From Gammaproteobacteria bacterium (GTDB lineage Bacteria; Pseudomonadota; Gammaproteobacteria; GCA-002705445; GCA-002716945), in contig JAYQJW010000007.1 in NCBI GenBank assembly GCA_038142325.1, positions 16,052-80,051 of the forward strand: a stretch of 64,000 nucleotides of DNA. The letters are read 5' to 3'. Below are positions 1-64,000 of the stretch, piece by piece. Position numbers and translations under genes: made by a program. Within the stretch, counting starts at the first letter, position 1. Each line of letters starts with the position of its first letter. Below the pieces are notes generated by a model that was given only the letters and a program-made list of their open reading frames with translations, searched no databases and had not been told where the DNA came from.

Positions 1-100
1 TTTCTTATCTTTTGGAACACAGATGCCATCATATCTATACAATCCCTTAATACCCTTTAAAATTCAAACAAAATTTGATAGATTTGGGTGGGGTATATAA

Positions 101-493
101 ATGAGTTCTTTGTATAAAGCATTTTTATTTTTTCTGATAGCTGTACAGCCTTTGCACAGTTATACGTATATAGACATCAAAACTGCAGAAGATTCAAATG
201 GCTTTCATCTACTCCATGCTGAACTCTGTGGTTCAAAATACTCAAATTCTATTTCACACACTGAAAAACTTAGTGAGTTACTAGATAAAATAAATCAAGC
301 TGTTTTAAGTGAAATGAAAACTGACTGTGTATGCTGCCAGTCTATTGATACATCTAGTATTGATACAATCGTCATGCATCCATATTATTTGGAATTTTCT
401 AAGTCTGAATACATCACCGACAGTCTCTATTATTTTCAAGTTTCAGAAAACTATTCAAATCAAAATTCTGTTAGAGCACCTCCAGTTATTTAA
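101..493 (+). CDS. DUF2946/CruR-like upstream regulatory ORF (signal peptide, CxxC, C-terminal RAPP)
   Basis: Hydrophobic N-terminus, a CVCC cluster and the C-terminus SVRAPPVI. It lies 36 nt upstream of a copper TonB-dependent receptor, the DUF2946 family pattern. Confidence 0.7.
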   Translation: MSSLYKAFLFFLIAVQPLHSYTYIDIKTAEDSNGFHLLHAELCGSKYSNSISHTEKLSELLDKINQAVLSEMKTDCVCCQSIDTSSIDTIVMHPYYLEFSKSEYITDSLYYFQVSENYSNQNSVRAPPVI

Positions 494-529
494 TTTCAAT
501 TTAATTAATTAACTAATCTGGAGGATAAA

Positions 530-2545
530 ATGAACAGATTTTTATTTTTAATCTTCGTCGCAGTAATAATAAACAATGTTGCAGCTGAAGAAATAACTGA
601 TATACAAATAAGTAGTCCAGTCATGGACAAAGCAATAATAAGTAATGAAGCCATTGAAGAAGTAGATACTCGTAATGCTGTTGATGGTGGCGATCTGCTT
701 AAAAATATTAATGGTATAAATACTATTAGAAGAGGTGGCCATGGACTTGAAGCAGTTATTCGTGGACAAAGCGATCAAAGGTTAAATACCTTTTTAGATG
801 GTGCTATGGTCTATGGAGCATGCTCATCAAAAATGGATCCAGCAAGTACTTATGCTAATGTTAACAACTATGATTCTGTTACTGTCATTAAAGGAACTCA
901 ATCAGTTCTTTTTGGTGCAGGTGGACCTGGAGGCATAGTTAGCTTTAAACGTGTAACAAATCCAGTAACCAAACCAGAATATAGTCTAGGACAGAGTTTT
1001 GATTCCAATGCAGGTGCTTACACAACAAGCGGTAATATGGTATTTCCTATTTCATCAAACTCTTATTTAAGACTTAATGGTTCAACTTCAAATGCTGGTA
1101 ACTATGAAACTGGATCTGGTATCAAGCCTTTGACAGAATATTCTACAACTGATTATACAGTCATATTAGGCACACTTTTATCAGATGGTTCTAAATTAGA
1201 AGTTAACTACTCGAATAACAGACAAGATAAAGTTGGTTATCCAGGACTTGCTATGGATATTGCCTATAGTTATACAGATATGTATACGCTGAAGTATCAC
1301 AGAGTTACTCCACTAGGTATATTTTCATCTATGAATCTAGAACTATTCAATACTGACATTGACCATTTGATGGACAATACAACTCTCGGGAGAAAATCAG
1401 TTGGAGCTATGGGAGCCATGGCTTGGCCAACTGCATCAGATACATATGGGGGAAGAGTAATAGGTACTATTGGCTCGAATATGAGAACAGGTATTGATTA
1501 CGAGCATAATACTAAAAATGCTGAGCAAAATATGGTCATGAGCATGATGGGCTCATTGACAAATGTTCACATGACATATCTATGGCCAGATGTTGAAACT
1601 GAAAAACTAGGCTTATTTTTTGAGCAAGATTTAAAAAATATTTCATATGGATTAAGATACGATCAAGTAGAGCTTGATCCAAGAAAAGCTAATGTTGATC
1701 CCGGAACTGGAACAATGCAAATCACAGCAAATGAAGTCTATGCAAATTCTGATAACGGTGGTTATGCAGCTGCAACCAAAAGAGAGTTTGATAACTTAAG
1801 TGGTTTTTTAAGATTTAACGATATAATGTCTGGAACATCATTGAGTTTGAGTATAAATGAGAGGGCGCCTGATACAACTGAGCTATTTCAATGCTAAAAA
1901 GCATAACTCTAGCGCAATGATGAGGCATGTTGGTAATCCACATCTATCCTCTGAGCGTCATATGACAGTAGAGCTAGGTTATGATGGAATGGTTTTGGGC
2001 AATCATATTAAAGGCTCAATTTATTATAATGATGTCGATGATTACATAACAACACATCGTGTTGGTGATAGCGCTATGAAAGCTAGAACTTACAAAAATG
2101 TTGATGCAACTTTATTTGGATATGAAATCACAGCACATAGAGTAATCTCAGGTATAGATACAACGTTGAATCTTAACTACACAAAAGGAGATGACGACAC
2201 GCAAAATAGACCTCTACCTCAAATTATGCCCCTTGCTGGTGACTTAACTTTTGAAGTGAAATCTGCAAAAAGTCAAACTATGGTCTTAGAATAAATTTTG
2301 CTGATACTCAAGATAGATTTGATTCAAAAGTACTAGATGTTGGAAGAACTGCAGGATATACAGTCTATGATATTTTCGCTGGTTTTGAACCAACTCCTAA
2401 TTTACGTTTTACAGTTGGAATGGGTAATATTACTGATAAAAGATATGCTACTCATTTAAATACAACTAACACTCTAGATTCCTCAGCAACTCGTACAGAT
2501 GAGCCAGGAAGAACACTATTTGGTTCAATCAATTACGATTTTTAA
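530..2545 (+). CDS. TonB-dependent copper receptor (OprC/NosA-like), split by two apparent frameshift errors
   Basis: Plug motif GACSSKMDP (CxxxM) plus DHLMDN (HxM), the OprC copper site. ORFs 530-1897 and 1857-2294 and a third frame ending EPGRTLFGSINYDF* at 2545 (C-terminal Phe of outer-membrane barrels). Indels at ~1888 (T run) and ~2270 (A run). RBS GGAGG upstream. Confidence 0.85.
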
Positions 2546-2552
2546 GCAAAAA

Positions 2553-2591
2553 ATAGTCTAGTAGAGATATATTCTCTGCTAGACTATGTTT
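2553..2591 (+). terminator. Hairpin, probable intrinsic terminator or mRNA-stabilising stem after the receptor
   Basis: ATAGTCTAGTAGAGA-tatat-TCTCTGCTAGACTAT inverted repeat, followed by GTTT. Confidence 0.6.
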
Positions 2592-2608
2592 CTGAATTAA
2601 AAAATATA

Positions 2609-3235
2609 ATGGAAATAACATCAATATTAACTAAAGGTGGGCCTGTAGTTTTTATACTACTTGCTCTATCTGTCTACGTTCTCTCAATAGTAATTTATAA
2701 GATTCATATTCTTCTTAAGGTAAATTTCTTTAGAAGTGATGTTACACAAGATAGTGTTTCTATGTGGCTTAATGATAATAAAGAAGATGCATATAACTTA
2801 ATTTCAAAAGACATTCATCCTCAAAAAGAAGTTGTCTCTTTTACGATGTATCACTTACTTAAAAATAATTTAACTCAAGATAAAGAACGTTATCTTAGAG
2901 AGGAAGTTTCAAGATTAAGTCAAGAGAGGCTTGAGTACTATGAATCTAATCTTGATACGTTGAAAGTAATAGCAATGGTAGCGCCACTGCTGGGCCTACT
3001 TGGTACAGTATTTGGGATGATTGATGCATTTCAGCAAATGGAGATGGCAGGAAATAATATTAATCCCTCGACTTTATCTGGTGGTATTTGGGAGGCATTA
3101 TTGACAACTGCTGTAGGTCTGTCAGTTGCAATACCAACTGTATTATTTGAGAGTTACTTTAGAGCTACAAATGAGAAACTAAAAATTAATATAGAGCATT
3201 CTGTAACTAAGATTCTTACAGCTCACATGAATTAA
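2609..3235 (+). CDS. exbB: MotA/TolQ/ExbB proton channel family protein
   Basis: APLLGLLGTVFGMI and GGIWEALLTTAVGLSVAIP signature motifs. Confidence 0.85.
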   Translation: MEITSILTKGGPVVFILLALSVYVLSIVIYKIHILLKVNFFRSDVTQDSVSMWLNDNKEDAYNLISKDIHPQKEVVSFTMYHLLKNNLTQDKERYLREEVSRLSQERLEYYESNLDTLKVIAMVAPLLGLLGTVFGMIDAFQQMEMAGNNINPSTLSGGIWEALLTTAVGLSVAIPTVLFESYFRATNEKLKINIEHSVTKILTAHMN

Positions 3236-3681
3236 TTACAGCAACCTTTATTAAACTTTTTTAACCTCCAATAATTATAAGGCCAAGGTGTAAGAAAACC
3301 TTCTATTAACATTAGTGGCATTACCATTAAATTAATCTTAGCCCCACCGGTTACTAAGTAATCCACAAGATTCATTGCAATCTCCATACTAATCATAGAA
3401 ATCAAACTCATCCCTATGGCTGTTCTAAAAGCAGATTTTAAATTCATTTGTTTAAGTAAGATAACTGTCTCAAGAATAATGCTTGTGATAATTCCATTTG
3501 TCATAGCTAGAAGCATAATGGATAATGTGCTCCAAGGAATCTCGTTGACTTGAAAATAATATATGGTTCCCATATCACCGATACTACAGCCAATTAAACA
3601 CCACATAGTATTATAAGCTGATTGTCTCCATGTACTGTTGCAATTCCAATCTATGCTATTATCAAGCGCTGTAAAAATCAT
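3232..3681 (-). CDS. DUF4396-like membrane protein
   Basis: WCLIGCSIGD, SMISMEIAMN and PYNYWRLK motifs; several hydrophobic helices. Confidence 0.65.
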   Translation of the reverse strand: MIFTALDNSIDWNCNSTWRQSAYNTMWCLIGCSIGDMGTIYYFQVNEIPWSTLSIMLLAMTNGIITSIILETVILLKQMNLKSAFRTAIGMSLISMISMEIAMNLVDYLVTGGAKINLMVMPLMLIEGFLTPWPYNYWRLKKFNKGCCN

Positions 3682-3980
3682 AATTCAATACAGATATTAT
3701 TATCTTCAATAATTGTTTTGTATGTTTTGACTGGTGCGTCCGCTGGCTCATTTAATGGCTGACCAGTCTCTAAATCGAAATAACTTCCATGTAATGAACA
3801 CTTAATTGTTTTATTTTTTAAACATCCAAGTATTAATTCTGAGTTCTCATGACTACACATATTATCGAGTACGAAATATCTTCCTTCGGTGTTTGCTACA
3901 AGGTATGAATGATTATTGTGTACAACTTCTATCATATCATTATTTGAGAAATCATCTTTTGAGCAAAGAGAGACAATCAC
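3678..3980 (-). CDS. Rieske-type [2Fe-2S] ferredoxin
   Basis: CSH...CSLHGSYFDLETG (CxH/CxxH) in a 100-aa protein. Confidence 0.9.
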   Translation of the reverse strand: MIVSLCSKDDFSNNDMIEVVHNNHSYLVANTEGRYFVLDNMCSHENSELILGCLKNKTIKCSLHGSYFDLETGQPLNEPADAPVKTYKTIIEDNNICIEL

Positions 3981-3989
3981 TTTTTAAAC

Positions 3990-5087
3990 CTATCTAGTGC
4001 TGAGCCACTTTTGATAACTTTTAATATTTCTTTGAGAGCATTGTTCTATGCTGTTACCAGATATACGATGAAGGATGATGGCAGACCCAAGCTGAATACA
4101 TGACATCATCGGACCATCTTTTCCAGAGAGCGCATCGAGTCCTGACTTTAGAGTTGCTTTAGCGATATCAATTGCATCAACTTTTGATTCTATTTTATCT
4201 TTTGTTTCTTTTCTTACAATATCTTCAGGAATATCGACTGCTCTTGATGATTGTAAAATATCAAGGTCCTCTGGCTTAACTTCAAATACATCATCTTGAT
4301 TATTTATATTCTTATAAAAATGCACTTTTCCAGCTTGTCTAAGCGATGGAATAATTCCTCCTTCTGTTCCTCTAATAACACTCGCAGAATTAAAGCCAGC
4401 ATTTCTAGATAACTCTAGATATATCGGTGGATAGGGCTTATGAACGAAGCCTGTGAAATAATGATCATTTTTAGAAGTTACAGGTTTGACAAGAACTTCA
4501 ACTGTAGTGATAACAGGGCGCTTGATAATTTTTTTCCTAAGCTCCATTAAACTATATAGTTTAGGATTAAAGATTGACTGATCAGCGTATGCCCACCCTA
4601 TGTTTTTATCCTCTAATCGATTAATAATTTCTTCATGGCTGTTTAGGGAATTATAACCAAGCTCTTTTAAGGTTAGATGATGAGTACATCCATATTTAGG
4701 CCCAACGGCAAGAACTCCATGAGAGAGAATCGGATAACCTAACTCAGCTAGAACTGGCAATATAAAAATTGATGATGGTAAATTTCGAGAAAAACCATCA
4801 TAAGGGTCTGCAATATTTATAAGACTCTCACAAGATGTAGTTTTAGTGATAGTTGATTCTATGATGGCATCATGCACCCCAAGATTTTCATCCATCGTCT
4901 CCCTTTTCATTCGAAGCGCAATTAGGAATATTGCGGATTGAACAGGATCAATCTCACCGTTAAGTATATCTGCCATCGTACGTTTTGCTTCCTCTCGGGA
5001 GATGTTTTTACTTAGCTCAGGTCCAGTAGCTATTCTTTGAATTACCGATTTAATATTTTCTTGTATCCCTGTGTGACTTTTACTCAT
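3990..5087 (-). CDS. Anthranilate phosphoribosyltransferase-like (glycosyltransferase family 3, YbiB/TrpD2-like) protein
   Basis: N-terminal helical domain (SAIFLIALRMKRET), DPYDG, GFVHKPY and RGTEGG. The canonical TrpD GTGGD motif is absent. The last few codons may be frameshifted. Confidence 0.7.
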   Translation of the reverse strand: MSKSHTGIQENIKSVIQRIATGPELSKNISREEAKRTMADILNGEIDPVQSAIFLIALRMKRETMDENLGVHDAIIESTITKTTSCESLINIADPYDGFSRNLPSSIFILPVLAELGYPILSHGVLAVGPKYGCTHHLTLKELGYNSLNSHEEIINRLEDKNIGWAYADQSIFNPKLYSLMELRKKIIKRPVITTVEVLVKPVTSKNDHYFTGFVHKPYPPIYLELSRNAGFNSASVIRGTEGGIIPSLRQAGKVHFYKNINNQDDVFEVKPEDLDILQSSRAVDIPEDIVRKETKDKIESKVDAIDIAKATLKSGLDALSGKDGPMMSCIQLGSAIILHRISGNSIEQCSQRNIKSYQKWLSTR

Positions 5088-5683
5088 TTAAATACAATCC
5101 ATGTTGTTGCAATATATTTTGAACCATTTCTTACTGTAACACCACGATGTTCGTGGGTCCAAAAAGGTGGAAATATTACTAATTTTCCTTGTTCTGGTTT
5201 TATTTTAACTTTTTGATGTAAAAATTCCGTTTCACCACCAGGCCCTTCTACATCGTTTAAGTACCAAATAGCAACAAGTTGTCTATCGCTCATTTGATGA
5301 CTTCCGGTATCAACATGCCAATGAAAAAACTCATCTTTATCAGTCCTTTGTATCGCATAGCCAATATCCTTAAATTTGCCATTGAAAAAATCATATTCTT
5401 TTTTCATTTTTGCTAGCGCTTTGGAGAGGCTAATAAAAAATAATTCATCTATATCTTTCCAGGAGTCTTTACCGCTTATGACCATATCTGTAGATTGTTT
5501 GACAGAATCATTTTCTTCAAAGTTAGGACCAACTCTACCGCGGTAGTGATCATCTTTTGAATCCTCAAATCGTTGAATTATTTCACTACATTTTTCAGGT
5601 GATAATTCATTATCAAATTCAAAAATGAAACTTCCAGGCGACTTTTCAATAAGCCGTTTATCTATCTTAATTTCATTAGCCAT
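5084..5683 (-). CDS. 2OG-Fe(II) oxygenase
   Basis: WHVD...WYLND..GGET..FPPFWTHEHRG...KY: HxD...H triad in a prolyl-hydroxylase-like fold. Confidence 0.85.
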   Translation of the reverse strand: MANEIKIDKRLIEKSPGSFIFEFDNELSPEKCSEIIQRFEDSKDDHYRGRVGPNFEENDSVKQSTDMVISGKDSWKDIDELFFISLSKALAKMKKEYDFFNGKFKDIGYAIQRTDKDEFFHWHVDTGSHQMSDRQLVAIWYLNDVEGPGGETEFLHQKVKIKPEQGKLVIFPPFWTHEHRGVTVRNGSKYIATTWIVFK

Positions 5684-5723
5684 AATATTTATATTCTGCA
5701 GTAAGTGTTATCATCTGAATAGT

Positions 5724-6287
5724 ATGGCAATAAGAATTAAAAGCAAGTGGTCTAAAACTGTTAAAAGAAAGAAGACGCCTGAAGACTATGGAAGTGCACT
5801 TTCATTTATATCTTGGAGACTATCTCTAGACAAAGCAAAGACGCTTCATGGTGAAGATTTTGAATATGAAAATGACCATCAAAGGGTTTCTATAATCGTG
5901 GAGTATATGTCTTTTCAAGTGCACCTAGTAGATAGATTATTGTTTGAAGATAAAACGGATGATGAATTTAGAAATCAAGTTATGAACTCTCTTGGTAAAC
6001 AGTCATCAAGAATTATGCAAGAGAACTGTGAAGACCTATTTGGCCCAGGAGATTATAAAAAAGGATACATCAACACTTTAAACATGAGGTCATCAGAATA
6101 TTCTGCATTTGAATTTTCAAGAACAGGGAGTAATTATTCTTTGTATAGACATTTATCTCAAAAGTGTCAGGATGTTATGGGATACAGTCAGACGAATAAA
6201 TGGGTGATGGATCAGATTATTGATATAGATTCGGTAGAAATACTTAAAAAAATACTTGAAGTTTATGACTCGGTAACAACTACCTAG
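5724..6287 (+). CDS. Conserved hypothetical protein (dsr-locus associated)
   Basis: Long ORF. ATG 5724 (MAIRIKSKW) is preferred because the 5625 start overlaps the opposite-strand gene. Confidence 0.65.
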   Translation: MAIRIKSKWSKTVKRKKTPEDYGSALSFISWRLSLDKAKTLHGEDFEYENDHQRVSIIVEYMSFQVHLVDRLLFEDKTDDEFRNQVMNSLGKQSSRIMQENCEDLFGPGDYKKGYINTLNMRSSEYSAFEFSRTGSNYSLYRHLSQKCQDVMGYSQTNKWVMDQIIDIDSVEILKKILEVYDSVTTT

Positions 6288-6288
6288 T

Positions 6289-6483
6289 TTAAGCTTTATA
6301 CTTTTCTACGTTATCAAAGTTGTTATTCTTACCGTCTTCGTATCCAGCCTGATATGCGTCAGTTACACGCTGCTCTTCTACTTCAGGCGAATCTTGGTAA
6401 CCTTCTTGCCAGCCTAGGATGTACTGATCATCAGCATTCATGTTTTCAAGTTCTGTTACTTTATCAAAATATTCTTGGTTCAT
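6289..6483 (-). CDS. Small acidic protein resembling the Alvin_2107 family of sulfur oxidisers
   Basis: YILGWQEGY..P.VEEQRVTDAYQAGYEDGK pattern recognised from memory. Translationally coupled to the upstream ORF. Confidence 0.6.
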   Translation of the reverse strand: MNQEYFDKVTELENMNADDQYILGWQEGYQDSPEVEEQRVTDAYQAGYEDGKNNNFDNVEKYKA

Positions 6484-6716
6484 TATGTTCTTATAGACCC
6501 CTTAATTTGATGAGCAATGTCGACCAACCTATTCGCTAGTTTTTCGTGCTCTTCTTTATATTCTTTTACGATGCCTTTAGGATTATGGTGAATGTCCTTC
6601 TCTGTAATCCCTTTTTCTCTTTCAAGTTCCATGAATTTCTTTTGAATCTCTAATATTCTAGAGATGATTTTTTTTCTTTCTTCCTGAAGTTCTTTTTCAT
6701 TAACTGCGTCAGTCAT
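6483..6716 (-). CDS. Small helical hypothetical protein
   Basis: 77 aa; TAATG stop/start overlaps with both neighbours. Confidence 0.65.
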   Translation of the reverse strand: MTDAVNEKELQEERKKIISRILEIQKKFMELEREKGITEKDIHHNPKGIVKEYKEEHEKLANRLVDIAHQIKGSIRT

Positions 6717-7054
6717 TAATATCCACCTTTTCTCCTACTCTCAGGTAAACCACCGATTCTACCTGCTTGTTTACTTGGATTGCCAGGAAATAGATCAAAT
6801 AATGTTTTTGAATCTATCTTTTCACCCCATAACTTTCCCATATCTTTAATCATGTTCCTAGTGTTAGGCTGATTCTCTTTATTGTTAATAAATTCGTCTC
6901 TTAGATAATTTATGACATCCCAATGTCTTTCACTAAGTTCAATTCCTTCTTGTTGCGCGATTACTTTCGCTATATCCTCTGTCCAATCTTCTATATTAGT
7001 CAGAAAACCAGTATCTGTTGTAGATATTTCATTTCCGTTAACTTCAACTTTCAT
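6716..7054 (-). CDS. DsrC/TusE-family protein lacking C-terminal cysteines (RspA-type)
   Basis: Clear similarity to DsrC at 12435 (GFL.N.EDW...A...GIELSERHW.VINYLR...LFP), but it ends AGRIGGLPESRRKGGY and has no Cys. RBS GGAG upstream. Confidence 0.85.
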   Translation of the reverse strand: MKVEVNGNEISTTDTGFLTNIEDWTEDIAKVIAQQEGIELSERHWDVINYLRDEFINNKENQPNTRNMIKDMGKLWGEKIDSKTLFDLFPGNPSKQAGRIGGLPESRRKGGY

Positions 7055-7135
7055 TTAAGTCTCCATGCCTGAATTCATCAATATTGGAAAATTCTAATAT
7101 ACTAAAAAGTATAAGTCTAGATTGATGTCAGTATA

Positions 7136-7816
7136 TTATTCTTCTTCTTTGAAATTATTCACTGCATCTATTGATTTATGCGGAAGAAATATACCACATC
7201 CGTAGAGCCTCTTCTCTCCAACACCTTCTTCTTGTAGTCTAAGCGACTCTTTTTTAGAGAGATCTGCAATCATTAGGGATCTCGTATAAAAAGTTTCAGA
7301 TCCAAATCTAATCATTTTCGATTGTCCGCATAAAGCTTTTCTGAGATTTATGTTGTATTGCTTGAGCTCATTTTGAATTAGCTCAAGAAATTTATCCTCA
7401 TCAATATTAGGATCACTTACGATGAATCTACAAAAAAGATCTTTAACTATTACAAAACTTTTAACCTTTGATTTACCAATTTTCAATTTATTACCGAAAA
7501 GTTTGATCTCTTGACCCTCAATCGTTTTGATATGATCTATCTGACTTTTATTGATACGCATAATAAGCTTGGCTCTTTTTGATAGAGGTATATTTTGACC
7601 ATCTGGTCGTACCCAACCATTGCCCGACATCGGACCATGAAGCGTTTGAATTGCATTCCTTTTGTCATTTTTAATCTCCGGTATGAGATTAAGTATCTCT
7701 GAGGAGAGTTCGAAGGCATGATCATATGGGAGTTCTTTACAGTCAACTGAGAATGATAACTCAATCATATCTGAGGTATTTGATGGAGGTTTATTTTCTT
7801 GTGATTCTTGCCACAT
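7136..7816 (-). CDS. cas6: Orphan Cas6 (MYXAN/Cmx6-like) RAMP endoribonuclease homologue
   Basis: N-terminal LPYDHAFEL and C-terminal Gly-rich loop SLRLQEEGVGEKRLYGCGIFLPH (GxGx5GxG), typical of Cas6. Confidence 0.8.
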   Translation of the reverse strand: MWQESQENKPPSNTSDMIELSFSVDCKELPYDHAFELSSEILNLIPEIKNDKRNAIQTLHGPMSGNGWVRPDGQNIPLSKRAKLIMRINKSQIDHIKTIEGQEIKLFGNKLKIGKSKVKSFVIVKDLFCRFIVSDPNIDEDKFLELIQNELKQYNINLRKALCGQSKMIRFGSETFYTRSLMIADLSKKESLRLQEEGVGEKRLYGCGIFLPHKSIDAVNNFKEEE

Positions 7817-7818
7817 AA

Positions 7819-8013
7819 TTATTCTTTTATGTATCCACTGAAAACACTTTCTACACGATCTTGCCAGTTTTCAGGAGTATCAGGAAAAGGAGGTTTCAAA
7901 TCAAATCTTATAAACATTTCGCCTTCTATTGCTTTTTGTTTTATCACTTCTAAAAACTCATCAAATGTTTCAACATCCTTATGTTCAATTAATAGCGTGC
8001 TCAAATACAACAT
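7819..8013 (-). CDS. Small conserved protein between the TauD-like gene and cas6
   Basis: 64 aa, FDLKPPFPDTPENWQDRVE. It overlaps the TauD-like stop and ends 2 nt before the cas6 start. Confidence 0.65.
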   Translation of the reverse strand: MLYLSTLLIEHKDVETFDEFLEVIKQKAIEGEMFIRFDLKPPFPDTPENWQDRVESVFSGYIKE

Positions 8014-8840
8014 TATAATCTCTCGTATGATCTAATCCTTAAAAGCTTCCTTTGTACTTTATCATCTTTAAATGAATTTCTTCCATGTAAAATATTATTA
8101 CTCAAGATTCCCTCATTTTTAGATAGCTTGTAAGTAATAGAATACTTGGAACAATTATTTTCAATAACATTTATCAATTTAGACATAGCTGTTAATGTAT
8201 TGTCACTCATCTTGATATTCTCTTTTCTCATAGAAAATCTCATATGCAATTTTTCATAATCATTATCGAATGAAAAAATATATGTAGATATTTCTGATCT
8301 TTTTGAACCTTGACTTTCAGGAATTGTTATAGCTCTTTTATTCATTAAAACTTCTATATCATCGTAACTCAGTACATACTCTCTCATAGCTAATTCATGA
8401 TCTAACAGGTAATTTTCACCGCCATCATCAGCTGGGTTAATGCAATGGAGCAACCATGAAAACAATGGTTTCTTATCATAGTTCCCATCGGTGTGCCAAT
8501 TTAGAGCCTTATTTGTATAGGGGATATATTGTATTTTCTGATTTTTAATTGATGAAATTGTACTTATCTCATTTGCCTCAATGTTGTTACAGTCAAATGT
8601 TTTCATCCCTACGGCTTTTGCAAAGTCTAAAAGACATGAATTGGACTCTAAATCTCTATTACTTCTATACAAACAACTGTTGAATCTATCCAATGTTGAT
8701 CTAATTTTAGATATTTCATTTTTTGTAGTGCGGTTAATGTCTTTAATTTCCACAGATATTTCATTGATGTTTTTAGGGATATTGTTCTCTTTCTGGGAAG
8801 CCCATTTAAGGAATTTGCTTGATTTTGAGCTTAGAAACAT
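8013..8840 (-). CDS. TauD/TfdA-family 2OG-Fe(II) dioxygenase
   Basis: LNWHTDG (HxD), LLHC..PA..GGEN and NNILHGR...R..LR motifs. Confidence 0.8.
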   Translation of the reverse strand: MFLSSKSSKFLKWASQKENNIPKNINEISVEIKDINRTTKNEISKIRSTLDRFNSCLYRSNRDLESNSCLLDFAKAVGMKTFDCNNIEANEISTISSIKNQKIQYIPYTNKALNWHTDGNYDKKPLFSWLLHCINPADDGGENYLLDHELAMREYVLSYDDIEVLMNKRAITIPESQGSKRSEISTYIFSFDNDYEKLHMRFSMRKENIKMSDNTLTAMSKLINVIENNCSKYSITYKLSKNEGILSNNILHGRNSFKDDKVQRKLLRIRSYERL

Positions 8841-8984
8841 ACTTATCTGTGATTATAAATATTAGAGCATTTTAATGCTTGTTTTTTGTAATAAATCCAT
8901 GCAATATTAACTTCACGTGGACATATTAGAAATCAATGATAAAATAATATACATTGGTAACCAAAGGTTTTTATGGGATAAATT

Positions 8985-10241
8985 GTGAAAAAACATGATA
9001 CACCAATGATCGATGAGCTAGAAAACGGGCCATGGCCTAGTTTTATAAGCGGCATAAAAAAATTAAGAGATACACACCCAGATAACAGAATTAATGAAAT
9101 GACAAACGACCTTCTTGGTCAACTTGAGCATTCATATGAAACACGCAAAGGATATTGGAAAGGTGGGACAGTGAGTGTCTATGGTTATGGTGGCGGAATC
9201 ATTCCTAGGTTTTCTGAAGTTGGTGCTGCATTCCCTGCATCTAAAGAATTCCACACACTAAGAGTACAGCCTCCTGCTGGTAACTTCTATTCAACAAGCA
9301 TGCTAAGAAAATTAGCAGATAGCTGGGAAAAGCATGGATCAGGCTTAGTAACATTTCATGGTCAAACAGGAAACATCATGTTCATCGGCTCAACTACCGA
9401 AAACACACAGCATTTCTTTGATGAAATCAATGATTATGGTTTTGATTTAGGTGGTGCGGGACCATGTGTTAGAACAGCAATGTCATGTGTTGGTGCAGGA
9501 CGATGTGAAATGTCTAACGTAAACGAACATAAAGCCCACAGACTTTTAGTAAATAACTTTACAGACGACGTTCACAGACCGGCTTTACCATACAAATTCA
9601 AATTTAAAGTGTCTGGATGTGCTAATGACTGTATGAATTCTATCGAAAGAGCTGATATGTCTGTCATCGGAACTTGGAGAGATGCAATTAAAGTTGATCA
9701 AGACGAATTCAAGAAATACGTTGAGATGAAAGGTCGCAAGTATGTAATTGACAATATCGTAACAAGGTGTCCAACTAATGCAATTTCACTTAACGATGAT
9801 AATTCAATAGAAATTGATAATCAGAACTGTGTCAAATGCATGCATTGTCTAAATGTTGTACCTAAAGCACTTCATCCTGGAGATGATAAAGGTGTAACGA
9901 TACTTATTGGCGGTAAAAGAACTCTTAAAATCGGTGATTTAATGGGTACAGTTATTGTTCCATTTATGAAGTTAGAAAAAGAAGAGGATTGGGAGAGACT
10001 AGTCGAGATTGCAGAAGAAACAATTGATTTCTGGGCTGATAATGCTCTTGAACATGAGAGATGTGGCGAGATGATTGAGAGAATTGGTCTTGTTAACTTC
10101 CTTGATGGAATTGGCATCGATGTTGACCCTAACATGGTAGCTAATCCTAGAGAGAGTTCTTACGTAAGGACCGATGATTGGGATGATGAGGCAGTAAAAT
10201 GGTATGAAAAAGCCGATCAAAGAGCAAAGGATTCAGCATAA
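8985..10241 (+). CDS. dsrA: Dissimilatory sulfite reductase alpha subunit (oxidative type)
   Basis: TPMIDELENGPWPSF, siroheme/FeS motifs CVGAGRC and GCANDC, ferredoxin domain. GTG start. Confidence 0.98.
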   Translation: MKKHDTPMIDELENGPWPSFISGIKKLRDTHPDNRINEMTNDLLGQLEHSYETRKGYWKGGTVSVYGYGGGIIPRFSEVGAAFPASKEFHTLRVQPPAGNFYSTSMLRKLADSWEKHGSGLVTFHGQTGNIMFIGSTTENTQHFFDEINDYGFDLGGAGPCVRTAMSCVGAGRCEMSNVNEHKAHRLLVNNFTDDVHRPALPYKFKFKVSGCANDCMNSIERADMSVIGTWRDAIKVDQDEFKKYVEMKGRKYVIDNIVTRCPTNAISLNDDNSIEIDNQNCVKCMHCLNVVPKALHPGDDKGVTILIGGKRTLKIGDLMGTVIVPFMKLEKEEDWERLVEIAEETIDFWADNALEHERCGEMIERIGLVNFLDGIGIDVDPNMVANPRESSYVRTDDWDDEAVKWYEKADQRAKDSA

Positions 10242-11326
10242 TGAGTGAGAACGCAAAAAAAGAAATGAGATCACCAATAGAGACAGGTTGTCCTGATGGT
10301 TTTCAATATATGCATCCAACGATGCGTAAAAACTTTGGTCAGTGGAAGTATCATGAACATCCACGCCCTGGAGTACTTCTTCATGTCGCAAACAGTGGAG
10401 ATGAAATTTGGACAGTAAGAGCTGGCACACAACGTATATTAGATGTATTTACACTTAGAACACTATGCGACATAGGCGATGAATTTGCAGATGGTTATGT
10501 GAGATTTACCATCAGAAGTAACATTGAGTATATGGTTAAAGACAAAGATAAAGTACAACCTTTAATCGATGCGCTTGAAAAAGAAGGATTTATAGTTGGT
10601 GGTACAAAAAATTCCGTAGCTATGATTTCACATACACAAGGCTGGCTACACTGTGATATACCAGGTACTGATGCATCCGGCGTTGTAAAAGCTATGATGG
10701 ATGAACTTATTGATGAATTTAGAAATAATGATATGCCTAACCGTGTTCATTTAACAACATCATGTTGTCAGATAAATTGTGGTGGACAAGGTGATATTGC
10801 GATCAATATCCAACACACCAAACCACCAAAAATTAATCATGATCTTGTTTCAAACGTTTGTGAGAGACCATCTGTAGTAGCTCGTTGTCCTGTGGCAGCG
10901 ATCAGACCAGCAATGGTCAATGGCAAACCATCACTTGAAGTTGATGAAAAAAAATGTATTTGTTGTGGTGCGTGCTTTCCACCATGCCCACCTATGCAAA
11001 TTAATGATCCAGAACACAGTAAATTAGCAATTTGGGTCGGTGGTAATCACTCTAATGCGAGAAGCAAACCATCTTTCCAAAAACTGGTTGCAGCTGGTAT
11101 ACCTAATAATCCACCAAGATGGCCTGAAGCAACAGCAATTGTTAAAAGAATATTAAGCGCTTATAAGGAAGATGCTCGTGATTGGGAAAGAATAAACGAT
11201 TGGATAGAACGAATTGGATGGCCAAGATTCTTTGAACTAACAGAGCTTCCATTTACTAAACACCATATTGATAATTGGCGTGGTGGTAGAAAAACACTTA
11301 ATTCATCAGCATACGTTAGATTTTAA
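10241..11326 (+). CDS. dsrB: Dissimilatory sulfite reductase beta subunit
   Basis: HTQGWLHCDIP, TSCCQINCG, CICCGACFPPC and NNPPRWPE motifs. Confidence 0.98.
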   Translation: MSENAKKEMRSPIETGCPDGFQYMHPTMRKNFGQWKYHEHPRPGVLLHVANSGDEIWTVRAGTQRILDVFTLRTLCDIGDEFADGYVRFTIRSNIEYMVKDKDKVQPLIDALEKEGFIVGGTKNSVAMISHTQGWLHCDIPGTDASGVVKAMMDELIDEFRNNDMPNRVHLTTSCCQINCGGQGDIAINIQHTKPPKINHDLVSNVCERPSVVARCPVAAIRPAMVNGKPSLEVDEKKCICCGACFPPCPPMQINDPEHSKLAIWVGGNHSNARSKPSFQKLVAAGIPNNPPRWPEATAIVKRILSAYKEDARDWERINDWIERIGWPRFFELTELPFTKHHIDNWRGGRKTLNSSAYVRF

Positions 11327-11338
11327 TTAACTAACATT

Positions 11339-11731
11339 ATGAAATTTGGTGTACTAATAAATGAAGGCCCTTATCAACACCAAGCTTCAGACACCGCTTA
11401 TAAGTTTATTGAAGCAGCAATAGAGGAAGGCCATGAAATATTTAGAGTCTTCTTTTATCATGACGGTGTTAATAATGGCACACGTTTAGCTACTCCCCCT
11501 CAGGACGATAGACACATACCTAATCGCTGGACTGAATTAGCCGAAAAACATGATCTTGATTTAGTGTTGTGTGTTGCGGCAGCTCAAAGAAGGGGTATGG
11601 TTGATGAAGATGAGATGAAAAGAAATAGTAAAGATGCAAATAATATTGCAGGTAAATTTCGTATTTCTGGTCTAGGACAATTAATAGAAGCAGGCATACA
11701 AGCTGATAGAATGATTACATTTGGTGATTGA
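11339..11731 (+). CDS. dsrE: Sulfurtransferase DsrE
   Basis: VFFYHDGV and active-site LCVAAAQRRG. Confidence 0.95.
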   Translation: MKFGVLINEGPYQHQASDTAYKFIEAAIEEGHEIFRVFFYHDGVNNGTRLATPPQDDRHIPNRWTELAEKHDLDLVLCVAAAQRRGMVDEDEMKRNSKDANNIAGKFRISGLGQLIEAGIQADRMITFGD

Positions 11732-11732
11732 T

Positions 11733-12119
11733 ATGGAAGATCAAGAGTTAGAATCTGGAATTGTAAAAAAATTCATATATGTAAATAGAAAAGCTCCTCA
11801 CGGAACAATATATGCACATGAGGCTCTTGAAGTTGTTTTGATCGCAGCAGCATTTGAGCAAGATGTATCATTAGCGTTCATTGATGATGGTGTGTATCAA
11901 CTTAAAAAAGGTCAAAACACAGATGGTATAGCAACGAAAAACTTCACTAAAACATTTGGAGCTCTAGAAATGTATGATGTTGAAAAACTTTATGTAGAAA
12001 AAGAGTCTTTAGAAGAACGCGGTCTTAGTGAGGATGATTTGTCTGTTGATGTTGAAGTTTTAGCATCTTCAGATTTAAAAAAACTATTTAATGAATCTGA
12101 GGTATTTTTCAACTTCTAA
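11733..12119 (+). CDS. dsrF: DsrF
   Basis: RKAPHGTIYAHEALE and FIDDGVYQL; ATG at 11733. Confidence 0.95.
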   Translation: MEDQELESGIVKKFIYVNRKAPHGTIYAHEALEVVLIAAAFEQDVSLAFIDDGVYQLKKGQNTDGIATKNFTKTFGALEMYDVEKLYVEKESLEERGLSEDDLSVDVEVLASSDLKKLFNESEVFFNF

Positions 12120-12422
12120 TGTTACATACGATAAACAAGTCGCCTTTTGAGAAAGATAGCCTTAAAACCTGTCTAAGATACGCAGAGAAGGGCTCATCAG
12201 TATTGTTCATAGAAGATGCTGTTTATGCATGTACAAAAGGAACAACCTTCGAGAAAGCAGATTACAGAGCACCAAGAAAATATAAGTTTTTATGTGCTTG
12301 GACCTGACCTTGATGCGAGAGGACTTGATAATTCGAATTTAACAAATAATATAGAAATTATAGATTATAAAGGTTTCGTTAAACTTGTAGCTGATAACGA
12401 AAAAACTCAAAATTGGCTTTAA
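12119..12422 (+). CDS. dsrH: DsrH (apparent frameshift error at ~12254)
   Basis: MLHTINKSPF...CL...LFIEDAVY in one frame; YVLGPDLDARGL...IDYKGFV.L...QNWL in the next. Confidence 0.9.
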
Positions 12423-12434
12423 CAGGAGAAAAAG

Positions 12435-12767
12435 ATGGCAATTGAAGTAAATGGCAAATCTTTTGAAACAGACGAAGAGGGATATTTAGCAAACCTCAAC
12501 GACTGGGAAAAAGACGTAGCAACAGTAATGGCAAAAGAAGATGATATTGAACTATCTGATGATCATTGGGAAATTATTAATTTCCTCCGTGAGTACTATG
12601 AGGAATATCAAATTGCGCCAGCTGTAAGAGTTCTTACAAAAGCTGTAGGTAAGAAACTTGGAAAAGACAAAGGAAACAGTAAATATTTATATGAGCTATT
12701 TCCATATGGACCAGGTAAACAGGCTTGTAAATTCGCTGGGCTTCCAAAACCAACTGGGTGCGTATAA
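12435..12767 (+). CDS. dsrC: Sulfur carrier DsrC
   Basis: C-terminal ACKFAGLPKPTGCV with both conserved Cys. Confidence 0.97.
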   Translation: MAIEVNGKSFETDEEGYLANLNDWEKDVATVMAKEDDIELSDDHWEIINFLREYYEEYQIAPAVRVLTKAVGKKLGKDKGNSKYLYELFPYGPGKQACKFAGLPKPTGCV

Positions 12768-12792
12768 GTAGTCAGCAGGTCAGGGAGAGACG

Positions 12793-13530
12793 GTGACATT
12801 TGTAACTATATTGTATGCAGCGATGTTTTATTTCGCTGCAGCAATATTATTTGTAGGTCTTGCATACAGAATATATGAATATGCAACTATACCAGCACCG
12901 TTAAAAATCCCAACACCACCGGCTCCAATGACACAAAAAGGAGTTGCAGTGCGAATATTTAGAGAAGTTGTATTTTTCGAAAGTTTATTCTCCGCAACGA
13001 AGTGGACTTGGCTTTTTAGCTGGCTCTTTCATTTAGCACTTCTTCTAGCCGCGTTCAGACATCTGAAGTATTTCACAGATCCTGTCTGGTTTTGGGTATC
13101 ATTTGAATTAGTTCAAGTTGCCGGTCATTATGCTGCTTATTTGATGTTATTTGGTTTATTAGGATTATTTGCAAGACGAGTTTTTGTAGATAGGGTTAGA
13201 TACATATCATCACCTTCTGATTATTTGATTCTAGTTTTAATTATTTCCATCGCAGGTTCCGGACTAATGATGAAATGGTTTCCCTCAGATATTTTGGCTA
13301 TAAAATTATTTTTTGTTGGGTTACTAACATTTAATTTTTCAGAACTACCTGCAGATACTATGCTGCTGATTCATCTATCATTAGTTATTGCATTAATGAT
13401 AATTTTTCCATACAGTAAATTGTTACATGCACCTGGTTTATTTTTTAGCCCAACTAGAAACCAAGTTGATAATGCAAGAAGCAAAAGACATTTAGCAAAT
13501 TGGGCAAAGCGAATGGAGTCGAATAAATAG
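12793..13530 (+). CDS. dsrM: DsrM membrane b-type cytochrome
   Basis: NarI-like helices, heme His residues (FH, RH, IH, LLH) and FFSPTRNQ. Confidence 0.95.
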   Translation: MTFVTILYAAMFYFAAAILFVGLAYRIYEYATIPAPLKIPTPPAPMTQKGVAVRIFREVVFFESLFSATKWTWLFSWLFHLALLLAAFRHLKYFTDPVWFWVSFELVQVAGHYAAYLMLFGLLGLFARRVFVDRVRYISSPSDYLILVLIISIAGSGLMMKWFPSDILAIKLFFVGLLTFNFSELPADTMLLIHLSLVIALMIIFPYSKLLHAPGLFFSPTRNQVDNARSKRHLANWAKRMESNK

Positions 13531-13531
13531 T

Positions 13532-15028
13532 ATGGCTAGTAAATTTCAAACACCGGAAGTTAGAAAGTTTCCTGTAATACCTAAACTCAAAGATGATGCA
13601 ACTGCTCATCTATCACCATTTAAATCAAAAGAAGAATTTCAGTCTAGTCTTGGCTATCCTGGTGAGCTTGTTGACAACTGGCAAGAAAAAGCCATCGATA
13701 AGATGGGAGAATTGCTTGGAAAGTACCGCTCATTAAGAGTTTATCTTGATTCTTGTATACAATGCGGAGCTTGTACAGACAAGTGTCATTACTATCAAGG
13801 AACCAAAGATCCAAAAAATATGCCTGTAGGTAGACAGAACTTAATGAGAAGTGTCTACAGACGCTATTTTACTTTACCCGGTAAGTACTTTCCAAAATTA
13901 GTAGGTGCTCAAGATTTAACGGAAGAAGTGTTAGATGATTGGTATTCATATTATCATCAATGCTCTCAGTGCAGACGATGCGCTGTGTTTTGTCCAATCG
14001 GTATTGATACTGCAGAAGTATCTATGGCTGCCAGAGAGGTCATGGATTCTATAGGTGTAGGTCAAAAATACTGTAATGAAATAATAGGCAAGGTTCATAA
14101 AATTGGAAATAACTTAGGTCTTCCAGAACCTGCACTTGCTGATACATTAGAGGGTCTTGAAGAGGATGTTTTAGATGATACAGAAGTTGATGTTAAATTT
14201 CCTTTAGATGTAAAAGATTCAGAAGTTCTTTTAGTTACACCCTCAGCAGATTTTTTTGCTGAGCCACATGTTGACGGATTAATAGGTTATGCGAAAGTAT
14301 TTCATCAAGCTGGAATAAGCTGGACCTTAAGTTCCCATGCAAGTGAAGCTGCTAATTTTGGAATGTTCATAGGAAGCTATGACAACATGAAAAAACTTGC
14401 AATGCGTATACGTGAAGCTGCATTAGAATTAAATGTTAAAAGAATTGTATTTGGTGAATGTGGTCATGCTTGGCGCGTTGCTTATAGTTTCTTAAATACG
14501 TTAGCAGGGCCTTTTGATTTCTTAGATCCGAGATATCCTGTTCCACAGCATATATGTGAAATTACAAATAGCTTAATTGATCAAAATGTACTGAATTTTG
14601 ATAAATCTGCCAATGATGATATGACTCTCACCTATCATGATTCATGCAATGTTGCTCGTGCATCTAGCATGGGGGGTGTAATGGGCGGACAATTTACAAT
14701 TCCAAGAAAAATCATACAAACTGTTGCCAATAATTTTTATGACATGGATGATGAAACAATTAAAGAAAAGACCTATTGCTGTGGTGGAGGTGGAGGCCTT
14801 TTAACTGATGATTTAATGGAACTTCGTGTTAAAGGAGCACTGCCTAGAATGGAAGCTCTGAAGCAGTTGATTGAAGAAAAAGGAGTTACACATATGGCAG
14901 CAATATGCGCCATCTGTAAGAGTCAATTTAGTAAGGTATTTCAGTATTATGATCTAGAATTGGATCAAATAGTGAGCCTGCATCAGCTTGTGAGTAATGC
15001 GCTAATTATGAACAAAAAAGAGGTTTAG
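13532..15028 (+). CDS. dsrK: DsrK Fe-S protein
   Basis: CIQCGACTDKC, CSQCRRCAVFC and CCG domain (CCGGGGG). Confidence 0.96.
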   Translation: MASKFQTPEVRKFPVIPKLKDDATAHLSPFKSKEEFQSSLGYPGELVDNWQEKAIDKMGELLGKYRSLRVYLDSCIQCGACTDKCHYYQGTKDPKNMPVGRQNLMRSVYRRYFTLPGKYFPKLVGAQDLTEEVLDDWYSYYHQCSQCRRCAVFCPIGIDTAEVSMAAREVMDSIGVGQKYCNEIIGKVHKIGNNLGLPEPALADTLEGLEEDVLDDTEVDVKFPLDVKDSEVLLVTPSADFFAEPHVDGLIGYAKVFHQAGISWTLSSHASEAANFGMFIGSYDNMKKLAMRIREAALELNVKRIVFGECGHAWRVAYSFLNTLAGPFDFLDPRYPVPQHICEITNSLIDQNVLNFDKSANDDMTLTYHDSCNVARASSMGGVMGGQFTIPRKIIQTVANNFYDMDDETIKEKTYCCGGGGGLLTDDLMELRVKGALPRMEALKQLIEEKGVTHMAAICAICKSQFSKVFQYYDLELDQIVSLHQLVSNALIMNKKEV

Positions 15029-15105
15029 CTCAAAAATTCTTATGCTATACTCATTGGATACTGTATTAGAAAAGTATAATAAACTTATATTAAATGTTGA
15101 AATAA

Positions 15106-17079
15106 ATGACAAAAATTGAAAAAACTATAAATTTGATGAAAGAGGAAAACACCTACAAAAGGTTTAATGAAGGTGATCATAAATATACTGATTTTTCAGA
15201 AGCAATATTTGAACAGGACCATTCACATAAATGTCCTACATATGTTCATAAAACTCCTCCTTGTCAAGGAAGTTGTCCATCAGGGGAAGACATAAGAGGT
15301 TGGTTGCAAATTGTCCGCGGTATTGAGCAACCTCCAGCAGACATGTCTATGTCTGAATATGCTTTTAGAAGATCAACTGCTGCAAACCCATTCCCTTCAC
15401 AAATGGGAAGAGTCTGCCCAGCACCATGTCAGAGTGGTTGCAACAGAAATGAAGTTGATGATTATGTGGGTATTAATGCAGTAGAACAATTTATAGGAGA
15501 TAAAGCGATTAAGGAAGGATACACCTTTGATGCTGCGCCTGAATTAAACAAAGAGAGAGTCGCTATCATAGGTGGTGGACCCGCTGGCTTGTCTGCTGCA
15601 TATCAATTAAGAAAGATGGGTTATGCATCTACAATTTTTGAAGAAAGAAAAGAGCTTGGTGGAATGATGCGCTATGGCATACCAGGATATAGAACACCTA
15701 GAGATTTATTAGATAAAGAAATTGAGAGAATTATTAATCTCGGAGACATCGAGATTGTATTGGGTAAAAGAGTTGGAAAAGACATTGCACTTGATGAAGT
15801 AGAGAAATCTCATGATGCTGTTCTTTGGACAATAGGGTGTTGGAATGGTAAAGCAATACCTGTTGATGGAGGAGATGCAACTAATTGCATTACAGGTGTA
15901 GATTTTCTTGAAGCTTTTTGCGACGGCAGACTTAAAGTAGGTTCAAAAAAAGTAATCTGTGTAGGTGGCGGTGATACATCAATCGACGTTGTATCAGTTG
16001 CAAGAAGACTAGGTCATATATCAAAAATGAATGAACAAGATACTCCAGAGAACATAGTACATGGTTATGTCGCTCAAGACGTATCTGAGTCAGCTGCAAA
16101 AGAGGGTGCTGATGTAACACTGACATCATTATTTAAGAAAGAAGAAATGACAGCTGCAGAACAAGAAGTAAATGATGCTATGCATGAGGGCGTTAGTATT
16201 TTGAATGGTGTTATGCCAGTAAAAATTGAGAAGGATGACAACAACAGGGCAATAGCTATGATTGTTGCTGATTGCAGCTTTGATGAAAATAACATCCCTA
16301 CACCGATCGACGGCACAGAAAAAAGAATAGAAGCTGATTTAATAGATGCAGCCATAGGTCAGGCACCAGATATCGAAGGTATAGATGAGCTTGGAAATGA
16401 CAAAGGTTTCTTCGAAGTAGATGACTACTACAGACATAAAACAAAAGAAGGTCATTTTGTAGCGGGCGATATAATTAGACCACATTTACTAACAACAGCA
16501 ATTGGTCAAGGATCAATTGTTTCTCAAACAATCAAAAGCTATTTTGAAAATAAAGATTTTAAAAGACGTCCAAAAGTTGACGTTCATCATTTTAATTTAC
16601 TTGATAAATTAAGAGAAACAGACTTGGCGCCTGAGCCTTATACAGCTCCAATTAGTCCTGATTCATATCGTGGTTCAGATACTAGTAAGAATGTTTTACA
16701 TAATTATGAAGATAGATCTGCCCAAGAAATTATTCCATCTACAGAACTTTTTCTCGGACACTTCAAACATGAAGAGAGACTCAAAAGAGGTGAGGATGTA
16801 CCATCTGGCGATGAGGTAATAGATAACTATAAAGATAGAATTATCGGTTTAACTGAAGAGCAAGCTATTGCTGAAGCATCTAGATGTATGAGTTGTGGCA
16901 TGTGCTTTGAATGTGATAATTGTGTAATTTACTGTCCTCAAGATGCAGTGTTTAGAGTTAAAAAAGATGAGTCAACACTTGGTAGATATGTTGATACAGA
17001 TTATAACAAATGTATTGGTTGCCACATTTGTGCAGATGTCTGTCCAACAGGTTATATTAAAATGGGGCTTGGCGAGTAA
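15106..17079 (+). CDS. dsrL: DsrL iron-sulfur flavoprotein (NAD(P)H oxidoreductase)
   Basis: TPPCQGSCP, GGGPAG and GGGDT Rossmann motifs, C-terminal ferredoxin (CMSCGMCFEC, CIGCHIC). Confidence 0.96.
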   Translation: MTKIEKTINLMKEENTYKRFNEGDHKYTDFSEAIFEQDHSHKCPTYVHKTPPCQGSCPSGEDIRGWLQIVRGIEQPPADMSMSEYAFRRSTAANPFPSQMGRVCPAPCQSGCNRNEVDDYVGINAVEQFIGDKAIKEGYTFDAAPELNKERVAIIGGGPAGLSAAYQLRKMGYASTIFEERKELGGMMRYGIPGYRTPRDLLDKEIERIINLGDIEIVLGKRVGKDIALDEVEKSHDAVLWTIGCWNGKAIPVDGGDATNCITGVDFLEAFCDGRLKVGSKKVICVGGGDTSIDVVSVARRLGHISKMNEQDTPENIVHGYVAQDVSESAAKEGADVTLTSLFKKEEMTAAEQEVNDAMHEGVSILNGVMPVKIEKDDNNRAIAMIVADCSFDENNIPTPIDGTEKRIEADLIDAAIGQAPDIEGIDELGNDKGFFEVDDYYRHKTKEGHFVAGDIIRPHLLTTAIGQGSIVSQTIKSYFENKDFKRRPKVDVHHFNLLDKLRETDLAPEPYTAPISPDSYRGSDTSKNVLHNYEDRSAQEIIPSTELFLGHFKHEERLKRGEDVPSGDEVIDNYKDRIIGLTEEQAIAEASRCMSCGMCFECDNCVIYCPQDAVFRVKKDESTLGRYVDTDYNKCIGCHICADVCPTGYIKMGLGE

Positions 17080-17108
17080 TATTTCGCTCTCTTATTTAGG
17101 GGAAAATA

Positions 17109-17564
17109 TTGAGACATCTTAAGATATCTTCTGTGATATTTATTTTTATGATTACTCTACAATCAGGGTATACACATGATGGAAATCCTCACGTAACTGT
17201 TGGAAAGTCTAAAGCAGATTCACAGGAAGCCTGTGTAGAACCAACTGATATCATGCGAAAAGAACATAATCTTTTTCTGTTGCATCAACGAGATGAGACT
17301 GTCGTAGACGGCATAAGAACTAAAAATCATAGTTTAGCGAATTGTGTTGATTGTCACGTTTCTTATGATGAGAAAGGAAAGGCAATTCCAATAAATGCAG
17401 AAGGTCAATTTTGTCAGGAATGTCATATGAAGACTGCAACAAATATAACTTGTTTCTCATGTCATGCCGCTGAGCCAAGGTTTCCAAAACATTCAGGCAA
17501 TATAAGTAAAAATAATACAGCCGAAATAAGTAAAATTGCTAAGAGTATTAAAAATGAAAAATAG
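17109..17564 (+). CDS. dsrJ: DsrJ triheme cytochrome c
   Basis: Signal peptide and three CxxCH motifs (CVDCH, CQECH, CFSCH). Confidence 0.93.
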   Translation: MRHLKISSVIFIFMITLQSGYTHDGNPHVTVGKSKADSQEACVEPTDIMRKEHNLFLLHQRDETVVDGIRTKNHSLANCVDCHVSYDEKGKAIPINAEGQFCQECHMKTATNITCFSCHAAEPRFPKHSGNISKNNTAEISKIAKSIKNEK

Positions 17565-18282
17565 AAGAGACTTTCTTGTCAAATCTGCCAGCGCATTAGC
17601 TGTCACTTTTATTATTCCGTCTCTATTGACTGAGAAAGCTCATGCCAGAAAACCATTAGCACAAAAAGTGACTAATAAAAACAGTTGGGGCATTCATATA
17701 GATGTAGATAAATGCGTTGACGGATGCACGGCATGCGTTGATGCATGTAATGAAGAAAATGGTTTAACCGGTTTTGGACGTCCTGAGACAGATTCCCAAT
17801 GGATCAGAAAAGTTAAAATCCAAGATAATACAACTAATAAAATCTCCACAATGCCTCTAATGTGCCAGCACTGTGAGAATCCACCATGTTGTGATGTATG
17901 TCCCACAGGCGCTTCATTTAAAAGAGAAGATGGAATTGTGATGGTTAATCAACATACATGTATCGGTTGTAGATATTGTATGATGGCTTGCCCATTTAAA
18001 GCTCGTTCTTTTGTACATGAGACACTAACACAACAGAATACAAACGCACCTAGAGGAAAAGGTTGTGTTGAAAGTTGTAACTTATGTGTTAACCGCATTG
18101 ATCACGGTGCCGAGACAACTGCTTGTGAAGATGCATGTACTAAAGCTGGACACAATGCTATTACATTTGGTGACTTAAAGGACTCTAGTAGTAAAGTAAG
18201 TGTAGTAGTTAGTTCAAATAGCCCAAGAAGGCTTCGAAATGATTTGAATCTGCAGCAGAAAGTTTTTTATTCCAACATATGA
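17554..18282 (+). CDS. dsrO: DsrO periplasmic Fe-S protein
   Basis: Tat signal NRRDFL and multiple ferredoxin Cys motifs; ATG at 17554. Confidence 0.95.
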   Translation: MKNRRDFLVKSASALAVTFIIPSLLTEKAHARKPLAQKVTNKNSWGIHIDVDKCVDGCTACVDACNEENGLTGFGRPETDSQWIRKVKIQDNTTNKISTMPLMCQHCENPPCCDVCPTGASFKREDGIVMVNQHTCIGCRYCMMACPFKARSFVHETLTQQNTNAPRGKGCVESCNLCVNRIDHGAETTACEDACTKAGHNAITFGDLKDSSSKVSVVVSSNSPRRLRNDLNLQQKVFYSNI

Positions 18283-19454
18283 GCGATTACACATTAGATA
18301 AATTAAAAGCTCCTAGGTTTGTCTACTGGGGATTATTTTTATTTCTTGGTTTTCTTATACTTATTGGTTTGGCATCTTCTGCATACATGGAACATGAGGG
18401 CCATTATGTTACAGGTATGAATAATCAAATTGTTTGGGGGCTACCTCATATTTTTTGCCGTGACTCTTATAGTCATCGCCTCAGGTGTACTTAACATCGC
18501 ATCATTATCATCTGCATTTAATAAAAAATTATATAAACCACTAGCACCATTATCTGCTTTGTTTGCAATTGCTTTTCTAATTGCTGGTTTAATAATACTT
18601 GTATTGGATCTTGGAAGGCCTGACAGACTGATCGTTGCAATGACCACATATAACTTCAAATCAATATTTGCGTGGAATATTTTTTTATATTCAGGATTTT
18701 TTGTAATTTTAGCTATATACATTTGGTCAATGCTAGATTTTAATGTTACCAAATACTCCTCTATAGTTGGCAAATTTGCATTTGGATGGAGAATTATTTT
18801 AACAACAGGTACAGGTTCCATATTTGGTTTTTTAGTTGCACGTGAGGCATATTCAACAGCTGTGCTAGCACCACTATTTATTGTAATGTCACTTCTTTAC
18901 GGTACAGCAGTATTCTATTTACTATTAAAAGTTATATCTAAATTGCAATCAGTTGATATACCACTCGAGATTACTAAAAATATTAGAAAACTCATGATTA
19001 TTTTTTTATTGGCTAATATTTATTTCTTGATTTTGTATCATATAACTAACTTATATATTTCAAAACAGGTTGCTGTTGAAACATTTATTCTTCTTGATGG
19101 AGGAGGTTACACAACTATGTTTTGGCTAGGTCAAGTTGGCTTAGGCCTTCTAATCCCTCTCTTATATGAAACAACTAATCATGAAGGTAGGGAGTTTCCT
19201 TTGTTAATCACCTCATTTATGGTGGTTCTAGGTGGTTTTTTTGCTGTAGCAGTCATAATTATTGGTGGACAAGCATTTCCATTAAACATCTTTCCTGATC
19301 ACACTATATTAGAATCAACTTTTTATGATAATCAAATTCACGCTTACACACCTTCATTATTTGAGTTTGGTCTAGGAATAGGTGGGACTTCCTTGCATTA
19401 ATAATAATACTTATATTAATAACTAACCTAAAATTTATTCCTATAAAAAAATAG
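18279..19454 (+). CDS. dsrP: DsrP (NrfD family), two apparent frameshift errors
   Basis: GMNNQIVWGLPH and LDLGRPDRL motifs. Indels at ~18455 (T run) and ~19391; the restored frame ends at TAG 19454. Confidence 0.9.
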
Positions 19455-19465
19455 AATAAATCTCC

Positions 19466-20818
19466 ATGTTAAAGCCTCTGCTAATATCATCGACTAAAAA
19501 GTCATCTGGAAAAACGATTCTGTCAATAGGCTTATCCAAAATTGCTAATGATCTAAAATATAATATTCAAACATTTAAAAAAGGACCTGATTTCATTGAT
19601 CCATCGTGGCTATCATATGCATCATCTAATCCATGCTATAACTTAGATTTTAATACTATGTCATCGAGTGAAATAGCAAAGATGTATCGTGAAAAGTCCA
19701 AAAACTCCAATCTAAATATTATAGAAGGGACAAAAGGATTATATGATGGTGTGTCAATTACAGGAGATGATAGTAATGAACAGCTAGCATTGTTATTAAA
19801 AGCTGAGATTTTATTAATTATTGACTGTGAAGGTATGACCAGAGGTATTGCACCTTTGTTAAACGGATATAAGTCTTTTAATAGAAAATTAAATATTAAT
19901 AGAGTTGTTTTAAATAATGTCTCAACAGCAAGACATGAAACAAAACTCCTATCTGCAATCAAAGAATATACTGATTTTAACGTCATAGGGTGTATACCTA
20001 AAATCAAGGACTTTATTGTTGAGCGACATTTAGGACTAATTCCGACTTTCCAGCATAATCAAAAAAGAAAGGTACTATCTTCAATAGCTACTATCATCAA
20101 AAGAAACATAAACTATAAATCTCTTTTACCAAAAATGACTAAGGTAAAAGAGTTAAGAAATGTTACATCACAAAGAGCGAACAAATCTTCTTTTACAATT
20201 GGAGTTGCCGTTGATTCAGCATTCGGATTTTATTACCCTGATGATCTTGAAAAAATAGAGAAGTACGGATGCAAAATCAAACGTGTTAATTTAATAAAAG
20301 ACAAACAAATTACTTCGTTAGATGCATTGTTTATTGGAGGAGGTTTTCCAGAAACACAAGCTAGAGATTTAGAGAAAAATAAAAGCATGAAAAAGTCTAT
20401 TAAAGATGCAATTGAAAATGGCATGCCAACATATGCTGAATGTGGCGGACTAATGTATTTAGCTAAAACTATTAAATTTAAAAACTCTAAAATGAAGATG
20501 TGTGGAGTATTCGATATTGATGTTGAAATGCATGATAAGCCTATTGGCAGAGGATATACAAAGCTTATCACGAATAACCATCCCTGGGGCATGAGCTTAG
20601 AAAAAATTAATGCTCATGAATTCCACTATTCATCAGTTAGATTTAATAATAAAAGATATAAATATGCATACAATATAAAACGAGGATATGGTATAAACGG
20701 TAAGGATGACGGTTTAATCTATAAGAATACAATTGCCTCATTTTCCCACTTAAGATCAACTGAGCAATTTGACTGGGTTAAAAACTTTATTAACTTTATA
20801 AAAAAAATTAATGGTTAA
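19466..20818 (+). CDS. dsrN: DsrN siroheme amidase (cobyrinate a,c-diamide synthase family)
   Basis: SGKT, FKKGPDFIDP, AECGGLMYL and HEFHYS motifs; position after dsrP. Confidence 0.92.
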   Translation: MLKPLLISSTKKSSGKTILSIGLSKIANDLKYNIQTFKKGPDFIDPSWLSYASSNPCYNLDFNTMSSSEIAKMYREKSKNSNLNIIEGTKGLYDGVSITGDDSNEQLALLLKAEILLIIDCEGMTRGIAPLLNGYKSFNRKLNINRVVLNNVSTARHETKLLSAIKEYTDFNVIGCIPKIKDFIVERHLGLIPTFQHNQKRKVLSSIATIIKRNINYKSLLPKMTKVKELRNVTSQRANKSSFTIGVAVDSAFGFYYPDDLEKIEKYGCKIKRVNLIKDKQITSLDALFIGGGFPETQARDLEKNKSMKKSIKDAIENGMPTYAECGGLMYLAKTIKFKNSKMKMCGVFDIDVEMHDKPIGRGYTKLITNNHPWGMSLEKINAHEFHYSSVRFNNKRYKYAYNIKRGYGINGKDDGLIYKNTIASFSHLRSTEQFDWVKNFINFIKKING

Positions 20819-21167
20819 ACAAATATTTGAAATTAGCGATGACGCAGCAAAACAAATTAACGAAGCGTCAAAACTAGCAGACAGCGAGAAATGGCCACTG
20901 CGAATATCACTGAATGTTGATTCGAATGGAAAATATAACTATGCTATGGGATTTGATCAATCTAAGGAAGAGGACCTACAATTAAAGATCAATGGTATTG
21001 ATATCCTCATAGACCCTAATTCAATGGTCAATCTTAAAAATACTAAATTAGATTACGTTGCAATAGATGGAGCTGATAAACAGTTTATATTCATCAATCC
21101 AAATGATCCAGATTTCAAGGAACCAGACGAATCCTTAGATACTAATACTACTCATGATTTTAGTTAA
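20811..21167 (+). CDS. dsrR: DsrR (IscA/HesB-like, no Fe-S cysteines)
   Basis: YAMGFD...LDYV...FIFINPND; no Cys; follows dsrN. Confidence 0.85.
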   Translation: MVKQIFEISDDAAKQINEASKLADSEKWPLRISLNVDSNGKYNYAMGFDQSKEEDLQLKINGIDILIDPNSMVNLKNTKLDYVAIDGADKQFIFINPNDPDFKEPDESLDTNTTHDFS

Positions 21168-22113
21168 CCTTTTTTAATTCTTTAGGTATTGAAAAAGTTA
21201 TATTTTCACTTTTAAAGTCTAATTTTTTATTTGATAATTTCGCCCCTTTGCTTTCGAGAAATTTAACTAATGATTGAACAGTCTCTTCTGGGGCTGATGC
21301 TCCAGCGGTAATGCCGATTACATCACCATTACTGAGCGCACCTAAATCAAGCTGACTAACTTCATCAATTAAATATGACGGGATACCATATTGTTCTGCA
21401 ATTTCTTTGAGTCTTTGTGAATTTGAACTATTTTTAGAACCCACAACAATTAATGAACTACAATATTTGAGAATCTTTTTAACAGCTTCCTGTCTATTTT
21501 GAGTTGCATAGCAAATATCATCTTTTCTTGGTCCAATAATATTTGGAAACTTAGTTTTTAAATAATCTATTATATTTTGAGTATCACTTACTGATAGGGT
21601 TGTCTGTGTCACATATGCTATCTTCGCTGAATCAATATTTAATCGGTCTATATCATCTAATGTCTCAACTAAATGTATTTGCCCATGATCTGATATGTAT
21701 TGCCCCATAGTGCCTTCTACCTCAGGGTGTCCACTATGACCAATTAATACAACATCAATATTTTCAGATGCATATTTATGTATTTCAAAATGTACTTTAG
21801 TAACAAGAGGACAAGTTGCATCAAACACTTTTAGGTTTTTTGATTTAGCCTGATTGCTAACTTCTTTGGAAACACCATGTGCACTATAAATAAGAATAGA
21901 TCCATTAGGAACATCGTCAAGAGATTCTATAAATATTACTCCCTTATCTACTAGGTCTTTAATAACATGCTTGTTATGTACTACTTCATGTTTGACATAA
22001 ACAGTTTGATCAAATATTTCTACTGCACGATTTACTATATCAATAGCTCTGTCAACACCTGCACAGAATCCTCTTGGCTCGGTTAATAAAAGTTCTACAT
22101 CTTTAAGTGGCAT
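21160..22113 (-). CDS. ispH: 4-hydroxy-3-methylbut-2-enyl diphosphate reductase
   Basis: PRGFCAGV, DATCPLV, ICYATQNRQ and TAGASAPE motifs. Confidence 0.97.
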   Translation of the reverse strand: MPLKDVELLLTEPRGFCAGVDRAIDIVNRAVEIFDQTVYVKHEVVHNKHVIKDLVDKGVIFIESLDDVPNGSILIYSAHGVSKEVSNQAKSKNLKVFDATCPLVTKVHFEIHKYASENIDVVLIGHSGHPEVEGTMGQYISDHGQIHLVETLDDIDRLNIDSAKIAYVTQTTLSVSDTQNIIDYLKTKFPNIIGPRKDDICYATQNRQEAVKKILKYCSSLIVVGSKNSSNSQRLKEIAEQYGIPSYLIDEVSQLDLGALSNGDVIGITAGASAPEETVQSLVKFLESKGAKLSNKKLDFKSENITFSIPKELKKVN

Positions 22114-22534
22114 TTTTTATATCTAAAATATCTACTTCAAAAACAATATCTTTATTACATAAGGGGTGATTAAGATCTACCAAAATACTTTTATCCTTTC
22201 TTTCAATTATCGTTATGTAATAAGATTCATTATTCTCTACAGTTTCTATAATATCACCAGTCTTTATATCTTTATAATTTTTAAAAGCACTTAATGGCAT
22301 ACTTTTAATTTTTTTTTGATCATAATCACCAAAGATATTTCTTGATGAGAACGAGAAACATTTCTTGTCTCCTACTTTTAAGCCGTAAAGAGCACTCTCT
22401 AGAATTTGAGGAAGATTGCATTCACCTATGCTTATCTTTATAGGATCATTATTAAAAGTGCTCTCAAATAATACCCCTTCAGCCTTAAGAGAGTAATGTA
22501 AAGACACCTCACTTTTGTATTTGATTGTATTCAT
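22103..22534 (-). CDS. fkpB: FKBP-type peptidyl-prolyl isomerase (SlpA/FkpB)
   Basis: VDLNHPL motif; conserved lspA-fkpB-ispH order. Confidence 0.85.
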   Translation of the reverse strand: MNTIKYKSEVSLHYSLKAEGVLFESTFNNDPIKISIGECNLPQILESALYGLKVGDKKCFSFSSRNIFGDYDQKKIKSMPLSAFKNYKDIKTGDIIETVENNESYYITIIERKDKSILVDLNHPLCNKDIVFEVDILDIKNAT

Positions 22535-23003
22535 GACTGTAAAAAAATAAGTAAATTACTACAAGTAGTGCACCTATACTGATTGATAGATCTGCAATGT
22601 TGAATATTGCAGGGAAGTATAAATCTTCATAATAAAGAATTATAAAATCTGTAACTGAGCCATTATCATATCGATCAAATAGATTAGAAATGCCGCCACC
22701 AAGTATTAGTGACAACCCAGTAATATATATATTAGATAACTTGATATTTTTATATAGTTCATAAAATATAAACAATATGATCAAAATTATTAATGCATTA
22801 AGGACTAAGTAGCCTTTTTCGCTAAGATTATCAAATATGCTAAATGCAATCCCATAGTTTTCAATCATATGTATTTTGATGAATGAGTTTAGTATAAAGC
22901 TTTGACCTATATTTAAAATCATTTGCTTTGTATAGATATCACATAATACAACAAGGAAAACTATTAAAATGGAAAACAATACTTTCAGGCGTATGTTCTG
23001 CAT
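22509..23003 (-). CDS. lspA: Lipoprotein signal peptidase II
   Basis: NYGIAFS, NLFDR, VTDFI and FNIAD motifs. Confidence 0.93.
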   Translation of the reverse strand: MQNIRLKVLFSILIVFLVVLCDIYTKQMILNIGQSFILNSFIKIHMIENYGIAFSIFDNLSEKGYLVLNALIILIILFIFYELYKNIKLSNIYITGLSLILGGGISNLFDRYDNGSVTDFIILYYEDLYFPAIFNIADLSISIGALLVVIYLFFYSHEYNQIQK

Positions 23004-25759
23004 TCTCCATCACCATGCACGTTATCGAAACATCTTTGACAAATAGTTGGGGCTTTGTCTATTTTTCCAACAGATTCATTCAAGTGCCAGCATCTTTCAC
23101 ATTTTTCATTTGATGATTTTGTAATTCTAATCGAGAGTTTATAGTTATCATGATTGAAATCATAATTGTCTGACTCAGCGCCCACCTTAAGATTACATTC
23201 AGAAACAACAAACACAAATTTTAGTTCATCTTTTAAGCTTTCCAGTATGCCGTGTAAAGCTGTGTTACATGTGATATCTAGGCAACATTCCAATGATGAA
23301 CCTACTGTATTTAGATTCCTTGCTTCTTCAATAAGTTTTGATACATTAGGCTTGATTTCATACAGACAATCAAAAATATCAATATAATCATCATCAATTT
23401 CAATTGGAAATTCATACCAATCTTTATGGTAAATACTCTGTTCACTATTAGGCATTTTCGAATGAATTTCTTCAGCAGTAAATGTCAATATGGGTGCAAT
23501 CCATGAATTAATGTATGACATGAGTATATAACATGTCTTTTGTGCTGATCTTCTTGGAAGCCCATCTTTTTTAGACGTATACAGTCTATCTTTTATAATA
23601 TCTAGATAATATCCACCTAAATCAAGTGTACAAAAATTAATGATATCTTGAGTAATTTTATGAAACTTAAAATTTTCATAGTCTTTTTTAATTTGAATAT
23701 TTAGCTTTCCAGCTTTATGTATTATCCATTTATCTAGAAGAATCATATCTTTAACTGATAACGATTCATTTTCAAAATCACTAATGTTTGACAAAAGAAA
23801 TTTAGATGTATTTCGTATTCTTCTGTATGACTCTGAAACACGTTTAAGTATTTCATCAGATATAGTCATTTCTTTTGAATAATCAGTCATAGCTACCCAA
23901 AGTCGTAGTATATCTGCGCCCTTATCTTTAATAATTTTTTGTGGGGAAATAATATTACCAATAGATTTGGACATTTTTTGACCCTCAGAATCAACAACAA
24001 ACCCATGCGTTAAAACATTTTTATATGGAGATTTCTTGAACATTGCATGGGATGTTATGAGAGACGACTGAAACCAACCTCTGTGTTGATCAGAACCCTC
24101 AAGATACAAATCTGCTACATTGTTAATTCCCCTCTCTTTAAGAACTGTTTGATGTGTTACTCCCGAATCAAACCATACATCTAGTGTATCTTTGACTTCT
24201 ATATATTCATCAATATCTTTGACAATTTTGCTTTTGTCAAAATCAATCCATGCCTCTATATTGCCCTCTTTAATAATCTTTGCAGCTTCATCCAAAATTT
24301 TATGAGTTTCAGGATGAAGTTCTTTTGTTTTTTTGTTTAAAAATAATGGTATTGGGACACCCCAGTTTCTTTGTCTAGATAAACACCAATCTGGCCTTCC
24401 TTCAATCATGTTATAGATTCTTTCTTCTCCCCAAGAAGGAAGCCAATTAACATTTTTTATATCATTTTTTATTGAGTCTCTTAATGAGGATTGATCCATA
24501 CTCATGAACCATTGAGGAGTAGCTCTGAATATTAAAGGTGTTTTATATCTCCAGCAATGAGGATATGATTGTTCATAGTTTTCAGAAAACAATAAGCGAT
24601 TTTTTTCTTCTAAAATATCAATGATCTCATCATTTGATTCTCTGATTTTCATACCACCAAAAATTGGAAGTTCATCTACAAACTTTCCATAATCATCTAC
24701 AGGATTATATACTTCTAAGTTGTATTTAAGCCCAGCCAGATAATCATCCGTGCCATGACCTGGTGCAATGTGTACCGCTCCCGTTCCATTCTCATCTGTA
24801 ACATGGTTAGCTGTTATTAGAGGTACAGTTATGTTGTAAAAGGGATGTTTAAGTTCTAGTGAGCTTAAAGCTGTATTATCAACGCTTCCTTCAATAGAAT
24901 ATTTTTTTATTTCAGATTTTTCCATAACAGAATCTACTAAATTCTTAGCTATGATTAAGTATGACTTCCCTATGTAGACTAATGAGTATTCTATATCACC
25001 ACCAATCGCGACAGCTCTATTTGCAGGCAATGTCCATGGCGTTGTTGTCCATATTGGAATATTCACTTTCAAATCATTTTTAAGACCCTTGAAGATTGAT
25101 TTATCAAGATTGGTTATTTCAAAATTAACACAGACAGCTTTCGAGGTAACATCCTTGTACTCAACTTCAGCTTCAGCCAACGCTGAAGATGATTCGATAC
25201 ACCAGTGAACTGGCTTAGATCCAAAATAGATGTGTTTATTTTTAATAATTTGTGAGAGACTTCCAACAATTCCTGCTTCAACATCTTTGTCCATACTTGA
25301 GTATGAGTTATCCCAATCTCCGAAAATTCCTAGTCTAATGAAATCTATCTTTTGTTTTTCAATTTGTTTTTTTGCATACTCTCTACAAGCTAATATGAAG
25401 GCTTTTGGATCATCCTTAAATTTACCCTTACCATATTTCTTTTCTACTTGTAACTCTATAGGTAAACCATGACAATCCCATCCTGGAATAAAAGGAGTGC
25501 TATATCCAGACATTAATTTAGACTTTATGATGAAGTCTTTTAATATCTTATTCACAGCATGTCCAATATGAATATCACCGTTAGCATATGGAGGGCCATC
25601 ATGTAGAATAAATTCTTGATTACCTTTTTTATTTATCAATGCTTCCTTGAAAACACAATTATCTTGCCAAAATTTAAGTATTTCAGGTTCCCTGTTAGGC
25701 AGGTTTGCCTTCATGGGAAAATCAGTCTTTGGTAGGTTGAGAGTGTCTTTATATTCCAT
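22985..25759 (-). CDS. ileS: Isoleucine--tRNA ligase
   Basis: HIGH and KMSKS motifs; C-terminal Zn finger CERCW...CQRC. Confidence 0.98.
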   Translation of the reverse strand: MEYKDTLNLPKTDFPMKANLPNREPEILKFWQDNCVFKEALINKKGNQEFILHDGPPYANGDIHIGHAVNKILKDFIIKSKLMSGYSTPFIPGWDCHGLPIELQVEKKYGKGKFKDDPKAFILACREYAKKQIEKQKIDFIRLGIFGDWDNSYSSMDKDVEAGIVGSLSQIIKNKHIYFGSKPVHWCIESSSALAEAEVEYKDVTSKAVCVNFEITNLDKSIFKGLKNDLKVNIPIWTTTPWTLPANRAVAIGGDIEYSLVYIGKSYLIIAKNLVDSVMEKSEIKKYSIEGSVDNTALSSLELKHPFYNITVPLITANHVTDENGTGAVHIAPGHGTDDYLAGLKYNLEVYNPVDDYGKFVDELPIFGGMKIRESNDEIIDILEEKNRLLFSENYEQSYPHCWRYKTPLIFRATPQWFMSMDQSSLRDSIKNDIKNVNWLPSWGEERIYNMIEGRPDWCLSRQRNWGVPIPLFLNKKTKELHPETHKILDEAAKIIKEGNIEAWIDFDKSKIVKDIDEYIEVKDTLDVWFDSGVTHQTVLKERGINNVADLYLEGSDQHRGWFQSSLITSHAMFKKSPYKNVLTHGFVVDSEGQKMSKSIGNIISPQKIIKDKGADILRLWVAMTDYSKEMTISDEILKRVSESYRRIRNTSKFLLSNISDFENESLSVKDMILLDKWIIHKAGKLNIQIKKDYENFKFHKITQDIINFCTLDLGGYYLDIIKDRLYTSKKDGLPRRSAQKTCYILMSYINSWIAPILTFTAEEIHSKMPNSEQSIYHKDWYEFPIEIDDDYIDIFDCLYEIKPNVSKLIEEARNLNTVGSSLECCLDITCNTALHGILESLKDELKFVFVVSECNLKVGAESDNYDFNHDNYKLSIRITKSSNEKCERCWHLNESVGKIDKAPTICQRCFDNVHGDGECRTYA

Positions 25760-26666
25760 ATTTTTTGCTTCTGATTATTGCATATTTATAGTCTTCATTC
25801 ATTTGTTTAATTAATTCATCTTGATTATTAAACTTTATCTGTTTTCTAATCTCTTCAAGAAAACAGATTTCTAATTTCTCTCCGTAGATATCTTTATCAA
25901 AATCTAAAATAAAAACCTCTAATAATTTTTCAGATCCATTAAAGGTAGGTTTATCACCTATAGAAGTTAAGCTTAAATAATTTTTTTTATCTAAAATAGT
26001 TTTTGTCAGATAAACTCCATCTAGAGGATAATCATGATCAAGAGAAATGTTAGCAGTAGGATATCCAAGTTTCCTTCCAAGTTTTTCACCAGAAACAACA
26101 GTTCCAGAAATCATATATTCTTTACCTAAACACTCATTAGCCGCATTTATGTCACCTTCTTGAAGAAAATTTCTAATTCTAGAACTACTTATACTCTCGT
26201 TTTTATAGAGGACAGAGTCAGGTATTATCAGTTCAAACGATCTGTCATCCTGATAGTTTTTTAATAGGTTTGTATCACCAGATCTATTCTTACCAAATCT
26301 AAAATTATCACCTATAACTAAAAATTTTAAATTAAGTTGATCAATAAGGATATCTTCACAAAAACGCTCTGCATCAACATTCATTATTTCATTAAAATCA
26401 ATTGATAGCATAGTATCAATCTCATATGATTTAAAAAAACTTTCCTTGTTTTCATTATTGTATAGGCGGTGAAAATCTTTAGGATTAAATATTTCTCTTG
26501 GGAACTTATCAAATGTAAATATTAAAGATTCAAGATTATTTTCTCTCGCTATCTTTCTTGTCTGATTAAGTAACTCTTGATGGCCTTTATGAACACCATC
26601 AAAATTTCCTATTGTTATAGCTTTGGGTGTTGATGAGATATCATTGATATTTTTTACTATTTTCAT
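25749..26666 (-). CDS. ribF: Riboflavin kinase/FAD synthetase
   Basis: GNFDGVHKGH, ISSSRIR and GYPTAN motifs. Confidence 0.96.
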   Translation of the reverse strand: MKIVKNINDISSTPKAITIGNFDGVHKGHQELLNQTRKIARENNLESLIFTFDKFPREIFNPKDFHRLYNNENKESFFKSYEIDTMLSIDFNEIMNVDAERFCEDILIDQLNLKFLVIGDNFRFGKNRSGDTNLLKNYQDDRSFELIIPDSVLYKNESISSSRIRNFLQEGDINAANECLGKEYMISGTVVSGEKLGRKLGYPTANISLDHDYPLDGVYLTKTILDKKNYLSLTSIGDKPTFNGSEKLLEVFILDFDKDIYGEKLEICFLEEIRKQIKFNNQDELIKQMNEDYKYAIIRSKKYGI

Positions 26667-28234
26667 ATTCTATAATTTTTTAATTTTATTCCCGATAATT
26701 TCAAGAAAGAATAGTAGATTAATGCACCAGATATAATATACATAATCAAGTAACTTGCTCTCATTAGCGCTGACAAATCTTGGTCAAAGAGAGATGCTTC
26801 AAAAAAGTAATACAAAATAAAACTCATTACTGAGGAACTTAAGATAATTTTTAGTGAAGCTTTGTTTATGAATATCTGATTCTTAATTATATTTTGTTGT
26901 CTAAGTTTCAAACTCATTAATATAACTTGAACCCATGCTGATAGTGATGTTGCAAGTGCAATGAATGCATGTGCGCCCTCGAATGGATGATTTAGATATA
27001 CAAATAAAACGCTAACATTAGCTAAGATATTTATTGATATACCTACTAGCGAGTAAAGGACTGGCGTTTTAGTATCTTGTCTTGAGAAAAATGCAGTGAC
27101 GAGAATTTTCATAAAAATAAATGCTGGTAGTCCTAAACTATAGGCAACTAAACTTAATGCAGTCATTCTTGCGTCAAAAATGTCGAAGCTTCCATACATA
27201 AATAAAGCGGATGTAATTGAACTAGATAGAATAATTAAGCCTGCCATTGAGGGGATTGCTATCAAAAATGCAAGCTTGATAGATTTTTCGATTGTAGATG
27301 AGTATTCATCAATATTGTTTTTTTGAAAATAGTTTGAAAGAACTGGAAGTATAACTATAGATATAGCAATTCCAAAAACTGCTAAGGGTAACTCAATTAA
27401 ACGATCCGAGAAATACAGCCAACTTATACTACCAGTCACAAGCATTGATGCAATTATTGTATCTATCAATAAATTTATCTGTACAGCTGCAGTTCCTATA
27501 ATTGCCGGACCCATAAGCTTTATAACTTTCACAGAACCATGATTATAAAAATTGATTTTTGGTATTTTTAAAAAACCTAACTTATACATTAATGGTAATT
27601 GAATGAGTAGCTGAACTATACCTGCAACAAATACTCCATATGCAAGTGATAGTATAGGAATAACAAACAAGGTTGTTGAAAAAATTGTGAACACTATTAA
27701 GCTTAGATTCAAAAAAACAGGTGTAATACCTGACAATATAAACCTGTTATAGCTATTGAAGATTCCTGAACACATTGCTGTTAAAGATATCAATAGTAAA
27801 TATGGAAATGTTATAAATAACATATCGGATGCTAAATCCGATTTTCCTTCATTATCAACAAAACCAGGTGCAAATAAGTAAATTAATTCTTGAGAAAAGT
27901 ACATACCAAGACCAGTTATAATGAACAATACAAAGAAAAGATTGCCAAATATATTTTGAATAAATTCACTTATCTCATGAGGTTTTTTAACTTTGTATTC
28001 TTGTAATACTGGAACAAATGCTTGAGTGAATGAACCCTCAGCAAATAATCTTCTAAAAAAATTTGGTATTTTGAATGCAACAAAAAAAGCATCGGTATTG
28101 GTGCTAGCTCCAAAGTAATTTGCAAATAAGACATCTCTGAAAAACCCAGTAATTCTTGAAATAAGGGTAGTTAGTCCGAAATGACTTGAGGACTTAATAA
28201 CAGTATTTGTTTTCTTTGCTGATTCTTCCGTCAT
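26663..28234 (-). CDS. murJ: Lipid II flippase MurJ (MviN)
   Basis: SRITGFFRD and FKIPNFFRRLFAEG motifs. Confidence 0.96.
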   Translation of the reverse strand: MTEESAKKTNTVIKSSSHFGLTTLISRITGFFRDVLFANYFGASTNTDAFFVAFKIPNFFRRLFAEGSFTQAFVPVLQEYKVKKPHEISEFIQNIFGNLFFVLFIITGLGMYFSQELIYLFAPGFVDNEGKSDLASDMLFITFPYLLLISLTAMCSGIFNSYNRFILSGITPVFLNLSLIVFTIFSTTLFVIPILSLAYGVFVAGIVQLLIQLPLMYKLGFLKIPKINFYNHGSVKVIKLMGPAIIGTAAVQINLLIDTIIASMLVTGSISWLYFSDRLIELPLAVFGIAISIVILPVLSNYFQKNNIDEYSSTIEKSIKLAFLIAIPSMAGLIILSSSITSALFMYGSFDIFDARMTALSLVAYSLGLPAFIFMKILVTAFFSRQDTKTPVLYSLVGISINILANVSVLFVYLNHPFEGAHAFIALATSLSAWVQVILMSLKLRQQNIIKNQIFINKASLKIILSSSVMSFILYYFFEASLFDQDLSALMRASYLIMYIISGALIYYSFLKLSGIKLKNYRI

Positions 28235-28248
28235 AAGTGCTTATTTTA

Positions 28249-28277
28249 TTGACACTAGTCTACTAGACTGAGATAAT
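28249..28277 (+). promoter_or_regulatory. sigma70-type promoter for rpsT
   Basis: TTGACA-17 nt-GATAAT. Confidence 0.55.
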
Positions 28278-28313
28278 CTTGTTTTATTTTACCTATTATT
28301 GGAGACAAATACA

Positions 28314-28574
28314 TTGGCAAATACTGCACAAGCTAGAAAAAGAGTTAGACAGGCAATTAAGGCAAGATCTGCTAATGCGGCGAAGAAGTCTGAATTTAGA
28401 ACAAGTATCAAAAACGTCCTTAAATCAATATCCGACAAAAATGCTGAACAATCAAAAAAAGATTTTATAAAAGCTGTATCGTGTATAGATAAGCTTGCAG
28501 CTAAAGGCATTATTCATAAAAATAAAGCTGCACGTCACAAATCAAGACTTAATAGTAAGATTAAGTCTCTATAA
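28314..28574 (+). CDS. rpsT: 30S ribosomal protein S20
   Basis: (M)ANTAQARKRVRQ...IHKNKAARHKSRL; TTG start at 28314 after GGAGA. Confidence 0.96.
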   Translation: MANTAQARKRVRQAIKARSANAAKKSEFRTSIKNVLKSISDKNAEQSKKDFIKAVSCIDKLAAKGIIHKNKAARHKSRLNSKIKSL

Positions 28575-29663
28575 CAATTAAACTATCTGCATGAATTAGT
28601 TCTTTATTGAATTCGTCTGAGTGTTTTGCCTCAATCTCATTCATAGATTTTCCCTTCATCTCTAATACTTCATTTGATGAATAATTAGTTATCCCTTTTG
28701 CAATACATGATAGATTTTTATTCTTACACTGAATAACATCACCTTTTTGAAAAGCTCCTTCAATATCACAGACACCTACAAATAAAAGACTTTTATTATT
28801 AAGTAATGCTTTGCATGCACCATCATCTATAATAACGGATCCTCTATTATCCGTTGTATCAAGCCATTGTTTCTTCGCACTAACTCTTTTTTTATTGGGA
28901 ATAAATAAAGTTCCAATGTGACTATCTTCAAAAACATTTTCTAAAACATTTGTCTCAAAGCCACTAGCAATTAATGTATATGTATTCGATAATGCTGCTC
29001 TTTTCACAGCTTGTATTTTAGTTGCAAAACCTCCTGTACCAATGTTACTCGCCGTCCCAAAATCAGAATCTAGTGTATTCAAATCATCAACATTAATTGT
29101 ATGAATAAGTTCTGCATTTTCATAATGATCTGGGTTTTTATCATACATGCCTTTCTGATCTGTAAGAATTATTAATAAGTCTGCATCAACTAGATTAGAT
29201 ATCATCGATGCTAGATTATCATTATCACCTAGCTTAATTTCTTCTGTAGAGACTACGTCATTTTCATTAATGATAGGGATAATATTATTTGAAAGCAGTT
29301 CTTCTAAAGTGCCTTTAATATTCAAGTATCTAACCCTATCGTTTATATCACCGTGTGTAATGAGAACTTGTGCTGGTATAAGATTATGTTCAGTAAATAT
29401 TTTTTCATATTTAAACATTAACTTTTGTTGTCCTATAGCAGCTAACGACTGAAGTTTTTTTATATCCTTTGGCCTATCCTGGATATTCATCTGTCTCATT
29501 CCTTGAGAAATAGCCCCTGAAGTAACTAAAATAATTTCTTTTTCTCAGACATAAGGTTACTAATGTCTTTGCATATTTCTTTCAAAACTAAACTATCAGC
29601 ATCCATAATAGAGCTTCCAATCTTTACAATAATTCTTTTGGATTCACTTAGTTTTATTTTCAT
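28561..29663 (-). CDS. proB: Glutamate 5-kinase with PUA domain (apparent frameshift at ~29541)
   Basis: MKIKLSESKRIIVKIGSS from ATG 29663, then VTSGAI, INENDVV and GDNDNL in the shifted frame. Confidence 0.92.
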
Positions 29664-30654
29664 ATTTCAAAAACTCATAAATTTGATTGGTCAAATCTTT
29701 TACTCCAATTTTACTGATAGATGAAATAAAAAATACTTTAAATTTATTTTTTACAAACACATCTCGTAAATCATCTAGTTCTTGTGGAGTCAATAAATCT
29801 ATTTTATTCATCACTATCCACAACTCTTTTTTTACTAATTCTGAATCATATGATTTTAATTCATGATTTATCTGTTTTATTTCTCGAATTATATCCTCAT
29901 GACCTTTATTTGAGCAATCTATTAAATTTAATAACATTTTTGTTCGGCTAATATGCTTTAGAAATCTTGTTCCTAACCCAACGCCTTTTGATGCGCCTTC
30001 TATTATTCCAGGTATATCAGCCACCACGAACTTTTCATAGTCTGAGTATAAAACAACACCTAAATTTGGTGTTAGCGTAGTAAATTCATAGTCAGCAACC
30101 TTTGGTTTTGCCATACTTATAGCTCTTAAAAAGGAACTTTTTCCGGCATTTGGTAATCCTACTAATCCGACATCAGCTAAAACTTTTAATACAATTTTAA
30201 TATCCTTTGATTCACCTTCTTTGCCATTAGTTTTCTTTCTTGGAGCCCTGTTAGTAGATGTCTTAAAACGAACATTACCATAACCATGCTCTCCGCCTTT
30301 TACCAGTACGATTGATTTATCTTCACTATCGAGATCGTATAATTCCTCATCAGTTTCTAGATCATAGATAACACATCCTATAGGAAGATTAATTACTAAA
30401 TCATCACCTTTTCTGCCATGTTTATTTTTACCAGAACCTGGTTTTCCATTTTCAGCTTTGAAAAGACTCTTATTTTTGAAATCTGCTAAAGTGTTGAGAC
30501 TATCAGTTGCTTTGACAATTATTGAACCACCATCACCACCATCACCACCATCTGGTCCTCCAAATGGGATGTATTTTTCTCTTCTAAAGCTCAAACATCC
30601 CGACCCACCATTACCGGCTTTAACTGTGATCACAGTTTCATCAATGAATTTCAT
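29644..30654 (-). CDS. obgE: GTPase ObgE
   Basis: FRREKYIPFGGPDGGDGG, GLPNAGKS and DIPG motifs. Confidence 0.97.
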   Translation of the reverse strand: MKFIDETVITVKAGNGGSGCLSFRREKYIPFGGPDGGDGGDGGSIIVKATDSLNTLADFKNKSLFKAENGKPGSGKNKHGRKGDDLVINLPIGCVIYDLETDEELYDLDSEDKSIVLVKGGEHGYGNVRFKTSTNRAPRKKTNGKEGESKDIKIVLKVLADVGLVGLPNAGKSSFLRAISMAKPKVADYEFTTLTPNLGVVLYSDYEKFVVADIPGIIEGASKGVGLGTRFLKHISRTKMLLNLIDCSNKGHEDIIREIKQINHELKSYDSELVKKELWIVMNKIDLLTPQELDDLRDVFVKNKFKVFFISSISKIGVKDLTNQIYEFLKYENKTK

Positions 30655-30672
30655 GATTATTAAGAGTTTGAG

Positions 30673-30936
30673 TTAGTGTTTGGTTGGAAGAACACTAACG
30701 TATTTGTGCTTGTTAGGCCCTTTTTTATGAAAATGAACGTAACCATCACTGGTTGCAAATAGGGTGTGATCTCTTCCACAACCTACATTATCGCCAGCTT
30801 TTACAGGTGTACCTCTTTGTCTAAGTATTATATTGCCAGCATGAACGAATTCACTACCATATTTTTTTACGCCTAGCCTCTTAGACTCAGAATCTCTTCC
30901 GTTTTTTGTACTTCCACCTGCTTTCTTATGTGCCAT
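30673..30936 (-). CDS. rpmA: 50S ribosomal protein L27
   Basis: [16 protein letters not shown]. Confidence 0.98.
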
Positions 30937-30937
30937 T

Positions 30938-31246
30938 TTACTTAATCGACTCTATTTTAATTTCTGAGAAACCTTGTCTATGACCTTGTGTTCTCATGTA
31001 GTGTTTCCTTCTTTTAAATTTTACTATTCTTACTTTTGGATATCTACCATGTTTTTGAACAGTTGCTTCAATTTTGACTGAAGATAGGGCTTTTTTATCT
31101 AGCAATGAATCTTTGTCATCAAATGCCATAAGGATATTTTGCAATTTTATCTTTGAACCCTCTGGTTCAGACAGCTGATCAACTCTGATTATATCACCTA
31201 CAGAGATATTGTATTGATGTCCACCTTGTTTGATAATTGCATTCAT
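30938..31246 (-). CDS. rplU: 50S ribosomal protein L21
   Basis: KFKRRKHY...GHRQ; rplU-rpmA order. Confidence 0.96.
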
Positions 31247-31342
31247 AACCTGATAAGTCGTGTGATTTTACCCTGATTTTTTGAAATAATAAACCACTTT
31301 ATCCCTATTTTGCTGACCTAAATATGATATATTTTTCTGACC

Positions 31343-32302
31343 ATGACGGACTTATCTGAAATTAATCAAAAACTTTCTCAGGAAATCGCAGATCTTAATA
31401 CTTTTCTAAAAAAAGCCACATCCACAGATGTCTCTTTAATCAATACCCTTTCAAGCCATATGATTGATAGCGGAGGCAAGAGAATCAGACCAATTATCCT
31501 CTTTCTCATCTCAAAAATTATGAACAATAAGTCTAACATGATTGAGTCTGCTGCAATTATCGAACTAATACATGCAGCAACTTTGTTACATGATGACGTT
31601 GTAGATCAGTCAGATTTAAGACACAACATCAATACTGCAAATAAATTATATGGTAACGACAGTGCAGTTTTAGTTGGAGATTTCCTATACTCAAGAGCAT
31701 TTGAATTAATCGTGGCTATAAATCGGGATCGTGTTTATAAAATTCTTGCAGAAACTACAAACAAAATTTCGCAGGGAGAAGTTTTACAACTAATGTTTAA
31801 AAGAAAGATTATTGAATCAGAAGAAAAATACATAGATATTACTTATCTTAAAACAGGAAAATTGTTTGAGGCATCAGCTTTGGTAGCTGCAGATATCGCT
31901 GATTGCTCAGATGATGATTGGCCGAGAGAATTTGGAAAAAATTTCGGCATAGCATATCAGCTTAGAAATGATTATTTAGATTATTTTGGTGATGATGAGC
32001 AGACAGGGAAAAATATTGCTGAAGATTTATCTGAGGGAAAGTCAACCTTACCACTAATTCACAGCTACCTAAATTCAAACAGAGAAGATCAAAAAACTAT
32101 ATTAGATATATTTGAAAATCAAGTTGTGAACGAGGCAGAAAGGTTATGCCAGATATTTAAAAAATATAAATCTGATTCTTATACCCTCAAACAGATAAAT
32201 AAATATTCCTCTAAAGCTATACAAGCTATTGAGCCAATAGACGATAAGTACAAACAAGCGCTATTTGATTTGACGACGTACTGTTCAACAAGATCTAGGT
32301 AG
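31343..32302 (+). CDS. ispB: Polyprenyl (octaprenyl) diphosphate synthase
   Basis: GGKRIRP, LLHDDVVD and GK..ED..EGK motifs; divergent from rplU. Confidence 0.93.
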   Translation: MTDLSEINQKLSQEIADLNTFLKKATSTDVSLINTLSSHMIDSGGKRIRPIILFLISKIMNNKSNMIESAAIIELIHAATLLHDDVVDQSDLRHNINTANKLYGNDSAVLVGDFLYSRAFELIVAINRDRVYKILAETTNKISQGEVLQLMFKRKIIESEEKYIDITYLKTGKLFEASALVAADIADCSDDDWPREFGKNFGIAYQLRNDYLDYFGDDEQTGKNIAEDLSEGKSTLPLIHSYLNSNREDQKTILDIFENQVVNEAERLCQIFKKYKSDSYTLKQINKYSSKAIQAIEPIDDKYKQALFDLTTYCSTRSR

Positions 32303-33395
32303 ACGGAAAAGGATATTTGCCTTTGACTATCTCGGTAAGAGTTTTGCCAGTTGAATAACCATCCATAAATTTTTTGCCGAAAAACAACTTCAGCATCCAG
32401 TAACTCATTCTTTGTTTTTTATACAATATCTTGGAGCCACGATTATACAAAGCTAGCTCCTTTTTCATACCGTCTAAAAATTTATTATATTTACTATAAA
32501 CATCATCAGGACTCTGTGCATCTTTAATTGCATTAGCTATATACTTTCCAGAAATCACTGCATTGTAAATACCTTCGCCTAAAAGTGTCTCGGCTAAACC
32601 TGCAGCGTCTCCTATAAGGTACATTCTTTTAGATTTAGGTTCATAGTTTTTTCCTTCAGTTCCTATGGGAAAACCAGTAATATGATCTATTTTTTCTGTC
32701 CCAAGTTGTTCTTTAACAAAAGTATAGAGATCACTTTTTTTTGGTTTAGGATAAGATTTATCAAAAACAAGATTACCGATGCCAACATTATAGTGATCTT
32801 TTTTCGGAAAAATCCAGCTGTAACCAAGCTTATTAAATACAAATTTTGTGGGTATGTTTTCATCACAGTTTTTTTTGTCAACCAATCCTTCGAAAGCAAA
32901 AACAGGATTATCAAATTTCAGATCTGTGATTAGTCTTCGAATAGTGCTATTGGCACCATCAGCACCTATTAAATATTTAGACTTGATAATTGAACAATCT
33001 GTTTTAATTGTGATTTCATCTTTATCCTCGTATATGTCTACAACTTTTGAATTCAAAAAATCTACACCTTTTTGTTTAACATAACTAAAAAAGTAATTAT
33101 CGAAATCTTCTCTAACTACCATTTTACAAGCACCTAATTCATTGTTTAAATCAACTGTTTTACCATTTGTAAATTGAAAGAGCATTTTTTTCGAGTTGTG
33201 CTGACTTAGATGTCCTACATCAAATGGCAGTTCAGATAATGTTTTAGGTGTTAGTCCACCTGCACATGATTTATGTCGTGGAAACTTACTCTTATCAATC
33301 AATAATACTTTCATGCCAGCATCAAGGAGTATATTTGCTGCCATACAGCCTGAAGGGCCAGCTCCAACAATTGCTATATCTGTGTTTATGTCCAT
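32295..33395 (-). CDS. Geranylgeranyl-reductase-family FAD-dependent oxidoreductase
   Basis: GAGPSG, FPRHKSCAGG, GADGANS, YSWIFPK and GDAAG..GEGI motifs. Confidence 0.85.
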   Translation of the reverse strand: MDINTDIAIVGAGPSGCMAANILLDAGMKVLLIDKSKFPRHKSCAGGLTPKTLSELPFDVGHLSQHNSKKMLFQFTNGKTVDLNNELGACKMVVREDFDNYFFSYVKQKGVDFLNSKVVDIYEDKDEITIKTDCSIIKSKYLIGADGANSTIRRLITDLKFDNPVFAFEGLVDKKNCDENIPTKFVFNKLGYSWIFPKKDHYNVGIGNLVFDKSYPKPKKSDLYTFVKEQLGTEKIDHITGFPIGTEGKNYEPKSKRMYLIGDAAGLAETLLGEGIYNAVISGKYIANAIKDAQSPDDVYSKYNKFLDGMKKELALYNRGSKILYKKQRMSYWMLKLFFGKKFMDGYSTGKTLTEIVKGKYPFPST

Positions 33396-33408
33396 ATTTA
33401 GTGCTTTA

Positions 33409-33425
33409 TGCCTCTTTTAGATGCA
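33409..33425 (+). promoter_or_regulatory. Putative NtrC enhancer site
   Basis: TGCCTCTTTTAGATGCA, 17 bp, resembles the TGCACCAnnnTGGTGCA consensus. It sits ~95-110 bp upstream of a sigma54 promoter. Confidence 0.5.
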
Positions 33426-33518
33426 CTTTTTAGGTTGAGCGCATATTAATAAGTCTAAAAATAATTCAGAAAAACTATTATTACAATTAATTTCTAGTAA
33501 TTCTATTTCGCACTAGTT

Positions 33519-33534
33519 TGGCACAGTTATTGCA
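33519..33534 (+). promoter_or_regulatory. sigma54 (-24/-12) promoter of amtB
   Basis: TGGCAC-AGTTA-TTGCA, a perfect TGGCAC-N5-TTGCW match 30 nt upstream of the amtB ATG. Confidence 0.85.
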
Positions 33535-33563
33535 CTAAATTATGCATTGAATGAGGAAATATT

Positions 33564-34862
33564 ATGAAAATCAAAAATATCTACACTGCAGTAGTAGTCT
33601 TACTGCTGTCATTACTTAATTTTGAGATAGCTTTTGCAGCGGAAGAAACTATTTCAAACTCCAATACTGCTTGGATTCTTACCTCCACAGCGTTAGTACT
33701 GTTTATGACGCTTCCTGGCCTTGCTTTTTTCTATGGAGGACTGGTGCGAAGCAAGAATGTTCTCTCTGTTCTAATGCAATGTTTTAGCCTAGCGTGCTTA
33801 GTTAGCATAATGTGGGTTGCATTCCTGTACAGTCTTGCATTTGGTGATGGAGGCTCATTGAATTCTTACATTGGCGGTTTAGATAATTCCTTTTTAGCAG
33901 GGTTATCCTTAGGATCAATGTCAGGAGATATTCCTGAAACAGTCTTTATTATGTTTCAACTTACATTTGCAATCATCACGCCTGCACTTATTGTGGGAGG
34001 ATTTGCTGAGAGGATGAAATTTTCATCTATGTTCGTATTTAGTTTTGTCTGGATGATATTAGTTTACGCACCAATTTGTCATATGGTATGGGGCGGAGGC
34101 TTCCTTGGTGAAATGGGGCTGATGGATTTTGCAGGTGGCACAGTAGTTCACATTAACGCTGGTGTCGCAGCCTTAGTTTTAGCAGTCTATCTTGGTAACA
34201 GGACAGGATTTCAATCTGTACCAATGCCACCACACAACTTAAGTATGACGGTAGCAGGTGCATCAATGCTATGGGTCGGTTGGTTCGGATTCAATGCTGG
34301 TTCTGCTCTAGCAGCTGATCAATCTGCAGGCATGGCAATGCTAGTAACTCACATTGGTGCTGCTTCAGGTTCTCTAGCTTGGATGTTCAGGGAATGGTCT
34401 AAATCTGGGAAACCTAGTGTTTTAGGGATCGTCACAGGTATGGTTGCCGGTCTAGGAACGATTACACCTGCCTCGGGATTCGTGGGCCCTATCGGCGCAT
34501 TGGTTATAGGTATACTTGCAGGTTTAATCTGTTATGAAGCCACGCAATACATTAAAAATAAAATTAGAATCGACGATTCACTAGACGTCTTTCCGGTTCA
34601 TGGTGTTGGCGGTATTTTAGGCACATTACTTACTGCTGTATTTGCTTCTTCACAGTATGGTGGATTAGGTCTTGAAAATTCAATTTCTGAACAATTTATG
34701 ATTCAGTTGTTTGGCGTTGTCTTCACAATTATATGGTGCACATTGTTCACTCTTGTGGCTATTAAAGTAGCTGAAATGTTTACTGGAAACTTAAGAGTTA
34801 CATCTGAAGATGAAGAAACCGGAGTTGACATATCTTCACATGGCGAATCAAGCTACAATTAA
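33564..34862 (+). CDS. amtB: Ammonium transporter
   Basis: FQLTFAIITPAL, DFAGGTVVH, WFGFNAGS and DDSLDVFPVHG motifs. Confidence 0.97.
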   Translation: MKIKNIYTAVVVLLLSLLNFEIAFAAEETISNSNTAWILTSTALVLFMTLPGLAFFYGGLVRSKNVLSVLMQCFSLACLVSIMWVAFLYSLAFGDGGSLNSYIGGLDNSFLAGLSLGSMSGDIPETVFIMFQLTFAIITPALIVGGFAERMKFSSMFVFSFVWMILVYAPICHMVWGGGFLGEMGLMDFAGGTVVHINAGVAALVLAVYLGNRTGFQSVPMPPHNLSMTVAGASMLWVGWFGFNAGSALAADQSAGMAMLVTHIGAASGSLAWMFREWSKSGKPSVLGIVTGMVAGLGTITPASGFVGPIGALVIGILAGLICYEATQYIKNKIRIDDSLDVFPVHGVGGILGTLLTAVFASSQYGGLGLENSISEQFMIQLFGVVFTIIWCTLFTLVAIKVAEMFTGNLRVTSEDEETGVDISSHGESSYN

Positions 34863-35603
34863 TCATAGTCTTACAACTTTTGTATCTAATGAGTTACCGT
34901 GTAATGAAATTACACGGTAACCATAGCTAGCATCTTTATCAATAGCAAAATCATCAGTTTCTGATTTAAACTGATAACATGATGAAGGTGATGTGAAAAA
35001 CTCAACATTGTTTATTTTATGGTGAAATTCTTGATGAACATGACCGGAAAAAATAAAAAATAAGAGATCACTTCTTTTAAGCATACACTGTATCAAGGCA
35101 TTGTTATTTTCAGTTACATTCTTATCTATCCAAAGAGAGTTAATTTTAACGAGCGGGTGATGAGTGAAAAAAATTACATTCTCTCTTATCCTCTCAACCT
35201 CACTCTTTATTTCTCTCAAGTCATTATCTTTAATACAACCCTGAACATTATCTTGGATAGATGTATCAATGTTATGTGCTATAAAATTTGAATTCTTTAT
35301 ATTTATTTGATTAAGTGAAATCTGATCATCACATATACATTTCATGTTATTTAAATCATCATGATTACCAGGAAGAAGACTTATTTGAAATTGATACTGC
35401 TTTAGAAGAGTTTTGATATTTTGGTATGACTCTCTCGAATAATCACTTGATAGATCTCCTGTAATTACTAATCTAGCATCATTACCATGATTTCTTTTAA
35501 TTTCACTAAGTGAGTGTTTCAATCTTTCATAAGGGCAACAATCGTGCTTTTCTTGGTTTATGTCTCTACTTATGTGGAGATCTGTAATTTGGATTATTTC
35601 CAT
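34863..35603 (-). CDS. cpdA: Metallophosphoesterase (CpdA/Icc-like cAMP phosphodiesterase)
   Basis: QITDLH, TGDLS, PGNHD, HHP and GHVHQ motifs. Confidence 0.8.
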   Translation of the reverse strand: MEIIQITDLHISRDINQEKHDCCPYERLKHSLSEIKRNHGNDARLVITGDLSSDYSRESYQNIKTLLKQYQFQISLLPGNHDDLNNMKCICDDQISLNQINIKNSNFIAHNIDTSIQDNVQGCIKDNDLREIKSEVERIRENVIFFTHHPLVKINSLWIDKNVTENNNALIQCMLKRSDLLFFIFSGHVHQEFHHKINNVEFFTSPSSCYQFKSETDDFAIDKDASYGYRVISLHGNSLDTKVVRL

Positions 35604-35663
35604 ACTTTTTTATATCACTAAAAGATTAAACTTTTCACAAAATATGATATATTACGCTTCATT

Positions 35664-35909
35664 ATGAAAAAAGATATTCATCCAGATTATAAGCCTGTAA
35701 TATTTCATGATGTTACATGCAATAAAAGCTTCTTGTTGTCATCTACTATCAAAACAAATGAAACTATGAAGTATGAAGATGGTAATGAATATCCTGTATA
35801 CAAAATCGAAACATCTTCAGAATCACACCCTTTCTACACCGGTAAAGGTCGTATAGAGACAAAAGAGGGACGTGTAGCTAAATTCAAGAAGAAATACTCT
35901 AAAAAATAA
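35664..35909 (+). CDS. rpmE2: 50S ribosomal protein L31, type B (no zinc motif)
   Basis: MKKDIHPDY...SSESHPFYTG; 81 aa; no CxxC pairs. Confidence 0.9.
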   Translation: MKKDIHPDYKPVIFHDVTCNKSFLLSSTIKTNETMKYEDGNEYPVYKIETSSESHPFYTGKGRIETKEGRVAKFKKKYSKK

Positions 35910-35946
35910 CCCCATAAATAATAATCAATTTTTTTCAAAAAATATG

Positions 35947-35975
35947 TTGACACATTTGTTTTCATATCATATTGT
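35947..35975 (+). promoter_or_regulatory. sigma70-type promoter of alkB
   Basis: TTGACA-17 nt-TATTGT. Confidence 0.55.
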
Positions 35976-36070
35976 TATGGACAGAAAGTAGACAAAGTAT
36001 AAATATATTAGACAAAACTTATATATTAATACTCTAATCTACTTAATTAATTGACAAAATGCGGACAAAG
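35947..36070 (+). repeat. Helically phased GACA(A/G/C)A direct repeats upstream of alkB
   Basis: GACA cores at 35949, 35980, 35991, 36011, 36053 and 36064 (spacings 31, 11, 20, 42, 11). Confidence 0.55.
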
Positions 36071-36079
36071 GAGGCAATT

Positions 36080-37273
36080 ATGTCAACAATATTTGCAAAC
36101 ATTAAGTATTTGCTTGCACCATCACTAATTCTAGTAACTCTAGCAGGTGTGATTGCAGGCGGAATGCTTTCTTGGATTGGTGTTGCACTTTTAGGCGTAG
36201 GTGTCATCGTTGACACTATTCTTCGTAAGCAAGCTTCAAGCTCAATGCACAAAGAAGACGGTTCTACTAAAGCAAGCCCAACATTCCAAAACTTGGTAAT
36301 GTACATGATGTTACCTGTATTCGTACTACTACAACTTGCATTAGCATGGAGAGTATACGGATTCATGACAGGTGTACCAGTAGAAATAACAGCAACATGG
36401 TTTGGTCTAATACCTGTATATAGCGGGATTACCTCATTAGATTTAATCGGTGCAGTATTATCAACAGGTATATTTGCCGGTATAGGTATCATTTACGGAC
36501 ATGAGTTATCACACTGCAAAGGCTTTGCATTCATTATTTCAAGAATGACAATGGGTCTTTCAGGTTCAGCTCATTTCTGCTATGCACACGTATACAACCA
36601 TCACCTAGAACTTGCTAGTGAAGATGATCCTGCAACTGCACCACGCGGTCGTACAATTTATGGTCACTACTTACTATCATACCTAGGACAATCAAAATTC
36701 GTGTTTAACATGGAAAAAGAAAGACTTTCTAGAATGGGAGTACCTTTCATTTCATGGCAAAACCGTTGGATTCGTGGTTATATGATGTCAGTACCTTCAG
36801 CTGTATTATTCTTTATGGCTGGTGGCTGGATTGGTATCGCAGCACTTGCTACAGTGTGGGTAATTTCAAACTTTGAATTAGAAGCTTTGAACTATCTTGA
36901 GCACTATGGCTTAATTCGTGTGAAAGACCAACCAATTGACTATCGTCATAACTGGGACAACAACACATTGTTCACAAGCTGGTTCTTCATCGAAATCGGT
37001 CGTCAAGCTGACCACCATGATCGTGGAGAAACACATTTCTGGGAACTTGAAAACGTAGGCGCACCTAACACAGGTTGGGGCTACTTTACAATTTTCGCGC
37101 TAGCACTAGTACCACCACTATGGCACTGGTATATGCGTAAAAGATTAGCTACTTGGGATGAAAAATTCGCAACAGCTGAAGAAAAAGGTATCGCTAACAG
37201 AATCAACAAAGAAGTTGGTTATGAAGGTACTTCATTCAAAGGCGACGAGCTATCTTTCCCTGTAGAAAACTAA
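36080..37273 (+). CDS. alkB: AlkB/XylM-family membrane di-iron monooxygenase
   Basis: HELSH, HVYNHH, DPATA, NYLEHYG and RQADHH boxes; AAGGAGG RBS before ATG 36080. Confidence 0.85.
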   Translation: MSTIFANIKYLLAPSLILVTLAGVIAGGMLSWIGVALLGVGVIVDTILRKQASSSMHKEDGSTKASPTFQNLVMYMMLPVFVLLQLALAWRVYGFMTGVPVEITATWFGLIPVYSGITSLDLIGAVLSTGIFAGIGIIYGHELSHCKGFAFIISRMTMGLSGSAHFCYAHVYNHHLELASEDDPATAPRGRTIYGHYLLSYLGQSKFVFNMEKERLSRMGVPFISWQNRWIRGYMMSVPSAVLFFMAGGWIGIAALATVWVISNFELEALNYLEHYGLIRVKDQPIDYRHNWDNNTLFTSWFFIEIGRQADHHDRGETHFWELENVGAPNTGWGYFTIFALALVPPLWHWYMRKRLATWDEKFATAEEKGIANRINKEVGYEGTSFKGDELSFPVEN

Positions 37274-37284
37274 TATAGGAAATA

Positions 37285-37798
37285 TCAAGAATCAAAAGGA
37301 CTTGATGCACCCCTCTTTTGAGGGGGTGTTTTTTTGTCTTCATTCTCTGGCATATACCTTAAGCCTATGCCAATAAGCGCAGCTTTTAATATTTCAATAG
37401 CATCTCTCTTATTAATATCATCAATACTAAATAGCTTAATAGTGGAAGCAGATTGTTTTTTCATTTCCATCAACCTCTAGTTTACAGCTACTACATTTAT
37501 ACTTAAGCCCAATATTAGTAAGTGTCTTGACGATTATTAAATTACTTAGAGAGCCTTTAATATTTTTGGGCAAACTTATCTCGATATAACCATTTTTATT
37601 GGATACATTGTATGGCTCTATTTTTACCTTACTATTACAAAGAATAGATCTAAGCTCGTTGACGATTACCACATTAGGTATTCTTAAAAACTCTTTGTTC
37701 TCTTTGTAGAAATATACTTTTACTGAGCCTGAATAGGCTGCAATTTTGGCAGAACTCGATGGATTATCAAGCTCAGCTGCGGTTTCATGATTTCTCAT
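37285..37798 (-). CDS. Hypothetical protein downstream of a tandem SAM riboswitch (probably one ORF, frameshift at ~37458)
   Basis: ATG 37798 after AGAGGAG. Removing one A from the A run joins 37436-37798 to 37285-37473. Internal repeat IVKTLTNIGLKY / ILKAALIGIGLRY. Confidence 0.6.
37307..37335 (+). terminator. Intrinsic terminator of alkB
   Basis: GCACCCCTC-TTTT-GAGGGGGTGT followed by a T tract. Confidence 0.85.
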
Positions 37799-37803
37799 TT
37801 TTA

Positions 37804-37863
37804 TCTCCTCTTTAGTGTTTTTACTGATCAGTATTGGCACACAATCTAGAGTTCAAATGCCAA
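37804..37863 (-). ncRNA. SAM-V-like riboswitch aptamer overlapping the RBS
   Basis: UUGGCA-UUUGAAC-UCUAGAUUGUG-UGCCAA, hairpin UACUG/CAGUA, then AAAACACUAAAGAGGAG. Matches the SAM-V pattern (P1, AUUUGAAC, UUGU, ACUAAA + SD). Confidence 0.8.
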
Positions 37864-37894
37864 AAAAAAACCATCACGCTAAAGCAAGTGATGG
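37862..37894 (-). terminator. Riboswitch-controlled intrinsic terminator
   Basis: CCAUCAC-UUGCUUUAGC-GUGAUGG followed by U9. The loop is complementary to the 3' tail of the upstream aptamer. Confidence 0.85.
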
Positions 37895-37901
37895 TATCTG
37901 A

Positions 37902-37949
37902 TCGCTTTAGCTCTTTTACGCCTGCAAGCTGAAATTCAAATTAGGCGTG
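37902..37949 (-). ncRNA. SAM-II-like riboswitch aptamer
   Basis: ACGCCU-AAUUUGAAUUUCAGCUUGC-AGGCGU-AAAAGAGCUAAAGCGA: P1 stem, AUUU, UUGC and GCUAAA core of the SAM-II/V pseudoknot. Confidence 0.75.
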
Positions 37950-37954
37950 TCATG

Positions 37955-37983
37955 ATTAAAACATTACTATTATTTACTGTCAA
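37955..37983 (-). promoter_or_regulatory. sigma70 promoter driving the riboswitch leader
   Basis: TTGACA-17 nt-TTTAAT with an extended TG; the predicted +1 (~37949) coincides with the aptamer start. Confidence 0.7.
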
Positions 37984-38764
37984 CTTTTTTATTAAATGGA
38001 TGATACAAATTATCAATTAATTTTAGCTCTAAATTTCTATTTTCCACACCCATTACTTCTCTATCATCATCAGAAGCATCTACATATGATCTAAAGATAA
38101 AATCCCACACAGTAAAGATACTTGCATAGTTAGCTTCTCTAGATGCTGTAGCTTTAGTATGATGATTTGTATGATATTTTGGCGTTACTATAATTCTTGA
38201 TAATGTTTTATCAAGTGTTTCTGTAAGCTTGATATTGCTGTGATGAAATTGAATTGATAGAACTAAAATAATCTCATAAAACAAAAATTCTGCGAGTGTA
38301 ATTCCGAAAATAAATATAACAGCAGCTTTGTAAACAGTCGACATGATAAGTTCACCTATATGAAACCTAACAGATGTGCCAACATCCATGTGCGTATCAA
38401 CATGATGAACGAAGTGGAATTTCCATAGGAATGAATTAGTATGATTAAATCTATGCCACCAATACATTGCAATATCTAGAACTAGAAAACTCAAAACAAA
38501 CTTCAAAATATCAAGATCAGTAATAGAATTTAATATACCGTAATGATTTTCTGTAACCATAAGTAAGGTAGGCATGAGTATAAATATAATCGGCAAACGC
38601 ATTATTATGGTATTTATAAATCCGATTATTGAGTGAAAAATCAATCTTTTGTATCTAGGAGTCTCCCAATTCCTATTCGAAAAAAATGTTTCAAGTATAA
38701 AAAATAAAATAAACCCTAGAATAAAAAATGAAAATTTTAATGTAGTTAAAGTCTCTATTGTCAT
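37970..38764 (-). CDS. Sterol desaturase / fatty-acid hydroxylase family protein
   Basis: YWWHRFNH, HFVHH, FHHSN and HTNHH histidine boxes; ANYAS..WD. Confidence 0.88.
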   Translation of the reverse strand: MTIETLTTLKFSFFILGFILFFILETFFSNRNWETPRYKRLIFHSIIGFINTIIMRLPIIFILMPTLLMVTENHYGILNSITDLDILKFVLSFLVLDIAMYWWHRFNHTNSFLWKFHFVHHVDTHMDVGTSVRFHIGELIMSTVYKAAVIFIFGITLAEFLFYEIILVLSIQFHHSNIKLTETLDKTLSRIIVTPKYHTNHHTKATASREANYASIFTVWDFIFRSYVDASDDDREVMGVENRNLELKLIDNLYHPFNKKVDSK

Positions 38765-38809
38765 AATTCATTATACCATTTACTTTGAAATTACTGATAT
38801 ACTATCACG

Positions 38810-39575
38810 ATGACAGATTCAGATAGACATAGACTAAGCCTAATCATTGCAACTCTTGGCCCATCTACGGACAATGAAAAAGAGCTAATTACCATGCTCA
38901 TGGCTGGTATAGCAAGGCAATGGACAGACGGAGTCGACATTGCAAGAGTGCTACACAGTGACGGGCATGACATCGCTAAAGAGAGAATTGATACCTTTTA
39001 GGGAACAATCTAAAAAAAGAAACTTATCAACTTCTATCTATCTTGATACAGATGGCTCAGACATTGATGAATACTTATCTTTTACAAATGAGGTAGTACC
39101 GGAAATAGTTACATTTGATAAATCTAATGGTTTAGATTTTTTCAAAGGCATTAAAGATAAAGTTAATAATCAATCAAAAGTATGTGTAATATTTAAATTA
39201 GGTGAAATTACAGATGATTTAGATGATTATTATAAAGAGTGCGACTATGCGATGATAGAGCTTGATTCAAAGATTATAGTTGATGAGAAAATTGTTCAAA
39301 GAGCTAAAGAGAATAATTGTGAACCTATTTATCTTGCCTTAATGCCAACTTTAATGTCTGGTCAAGTTCAATCAAGAGAAGAAAATTTTGAGATAGGCCA
39401 TACGCTTGAAGAAGGTTTTGATTTAGTGGCGCTCTACCAAGAAACAGCACATGGACCCTATCCAGCAAGATCAGTCAAATGTATTGATGAAATAAGCGTT
39501 GAATCTGAGAAGTTAAGAGTTAATCCGTTTCAGGATTTAGTTGATAAGTTTTTATCTTTTTTCAAAAAAAAATAA
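38810..39575 (+). CDS. Minimal, degenerate pyruvate-kinase-like barrel protein (apparent frameshift at ~38998)
   Basis: IIATLGPST...GVDIAR at the N-terminus and GFDLVALYQETAHGPYPARSV at the C-terminus resemble PK IVATLGP and GTDAVMLSGETAxGxYPxEAV. Deleting one T (TTTT) joins the two ORFs. Confidence 0.65.
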
Positions 39576-39913
39576 TTATCCTGGTGGCCAACCTAATGTC
39601 CTTTGAGCTAGAATGTGTATGTGCAGATGAAACACTGTCTGACCAGCTTCGCTACCGTTATTTATAACAAGTCTGTAATCTTTAATTTTTAGATTATCCA
39701 TTTCTCTCTTTATAGTCATCAACAAGTGACCAATTATTTCTGAATCTGACTCTGTTAAATCTGAGACACCTTTGATTTCTTTTTTGGGATTGCAAGATAG
39801 TGAATGGGAGCTTGAGGACTTATATCTTCTATTATTATTGATTTATCATCTTCAAAAATTATATTAGCAGGAATTTCCCTATTTATTATTTGAGTAAATA
39901 TAGATTCGGTCAT
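39576..39913 (-). CDS. hinT: HIT-family nucleotide hydrolase (HinT), absent from the ORF track because of a frameshift at ~39783
   Basis: [16 protein letters not shown]...[15 protein letters not shown], then in the shifted frame [18 protein letters not shown]...GWPPG*. Confidence 0.9.
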
Positions 39914-40149
39914 TATTTTGGTGGCTGATATGGGTTTTGCATGAATTGCGTTTTATACTTTTCAAGTTCAGTATGAGGCATAGGTCCACTCTCATCCTCA
40001 TCATTCTTTTGAGATTCATCCTTCTCAATTAGTTTTTTTAAAAGCATATTATTTTCATTTTGAATTTTGATTAATTTTCTCATAAAGACTAATCCATTAA
40101 TCAAAGTCAGGATAACCATAATGAACAATAGTAAAGCAACTAACTTCAT
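39913..40149 (-). CDS. Small membrane-anchored hypothetical protein
   Basis: N-terminal hydrophobic helix; overlaps both neighbours in operon style. Confidence 0.6.
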
Positions 40150-40616
40150 TGATACTCCCTCAGTTTCTCTATCACTTCATCGACATGGCCTTTAACTTTT
40201 ACATTTCTCCATGCATGTAAGATTTTTCCATCTTGAGAGATTATAAAAGTTGACCTATCAACCCCCATATATTTTCTTCCATAAAGACTCTTTTCTTTAA
40301 TCACATCAAAACTCTTACAAAGTTTTTCCTCAGGATCTGATATCAATGGGAATTTGAAGCCATGCTTTTCTATGAATTTTTCATGGAGACTCATTTTATC
40401 TCTTGAAACACCAACTATGTTTGCTCCCAATTTTTTTATTTTAGCTAAATTTGTATTGAACTCTATACTTTCCGTAGTACATCCAGGGGTCATATCTTTA
40501 GGGTAAAAGTACAAAATAAGTTTTTTATCAAGAAAGTCATGTAGTTTATTTTTTTTTGAATCTGTACATTCGATATTTATGTCTCTTGTTTTAGTGTTTA
40601 CTTTACCATCTGCCAT
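40146..40616 (-). CDS. bcp: Peroxiredoxin Bcp
   Basis: LYFYPKDMTPGCTTE and RSTFII motifs. Confidence 0.93.
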   Translation of the reverse strand: MADGKVNTKTRDINIECTDSKKNKLHDFLDKKLILYFYPKDMTPGCTTESIEFNTNLAKIKKLGANIVGVSRDKMSLHEKFIEKHGFKFPLISDPEEKLCKSFDVIKEKSLYGRKYMGVDRSTFIISQDGKILHAWRNVKVKGHVDEVIEKLREYQ

Positions 40617-40624
40617 TATTGCTC

Positions 40625-40789
40625 CTATTTAATTTTTCTCGCATTATCAACTAGCATGATTGGTATACCATCCTTTATGGGGTATGCTAGTTTCGATTCC
40701 TCACAAATCAGTTCATTGTTAGATTTATCTAACTTTAATTTTCCCCCTGATTTAGGACATACAAGAATATCTAAAAGATTATCATCCAT
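40625..40789 (-). CDS. Trm112-like protein (YcaR)
   Basis: LLDILVCP...[13 protein letters not shown]; likely start MDDNLL. Confidence 0.9.
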
Positions 40790-40860
40790 ACAACCAAAAT
40801 ATATTTCATATAAAGTAAAATTCAAGTGAAATGATAAATTTAATATGACATAATGATTGC

Positions 40861-41352
40861 GTGAGAATTTTAGCTATACTTCTTCTGTCTATTTCAATAC
40901 CAACATGGGCTTTCATGAGTGGCATCGATCCTAATCGTGATACACAAGGTGAAATTGAAATAATTGGTGCAACAATACCTTTAGCGCCACCCAATGCATC
41001 AGTTAACGCAGGCTATGTTAAATTTACAAATACATCAGACAGAGATGTTGAATTTCATAGCTTTACAAGTCCAGTTTATGACAGCGTAGAAATGCATGTT
41101 ATGGAATACAAATCTGGAACAGCTAAAATGAAGCAAGCGAAGAAAATTCTAATACCTGCTAAAGACAGTATTGAGCTTAAACCCGGTGGAACACACTTAA
41201 TGTTAATCGGCCCAAGAAGAGATGTTAAAGCAGGAGAACAAATTCTCATGATTGCTCAAGATGCTCTTGAAAGACGATTCATGCTTAAGTTCAACGTCGT
41301 AGACTTCAGAGACATAAAAGCAGAAGCTGATCACAACCATCACAGCCATTAA
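40861..41352 (+). CDS. Copper chaperone PCu(A)C
   Basis: Signal peptide, EMH..10..[11 protein letters not shown] and a His-rich C-terminus. Confidence 0.88.
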
Positions 41353-41398
41353 TCTCACCTAGACTTGTTTTTCATACAATCAACCATACATTCCCAGT

Positions 41399-43990
41399 AT
41401 GGATATAAATAATATAAAGTTTACCGACAAAGTTCGAGAGATTTTGTCGATTTCTAATGAGAACTCAAAACAAAGAAAGAATCAATTTGTTGATAATCCA
41501 CATGTGATTTTGGCAATATTAAACACTAATTGTTTTGGTAAAAAATTATTAGACTATTTTAAGATTGAACATCAAGACTTAGTTGATTTTTCTGAATCAC
41601 TTATAAGTGATCTACCTGTTATTCAAAATCCAAATAATAAAATAGAAATCACAACGTCACTATTAAAAGTAATACAGAAGTCTGATGAAACTGCAAAAAG
41701 CATGAATGACAAATATGTCGCTTCAGATTTATTAGTTTTTTATATTCTATCCGATCAAAGTTTTAAGTCTTTCGTTAATAGACATCATATCAGTCTTACT
41801 AAGTTTAAAGATAAAATTAATTCTGATAGAAAAGTAAATGTAATAACCGATTCATCACTTGAAGATGACGATGAATCTTTTTCTGAATATCTAATAAATA
41901 TAACTGAAAAAGCTGAACAAGGTAAATTAGATCCTGTAATTGGCAGAGATACTGAAATTAGAAGGACGATTCAAGTTCTTCAAAGAAGAACAAAGAATAA
42001 TCCTATTTTAATTGGTGAGCCAGGTGTAGGTAAAACTGCAATTGTTGAGGGGCTAGCACAAAGAATTATTAATCACGAAGTTCCATCAGGACTTAAAGAT
42101 AAAGTAATTATGCAACTTGATCTTGCTGCAATTTTGGCAGGCTCTAAATTCAGAGGTGACTTTGAGGAAAGATTAAAAAAAGTTATTAATGAAATTGAAA
42201 ATAATCGTGATAAGTACATTTTATTTGTAGATGAAATTCATACAATGGTTGGAGCAGGTAAAGCGGAAGGATCCATGGATGCAGGAAATATGTTAAAGCC
42301 TGCCTTAGCTCGAGGAGAACTTCATTGTATTGGTGCAACTACTCTTGATGAATTTAGAGAAAATATTGAAAAAGATCCTGCATTAGAGAGAAGGTTTCAA
42401 AAAGTACTTATAGAACAACCTTCACAAGATGACACAATTGCTATTTTAAGAGGACTTAAAGAGAAATATGAAATACATCATGGAGTATCAATTTCAGATG
42501 CATCTATAATAGCTGCAACAAGACTTTCTATAAAATATATCACAGATAGAAACCTCCCAGACAAAGCTATAGATTTAATTGATGAATCAGCAAGTTTGAT
42601 AAGAATGGAAATCGATTCGAAACCTGAGGATCTTGATGAATTAGACCGGAAAATTATCACTTTAAAAATTGAGAAAGAGGCTCTTAGTAAAAGTCAAGAC
42701 AATGAACATGAAGCTATTGAAGAAATAGAAAATAAGCTAAGAGAGTTAGAACAAAAGTATCATGAGCTTGAAAAAATATGGATAGAAGAAAAAAACATAC
42801 TCAATAAATCCAATTCTCTCAAATCACAACTTGAAGAGTCTCGTCTAGAGTTAGAGTCAGCAAAAAGAAATGGCGATTTAATGAAAATGGCTGAATTAAG
42901 ACATGGTGTAATACCAGAGATTGAGACTAATCTTAAGAACGTTGAAAATATTAATCATAAAGATCTAAAACTTCTTCGAAATAAAGTTACAGAGGAGATT
43001 GTTGCATGCGTAGTTTCCAAATGGACAGGCATACCGGTATCATCCATGATGTTATCTGAAAAGGAAAAATTACTTAACCTAGAAAAAAGATTGTCTGAAA
43101 CTGTCATTGGGCAAGAAAATGCATCTTTGGCAATCAGCAATGCAATTCGAAGGTCACGATCCGGTATATCTAATCCTAATAAACCTAATGGCGTCTTTTT
43201 ATTTTTAGGCCCTACTGGTGTTGGTAAGACTGAGCTAACTAAGGAATTAGCAAAATTACTTTTTGACAATGATGATTCTCTAATTAGATTGGATATGTCA
43301 GAATTTTCAGAAAAACATAATGTTTCAAGATTTATTGGTTCACCTCCAGGATATATTGGTTATGAACAAGGAGGCTCACTAACTGAGGCCATCAGAAGAA
43401 AACCTTATTCAGTTATACTTTTAGATGAAATAGAAAAAGCACATCCTGAGGTTCTAAATATTCTTCTTCAATTATTTGATGATGGTCGATTAACGGATGG
43501 TCAGGGAAGAGTAGTTGATTTTAAAAATACAATAATTATTATGACATCTAATTTAGGAGCTGAGTATTTTTCTGATACCAACGCTGATATTAAAAATAAG
43601 ATAAAAGATATTATTCAAACTACTTTCAGACCAGAATTTATTAATAGAATAGACGACATAATTGCATTTAATAAATTAACAATCCAAAATCTTCATACAA
43701 TTACAATCAATCAACTATCTTATTTGTCTAAAAGAATATACGATGATATGGATATAGATATAAATTTTGACACATCAGTAATAAATCACATTGCTAACAC
43801 GGGTGATAATAATATTTATGGTGCTCGACCAATAAAAAGAAGAATTCAAAGCCAAATTGAAAATGAGCTTTCAAAATTAATTATTTCTGATGAGATTATT
43901 AAAGGCGGAAGTTATAATATAAGTTTTTTAGATGGACAGATTTCCTTCAGTACTAATCAAAAGCAACTACAATCAAATCCATCTTCTTGA
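41399..43990 (+). CDS. clpB: Chaperone ClpB
   Basis: Two AAA+ modules ([16 protein letters not shown]) and a long coiled-coil middle domain. Confidence 0.95.
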
Positions 43991-44641
43991 GTTTTGTAGA
44001 TAATTCTTATAAGTGTCACCAAACACATTTTTTAAATATACCTCCTCTTTTTTTATGATCTTGTAATGTAGAAGAATTATAGTAACAACTGCTAATAAAC
44101 TTATATGCAAAAAGCTCAATACCATACCAATACCTATTTGAAAAATCACCAGAGCAAGATACATCGGATTTCTAATATATTTATAAATACCTGTAGTTAG
44201 AAGTTTATTAGTTTGTGTAACTGGATTGGGATCCTCATTATTAATCTTGAACAATCCTACAGAGAGATAAATAATTAAGAGCGATACTAATATTAAAAAT
44301 GAACCCAATTCATAAGACCTAAAAACATTTAATATTTCAGGGAGTTTATAGATTTGGAAAAAATATAAATTACTTACACCTATCAATAGTCCTAAATTGA
44401 CTGAAAAAAGCATTATTAATGGCGGGTAAGTAGGAATTATCGCTGAATTTACAATATTTTTAGGAAAGTAAGAAATATGAATAAATAGTATAAATATAAT
44501 CCCAGATAAAAAAGCCAGCAAACCCATATTCAGCGCTAATTCTATTTGAATTTGTTCATCATTAAGATACCAATAAAAGAATCCATAATAATGATAAAGC
44601 ATATTAATCATCAAAAAGTATGAACTAATTTTTTTCAACAT
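43973..44641 (-). CDS. Isoprenylcysteine carboxyl methyltransferase / PEMT-family membrane protein
   Basis: TTGIYKYIRNPMYL...EE.YL...FG..Y..Y....RRWI. Confidence 0.8.
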   Translation of the reverse strand: MLKKISSYFLMINMLYHYYGFFYWYLNDEQIQIELALNMGLLAFLSGIIFILFIHISYFPKNIVNSAIIPTYPPLIMLFSVNLGLLIGVSNLYFFQIYKLPEILNVFRSYELGSFLILVSLLIIYLSVGLFKINNEDPNPVTQTNKLLTTGIYKYIRNPMYLALVIFQIGIGMVLSFLHISLLAVVTIILLHYKIIKKEEVYLKNVFGDTYKNYLQNSRRWI

Positions 44642-45389
44642 ATTCGCTTAATCTAAAATAATCATTAACAGAGAGGTTTTCAGCACGTAAAGCATAATCA
44701 ATTTTCAAATTATCAAAATCTGTTTTATTAAGAAAATTATCAAGTGATTTTCTAATCATTTTACGTCTACCTTCAAAAGCTGACTTCACTAGATCAAAAA
44801 AAATAATCTCTTGTTTCTTGTTATAGAAGATATTTTTTTTAGGTATGAACTTTATAAATGATGATTTGACTTTAGGTTTTGGGAAAAAAACATTTTCGCT
44901 AATATTAAATAATCTCTTTACATTAAAATAGGCTTGAGCCATTACGCTCAGTCTTCCAAATGATTTTGAGTTATGTTCAGCAACTATTCTATCTACAACT
45001 TCTTTTTGTAGCATAAAATGCATATCTATAGTGTTTTTATGAGAACACATTTTAAAAATTATTTCCGTAGAAATATTATATGGTAAATTTCCGATTACTC
45101 TTATGGGATAAGTTATGCTGTTAAGATCATACTTTAAGAAATCACAATGTATAATTTCTGTATTTGGATAACCATCAGTAATCTCATGTAGATGTTCTAT
45201 TAAATTAGAATCTTTTTCTACTAGTGTTAATTTATTGATTCTATTAATTACTGACTTCGTAAGTGCACCATCACCAGGACCTATTTCTAAAAATATTTCT
45301 GATTTAAGTGGTTTAATATGTTTTATAAGCTTATCAATGATATTTTGGTCTACAAGGAAATGTTGACCAAGTCTTTTTTTATATTGCAC
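44625..45389 (-). CDS. rsmA: 16S rRNA dimethyladenosine transferase
   Basis: LGQHFL, EIGPG and GNLPYNIST motifs. Confidence 0.96.
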   Translation of the reverse strand: MQYKKRLGQHFLVDQNIIDKLIKHIKPLKSEIFLEIGPGDGALTKSVINRINKLTLVEKDSNLIEHLHEITDGYPNTEIIHCDFLKYDLNSITYPIRVIGNLPYNISTEIIFKMCSHKNTIDMHFMLQKEVVDRIVAEHNSKSFGRLSVMAQAYFNVKRLFNISENVFFPKPKVKSSFIKFIPKKNIFYNKKQEIIFFDLVKSAFEGRRKMIRKSLDNFLNKTDFDNLKIDYALRAENLSVNDYFRLSEYVEKN

Positions 45390-46359
45390 TTTTAGAAATA
45401 TTTTTTGCTACTTTCAATGACTGAACAAAACTAGCTATATTTACATCACCTGTCCCAACTAGTTCTGTAGCAGTTCCATGATCAACGGATACTCTAATAA
45501 TAGGTAATCCGAGTGTTACATTTGTTGTATGGCTAAAATCATTAAATTTAATTACTGGCAAACCTTGATCATGATACATGGTATGAATTACATCATATTT
45601 TTTTATGAATTTATCAATGAAGGCTGTATCTGCTGGCACAGGACCATCAACTTTCAGACCCATTTTTTTTAATGACTTAATTGCAGGCTCGATAATATTA
45701 ATTTCTTCTTTACCTAGAAGACCTTGCTCGCCAGCGTGAGGATTCAAACCGCATAGCAATATTCTAGGATTTTTATATCCAAATTTATGCTTAAGATCAT
45801 GATTGATAATTTTGATTTTTTCAATAATCTTAGCTTTAGTAATCTCTTTTGCAACTTTACTTAAAGGAATATGTATAGTTTGAAGTGTTACTTTTAGTTG
45901 GTTGTTCATTAGCATCATAATAGATTTAGATTTGCATATTTGAGCTAGAAACTCAGTATGCCCTGAGATTTTAAATCCACCTTGATTGAGTATAGATTTA
46001 GAAATTGGACCAGTAACCATCGCTCCAAAAGCCCCATCAAGACATCCCTGCGCTGCTTCTTTAATAGATTCTATTACAAACCCTGCATTTTTATAATTCA
46101 TGTGTCCAGGTTTATTTTTGACATTCAGTTTAATTGGGAGAACATTGATTACATTTGAACCACTGATTGTTTTTAAATCATTTTTTTTTAATTGATTTAT
46201 ATGAATCTTAGTTTTTAGTCTCTTTGCACTATCTAATAATATTGTTGGATCAGTAATGACAATATGATTTCTATTAAGATGATCACGTGCCATTTTTACA
46301 CAGATATCAGGTCCGATTGCCGCAGGATCCCCAAGAGTGATAGCTATTTTCTTACTCAT
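45379..46359 (-). CDS. pdxA: 4-hydroxythreonine-4-phosphate dehydrogenase
   Basis: GDPAAIGP, GHTEFL, NPHAGE, MYHDQG and SVDHGTA motifs; likely start MSKKIAI. Confidence 0.96.
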   Translation of the reverse strand: MSKKIAITLGDPAAIGPDICVKMARDHLNRNHIVITDPTILLDSAKRLKTKIHINQLKKNDLKTISGSNVINVLPIKLNVKNKPGHMNYKNAGFVIESIKEAAQGCLDGAFGAMVTGPISKSILNQGGFKISGHTEFLAQICKSKSIMMLMNNQLKVTLQTIHIPLSKVAKEITKAKIIEKIKIINHDLKHKFGYKNPRILLCGLNPHAGEQGLLGKEEINIIEPAIKSLKKMGLKVDGPVPADTAFIDKFIKKYDVIHTMYHDQGLPVIKFNDFSHTTNVTLGLPIIRVSVDHGTATELVGTGDVNIASFVQSLKVAKNISKSAI

Positions 46360-47573
46360 TGTATAACTTTTATGTAAGCTTGATCTCTTAGCTTTGATAA
46401 CCATTCTTTTTTGGCTACAAGAACTTTTCTATCTTTGAGGATAGAAATAATCTGATTTCGTTGAATATCAGAATACATGTTCTTTGTTCTTTTATCTTCT
46501 AGGTAGAGAATATGCCAGCCATACTGTGTTTTAAAGGGTTCGCTAATTTCACCAATAGAAGTATTAATCATTACTCGTCTAAAGCTATCCACAACCAACT
46601 CTTTTGTTATCCATCCGAGTGACCCACCTTTTATGGCCGAGGTTTTATCAAGTGAATATTTTTTTGCATAATCAGAAAAATCATTACCATCAAGAACCTC
46701 TTTTTTTATCTTATAAAATTTCTCTTTGACTTTATCTATACCTTCCATCGGATTAGTTTTCATTAATATATGACTTACTTTATATTCATCTTTGAACATA
46801 TTGCTTTTGAGAACTTTTAACATAGTAAAGCCCTTACCAGTTTGAAAAGTTTTAGTAAAATTGTTTTCATCAAGCACTTGAAGATTATTTTGGTATATAT
46901 CTGGTAGCTTAGTAATTTGGATATCATTCAAGACTGATATCTCTATTTCATAACCAGGATATTTTGTATTATTTTTCTCATCACCTTCAAGACGAATACT
47001 ATCAAATAATATTTTCGCCTGACTTAAATTCAATTTTTTGTATTTGTCTTTTATTACATACTCTTGTAAATTTATGTTTGTCGATAATTCTGGTAGTGTA
47101 TTATTTTGAATATAGCTATTGATTTCCTCCTCTGATACATAGGCCCTGTTAGTGAATTGAGTTCTAAGTAACTCTTGTCTTTTAATATTTTTTCTTAATA
47201 TTTCTAGATAATTTATATAACTAAGACCACTATTTTCAATTTTCTCTTTGAGTTGAAGGACTGTTAAACCCTCTCTTTTTGCAATTGATCTAATTTGATT
47301 TTGAAGGTCAATATCAGACACATTAATACCTAGTCTTTCACTGGCTTGATTCATGAGAGACTCTTCAATTAATTTTTCTAAGATATCGTTTTTAATTTTA
47401 GATAATTGGATTCTACTTAAGTTATTAATATCAATTTGTTGAAGTCTATTATCTAGTTCTGATTTTAGTATTACGCGATCATTAACAATTGCTACAATGG
47501 AATCTTCTAAGGAGAAAGCAGGCTTCATACAAACCATGGCAAAGATAATAATCGATATTTTTATTTTATTCAT
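46356..47573 (-). CDS. surA: Periplasmic chaperone SurA
   Basis: IVAIVND N-terminal domain and a parvulin domain (HIL...GGSLGW...YGWHIL); lptD-surA-pdxA order. Confidence 0.88.
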   Translation of the reverse strand: MNKIKISIIIFAMVCMKPAFSLEDSIVAIVNDRVILKSELDNRLQQIDINNLSRIQLSKIKNDILEKLIEESLMNQASERLGINVSDIDLQNQIRSIAKREGLTVLQLKEKIENSGLSYINYLEILRKNIKRQELLRTQFTNRAYVSEEEINSYIQNNTLPELSTNINLQEYVIKDKYKKLNLSQAKILFDSIRLEGDEKNNTKYPGYEIEISVLNDIQITKLPDIYQNNLQVLDENNFTKTFQTGKGFTMLKVLKSNMFKDEYKVSHILMKTNPMEGIDKVKEKFYKIKKEVLDGNDFSDYAKKYSLDKTSAIKGGSLGWITKELVVDSFRRVMINTSIGEISEPFKTQYGWHILYLEDKRTKNMYSDIQRNQIISILKDRKVLVAKKEWLSKLRDQAYIKVIQ

Positions 47574-49725
47574 AATCTGTTCGATCCATATATCCAGGTA
47601 TTCCTCTTCTCAGCAAAGCTGATGTTTTGTTGTTTGTTGTTGTGAGGCCTTTAGGCAAAAATTCAAAATATAAAACATTATCTTTTTTTGCCCCAGTCCA
47701 GTAGTCTCTAGCCACAACTTTAAGTGAATAACAACAACTGTCAAATTCTATACCTATCATGGTATCAATTAAATCTTCTGTATTACTTCTATTATTGGAA
47801 AACGAATAATTATATTTGCCAACTAGAGAAAACTCTTTATTGAAAGAATATACTCCCGATAAGTCAATTTCTTCTTCACTACCTCTGATAAAGCGATAAT
47901 CAGTATTAAATATTTTATTTCTCGAACCAGAGCTAGCATCATATCGATACCTTATATTATTTCTCATACCATGACCTTTATGTGGGTTATATACTGAACC
48001 TACAGACAAAGTGCTGTAATTTGTAAGTTTAGTACTTGCTAGACCAATGATATTAGATGCATCTGAGTGAGACTTGGTATTGTTTGTCAAGTGTACATCG
48101 CGATCGTCAAAATATATAATTTGTCCAATAGTACCAGAAAATAATTCATCACCTGTTACTTCGTCGATTACCCTATGAGTTAACCCTAATGAAATTTGTT
48201 TAGCATCATTAATTCTATCCTCACCATAAAACTTATTTTCTGAAAAAAGAGAATATTTGAATTCTTTCAATCCAGTATCAAATATTGGATTATTATCTTG
48301 GTTTCCAACTGGTATGTATAATAAGTAGGCTTCAGGCTCCAGTGTGTATAGTTTATCACCAACGTATTTATCAAAATAAAGTTTACCTCGTATGCTAGCT
48401 ATTGGAGTTGTTTTAGATTTACCTTCAGAAACATTGTTATCTAAATCATAGTCAACATGCCTAATACCAAATTTTGAAGTCAGCTCCCATCCATCAGTTA
48501 TTATTGGCATTTGGATGCTTGGATAAATTAAATATCTTGCACCTTCAGCTTTAGTATTATCTTTGTGTTCAAACTTATCTATACTAGCTTTTAGATTGTA
48601 ATTTAGTATCGATGTATTTTTGTTTTTATAGTTTAGTTTAAAAGAGGGAACTGTTTGATATTGTTCATTTACACCAGTTTGTGCTGGCTGATAGGATAAG
48701 GTTGATAAATCATAATCCAAAGTATATTCGTGAGAAGAGCTTGTTCCATATAATCTTATTTCTCTTTTAACATTTGATTGACTTGCTGTGCTCAATGAAT
48801 TTCCAAAATCATCAAAATAATCTAAGTCTGACACTCTGCTGTAATTAATATCACTTCTTAATATAAACCTTCTTGGATTATTCCCAACTGACATGTTGTC
48901 ATATAGAATTCTATTATCATTAATCTTATATAAATACCTGTCATCACCAAATTCATCATCATTCTCTAGATGCGTGAAATTTAGTAATGTAGACTCACTA
49001 AATCCTAGATATCTAAGCTCATTATCAAACATGACTCCTCTATCGCTCATATTAGTTACCTCAACCGTAGCATCATAATTTTCTGCTAGATTAAAATAGT
49101 AGGGGACTGACAATGAGGTTCCACTGTCTCCAGCTGATCCAAAAGATGGAGTAAGTATTCCAGATTGTCTTTTGTCTGTAAGTGGATAGCTAATAAATGG
49201 AGTATAAAAAATAGGGAATTTTTTATACTTAAGTATCATATTATATGAGTGCCCTCTTTCAGTAGAATTATATAGGGTCGTTGAAGTTGAAGTTAATTGC
49301 CAATCAGGGTCATCAATATTGCAAGATGTATAAGTGGCATTTTTCAAAAAAACATCTTTATTACTTTTAAAAGTAATTTTATCTGAAATTCCTGATCCTA
49401 TACCACTTGCTCTGAAGTATTTAGCTTCAGAAAAATTGATATCACTTTTATTTCCCTCATATTCAGCTGATTTAGAGTATATAGAAATTTCATCATTGAA
49501 ATATTTTACTTCACCTAATGCAGAAACTTTTTTTGAAGACGTATCATAGGTTATTTTATCAGCCTTGAGCATATCACTTTGTCTTTCAGCCTCTGCATTA
49601 CCCTCAGCGGTAAATATAGTACCCTCCTGACTTTGATTGTCAGCTCTAATCTCAAGAGTAGATTCGTCAGCAAGCGCTAGAGTTTTCACATCTTTAAAAG
49701 TTTCATAAAGATTTAATTTACACAA
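47566..49725 (-). CDS. lptD: LPS assembly protein LptD (beta-jellyroll + barrel; probably fused to the upstream BamE domain)
   Basis: ATYTSC, RQSGILTP, PYYFNLAENYD and SCC motifs. The called ORF lacks a signal peptide. Confidence 0.92.
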   Translation of the reverse strand: MCKLNLYETFKDVKTLALADESTLEIRADNQSQEGTIFTAEGNAEAERQSDMLKADKITYDTSSKKVSALGEVKYFNDEISIYSKSAEYEGNKSDINFSEAKYFRASGIGSGISDKITFKSNKDVFLKNATYTSCNIDDPDWQLTSTSTTLYNSTERGHSYNMILKYKKFPIFYTPFISYPLTDKRQSGILTPSFGSAGDSGTSLSVPYYFNLAENYDATVEVTNMSDRGVMFDNELRYLGFSESTLLNFTHLENDDEFGDDRYLYKINDNRILYDNMSVGNNPRRFILRSDINYSRVSDLDYFDDFGNSLSTASQSNVKREIRLYGTSSSHEYTLDYDLSTLSYQPAQTGVNEQYQTVPSFKLNYKNKNTSILNYNLKASIDKFEHKDNTKAEGARYLIYPSIQMPIITDGWELTSKFGIRHVDYDLDNNVSEGKSKTTPIASIRGKLYFDKYVGDKLYTLEPEAYLLYIPVGNQDNNPIFDTGLKEFKYSLFSENKFYGEDRINDAKQISLGLTHRVIDEVTGDELFSGTIGQIIYFDDRDVHLTNNTKSHSDASNIIGLASTKLTNYSTLSVGSVYNPHKGHGMRNNIRYRYDASSGSRNKIFNTDYRFIRGSEEEIDLSGVYSFNKEFSLVGKYNYSFSNNRSNTEDLIDTMIGIEFDSCCYSLKVVARDYWTGAKKDNVLYFEFLPKGLTTTNNKTSALLRRGIPGYMDRTDYE

Positions 49726-49757
49726 ACCAAGTTCTTCGCCATCATTTAGAACATCTT

Positions 49758-50255
49758 CTAATGTAATTTTGATAATATTTTTTTAGACACATCTTCTTGT
49801 GAATCTGTTACTGAGCCATTAGGCGCAAGAGATAAATCAATCTCACTCTGTTCAATCTGACCGAATACTTTATAGATTTTATTATTAATTGTTATTTTAA
49901 AAACTTTTTCATTTTTAAAATATACAGAAAGACTTTTTATTTCATCTTCTTCAATATTATTTGAATAATAGTAATCCCATTGATTATCATTAAAGGGGCT
50001 TTTTGCAGGTTTTCCTAAAAGATATTCAATCTGCTCCTTTGATAAACCAATAGCTAATTGATTAAATTTTTTATCATCAATTAATCTTCCTTGCTCTAAT
50101 TCAATCACATACGGCTTTATTCCATTTTCTGACAGTTTATTTTGTACTTTTGTAGATAAGCTATCGATGAAATCATCAATACCTGCATGAACAGTTGATG
50201 CTGTTAGAAATAAAAATATTGCTAGATTATTTTTTATAAGATCCTTAATTATCAT
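49758..50255 (-). CDS. bamE: BamE/SmpA_OmlA domain (probably the N-terminus of a BamE-LptD fusion)
   Basis: PY.I..EQG...L..GLSKEQI..LLG.P...PF...WDY; type I signal peptide with no lipobox Cys. Confidence 0.75.
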   Translation of the reverse strand: MIIKDLIKNNLAIFLFLTASTVHAGIDDFIDSLSTKVQNKLSENGIKPYVIELEQGRLIDDKKFNQLAIGLSKEQIEYLLGKPAKSPFNDNQWDYYYSNNIEEDEIKSLSVYFKNEKVFKITINNKIYKVFGQIEQSEIDLSLAPNGSVTDSQEDVSKKILSKLH

Positions 50256-50293
50256 TGAAGAAAATTATAGCATTTTCTTGTGTTTTGAGTTAA

Positions 50294-50941
50294 TTAATCA
50301 GATTTTAAGATAGACGTAATCTCATCGGTAAGTCTTTCAGGGCCATCCTCGCCTCCAACTATACGATGTAATATTCCTTTTTCTTTATAAAAATCAATTA
50401 TAGGTTCTGTTTGTTCTGAATATACATTGAGACGATTAGTTACTGTTTCTTCGTTATCATCCGCTCTTTTTGTAAAAACACCACCTTTCTCACATTTATA
50501 TCCTTCTTTATAATCTGAAAAAAATTCATTCTCAATTTTTCCACAAATATTACAAGTTATCCTTCCAACACATCTTTTAATAATTAAATCAGTAGGGACA
50601 TCGATTAAAAAGACATATTCTATCGATAGATTTAGTTTTTGTAGTAAATCATCCAAACTTGTTGCTTGTGATAAATTTCTTGGAAAGCCATCTAGTATGA
50701 AACCATTTTTACAATCATCAGAAGATATTTTTTTAGATACTAATTCAAGAACAAGATCATCGCTGACAAATTTTCCAGATGACATAATTTTCTTGAGTTC
50801 ATCTCCCAATTCAGATCCAGATGCAGTCTCAGCTCTCAATAAATCTCCAGTTGAGATCTGAGGTATACTGAATGCCTTTTCAATATTTTTTGACTGAGTC
50901 CCTTTACCCGATCCTGGCGCACCTAAAAAAAGTATATTCAT
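50294..50941 (-). CDS. adk: Adenylate kinase
   Basis: GAPGSGKGT, ISTGDLLR, LDGFPR and RADD motifs. Confidence 0.97.
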   Translation of the reverse strand: MNILFLGAPGSGKGTQSKNIEKAFSIPQISTGDLLRAETASGSELGDELKKIMSSGKFVSDDLVLELVSKKISSDDCKNGFILDGFPRNLSQATSLDDLLQKLNLSIEYVFLIDVPTDLIIKRCVGRITCNICGKIENEFFSDYKEGYKCEKGGVFTKRADDNEETVTNRLNVYSEQTEPIIDFYKEKGILHRIVGGEDGPERLTDEITSILKSD

Positions 50942-50967
50942 GTTTTATGTTCTCCTTGATAAAAAAT

Positions 50968-52983
50968 TTATAGTAATGGCGCAATCACAAGACTTACAAT
51001 AGCCATGACATTTATTAAGATATTCATAGACGGTCCTGATGTATCTTTCAGAGGATCTCCAACTGTATCTCCAACTACAGCCGCTTTATGAGTGTCTGAA
51101 CCTTTACCCCCAAAGTTACCTTTTTCAACAAATTTCTTTGCATTGTCCCAAGCTCCACCAGAATTTGACATGGTTAATGCTAGAAGAATACAGCTCACTA
51201 AACCGCCGCCAAGTAGACCTCCAAGCATTTCTGGACCAAAGGTGAATCCGACTACCACTGGTGAGAATACAGCAATTGCACCAGGCAGCACCATTTTTTT
51301 CAAAGCAGCCCCTGTAGCAATCTCCACACACTTTTGATTATCTGGTTTGCCTGTACCTTCCATTAAGCCTGGAATTTCTCTAAACTGCCTTCTTATTTCA
51401 TTTATCATGCTATACGCTGCATCACCTACAGCTGTAATTGTCAATGAAGCTACCAGGAATGGAATCATGCCTCCTATGAACAATCCTATAAGCACATTGG
51501 TGTCTGTTAATAGAAGTTGAATAGATTCTTGCCTACTATGATTAACCTCTTGAACAAAAGCTGTGATAATTGCAAGTGCAGCTAGAGCTGCCGCACCAAT
51601 TGCAAAACCTTTTCCAATGGCTGCCGTTGTATTTCCCACTTCATCTAGGCTATCAGTAATTTTACGAGTTTCTTTACCAAGTGCACCCATTTCTGCAATC
51701 CCGCCAGCATTGTCAGCAATAGGACCATAAGCATCAATAGCCATTGTAATTCCTACGGTTGCAAGCATACCAACAGCTGCTATTCCAACACCATATAATC
51801 CAGCAAAATGATTAGATAAGAAAATTATTACAACAAGAGTGAGTATTGGGATGACTACTGATTGGAGTCCGATTGATAACCCTGTCGTAATCACTGTTGC
51901 AGAACCTGTTTGACCTTGTTCTGCAATTTTACGAACAGGGGCCCCTCCAGTATAGTACTCGGTTACTAATCCAATAATTATACCGCCAACTGTTCCAGAA
52001 AGAACCGCATACCAAGCATTTGCACTGACTCCTAGTGAGATTATGACGAAGTAAGCTAAGACAATAAATGAGATGGCTGCAGCGAATGTTCCACCTCTTA
52101 ATGAATTAGCGATATTTGTTTCATCACTTCCTTTTTTGGAAGCTAAAATTTTTATAATCAGTATTCCAATTATAGAACAAAATAATCCAAGTGATGCAAG
52201 CACCAATGGGAGAGACATTAATGTTTCTCTAATTCCTAAATCAATCATATCTGTTTGCAACATGGTAGATGCGATAGCTATTGTTGCAATTATTGCACCA
52301 CAGTAGGATTCAAAAATATCAGATCCCATTCCAGCTACATCACCTACATTGTCACCAACATTGTCTGCTATGACACCTGGGTTTCTTGGGTCATCTTCTG
52401 GGATATCCTTTTCAACTTTACCTACCAAGTCAGCTCCAACATCAGCAGATTTAGTAAAAATACCACCACCTACTCTTGAGAATAAAGCTACTGTCGATGC
52501 CCCCATTCCAAAACCATGTATTGTTGATGCGGTTGCAGGGTCGCTACCATATAATATGTATAATAGCCCCAAGCCGAGAAGACCCATGGCTGCAACTGTA
52601 AGACCCATAATTGATCCACCAAAAAATGCAACTGAAAGACTGTCACTTACACCGGAATTTTGTGCAGCTGTGGCAGTTCTAACATTAGCTTTGGTGGCAG
52701 TATACATACCAATGAAACCTGTTATTGACGAACTCAGAGCACCAACAATAAACGCAACTGTGCTACTAAGTCCTAATCCGATGTATATACCAAATATGAG
52801 TATCAGCGAAAAAACGAATAAAATCGAATATTCTTTTTTCATAAATGCCATGGCGCCAAGGTGTATTTCATCAGAAATATCTGTAAGATTTTTGTCTCCT
52901 GCAGGGTATTTTTTTACAACAGAATAAAGAAGGTATGCCGAGATCAGCCCAATCAAACCTAGTATTATTGGTATTAGATTCAT
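50968..52983 (-). CDS. hppA: Membrane-bound ion-translocating pyrophosphatase (K+-dependent type)
   Basis: [26 protein letters not shown] and [10 protein letters not shown] motifs. Confidence 0.96.
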
Positions 52984-53044
52984 ATTAAATCACCTTATAT
53001 TCGTTTTTTGTTTTTCTTTTAAAAATCTTACTTATAATACAGAT

Positions 53045-54946
53045 ATGGTAAGCAAGTATCGCAATGAGACTATCAGAAAAAAGCAGAGGTTTGAAGAGAA
53101 AACTGGCTGGGAAGGTATAAATGATCCAACCAAGGACAGAGCCTCTCATAAACTAAGAGCGTTGATAGCTATTGCTGTTGTTACAATTATATCCTTTGTA
53201 TATCTAGACCGTATTTATGAGATTCAAATTGAGAACCATGATCTGTATTTAACTAAAGCCGATGATAATAGGATTCGCGTTAGACCAATAGAACCCATTA
53301 GAGGTAGCATCCTTGATAGAAATGGCATTATTTTAGCCGAAAGCTTTGATACTTTTGACATAGTTGCAAAAAAGGAAAACATAATCTCAAAGGAGAAATT
53401 TTTAATTAATACTAGGAAGGTCCTAAAGGTAGACAATGATGATTTAGTAAAAATCGAAAAGCAATTCAAAAATAAAAAACTAAAAGAAATCACTTTGAAA
53501 AAAAATGTGTCAATTGAAGAGTTTACGAAGCTATCCGTTGATCAGTATATGCTTCCAGAGATGGAACTGATTGTTAAATCTAACCGTCGTTATTTTTTTC
53601 CGGAACAAATGTCTCATATAACAGGATACACGGGAAAATTATCTGACAGCGATTTTAATACTGTCATAGAAATTAAAGAGGGCATGACCACTGTTGGCAA
53701 AGTAGGCATAGAGCGATTCTATCAAAATTTATTATCTGGTACGCCAGGTTTTGAGAAATTAGAAACTAATGCAAATAATGAAATTGTAGGAGTCTTAGAA
53801 AAAAAACCTGCAGTGAGAGGAAGTGATGTATATTTGACCATTGATTCTAAACTTCAAAACTTTTCTTACAACTTACTAAAGGACAAACAAGGCTCTATCA
53901 TTGTTATGAATCCTCACAATGGAGACATTCTAAGCTTTGTAAGTCATCCGGGATATAATACTAATTTATTTGCTAGAGGAATTTCATCTAAAGATTACAA
54001 AAAATTACTAAATGATAAAGCTAAACCTCTTTTAAACCGCGCCTTAAATGGTCAATATCCGCCGGGCTCAACAGTGAAACCATTTTTTGGTTTAGTTGCA
54101 CTTGAAGAGGGTATTATTGATAAATCTAGAGTCTTTGCCTGTACTGGAGCTTATAAACTTGAGAATTATAAAAGACCATTCAAGTGTTGGAAAAAAGATG
54201 GACATATGGATGTAAATCTCTCATCTGCGGTTGCATCGTCATGCGATGTCTTTTTTTATCGTCTGGCTGAAATATCCGGCATTGATATGATGCATGACAA
54301 ATTACAAAAGTTTGGTTTTGGGCAAAAGACATATCTTGATCTATATGGTGAAAAAAATGGACTCTTACCATCGAGAGAGTGGAAGAATAAATCAAGACAA
54401 GAGCCTTGGTATCCAGGTGAGACGCTTAATATAGGTATTGGACAAGGTTATTTTCTTACTACTCCTCTTCAGCTTGCTAATGCAACATCACTACTTGCCA
54501 GCGGCGGTTCAAGCACTACCCCACATTTATTTTTAAGAAGTATCGACAGAGTAAATAATGAAGTCAGTAATTTCAAATACATTGAAAATGAGAACTCGAT
54601 AGGTATAGATACCGAAAGTTTGCATATTGTTAATGAAGCAATGTGGCGTGTAATTTATGATAAGAAAATTGGAACAGCATCGCACCTTAAAAAAGTTAAA
54701 GGATTAGAATTCGCAGGAAAGACAGGAACTGCACAGGTATATAATCTTGATAAAGGGGAGTCTGGCAAGAAATCCTTACAAGACCATGCTTTATTTATAA
54801 GCTTTGCTCCTTTTGAAAGTCCTGAAATTGTTGTCTCTGTAATAGTTGATAACGGTGGAAGCGGATCTAGTGTTGCAGCGCCAATAGCTAGAGACATCAT
54901 CAATTATTATTTTGAAAATATTCAGCCTAGGGTTGCCATGCAATGA
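53045..54946 (+). CDS. mrdA: Penicillin-binding protein 2
   Basis: STVK, SCD and KTG motifs; precedes rodA. Confidence 0.95.
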   Translation: MVSKYRNETIRKKQRFEEKTGWEGINDPTKDRASHKLRALIAIAVVTIISFVYLDRIYEIQIENHDLYLTKADDNRIRVRPIEPIRGSILDRNGIILAESFDTFDIVAKKENIISKEKFLINTRKVLKVDNDDLVKIEKQFKNKKLKEITLKKNVSIEEFTKLSVDQYMLPEMELIVKSNRRYFFPEQMSHITGYTGKLSDSDFNTVIEIKEGMTTVGKVGIERFYQNLLSGTPGFEKLETNANNEIVGVLEKKPAVRGSDVYLTIDSKLQNFSYNLLKDKQGSIIVMNPHNGDILSFVSHPGYNTNLFARGISSKDYKKLLNDKAKPLLNRALNGQYPPGSTVKPFFGLVALEEGIIDKSRVFACTGAYKLENYKRPFKCWKKDGHMDVNLSSAVASSCDVFFYRLAEISGIDMMHDKLQKFGFGQKTYLDLYGEKNGLLPSREWKNKSRQEPWYPGETLNIGIGQGYFLTTPLQLANATSLLASGGSSTTPHLFLRSIDRVNNEVSNFKYIENENSIGIDTESLHIVNEAMWRVIYDKKIGTASHLKKVKGLEFAGKTGTAQVYNLDKGESGKKSLQDHALFISFAPFESPEIVVSVIVDNGGSGSSVAAPIARDIINYYFENIQPRVAMQ

Positions 54947-56046
54947 GCTACTCAACCAATCAATTTAGCGGCATCTCATCTCTTTTAAAAATTGACTTGA
55001 AGTTATTTATGATCATCATGACAATTGTATTTCTTGGTCTAATAACTTTATACAGTGTATCTAGCGGAGATAACTCATTAGTTTTAAAACAGTTGGTTCG
55101 TATAGCGGTTGGACTAGTAGCTATGGTGCTATTAGCACAAATTCATCCCGATAACTTCAGGCTCTTCTCTCCTTTTTTATATTTTGGAGGAATTCTTTTA
55201 TTAGTGTTAACAATTTTTTTTGGTGTTGGTAAATCTGCAGATCGATGGCTAGATTTTTATTTTTTCAGATTTCAACCCTCAGAGTTGATGAAAATATTTG
55301 TACCTTTGATGATTGCATCATTTTATTCGGATAAGGAGCTGCCGCCTAGATTTAAAAACTTAGTTATAGCAGCTGTAATAATTATTATTCCTGCACTTCT
55401 AATTGCAAAACAACCCGATCTGGGTACAGCAATATTGATAACAAGTTCCGGAATAATAGCAATTTTCTTATCCGGGATAAGGCTTGTGCATATACTTTTG
55501 GGTATTGCTTTTGTAATCGGCGCAATACCTGTTCTTTGGTCAATGATGTATGACTATCAAAAATCAAGAGTTTTATCTTTTTTCAGCCCTGAACAAGACG
55601 CACTAGGATCTGGTTACCATCTAATTCAATCTAAAATAGCATTAGGCTCAGGAGGATTATTTGGTAAAGGTTATATGAATGGCACCCAATCAAAATTAGA
55701 TTTCCTTCCCGAAAATCACACAGATTTTATTTTTTCTGCATTCGGAGAGGAATTTGGTTTTATAGGCGTATTGCTTTTAATTACTCTCTATGTCCTTGCG
55801 GTAATGAGAGGAATGAGTATCTCCATTAAAGCAACAGATAACTTTGCGCGCATCTTGTCAGGAACACTTATCTTAACAATATTTTTATATATTCTTGTTA
55901 ACATAGGAATGGTGATAGGATTACTTCCTATTGTTGGAGCTCCTCTACCATTTATGAGTTATGGAGGCACATCTATGCTTACGGTATTTGCAGCGCTGGG
56001 TATAATTATGTCTGTTAAATCACATCAGAGATTAATGAGAAAATGA
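54943..56046 (+). CDS. rodA: Rod shape-determining protein RodA
   Basis: FQPSELMK, QPDLGT, PENHTDFIF and SYGGTS motifs. Confidence 0.96.
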   Translation: MSYSTNQFSGISSLLKIDLKLFMIIMTIVFLGLITLYSVSSGDNSLVLKQLVRIAVGLVAMVLLAQIHPDNFRLFSPFLYFGGILLLVLTIFFGVGKSADRWLDFYFFRFQPSELMKIFVPLMIASFYSDKELPPRFKNLVIAAVIIIIPALLIAKQPDLGTAILITSSGIIAIFLSGIRLVHILLGIAFVIGAIPVLWSMMYDYQKSRVLSFFSPEQDALGSGYHLIQSKIALGSGGLFGKGYMNGTQSKLDFLPENHTDFIFSAFGEEFGFIGVLLLITLYVLAVMRGMSISIKATDNFARILSGTLILTIFLYILVNIGMVIGLLPIVGAPLPFMSYGGTSMLTVFAALGIIMSVKSHQRLMRK

Positions 56047-57059
56047 TAAAAATCCTCTTAATCATAATGATTTTCTCTTTTAACTTTGTTGCTTATGCAC
56101 AAAATGGATACGACACCTACGAAGTTGACTCATTTATTGATGAGATGTATCAAAAGCATAATTATAGCAAAAAAGATTTAAAAGAATTATTTTCAAAAAT
56201 AAAAGAAGAAAAAAAATTAAAAAAGTTTTTCAAAAAAGCTCCTGAGAGAAAATTAACTTGGAATGGCTGTTCTCCTGATGAGAAACAATGTATCAATTAT
56301 AAAGGCTTATTTGTTAATGAATACAACATTAATAACGGCATAAGATTTATCAAAGAAAATAATCATCTTTTAGAAAAAGCATCAAAGAAGTTTGGTGTAC
56401 CAAAAGAAATTATTACGGCAATCATAGGTATAGAGACAAGATATGGAAAAAACTTAGGTACATTTAAAACCTTTGATACTTTAGCTTCTCTTTCAGTTGG
56501 TCCAAACAAGGGGCGTAGAGCAAAATTTTATAGAACAGAACTTGAGAATTTCCTTTTGCTTTGTAGAGAAAATAGTTTAGACCCAAATTTAATTAAAGGC
56601 TCGTATGCTGGAGCTTTAGGAAAACCGCAGTTTATTTCAAGCTCTTACAGAAACTATGCTATTGACTTTGATGGAGATAATAGTGCGGACTTATGGAATT
56701 CAAATGCAGATGTTATCGGCAGTGTTGCAAATTACCTGAAACGTAATGGGTGGCAAAGAGGAGGATTAATTCTAACTGATTTAGAAATCAATCATAATGA
56801 AAATAAACTTAAAAAAATTTCAAAAAAAACATATAAACCTCATACCACTTATAAGAAATATAAGAATATGAATATAAAAACTCATATCCGCTTGAGCGAT
56901 AATGAAAAATTATCAGTAATCAAAAGAATTGAGGGCACTAAAGATGTATATAGCTTTGGACATAATAATTTTTATACAATAACTAGATATAATAGAAGTC
57001 GACTTTATGCACTAGCAGTATTTACTCTGGCACAGGATTTAAAAATGGCATCACAGTAG
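56043..57059 (+). CDS. mltB: Lytic murein transglycosylase B
   Basis: IIGIETRYG, GSYAGA.G.PQF, DFDGD and ITRYNRS motifs. Confidence 0.92.
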   Translation: MIKILLIIMIFSFNFVAYAQNGYDTYEVDSFIDEMYQKHNYSKKDLKELFSKIKEEKKLKKFFKKAPERKLTWNGCSPDEKQCINYKGLFVNEYNINNGIRFIKENNHLLEKASKKFGVPKEIITAIIGIETRYGKNLGTFKTFDTLASLSVGPNKGRRAKFYRTELENFLLLCRENSLDPNLIKGSYAGALGKPQFISSSYRNYAIDFDGDNSADLWNSNADVIGSVANYLKRNGWQRGGLILTDLEINHNENKLKKISKKTYKPHTTYKKYKNMNIKTHIRLSDNEKLSVIKRIEGTKDVYSFGHNNFYTITRYNRSRLYALAVFTLAQDLKMASQ

Positions 57060-57083
57060 TTATTGTTATGTTAATATATAAAT

Positions 57084-58212
57084 ATGACTAAAAAAATCAT
57101 TACTGCATTTCTTGGAATTTTCATTACTGGTTTATCATATTCATCGCCAATACCACCTGCGCCAAACCTTAATGTCAAATCATATGTATTACTAGATTTT
57201 GATAGCAACATGATTTTAGCATCCAGTAACGGCGATTTAACGCTTCCACCTGCAAGCATAACTAAAATGATGACTGCTTATTTGGCATTTACTGAATTAA
57301 AAGAAAAAAATATTTCAATGAATGAAGATATTTTAGTTAGCGAGAAAGCCTGGAAGACAGGTGGCTCTAAAATGTTTATCGAAGTTGGAAAAAAAATTAA
57401 AGTAAAAGATATTTTACAAGGCGTAATCACTGTATCAGGTAATGATGCAAGTGTGGCATTAGCAGAGCATATCTCAGGAGATGAAAAAACTTTTGCAACT
57501 TACATGAACCAGATGGCACAAAATATAGGACTAGAGAACACAAACTACACTAATGCAACTGGTCTGCCTAGCGATAGTTTATATACTACTGCTGAAGATA
57601 TCGCTAAATTATCCAGATCATTGATAATTGAATTTCCTGATTTGTACAAAATGTACTCCACAAAATCATTTAAATTTAATGACATCAAGCAATATTCGAG
57701 AAACAAGCTGTTATTTATAGATGATAATGTTGACGGTATCAAAACTGGATTCACAAAAGCTGCAGGATATTGTCTTGCTAGTTCTGCTAAAAGAGGTAGT
57801 AGACGACTAATAGCTGTTGTTATGGGAGCACCAACACCAGATGACAGAATTCAAGCCAGCCGAACCCTTCTAGAATATGGATTTAGATTTTTTGAAACAC
57901 ATACACTTTTTAAATCTGATACTGCAATATCTACTGCCAGAGTATTTGCAGGTGAAGAAACAGAGTTAAAATTTGGGCTCAGTGAAAGATGCAACCGTTA
58001 CGATTCCAAGAAGACAAAAAAAGAAACTTAAGTATGAGTACATAATAGACAGACAACTAACAGCACCAGTTAAAAAAAATGAAATTATTGGTTTTATGAA
58101 TATAACTCTAGATGGTGAAGTTATAAAAACTTATAAACTCTCAGCACTTGAAAATATCAATCAAGGATCATTGTATCGCAGAACTATTGATTCACTATTT
58201 ATGGATTTATAA
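57084..58212 (+). CDS. dacA: D-alanyl-D-alanine carboxypeptidase (PBP5/6), apparent frameshift at ~57975
   Basis: SITK, SGN and KTG motifs; the C-terminal domain continues in 57973-58212. Confidence 0.9.
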
Positions 58213-59072
58213 TGCCCAAATCAGAGATTGTCTATCTTAATGGAAAATATCTTCCAAAAGAAAAATCTTCTTTATCGATTCTAGATAGAGGTTTTTTATT
58301 TGGTGATGGAGTCTATGAATTAATTCCAATTTATAATAAAAAGATTTTTTACATTAACGATCATCTGTCTAGACTTAGAAATAGTCTCGATCAGATAAAT
58401 ATTTCACCTAAGCTCATAGATGAGACAAATATAGAAGAAATTATTAATCATGTTATTGATAAAAATAATTTCATAAATCATTATATTTATATTCATATCT
58501 CACGCGGTGTGGATGAAAATAGAAATCATATCTATACCACAGAATGTCAACCTACAATTTTGGTTATGGGAGAAAACTATAAGCCGTTTAGTCTAGATAT
58601 TATCAAGTCTGGTAAAAAAGCAATTACAGAGGAAGATTATAGATGGCTCAGATCCAATATAAAATCTACATCATTATTAGCTAATGTTCTTTTGAAAAAT
58701 AAAGCAGCTAAAAATCATGCATATGAGTCACTTTTAATAAGAGATGGCTACCTAACTGAAGGCTCTGCAAGCAATGTGTTTATTATCAAAGACTCTGTTA
58801 TAAAAACACCAAGGTTAAGCAACAAACTGCTTCCTGGTATTACTAGAAAATTTTTAACCAATCTTATTGAATCAAATGAACTGCCTTTTGATGAATGTGA
58901 TATCACAGATAAGGAGTTATTGGATGCAGATGAAATATTTTGTTCAAGTTCAACGAATCCAGTTGTACCAATCATACAAGTAAATGATAAAAAAATTTGT
59001 GATGAAGCTGGTCCTATGTCCATGAAGCTGTATAACTGCGCACAAGACTACATTAAAGAAAATTACTCATAA
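58212..59072 (+). CDS. Class IV aminotransferase (D-amino-acid aminotransferase-like)
   Basis: DRGFLFGDGVYE, IKSTSLL, EGSASN and LPGITR motifs. Confidence 0.88.
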   Translation: MPKSEIVYLNGKYLPKEKSSLSILDRGFLFGDGVYELIPIYNKKIFYINDHLSRLRNSLDQINISPKLIDETNIEEIINHVIDKNNFINHYIYIHISRGVDENRNHIYTTECQPTILVMGENYKPFSLDIIKSGKKAITEEDYRWLRSNIKSTSLLANVLLKNKAAKNHAYESLLIRDGYLTEGSASNVFIIKDSVIKTPRLSNKLLPGITRKFLTNLIESNELPFDECDITDKELLDADEIFCSSSTNPVVPIIQVNDKKICDEAGPMSMKLYNCAQDYIKENYS

Positions 59073-59104
59073 AAAAACCGCTAAATCTAGAATTTAGCGG
59101 TTTT
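59071..59104. terminator. Bidirectional intrinsic terminator
   Basis: A7-CCGCTAAAT-CTAGA-ATTTAGCGG-T4 between convergent genes. Confidence 0.85.
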
Positions 59105-59135
59105 ATATATTCTACGAAATTAAATAACGTAAATT

Positions 59136-59354
59136 TTAGTTAGGCTGGCATTCGTAAGCTGCCGCTTTCATTTCCATAGCCTTAGCTGCACACTCATCAC
59201 GTGATGATACTGGTCCGATTGTCTCAAAACGATCAAAGTCATTCTCAATTGGATATACTTTCACCATATATTCAGATGGAGCAGATGTACCGCCACCACA
59301 TGCAGTGATAATCCCTGTAAGAAGTAGTACAGATAGAAGTTTAAAATGTCTCAT
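59136..59354 (-). CDS. Small lipoprotein
   Basis: Lipobox ITAC, a GGGGG RBS-like run upstream, and two further Cys. Confidence 0.7.
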   Translation of the reverse strand: MRHFKLLSVLLLTGIITACGGGTSAPSEYMVKVYPIENDFDRFETIGPVSSRDECAAKAMEMKAAAYECQPN

Positions 59355-59578
59355 TTGACCCCCTAGTCGTAATTACATCTACTACTTTATCATAATTAAA
59401 TTATCTTGGTCACATATTTATTGGAAATACACGATATTTTCAACGATTAGATTTAGATGTATTCATAAAGCTTTTATATAAATTAAAATGTTTTTGAATT
59501 TAACGATATTTATGACTAAAATGTTAGGTGGGGAATTACACTATTAGCATTTACTAATATTGTAGTCTATTTAATTAA

Positions 59579-60370
59579 ATGGAAAAGAATATGAATAAAG
59601 ACAAAAACAAAGTCTCAAATTCTAAAAGAGGTTTTCTAAAAGGTTTAGGTACTGTAGCTGCAGCTACACCTATCATTGGATCTATGTTTGGCTCTGATGA
59701 TGCTAACGCCGCGAAAACAGATCATGAAATGTATCTTCGTGGTACATATTTTGAATCATGCACATGTGACACAATCTGTCCATGTCTTCTTCTTTTAGAT
59801 CCTACTCAAGGTTATTGTAAAGCATTTTTAACTTGGAACATTGAACAAGGTCACGTCGGTAATGTCGATGTAAGTGGTCTTAATGTATCAATGTGGTTAA
59901 ACGCACCTCAAAACCTTTTGAAAGGTCAATTTGAAATGGCTGTATATGTTGACGAGCGTGCTAATAATGCACAATTTAATGCATTAAGAGATGCTTATCA
60001 TGGAGCTTACGGTGGACACCTAGGTGTTATCGCAAGTATAGGTAAAGGAGCTGAAGGCGCACCACGTGAATATCTTCCAACTAAAAGAGCAAAAATTACC
60101 TATATGGTAGATTCTCCTTCAAGACATGTAATAGTCGAAGGTATTGCTGAAAATAAAATGGAACAACTTGCTGGAGCAGCTGGCCGCCCTGTGGTGGTTC
60201 ATGATACTCCGCTTGCAGTTGCGCCTCCATATCCAATCACTGTAAGTAAAGCTTCAAAACTTACCTACAATGATCATGGCATTAGTCATTCATGGGAAGG
60301 TGGTAACGGCTTAAGCTCACCATTTGTATATCGTGATGGTGCTAATAAGCAAAAAGCAATTGAAGTTTAA
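59579..60370 (+). CDS. DUF1326-family Cys-rich protein with a Tat-like signal
   Basis: ESCTCDTICPC...C, YVDERA..AQ; N-terminal SKRGFLK + hydrophobic stretch + ANA. Confidence 0.8.
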   Translation: MEKNMNKDKNKVSNSKRGFLKGLGTVAAATPIIGSMFGSDDANAAKTDHEMYLRGTYFESCTCDTICPCLLLLDPTQGYCKAFLTWNIEQGHVGNVDVSGLNVSMWLNAPQNLLKGQFEMAVYVDERANNAQFNALRDAYHGAYGGHLGVIASIGKGAEGAPREYLPTKRAKITYMVDSPSRHVIVEGIAENKMEQLAGAAGRPVVVHDTPLAVAPPYPITVSKASKLTYNDHGISHSWEGGNGLSSPFVYRDGANKQKAIEV

Positions 60371-60386
60371 CTTCTAACATTTAATT

Positions 60387-60412
60387 TATGGCCTGCAATC
60401 TTGCAGGCCATA
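60387..60412 (+). terminator. Intergenic hairpin between DUF1326 and DUF2182
   Basis: TATGGCCTGCAA-TC-TTGCAGGCCATA, followed by TTTATTT. Confidence 0.6.
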
Positions 60413-60425
60413 TTTATTTAAGCCT

Positions 60426-61358
60426 ATGAACGAAAAATTAATACAAGCGCCACTTAAAGATAGAATGATTGTCTACGTTGGTGTTGCTATGGTTCTTTTA
60501 TTTTCATGGCTATACATCCTTGGTATGGGATGGCATATGAACACACTACCATTTATTGATAATCCAACATCTATGAATATGGACATGTCTCAAGATTCAA
60601 TGCCTATGGATAAAGGCAGCATGGGTATGGAAAAAGATAAAGGCATGACCATGGATATAGGTTCAATGAATGGGTCTATGGATATGAATAAAGAGACAAG
60701 TATGATTACTCAGATTCTAACTTGGATGCCACCGATGGGAAATATGTGGGCTTTTAGTGATTTCTTTTTATTATTTATGATGTGGGCTGTAATGATGATT
60801 GCGATGATGACACCATCTATTCATCCAATGCTTATGCTTTATACAACATTAAATTCAAGGAAAAAAATGCAAGGACAAGAGTCAGCTTCTCCTATGTTTT
60901 TGCTTTCTGGTTATTTATCAAGCTGGGTTTTATTTAGTTTATTTATTACCATGCCTCAATATTTTCTTCATACCAATGGATACTTAAATATGATGATGGA
61001 GCCTATGCATGCGTATCTTGCAGCATTTGTTTTAATCATGGCAGGTATTTATCAATTTACACCTTACAAAGACGCATGCCTTAATGTATGTCAGTCACCA
61101 CTTAGCTTTCTCACTAATAACTGGCAGGATGGAAATTTAGGCGCATTTATTGTTGGATATAAACATGGCTTTTATTGTGTAGGTTGTTGCTGGGCTTTAA
61201 TGCTCACTCTTTTTGCACTCGGTGTAATGAATATTCTTTGGGTTATAGTGTTAACTGTTTTTGTTTTATTTGAAAAAGTTTCCTATAACTATCCACTTGC
61301 ATATCGAAGAGTGGTTGGTGCTTTTCTAATTACTTGGGGCCTTGTTCTAGCTGTCTGA
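60426..61358 (+). CDS. DUF2182-family metal-binding membrane protein with a Met-rich insert
   Basis: MWAVMMIAMMTP, YQFTPYKDACL..C and CVGCCWALM motifs; Met-rich loop at about residues 35-108. Confidence 0.85.
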   Translation: MNEKLIQAPLKDRMIVYVGVAMVLLFSWLYILGMGWHMNTLPFIDNPTSMNMDMSQDSMPMDKGSMGMEKDKGMTMDIGSMNGSMDMNKETSMITQILTWMPPMGNMWAFSDFFLLFMMWAVMMIAMMTPSIHPMLMLYTTLNSRKKMQGQESASPMFLLSGYLSSWVLFSLFITMPQYFLHTNGYLNMMMEPMHAYLAAFVLIMAGIYQFTPYKDACLNVCQSPLSFLTNNWQDGNLGAFIVGYKHGFYCVGCCWALMLTLFALGVMNILWVIVLTVFVLFEKVSYNYPLAYRRVVGAFLITWGLVLAV

Positions 61359-61968
61359 TTTGTTCTAATCTTTCGGGTGTTCCAATATCCATCCAAACAC
61401 CATCGTAAATACTAAAAGCAATTTTCTCTTCAGCTCGTAGAATATCTCCTAATTCTTTATCTTTGTGGCTTTCGAATAAATTTTTATCATACTTTCCAAT
61501 ACCTGAGAATACGTAGTCAGTTCCAACTGATATCTTATTATCATTAATATCAAAATCACCTTTAAGGTAAGAGGGTGTTTTAATTAAAATGATATGAGCT
61601 AAGTTTTCATTTAGATCTGTATCTTTAAGCTTTTTCAATTCATAGTCTGTCCAAATATCACTATTTATTACTATGAAATTATTATCAAAATCTTTACTTA
61701 TATTTCTTATGCCTTGAGCTGTACCAAGAGGCTCATCCCCTTCATCGAAAATATTAATATTTTCTTGTGATGCTTTTATAAAATCGATAATGACATTTTT
61801 CTTATAAGCTACATTGATATTTATTTCTGTAAGATCTGCAGCTTTGCATAAATCAATTTTATTTTGTAGAAGTGACTGCCCATTAATTTCAAGCATGGGT
61901 TTAGGAGTATTTTCAGTCAGAGGCATCATTCTTGTACCTTTTCCAGATGATAAAATAATTACTTTCAT
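61330..61968 (-). CDS. murU: MurNAc-1-phosphate uridylyltransferase (MurU-like nucleotidyltransferase)
   Basis: GKGTRM.PLT..TPKP and WMDIGTPERL motifs; follows amgK. Confidence 0.85.
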   Translation of the reverse strand: MKVIILSSGKGTRMMPLTENTPKPMLEINGQSLLQNKIDLCKAADLTEININVAYKKNVIIDFIKASQENINIFDEGDEPLGTAQGIRNISKDFDNNFIVINSDIWTDYELKKLKDTDLNENLAHIILIKTPSYLKGDFDINDNKISVGTDYVFSGIGKYDKNLFESHKDKELGDILRAEEKIAFSIYDGVWMDIGTPERLEQIRQLEQGPK

Positions 61969-61969
61969 T

Positions 61970-62941
61970 TTATAATTTATTAGCAATCTCTAGGTTATTA
62001 AAAATTTCATTTAAGTTAGATAAATCTTTATATTTATTTAAGACTTTATCAACGTAAGCGTACGTTCTAGGGATATCTTTTAGATACCCATCTTTATTGT
62101 CTCTATAATTGAGTCTTGAAAATATTCCAATTGCTTTAATGTGTCTTTGTAGACCTGTGATATCAAACCAGTATCTAAAATCAGAAATACTATTGATTGA
62201 ATTAGATTTAATGCGAGTAAAAAAGCTCTCTAGCATATCCTCAATAAGCCCATCATCCCATGTGATATAACAATCTTTGAGAAGGGAGACTAAATCATAA
62301 GTAACAGGACCTAGAACTGCGTCTTGATAATCGATTACACCTGGATTATTTATATCGGTTACTAAAAGATTTCTTGAGTGAAAATCTCTGTGCACAAATG
62401 TCTTTGGAATATCTCTAATAATAGAATTTATTTTATCAAACTCATTGCTCAAATCAGACTTTAAACTATTATCTAAATCAATTTTTTGATGATGTTGCAA
62501 AAACCAGTCTGTAAATAATTTATTTTCCTCATCATATAAATTGTCAAAATTATCTAAACCAGATAAATCTGTATTCATTTGCATTTTAACAATTGTCTCC
62601 AGAGCATCTGTGTATAAGCAATACACTGTCTCTTTATCAAGTTTTTTGGAGTATAAATTATCTCCCAAATCTGAGATAACAAGAAAGCCATCATCTTCAT
62701 TACATTCAAATAGTTTAGGAACATTGATTTTAGCTTTTTGAAGTTTATCTGAGATTTTGATAAAAGCATCAAGGTTCTCTTTATCTGGTGGACAATCCAT
62801 CACAACATATGAAACAGCATCTTTGTCTACACGATAGTATTTTCTAAAACTGGCATCACCTGATAAAACTCGAAGACTAGAGACATCATAGTTGTTTTGA
62901 CTAAGCCAGCTCTCAAGCTTTTCGTGTCTGTTGCTATCCAT
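61970..62941 (-). CDS. amgK: Anomeric MurNAc/GlcNAc kinase AmgK
   Basis: GDASFRKYYR, HRDFHSRNL, IDYQDA and YDLVSLLKD motifs. Confidence 0.9.
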   Translation of the reverse strand: MDSNRHEKLESWLSQNNYDVSSLRVLSGDASFRKYYRVDKDAVSYVVMDCPPDKENLDAFIKISDKLQKAKINVPKLFECNEDDGFLVISDLGDNLYSKKLDKETVYCLYTDALETIVKMQMNTDLSGLDNFDNLYDEENKLFTDWFLQHHQKIDLDNSLKSDLSNEFDKINSIIRDIPKTFVHRDFHSRNLLVTDINNPGVIDYQDAVLGPVTYDLVSLLKDCYITWDDGLIEDMLESFFTRIKSNSINSISDFRYWFDITGLQRHIKAIGIFSRLNYRDNKDGYLKDIPRTYAYVDKVLNKYKDLSNLNEIFNNLEIANKL

Positions 62942-62970
62942 TTGGATATATTACTATATAATTTTTGTTT

Positions 62971-63336
62971 ATGAGTTCAAAAACACTAATAGATGAATCA
63001 TTAGAATTACAGCTTGAAGCAAAAAAGATTGGTCTTGACTGGATCGAGCTAGATAAAATACTAGATAAAATCCGAGAAGAGACAGACGAGCTGGATGAAG
63101 CTATTGCTAGTAAGAACCAAGAGCACATTATCGAAGAGTTTGGAGATTTATTTTTCTCACTTATTTCATTGTCTAGGCATTTGAATATTGATATGGATGA
63201 TTTAAATAAATCAGCAAATGATAAGTTTAAAAATAGGTTAGAAAAAATCAAAGAAGAAATGGATAAAAGAAATATCAAATATGCTGAGCCATCAGAGATG
63301 ATAGAAATTTGGAAAAGCATTAAGAATAAATCATAA
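62971..63336 (+). CDS. Single-domain MazG-like nucleotide pyrophosphohydrolase
   Basis: LQ..AKKIGLDW...KIREETDEL...EEFGDLFF, matching the C-terminal domain of MazG. Confidence 0.8.
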   Translation: MSSKTLIDESLELQLEAKKIGLDWIELDKILDKIREETDELDEAIASKNQEHIIEEFGDLFFSLISLSRHLNIDMDDLNKSANDKFKNRLEKIKEEMDKRNIKYAEPSEMIEIWKSIKNKS

Positions 63337-63369
63337 TATATTTTTTTCTTTCTTAAGTTACTTCTGAAA

Positions 63370-64000
63370 ATGTTTAAAATAAACAATTACTTTAAATTAT
63401 CATTTTTAATTCTCGCAAGCATTCCTGTTTATGCAGAGCGTCTAAGTGATCAAGATGTTACGATTAACTCTGGTGATACACAATCACATACAAACGCTAC
63501 CATTCTTTTGGATAGCGGTGGGCCATACACCATTAACAATGCAGGAAATATTATATCTACAGCTGGGAGCACTGTTATTGTTTACGTACCGACAGCTATT
63601 ACAAACTCTGGCCTGATTGATGCTAATACTTCAACTGGTAATTCAGTCTATACAGTTTGGTTTTCAAGCGGTTCTGATACCAGCTCTTTAAATAACAGTG
63701 GGACTATTTTTTCAGATCACTCCGGTAAGTATTCTGCAGGCGTTGTGGTAGACAGATCAAGGATATCCAGTATCATAAATACTGAAACAGGTACTATACA
63801 ATCTCAAAGCTCAACATATATTTCTAACGGCATTAGAATTCACTCTACTTCTGGCAGTTATGTAGCTGATATCACTAATGCAGGGACAATATCTGCTTCT
63901 TCATCCGGAATCGCATATGGTATCACTGCGAATGCTCAATCAGATGGTTTTGATACTGTTACTAATACGGGAACAATCACAGCTATTGGTGGGGGAGGAG
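63370..64000 (+). CDS. Secreted Ser/Thr/Gly/Asn-rich beta-helix-like protein (autotransporter/adhesin passenger-like), truncated by the window end
   Basis: Open frame from ATG 63370 to the window end. Signal peptide ...PVYA and repeated (I/L)xNxGxI motifs (INNAGNI, ITNSGLI, LNNSGTI, ITNAGTI, VTNTGTI). Confidence 0.75.
   Translation, partial: MFKINNYFKLSFLILASIPVYAERLSDQDVTINSGDTQSHTNATILLDSGGPYTINNAGNIISTAGSTVIVYVPTAITNSGLIDANTSTGNSVYTVWFSSGSDTSSLNNSGTIFSDHSGKYSAGVVVDRSRISSIINTETGTIQSQSSTYISNGIRIHSTSGSYVADITNAGTISASSSGIAYGITANAQSDGFDTVTNTGTITAIGGGG

Follow-up and report, generated by a model that had tools for sequence, protein, structure and literature searches.

A tandem SAM-II/SAM-V-type leader with predicted two-stage OFF logic upstream of an orphan gene in an uncultured gammaproteobacterial order

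[quoted passage not shown] PMC9481103 defines a 'bi-mechanism' tandem, with SAM-II and a terminator first and SAM-V at the ribosome-binding site second, for Pelagibacter bhmT and about 149 cases, and also gives 44 examples of tandem SAM-II pairs with mixed platforms; PMC5069961, PMC2704228 and PMC11508383 treat the same arrangement. [quoted passage not shown] SAM-V is reported upstream of metY, bhmT, mmuM and metH in marine bacteria of the Alphaproteobacteria and Bacteroidetes, and is assigned a translational OFF model with P2a pairing between the linker and the SD region (PMC6061858).

Here we describe a leader, in a window of 64,000 nt from a gammaproteobacterial genome, that fits the bi-mechanism definition of PMC9481103. 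Judging from sequence, we consider it very probable that it truly belongs to the SAM-II/SAM-V kind and acts as an OFF switch in two stages, with SAM as the ligand we infer. The Pelagibacter bhmT tandem, already named as precedent in the original prediction, agrees in layout (PMC9481103 and PMC2704228): by description, the order of SAM-II-type aptamer, terminator with poly-U, SAM-V-type aptamer, SD and start is the same, OFF logic is predicted at both transcription and translation, the poly-U lies at U82–U90 there and at leader positions 79–87 here, and both genomes are small, AT-rich and marine. The two differ in that the host here belongs to an uncultured gammaproteobacterial order, the target is an orphan protein rather than bhmT, neither aptamer reaches its Rfam gathering threshold, and the sequence shows both a covarying long-range helix and an explicit antiterminator between tail and terminator loop. 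The tandem architecture is thus already known; new are the gammaproteobacterial host, the sub-threshold scores and the orphan targets. In the article texts that we searched there was no earlier report of SAM-V in Gammaproteobacteria, and none of a SAM-II riboswitch with ARCTIC96BD-19. An arrangement so far discussed as belonging to Pelagibacter and marine metagenomes, and as tied to bhmT, is now anchored in the genomes of this order.

Layout of the leader

Direct reading places all elements of the tandem on the minus strand, in the order aptamer 1, terminator, aptamer 2, SD GAGGAG and ATG 37798 that had been predicted; the features are as follows.

37978..37983, minus strand: -35 hexamer TTGACA (sequence reading; relatives' upstream regions)
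37955..37960, minus strand: -10 hexamer TTTAAT, after a 17-nt spacer (sequence reading)
37900..37948, minus strand: aptamer 1, SAM-II-like (SAM_alpha/SAM-II models; P1 covariation)
37948-37943 and 37923-37918, minus strand: aptamer 1 P1, ACGCCU/AGGCGU (sequence reading)
Within aptamer 1, minus strand: third strand AAUUUGAA, then CUUGC (sequence reading)
37927-37924 and 37911-37907, minus strand: aptamer 1 P2, UUGC with GC(U)AA
37911-37905, minus strand: aptamer 1 tail GCUAAAG
37902..37911, minus strand: putative antiterminator 5' strand, the aptamer-1 tail GCUAAAGCGA (complementarity)
37898..37903, minus strand: candidate long-range helix, 5' strand GAUCAG, pairing with CUGAUC 37831-37826
37862..37894, minus strand: predicted intrinsic terminator (fold and covariation)
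37894-37888 and 37877-37871, minus strand: terminator stem CCAUCAC/GUGAUGG, with a 10-nt loop at 37887-37878
37887-37878, minus strand: putative antiterminator 3' strand, the terminator loop UUGCUUUAGC (complementarity)
37870-37862, minus strand: U9 run directly 3' of the terminator stem (sequence reading)
37805..37863, minus strand: aptamer 2, SAM-V-like (SAM_V model; P1 covariation)
37863-37858 and 37839-37834, minus strand: aptamer 2 P1, UUGGCA/UGCCAA
Within aptamer 2, minus strand: third strand AUUUGAAC (sequence reading)
37844-37840 and 37817-37812, minus strand: aptamer 2 P2, UUGUG with CAC(U)AA
37833-37822, minus strand: aptamer 2 P3 hairpin
37826..37831, minus strand: candidate long-range helix, 3' strand CUGAUC, in aptamer 2 P3
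37817-37810, minus strand: aptamer 2 CACUAAAG, its last letter the start of the SD
37810-37805, minus strand: SD GAGGAG (sequence reading)
37798-37796, minus strand: ATG of P0001 (sequence reading)
37436..37798, minus strand: P0001, the putatively controlled gene, encoding a 120-aa orphan protein (ORF; ATG 37798-37796)

The hexamers and spacer of the proposed TTGACA-17-TTTAAT promoter are likewise present, with a -10 that lacks an A at position 2, and transcription would start at about 37948. TTGACA lies over the stop and the final codons of P0002, the gene upstream, and holds the same place in every relative's upstream region that reaches that far (one locus is cut at a contig end); the -10 of the relatives, equally spaced, is mostly TGTAAT or TTTAAT. 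A consensus promoter/terminator scan listed neither the promoter nor the terminator of the leader, the former because of the missing A in the -10 and the latter because it has a loop of 10 nt where the scan allows at most 8.

Contigs from RNA libraries of four studies span the P0001 ORF and leader, which speaks to presence only. One of these contigs crosses the terminator and three end at 37851; such contigs show neither ends, strand nor level.

The two aptamers and their conservation

Aptamer 1 bears out the SAM-II-like reading in its elements, at modest scores: 18.9 bits with SAM_alpha and 18.2 bits with SAM-II, and 20.1–23.1 bits with SAM_alpha in 6 of 12 loci of relatives, all under the gathering scores (36 bits for SAM_alpha, RF00521; 44 bits for SAM-II, RF01726). 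The model alignment contains the P1 stem, the U-rich third strand (AUUUG), GCUUGCA and the GCUAAAG tail, and a terminator follows, as in SAM-II; the element differs from that family, besides its score, in having no long G+C-rich P2a, which is said to be typical of SAM-II. Covariation is seen at the inner P1 pair, where 17 of 26 distinct leaders have ACGCCG/CGGCGU (G-C), 8 have ACGCCU/AGGCGU (U-A) and 1 has a mismatch, and the outer A-U pair is replaced by G-C in a divergent lineage; the core letters AUUUGA, GCUUGC and GCUAAAG are unvarying across 65 distinct leaders.

Aptamer 2, predicted to be SAM-V-like and to run into the SD, is the sole match of the SAM_V model (RF01826) in the 1.1-Mb genome, at 34.9 bits (E 3.1e-4 over the whole genome, 4.7e-4 in another scan) against a gathering score of 41 bits, which was reached in none of the 37 genomes of the order (best relative, 40.1 bits). 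The alignment spans the full model (1–66) and matches every strongly conserved (upper-case) consensus letter, including the core GGCAUUUGAAC ... UUGUG.GCC ... CACUAAA.AGGAG. It shares with SAM-V (metY structure PDB 6FZ0; PMC6061858) a predicted H-type pseudoknot, the third strand AUUUGA, the full model length, P2 (UUGUG/CAC(U)AA), the P3 hairpin, an SD directly 3' of P2 and a short P2a, and differs in its sub-gathering score and in being gammaproteobacterial and placed before an orphan gene. In P2a, CUCU (37851-37848) is able to pair with AGAG (37811-37808), which would cover part of the SD; 82% of cells are paired, and the linker of relatives is CUCU or CUUC, complementary to AGAG or GAGG. 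One P1 pair is U-A in 33, C-G in 31 and U-G in 1 of the 65 leaders. The third strand reads AUUUGAAC here and AGUUGAUC in most genera, and because UCAGCUUG is common to aptamer 1 and to aptamer 2 of most genera, the two aptamers may be diverged copies of one.

In a covariance-model check both models thus match the respective halves of the tandem, and both scores lie below gathering. At the gathering threshold Rfam gave no match in the whole window, so that a sub-threshold scan was required and routine annotation would miss the leader.

A whole-leader model (R1) detected the leader in all six genera and in 29 of the order's 37 genomes, and each of the 28 genomes with a P0001 homologue has the leader in front of it; additional R1 matches in two genomes (G017, G013) were rejected as second loci, being contig-end pieces of the same locus. 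The mean column identity of the leader RNA is 83%, while the P0001 protein drops to 25–27% identity. Of 799 cells in 27 distinct leaders, 92.2% are paired, a value reached by 0 of 500 shuffles, as are 97.6% of 1479 cells in 65 distinct leaders; in the latter set 5 of 23 pairs are altered on both sides (matched by 5 of 500 shuffles) and the covariation score stands at 0.114 versus 0.054 (attained by 0 of 500 shuffles), figures that come from alignments fitted to the model, with metagenome rows chosen by a pattern that fixes two motifs, and from compensatory changes that mostly split a few clades and hence represent few independent events. Both P2 pseudoknot helices are unvarying and so receive no support from covariation, that of aptamer 2 being paired in 100% of cells in both the 27 and the 65 leaders.

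These data bear on the view that there is no riboswitch here at all, the leader being a conserved protein-bound element or an ordinary attenuator with a chance resemblance to SAM-II/V in AT-rich DNA. The fold of the full leader is indeed energetically ordinary (z = -1.31, not significant; 16 of 200 shuffles fold equally well), loose motif-descriptor scans of the AT-rich genome return 42 and 44 matches that are mostly meaningless (the two aptamers of the window and a pair of elements on contig C8 are the only credible ones), and SAM_alpha at E <= 1 matches 8 of 14 control genomes. On the other hand, two independent family models match adjoining elements in the published tandem order, SAM_V has no match at E <= 0.1 in the 14 control genomes (nor at E <= 0.001 in 150 genomes of other gammaproteobacterial families), the P1 stems of the pseudoknots covary, and conservation is much stronger in the RNA than in the protein encoded downstream, and we regard this view as highly improbable.

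Terminator, antiterminator and long-range helix

The antiterminator proposed in the original prediction holds up at the level of pairing: GCUAAAGCGA and UUGCUUUAGC pair over 10 positions (9 Watson–Crick and 1 G-U), and the resulting hairpin (-12.8 kcal/mol, ViennaRNA) is nearly isoenergetic with the terminator alone (-11.4) and is the MFE structure of the segment from the tail to the U-run. In relatives the antiterminator is worth -3.2 to -9.9 kcal/mol, formed before the 3' arm of the terminator is made. In 15 of the 27 distinct leaders the tail is complementary to the terminator interior over an unbroken 8–10 nt (shuffle fractions <= 0.0082), and in the other 12 the complementarity is broken, with only 4–7 contiguous nt. 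Three pairs of the terminator stem are altered on both sides among the 65 distinct leaders, and three divergent leaders (L082, L091, L092) have a wholly different stem, CCCGCU/AGCGGG, and still retain GCUUUAGC opposite GCUAAAGC.

We suggest that aptamer 1, transcribed from the TTGACA-17-TTTAAT promoter, would fold, like SAM-II, into an H-type pseudoknot. Binding of SAM would keep the tail GCUAAAGCGA in P2/P2a, so that the terminator and its U9 run would form and the transcript would end; without SAM, the free tail would pair with the interior of the terminator hairpin once this is made, and polymerase would read through. The readthrough mRNA would carry the SAM-V-like aptamer 2, in which bound SAM would stabilize P2/P2a over the sequence running into GAGGAG and block initiation at ATG 37798. 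On such two-stage OFF logic P0001 would therefore be produced only when SAM is low.

The near-equality of the competing hairpins also admits a simpler arrangement, in which only the SAM-V-like aptamer 2 works and the SAM-II-like element with its hairpin is a constitutive or otherwise controlled attenuator or an sRNA source, the linker masking the tail permanently so that aptamer 1 alone senses no SAM. The tail–linker hairpin is as stable as the terminator, aptamer 1 scores a mere 18.9 bits, and a terminated SAM-II leader is reported to act as an sRNA in Sinorhizobium (PMC9373788). The invariance of the aptamer-1 core in 65 leaders and the covariation of its P1, however, are hard to explain without binding, and a masked state at equilibrium is what one expects of a kinetically driven transcriptional switch and is compatible with co-transcriptional sensing; we therefore hold it unlikely that aptamer 2 acts alone, and retain the two-stage reading.

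A candidate long-range helix, GAUCAG/CUGAUC, may tie both switches together. It is paired in 98.7% of 390 cells, with one variable position that is GC in 45, AU in 15, GU in 3 and UA in 2, it is contained in the MFE and centroid structures of the full leader, and it is missing in the divergent lineage. The unexplained 'linker' cross-talk of the Pelagibacter tandem could have its structural origin in such a covarying helix. The 65 natural variants, with their explicit antiterminator and candidate helix, offer testable explanations for the silent SAM-II domain of the Pelagibacter RNA.

The controlled gene and its host

The target gene could not be assigned to any SAM or methionine pathway when the leader was first noted, and this stands: Pfam and NCBIfam searches with P0001 gave only noise and no family, and only 23 relatives were found among 1.84 billion representative proteins, with a homologue in 28 of the 37 genomes of the order. 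A 16-sequence alignment shows P41, R50, C54, I74, K91, L98, K101, C105 and Y120 to be invariant. The AF2 model (pLDDT 75.7) has a ferredoxin-like alpha/beta fold; an ESM Atlas best score of 0.86 is a lead only, a PDB profile search gave no match at E <= 10, and Foldseek gave nothing at E <= 0.001. The nearest fold is that of the phage SAM lyase Svi3-3 (PDB 6ZM9), top row of the VIA wide search at Z 7.7 (rmsd 3.0 over 92 residues, 9% sequence identity) and rank 2–3 in Foldseek (E 0.012), a ranking that is not decisive since values of Z < 8 are usual for common arrangements, a de novo ferredoxin fold reaching Z 7.4. P0001 shares with Svi3-3 the ferredoxin-like alpha/beta sandwich and a similar size; in contrast, the ligand-binding triad Gly56, Glu69 and Gln104 that the trimeric SAM lyases conserve (PMC7877911) appears to have no invariant counterpart in the P0001 family, which in the 16-sequence alignment lacks any invariant Gly, Glu or Gln. 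Moreover, a SAM-degrading enzyme turned on by low SAM would be counter-intuitive.

Other orphan targets are a Tat-signal protein (P0123, unrelated to P0001 and from another lineage) and small ORFs on contig C8, and here the tandem has no sulfur, methionine or SAM gene associated with it, P0001 showing no such link; genes of that sort are the family's customary context and no defining feature of the RNA. The orphan targets raise the question whether aptamers of SAM-II/V descent might bind another ligand, such as SAH or another sulfonium or adenosyl compound, which would explain both the sub-threshold scores and the targets outside SAM/Met metabolism; every model match is below gathering, the targets are orphans, and the third strand of aptamer 2 is mostly AGUUGAUC rather than AUUUGAAC across genera. 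However, the differing letters sit at lower-case (less conserved) positions of the Rfam consensus, the P2 strands and the UUUG/CUAAA core equal the SAM_V and SAM_alpha consensus exactly, and the triplex nucleotides that hold SAM in SAM-V are said to be >97% conserved (PMC6061858). A different ligand thus seems to us quite unlikely, and SAM remains the preferred one.

The host agrees with related records in being gammaproteobacterial, as had been predicted. Its description as a sulfur oxidiser found partial backing in SoxB (710 bits); the host genome also has rhodopsin, and no RuBisCO large subunit was found in it. The order is largely without recognizable methionine synthases (MetE in 0 of 37 genomes, MetH/BhmT/MmuM-type in 4 of 37). 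The window's genome encodes MetK, a MetY-like enzyme and AhcY, and upstream of its MetY-like gene and metK no SAM-II/V-type motif was found. As assembled, the AhcY ORF ends after 349 aa.

P0001 is small and carries Cys, its nearest fold is that of a SAM lyase, and its gene would be the most tightly SAM-gated one of all; the protein could supply a missing step or factor, and its role could lie in a new way of regenerating or sparing methionine or in the processing of sulfonium or thiol compounds. Taken whole, with the missing step and the linker helix included, the idea that P0001 and the other orphans behind SAM-II/V-type switches are unrecognized players in SAM/methionine homeostasis is rather doubtful. 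The tandem would flag P0001 and the Tat-signal protein as SAM-regulated, a rare functional handle, obtained from sequence, on hypothetical genes in marine bacteria that are streamlined and apparently have none of the usual methionine synthases.

P0004 (37285-37473, minus strand) was rejected as a second gene of the operon, being conserved in close kin only and having a terminator-like hairpin (37307-37329) inside. True loss of P0001 in two genomes (G008, G011) was likewise rejected, contig breaks accounting for it. In the window P0001 is neighboured by a fatty-acid hydroxylase-type gene and an AlkB-like desaturase gene. Two further genomes (G001, G005) have, in another context and without P0001, a 72%-identical AlkB-like gene.

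Architecture of the leader and its relation to known tandems

On re-reading the sequence, every element of the original prediction was recovered at its stated position within 37983–37796 of the minus strand, and interpretation of these elements as a tandem riboswitch is supported, the layout being that of the published SAM-II/SAM-V tandem.

Elements of the leader, as read from the sequence
37983–37955, minus strand: promoter, TTGACA (37983–37978), 17 nt spacer, TTTAAT (37960–37955)
From 37948, minus strand: aptamer 1 (SAM-II-like, pseudoknot-type), P1 ACGCCU/AGGCGU, third strand AAUUUGAA, CUUGC, tail GCUAAAG
Next, minus strand: terminator, hairpin CCAUCAC/GUGAUGG with a 10 nt loop, then U9
Next, minus strand: aptamer 2 (SAM-V-like), P1 UUGGCA/UGCCAA, AUUUGAAC, UUGUG, small hairpin, CACUAAAG

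The Shine–Dalgarno (SD) motif GAGGAG and ATG 37798 of P0001, the 120-aa orphan protein, continue directly from CACUAAAG. An alternative, upstream P0001 start in the ORF list, GTG 37840, falls within aptamer 2; it is the ATG, together with its SD, that all orthologues retain as the start. We consider it likely, judging from sequence, that the predicted two-level SAM OFF switch works. Three RNA-library contigs (two studies) end at 37851, inside aptamer 2.

At gathering thresholds no Rfam model matched anywhere in the window. In a permissive-filter search, limited to 37700–38100, SAM_V aligned along its full length with aptamer 2 (34.9 bits, E 4.7e-4; gathering 41), and aptamer 1 matched two models, SAM_alpha at 18.9 bits (against a gathering score of 36) and the long-loop form of SAM-II at 18.2 bits; the covariance-model check originally proposed thus places the anticipated families on the two aptamers, with both scores below gathering. 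SAM_V has a single match in the 1.1-Mb genome (E 3.1e-4), none in 14 control genomes at E <= 0.1, and none, under stricter filters at E <= 0.001, in 150 genomes from other gammaproteobacterial families. Since orthologous leaders score 26–40 bits with SAM_V and 20–23 bits with SAM_alpha, the family assignment is consistent across orthologues and window, though never above threshold.

A SAM-II/SAM-V tandem is listed for 'Ca. P. ubique' bhmT (PMC2704228), and PMC9481103 gives 120 original and 149 current examples of this 'bi-mechanism' tandem, with the terminator always after SAM-II and SAM-V always at the ribosome-binding site, exactly the layout of the present leader. The Pelagibacter tandem differs in that the host here belongs to the Gammaproteobacteria (according to related record titles), every match lies below Rfam thresholds, and an orphan stands where the methionine gene would be. 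One paper states that, of all sequenced organisms, Pelagibacter alone has the pairing (PMC5069961), and SAM-V is described from marine Alphaproteobacteria and Bacteroidetes (PMC6061858). Some published tandem examples may be these very sequences under metagenomic names; the type of RNA device is known, and the host lineage and orphan targets are new.

Conservation, covariation and predicted switching helices

Homologues of P0001 occur in 28 of the 37 genomes of the organism's family (the entire order) and in 6/6 genera, and the same leader lies upstream at every such locus. When the entire leader was built into one covariance model (R1), 29 of the 37 genomes were positive, the extra matches being contig-end pieces. 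Mean column identity of the leader is 83%, and the protein falls to 25–27% identity between genera, which argues that selection acts on the RNA itself. A metagenome search with a pattern of two invariant window motifs returned 82 stretches, listed as 80 loci; R1 matched 93 loci among these 80 and a further 14 from genomes, giving 65 distinct leaders.

Pairing held in 92.2% of 799 cells across the 27 distinct leaders from genomes, where four pairs changed on both sides; in the 65 leaders the figures were 97.6% of 1479 cells and 5 of 23 pairs. Both alignments were model-fitted, and the metagenome rows were chosen by two fixed motifs. The covariation score of the 65 leaders (0.114, against 0.054 in shuffles) was reached by 0/500 shuffles, and slid controls paired only 26–49% of cells; many of the changes divide no more than a few clades. 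Three pairs of the terminator stem change on both sides (most variable: C-G 41, U-A 22, G-C 2), a P1 pair of aptamer 2 is U-A in 33, C-G in 31 and U-G in one, and in P1 of aptamer 1 the outer pair, A-U, is replaced by G-C. Gap placement at the inner pair of this stem is wrong both in MAFFT and in the model, and that pair was therefore counted by parsing 26 leaders (ACGCCG/CGGCGU 17, ACGCCU/AGGCGU 8, mismatch 1). The P2 helices of both aptamers are paired throughout with zero variation, and therefore covariation neither supports nor contradicts them.

The complementarity proposed to act as an antiterminator, between GCUAAAGCGA in the aptamer-1 tail and UUGCUUUAGC in the loop of the terminator, extends over 10 positions. 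In the window this hairpin folds at −12.8 kcal/mol, slightly stabler than the −11.4 of the terminator by itself. For relatives the minimum free energy (MFE) structure is the terminator (−10.5 to −15.0), and the tail–loop hairpin forms, at −3.2 to −9.9, before the 3' arm is made. Contiguous complementarity of 8–10 nt is present in 15 of 27 distinct leaders (loop-shuffle fractions <= 0.0082) and is broken (4–7 nt) in 12, mostly of one genus. In a divergent, higher-G+C metagenome lineage (loci L082, L091 and L092), which has the same tandem layout, the terminator stem is wholly different (CCCGCU/AGCGGG), as are the P1 stems (GCGCC/GGCGC and CCGGC/GCCGG), and GCUUUAGC remains opposite GCUAAAGC, now overlapping the terminator 5' arm; this retained complementarity is the strongest support for the putative antiterminator. 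At the second level, the aptamer 2 linker CUCU (CUUC in other genera) is complementary to AGAG/GAGG of the SD region, a pairing equivalent to the short P2a helix of SAM-V, which is proposed to block the ribosome-binding site (PMC6061858).

A further candidate helix, absent from the original prediction, would join the two aptamers: GAUCAG (37903–37898), which closely follows the tail of aptamer 1, has its complement in CUGAUC (37831–37826), part of the P3 hairpin of aptamer 2. It appears in both the MFE and centroid structures of the full leader and is paired in 100% of 162 and 98.7% of 390 cells, with one variable position (G-C 45, A-U 15, G-U 3, U-A 2); the divergent lineage lacks it. Since the same nucleotide covaries within the local P3 stem too, the two pairings may alternate. 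Few events underlie this variation, and the chances that the long-range helix is real seem to us about evenly balanced. It is of interest because, as reported in PMC11508383, the SAM-II domain of the full-length Pelagibacter tandem does not respond to SAM, and its response returns when oligonucleotides are directed at the linker or at part of SAM-V. Natural sequence variation makes both the antiterminator and this possible helix testable.

The predicted target, an orphan, and its setting

The original prediction assigned the controlled gene to no SAM/methionine pathway, and this holds: P0001 has no Pfam or NCBIfam family, and no SAM/methionine pathway gene was found in its wider neighbourhood. 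All its relatives (107/107 clusters) are unnamed or 'hypothetical', with only 23 representatives among 1.84 billion proteins; P41, R50, C54, I74, K91, L98, K101, C105 and Y120 are invariant. The AF2 model (pLDDT 75.7) has a disordered N-terminus ahead of a ferredoxin-like alpha/beta sandwich. The phage SAM lyase Svi3-3 was its top row in a Foldseek-independent search (Z 7.7, no better than common arrangements reach; rmsd 3.0 over 92 residues) and ranked 2–3 in Foldseek (E 0.012). The conserved Gly/Glu/Gln of SAM lyases lack invariant counterparts in P0001, and we regard the modelled fold match as a lead only.

Genes around P0001 and in the window's own genome (G000)
36059–37273, plus strand: P0003, AlkB-like fatty-acid desaturase family, 80–99% identical across genera
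37285–37473, minus strand: P0004, 62-aa ORF overlapping the P0001 end, kept in close relatives only
37970–38764, minus strand: P0002, fatty-acid hydroxylase family, on the other flank of switch and P0001
G000 C2:58425–59036: rhodopsin profile match (139 bits)
G000 C2:623988–625598: SoxB profile match (710 bits)
G000 C2:222569–223875, minus strand: AhcY gene beside metK, ORF stopping at 349 aa

The order P0002, leader, P0001, convergent P0003 is syntenic across the family, and the hydroxylase and desaturase genes flank the switch and P0001 in all loci reaching far enough on either side. P0004 is likely not a gene, because it holds a terminator-like hairpin (37307–37329) that probably ends both P0003 and P0001.

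Description of the host as a sulfur oxidiser holds as regards SoxB; G000 also encodes a rhodopsin, and a RuBisCO large subunit was not found. Together these suggest that the organism is not an autotroph but a heterotroph that uses light and oxidises thiosulfate. In G000 (98.5% complete) neither a MetE-type nor a MetH/BhmT/MmuM-type domain was found; order-wide these occur in 0/37 and 4/37 genomes. G000 does carry metK and a MetY-like gene, with no tandem-type leader before either. Consequently, the sole gene under predicted double SAM control is a lineage-specific orphan, in an order where the route from homocysteine to methionine is mostly not recognisable. As for AhcY, its C-terminal part is matched in a different frame that contains stops, as expected from a frameshift or an assembly error.

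Other SAM-II- and SAM-V-like elements

In the divergent lineage the tandem precedes an unrelated protein.

L091 2131–2303, minus strand: leader
L091 1556–2131, minus strand: gene for the 191-aa protein

This protein has no Pfam family, its relatives (55 clusters) are unnamed or hypothetical, and its N-terminus carries what we take to be a twin-arginine-like signal. Contig C8 of G000 (L002, plus strand) holds two near-identical SAM-II-like elements, at 1385–1445 and 1625–1685 (SAM_alpha 18.9 and 18.1 bits), both ending in GCUAAAGGAG and immediately followed by a small ORF, which has 83 aa in one case and in the other is a frame of ~58 aa that lacks a canonical start codon. Elements related to these two lie ahead of different small ORFs in G007, G015, G020 and G029. 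Finally, a single SAM-V-like aptamer (38.8 bits) at 2480–2548 on the minus strand of L044 (G017:C7) lies directly before a ~430-aa protein with two C..H..M motifs, presumably resembling cupredoxin copper sites.
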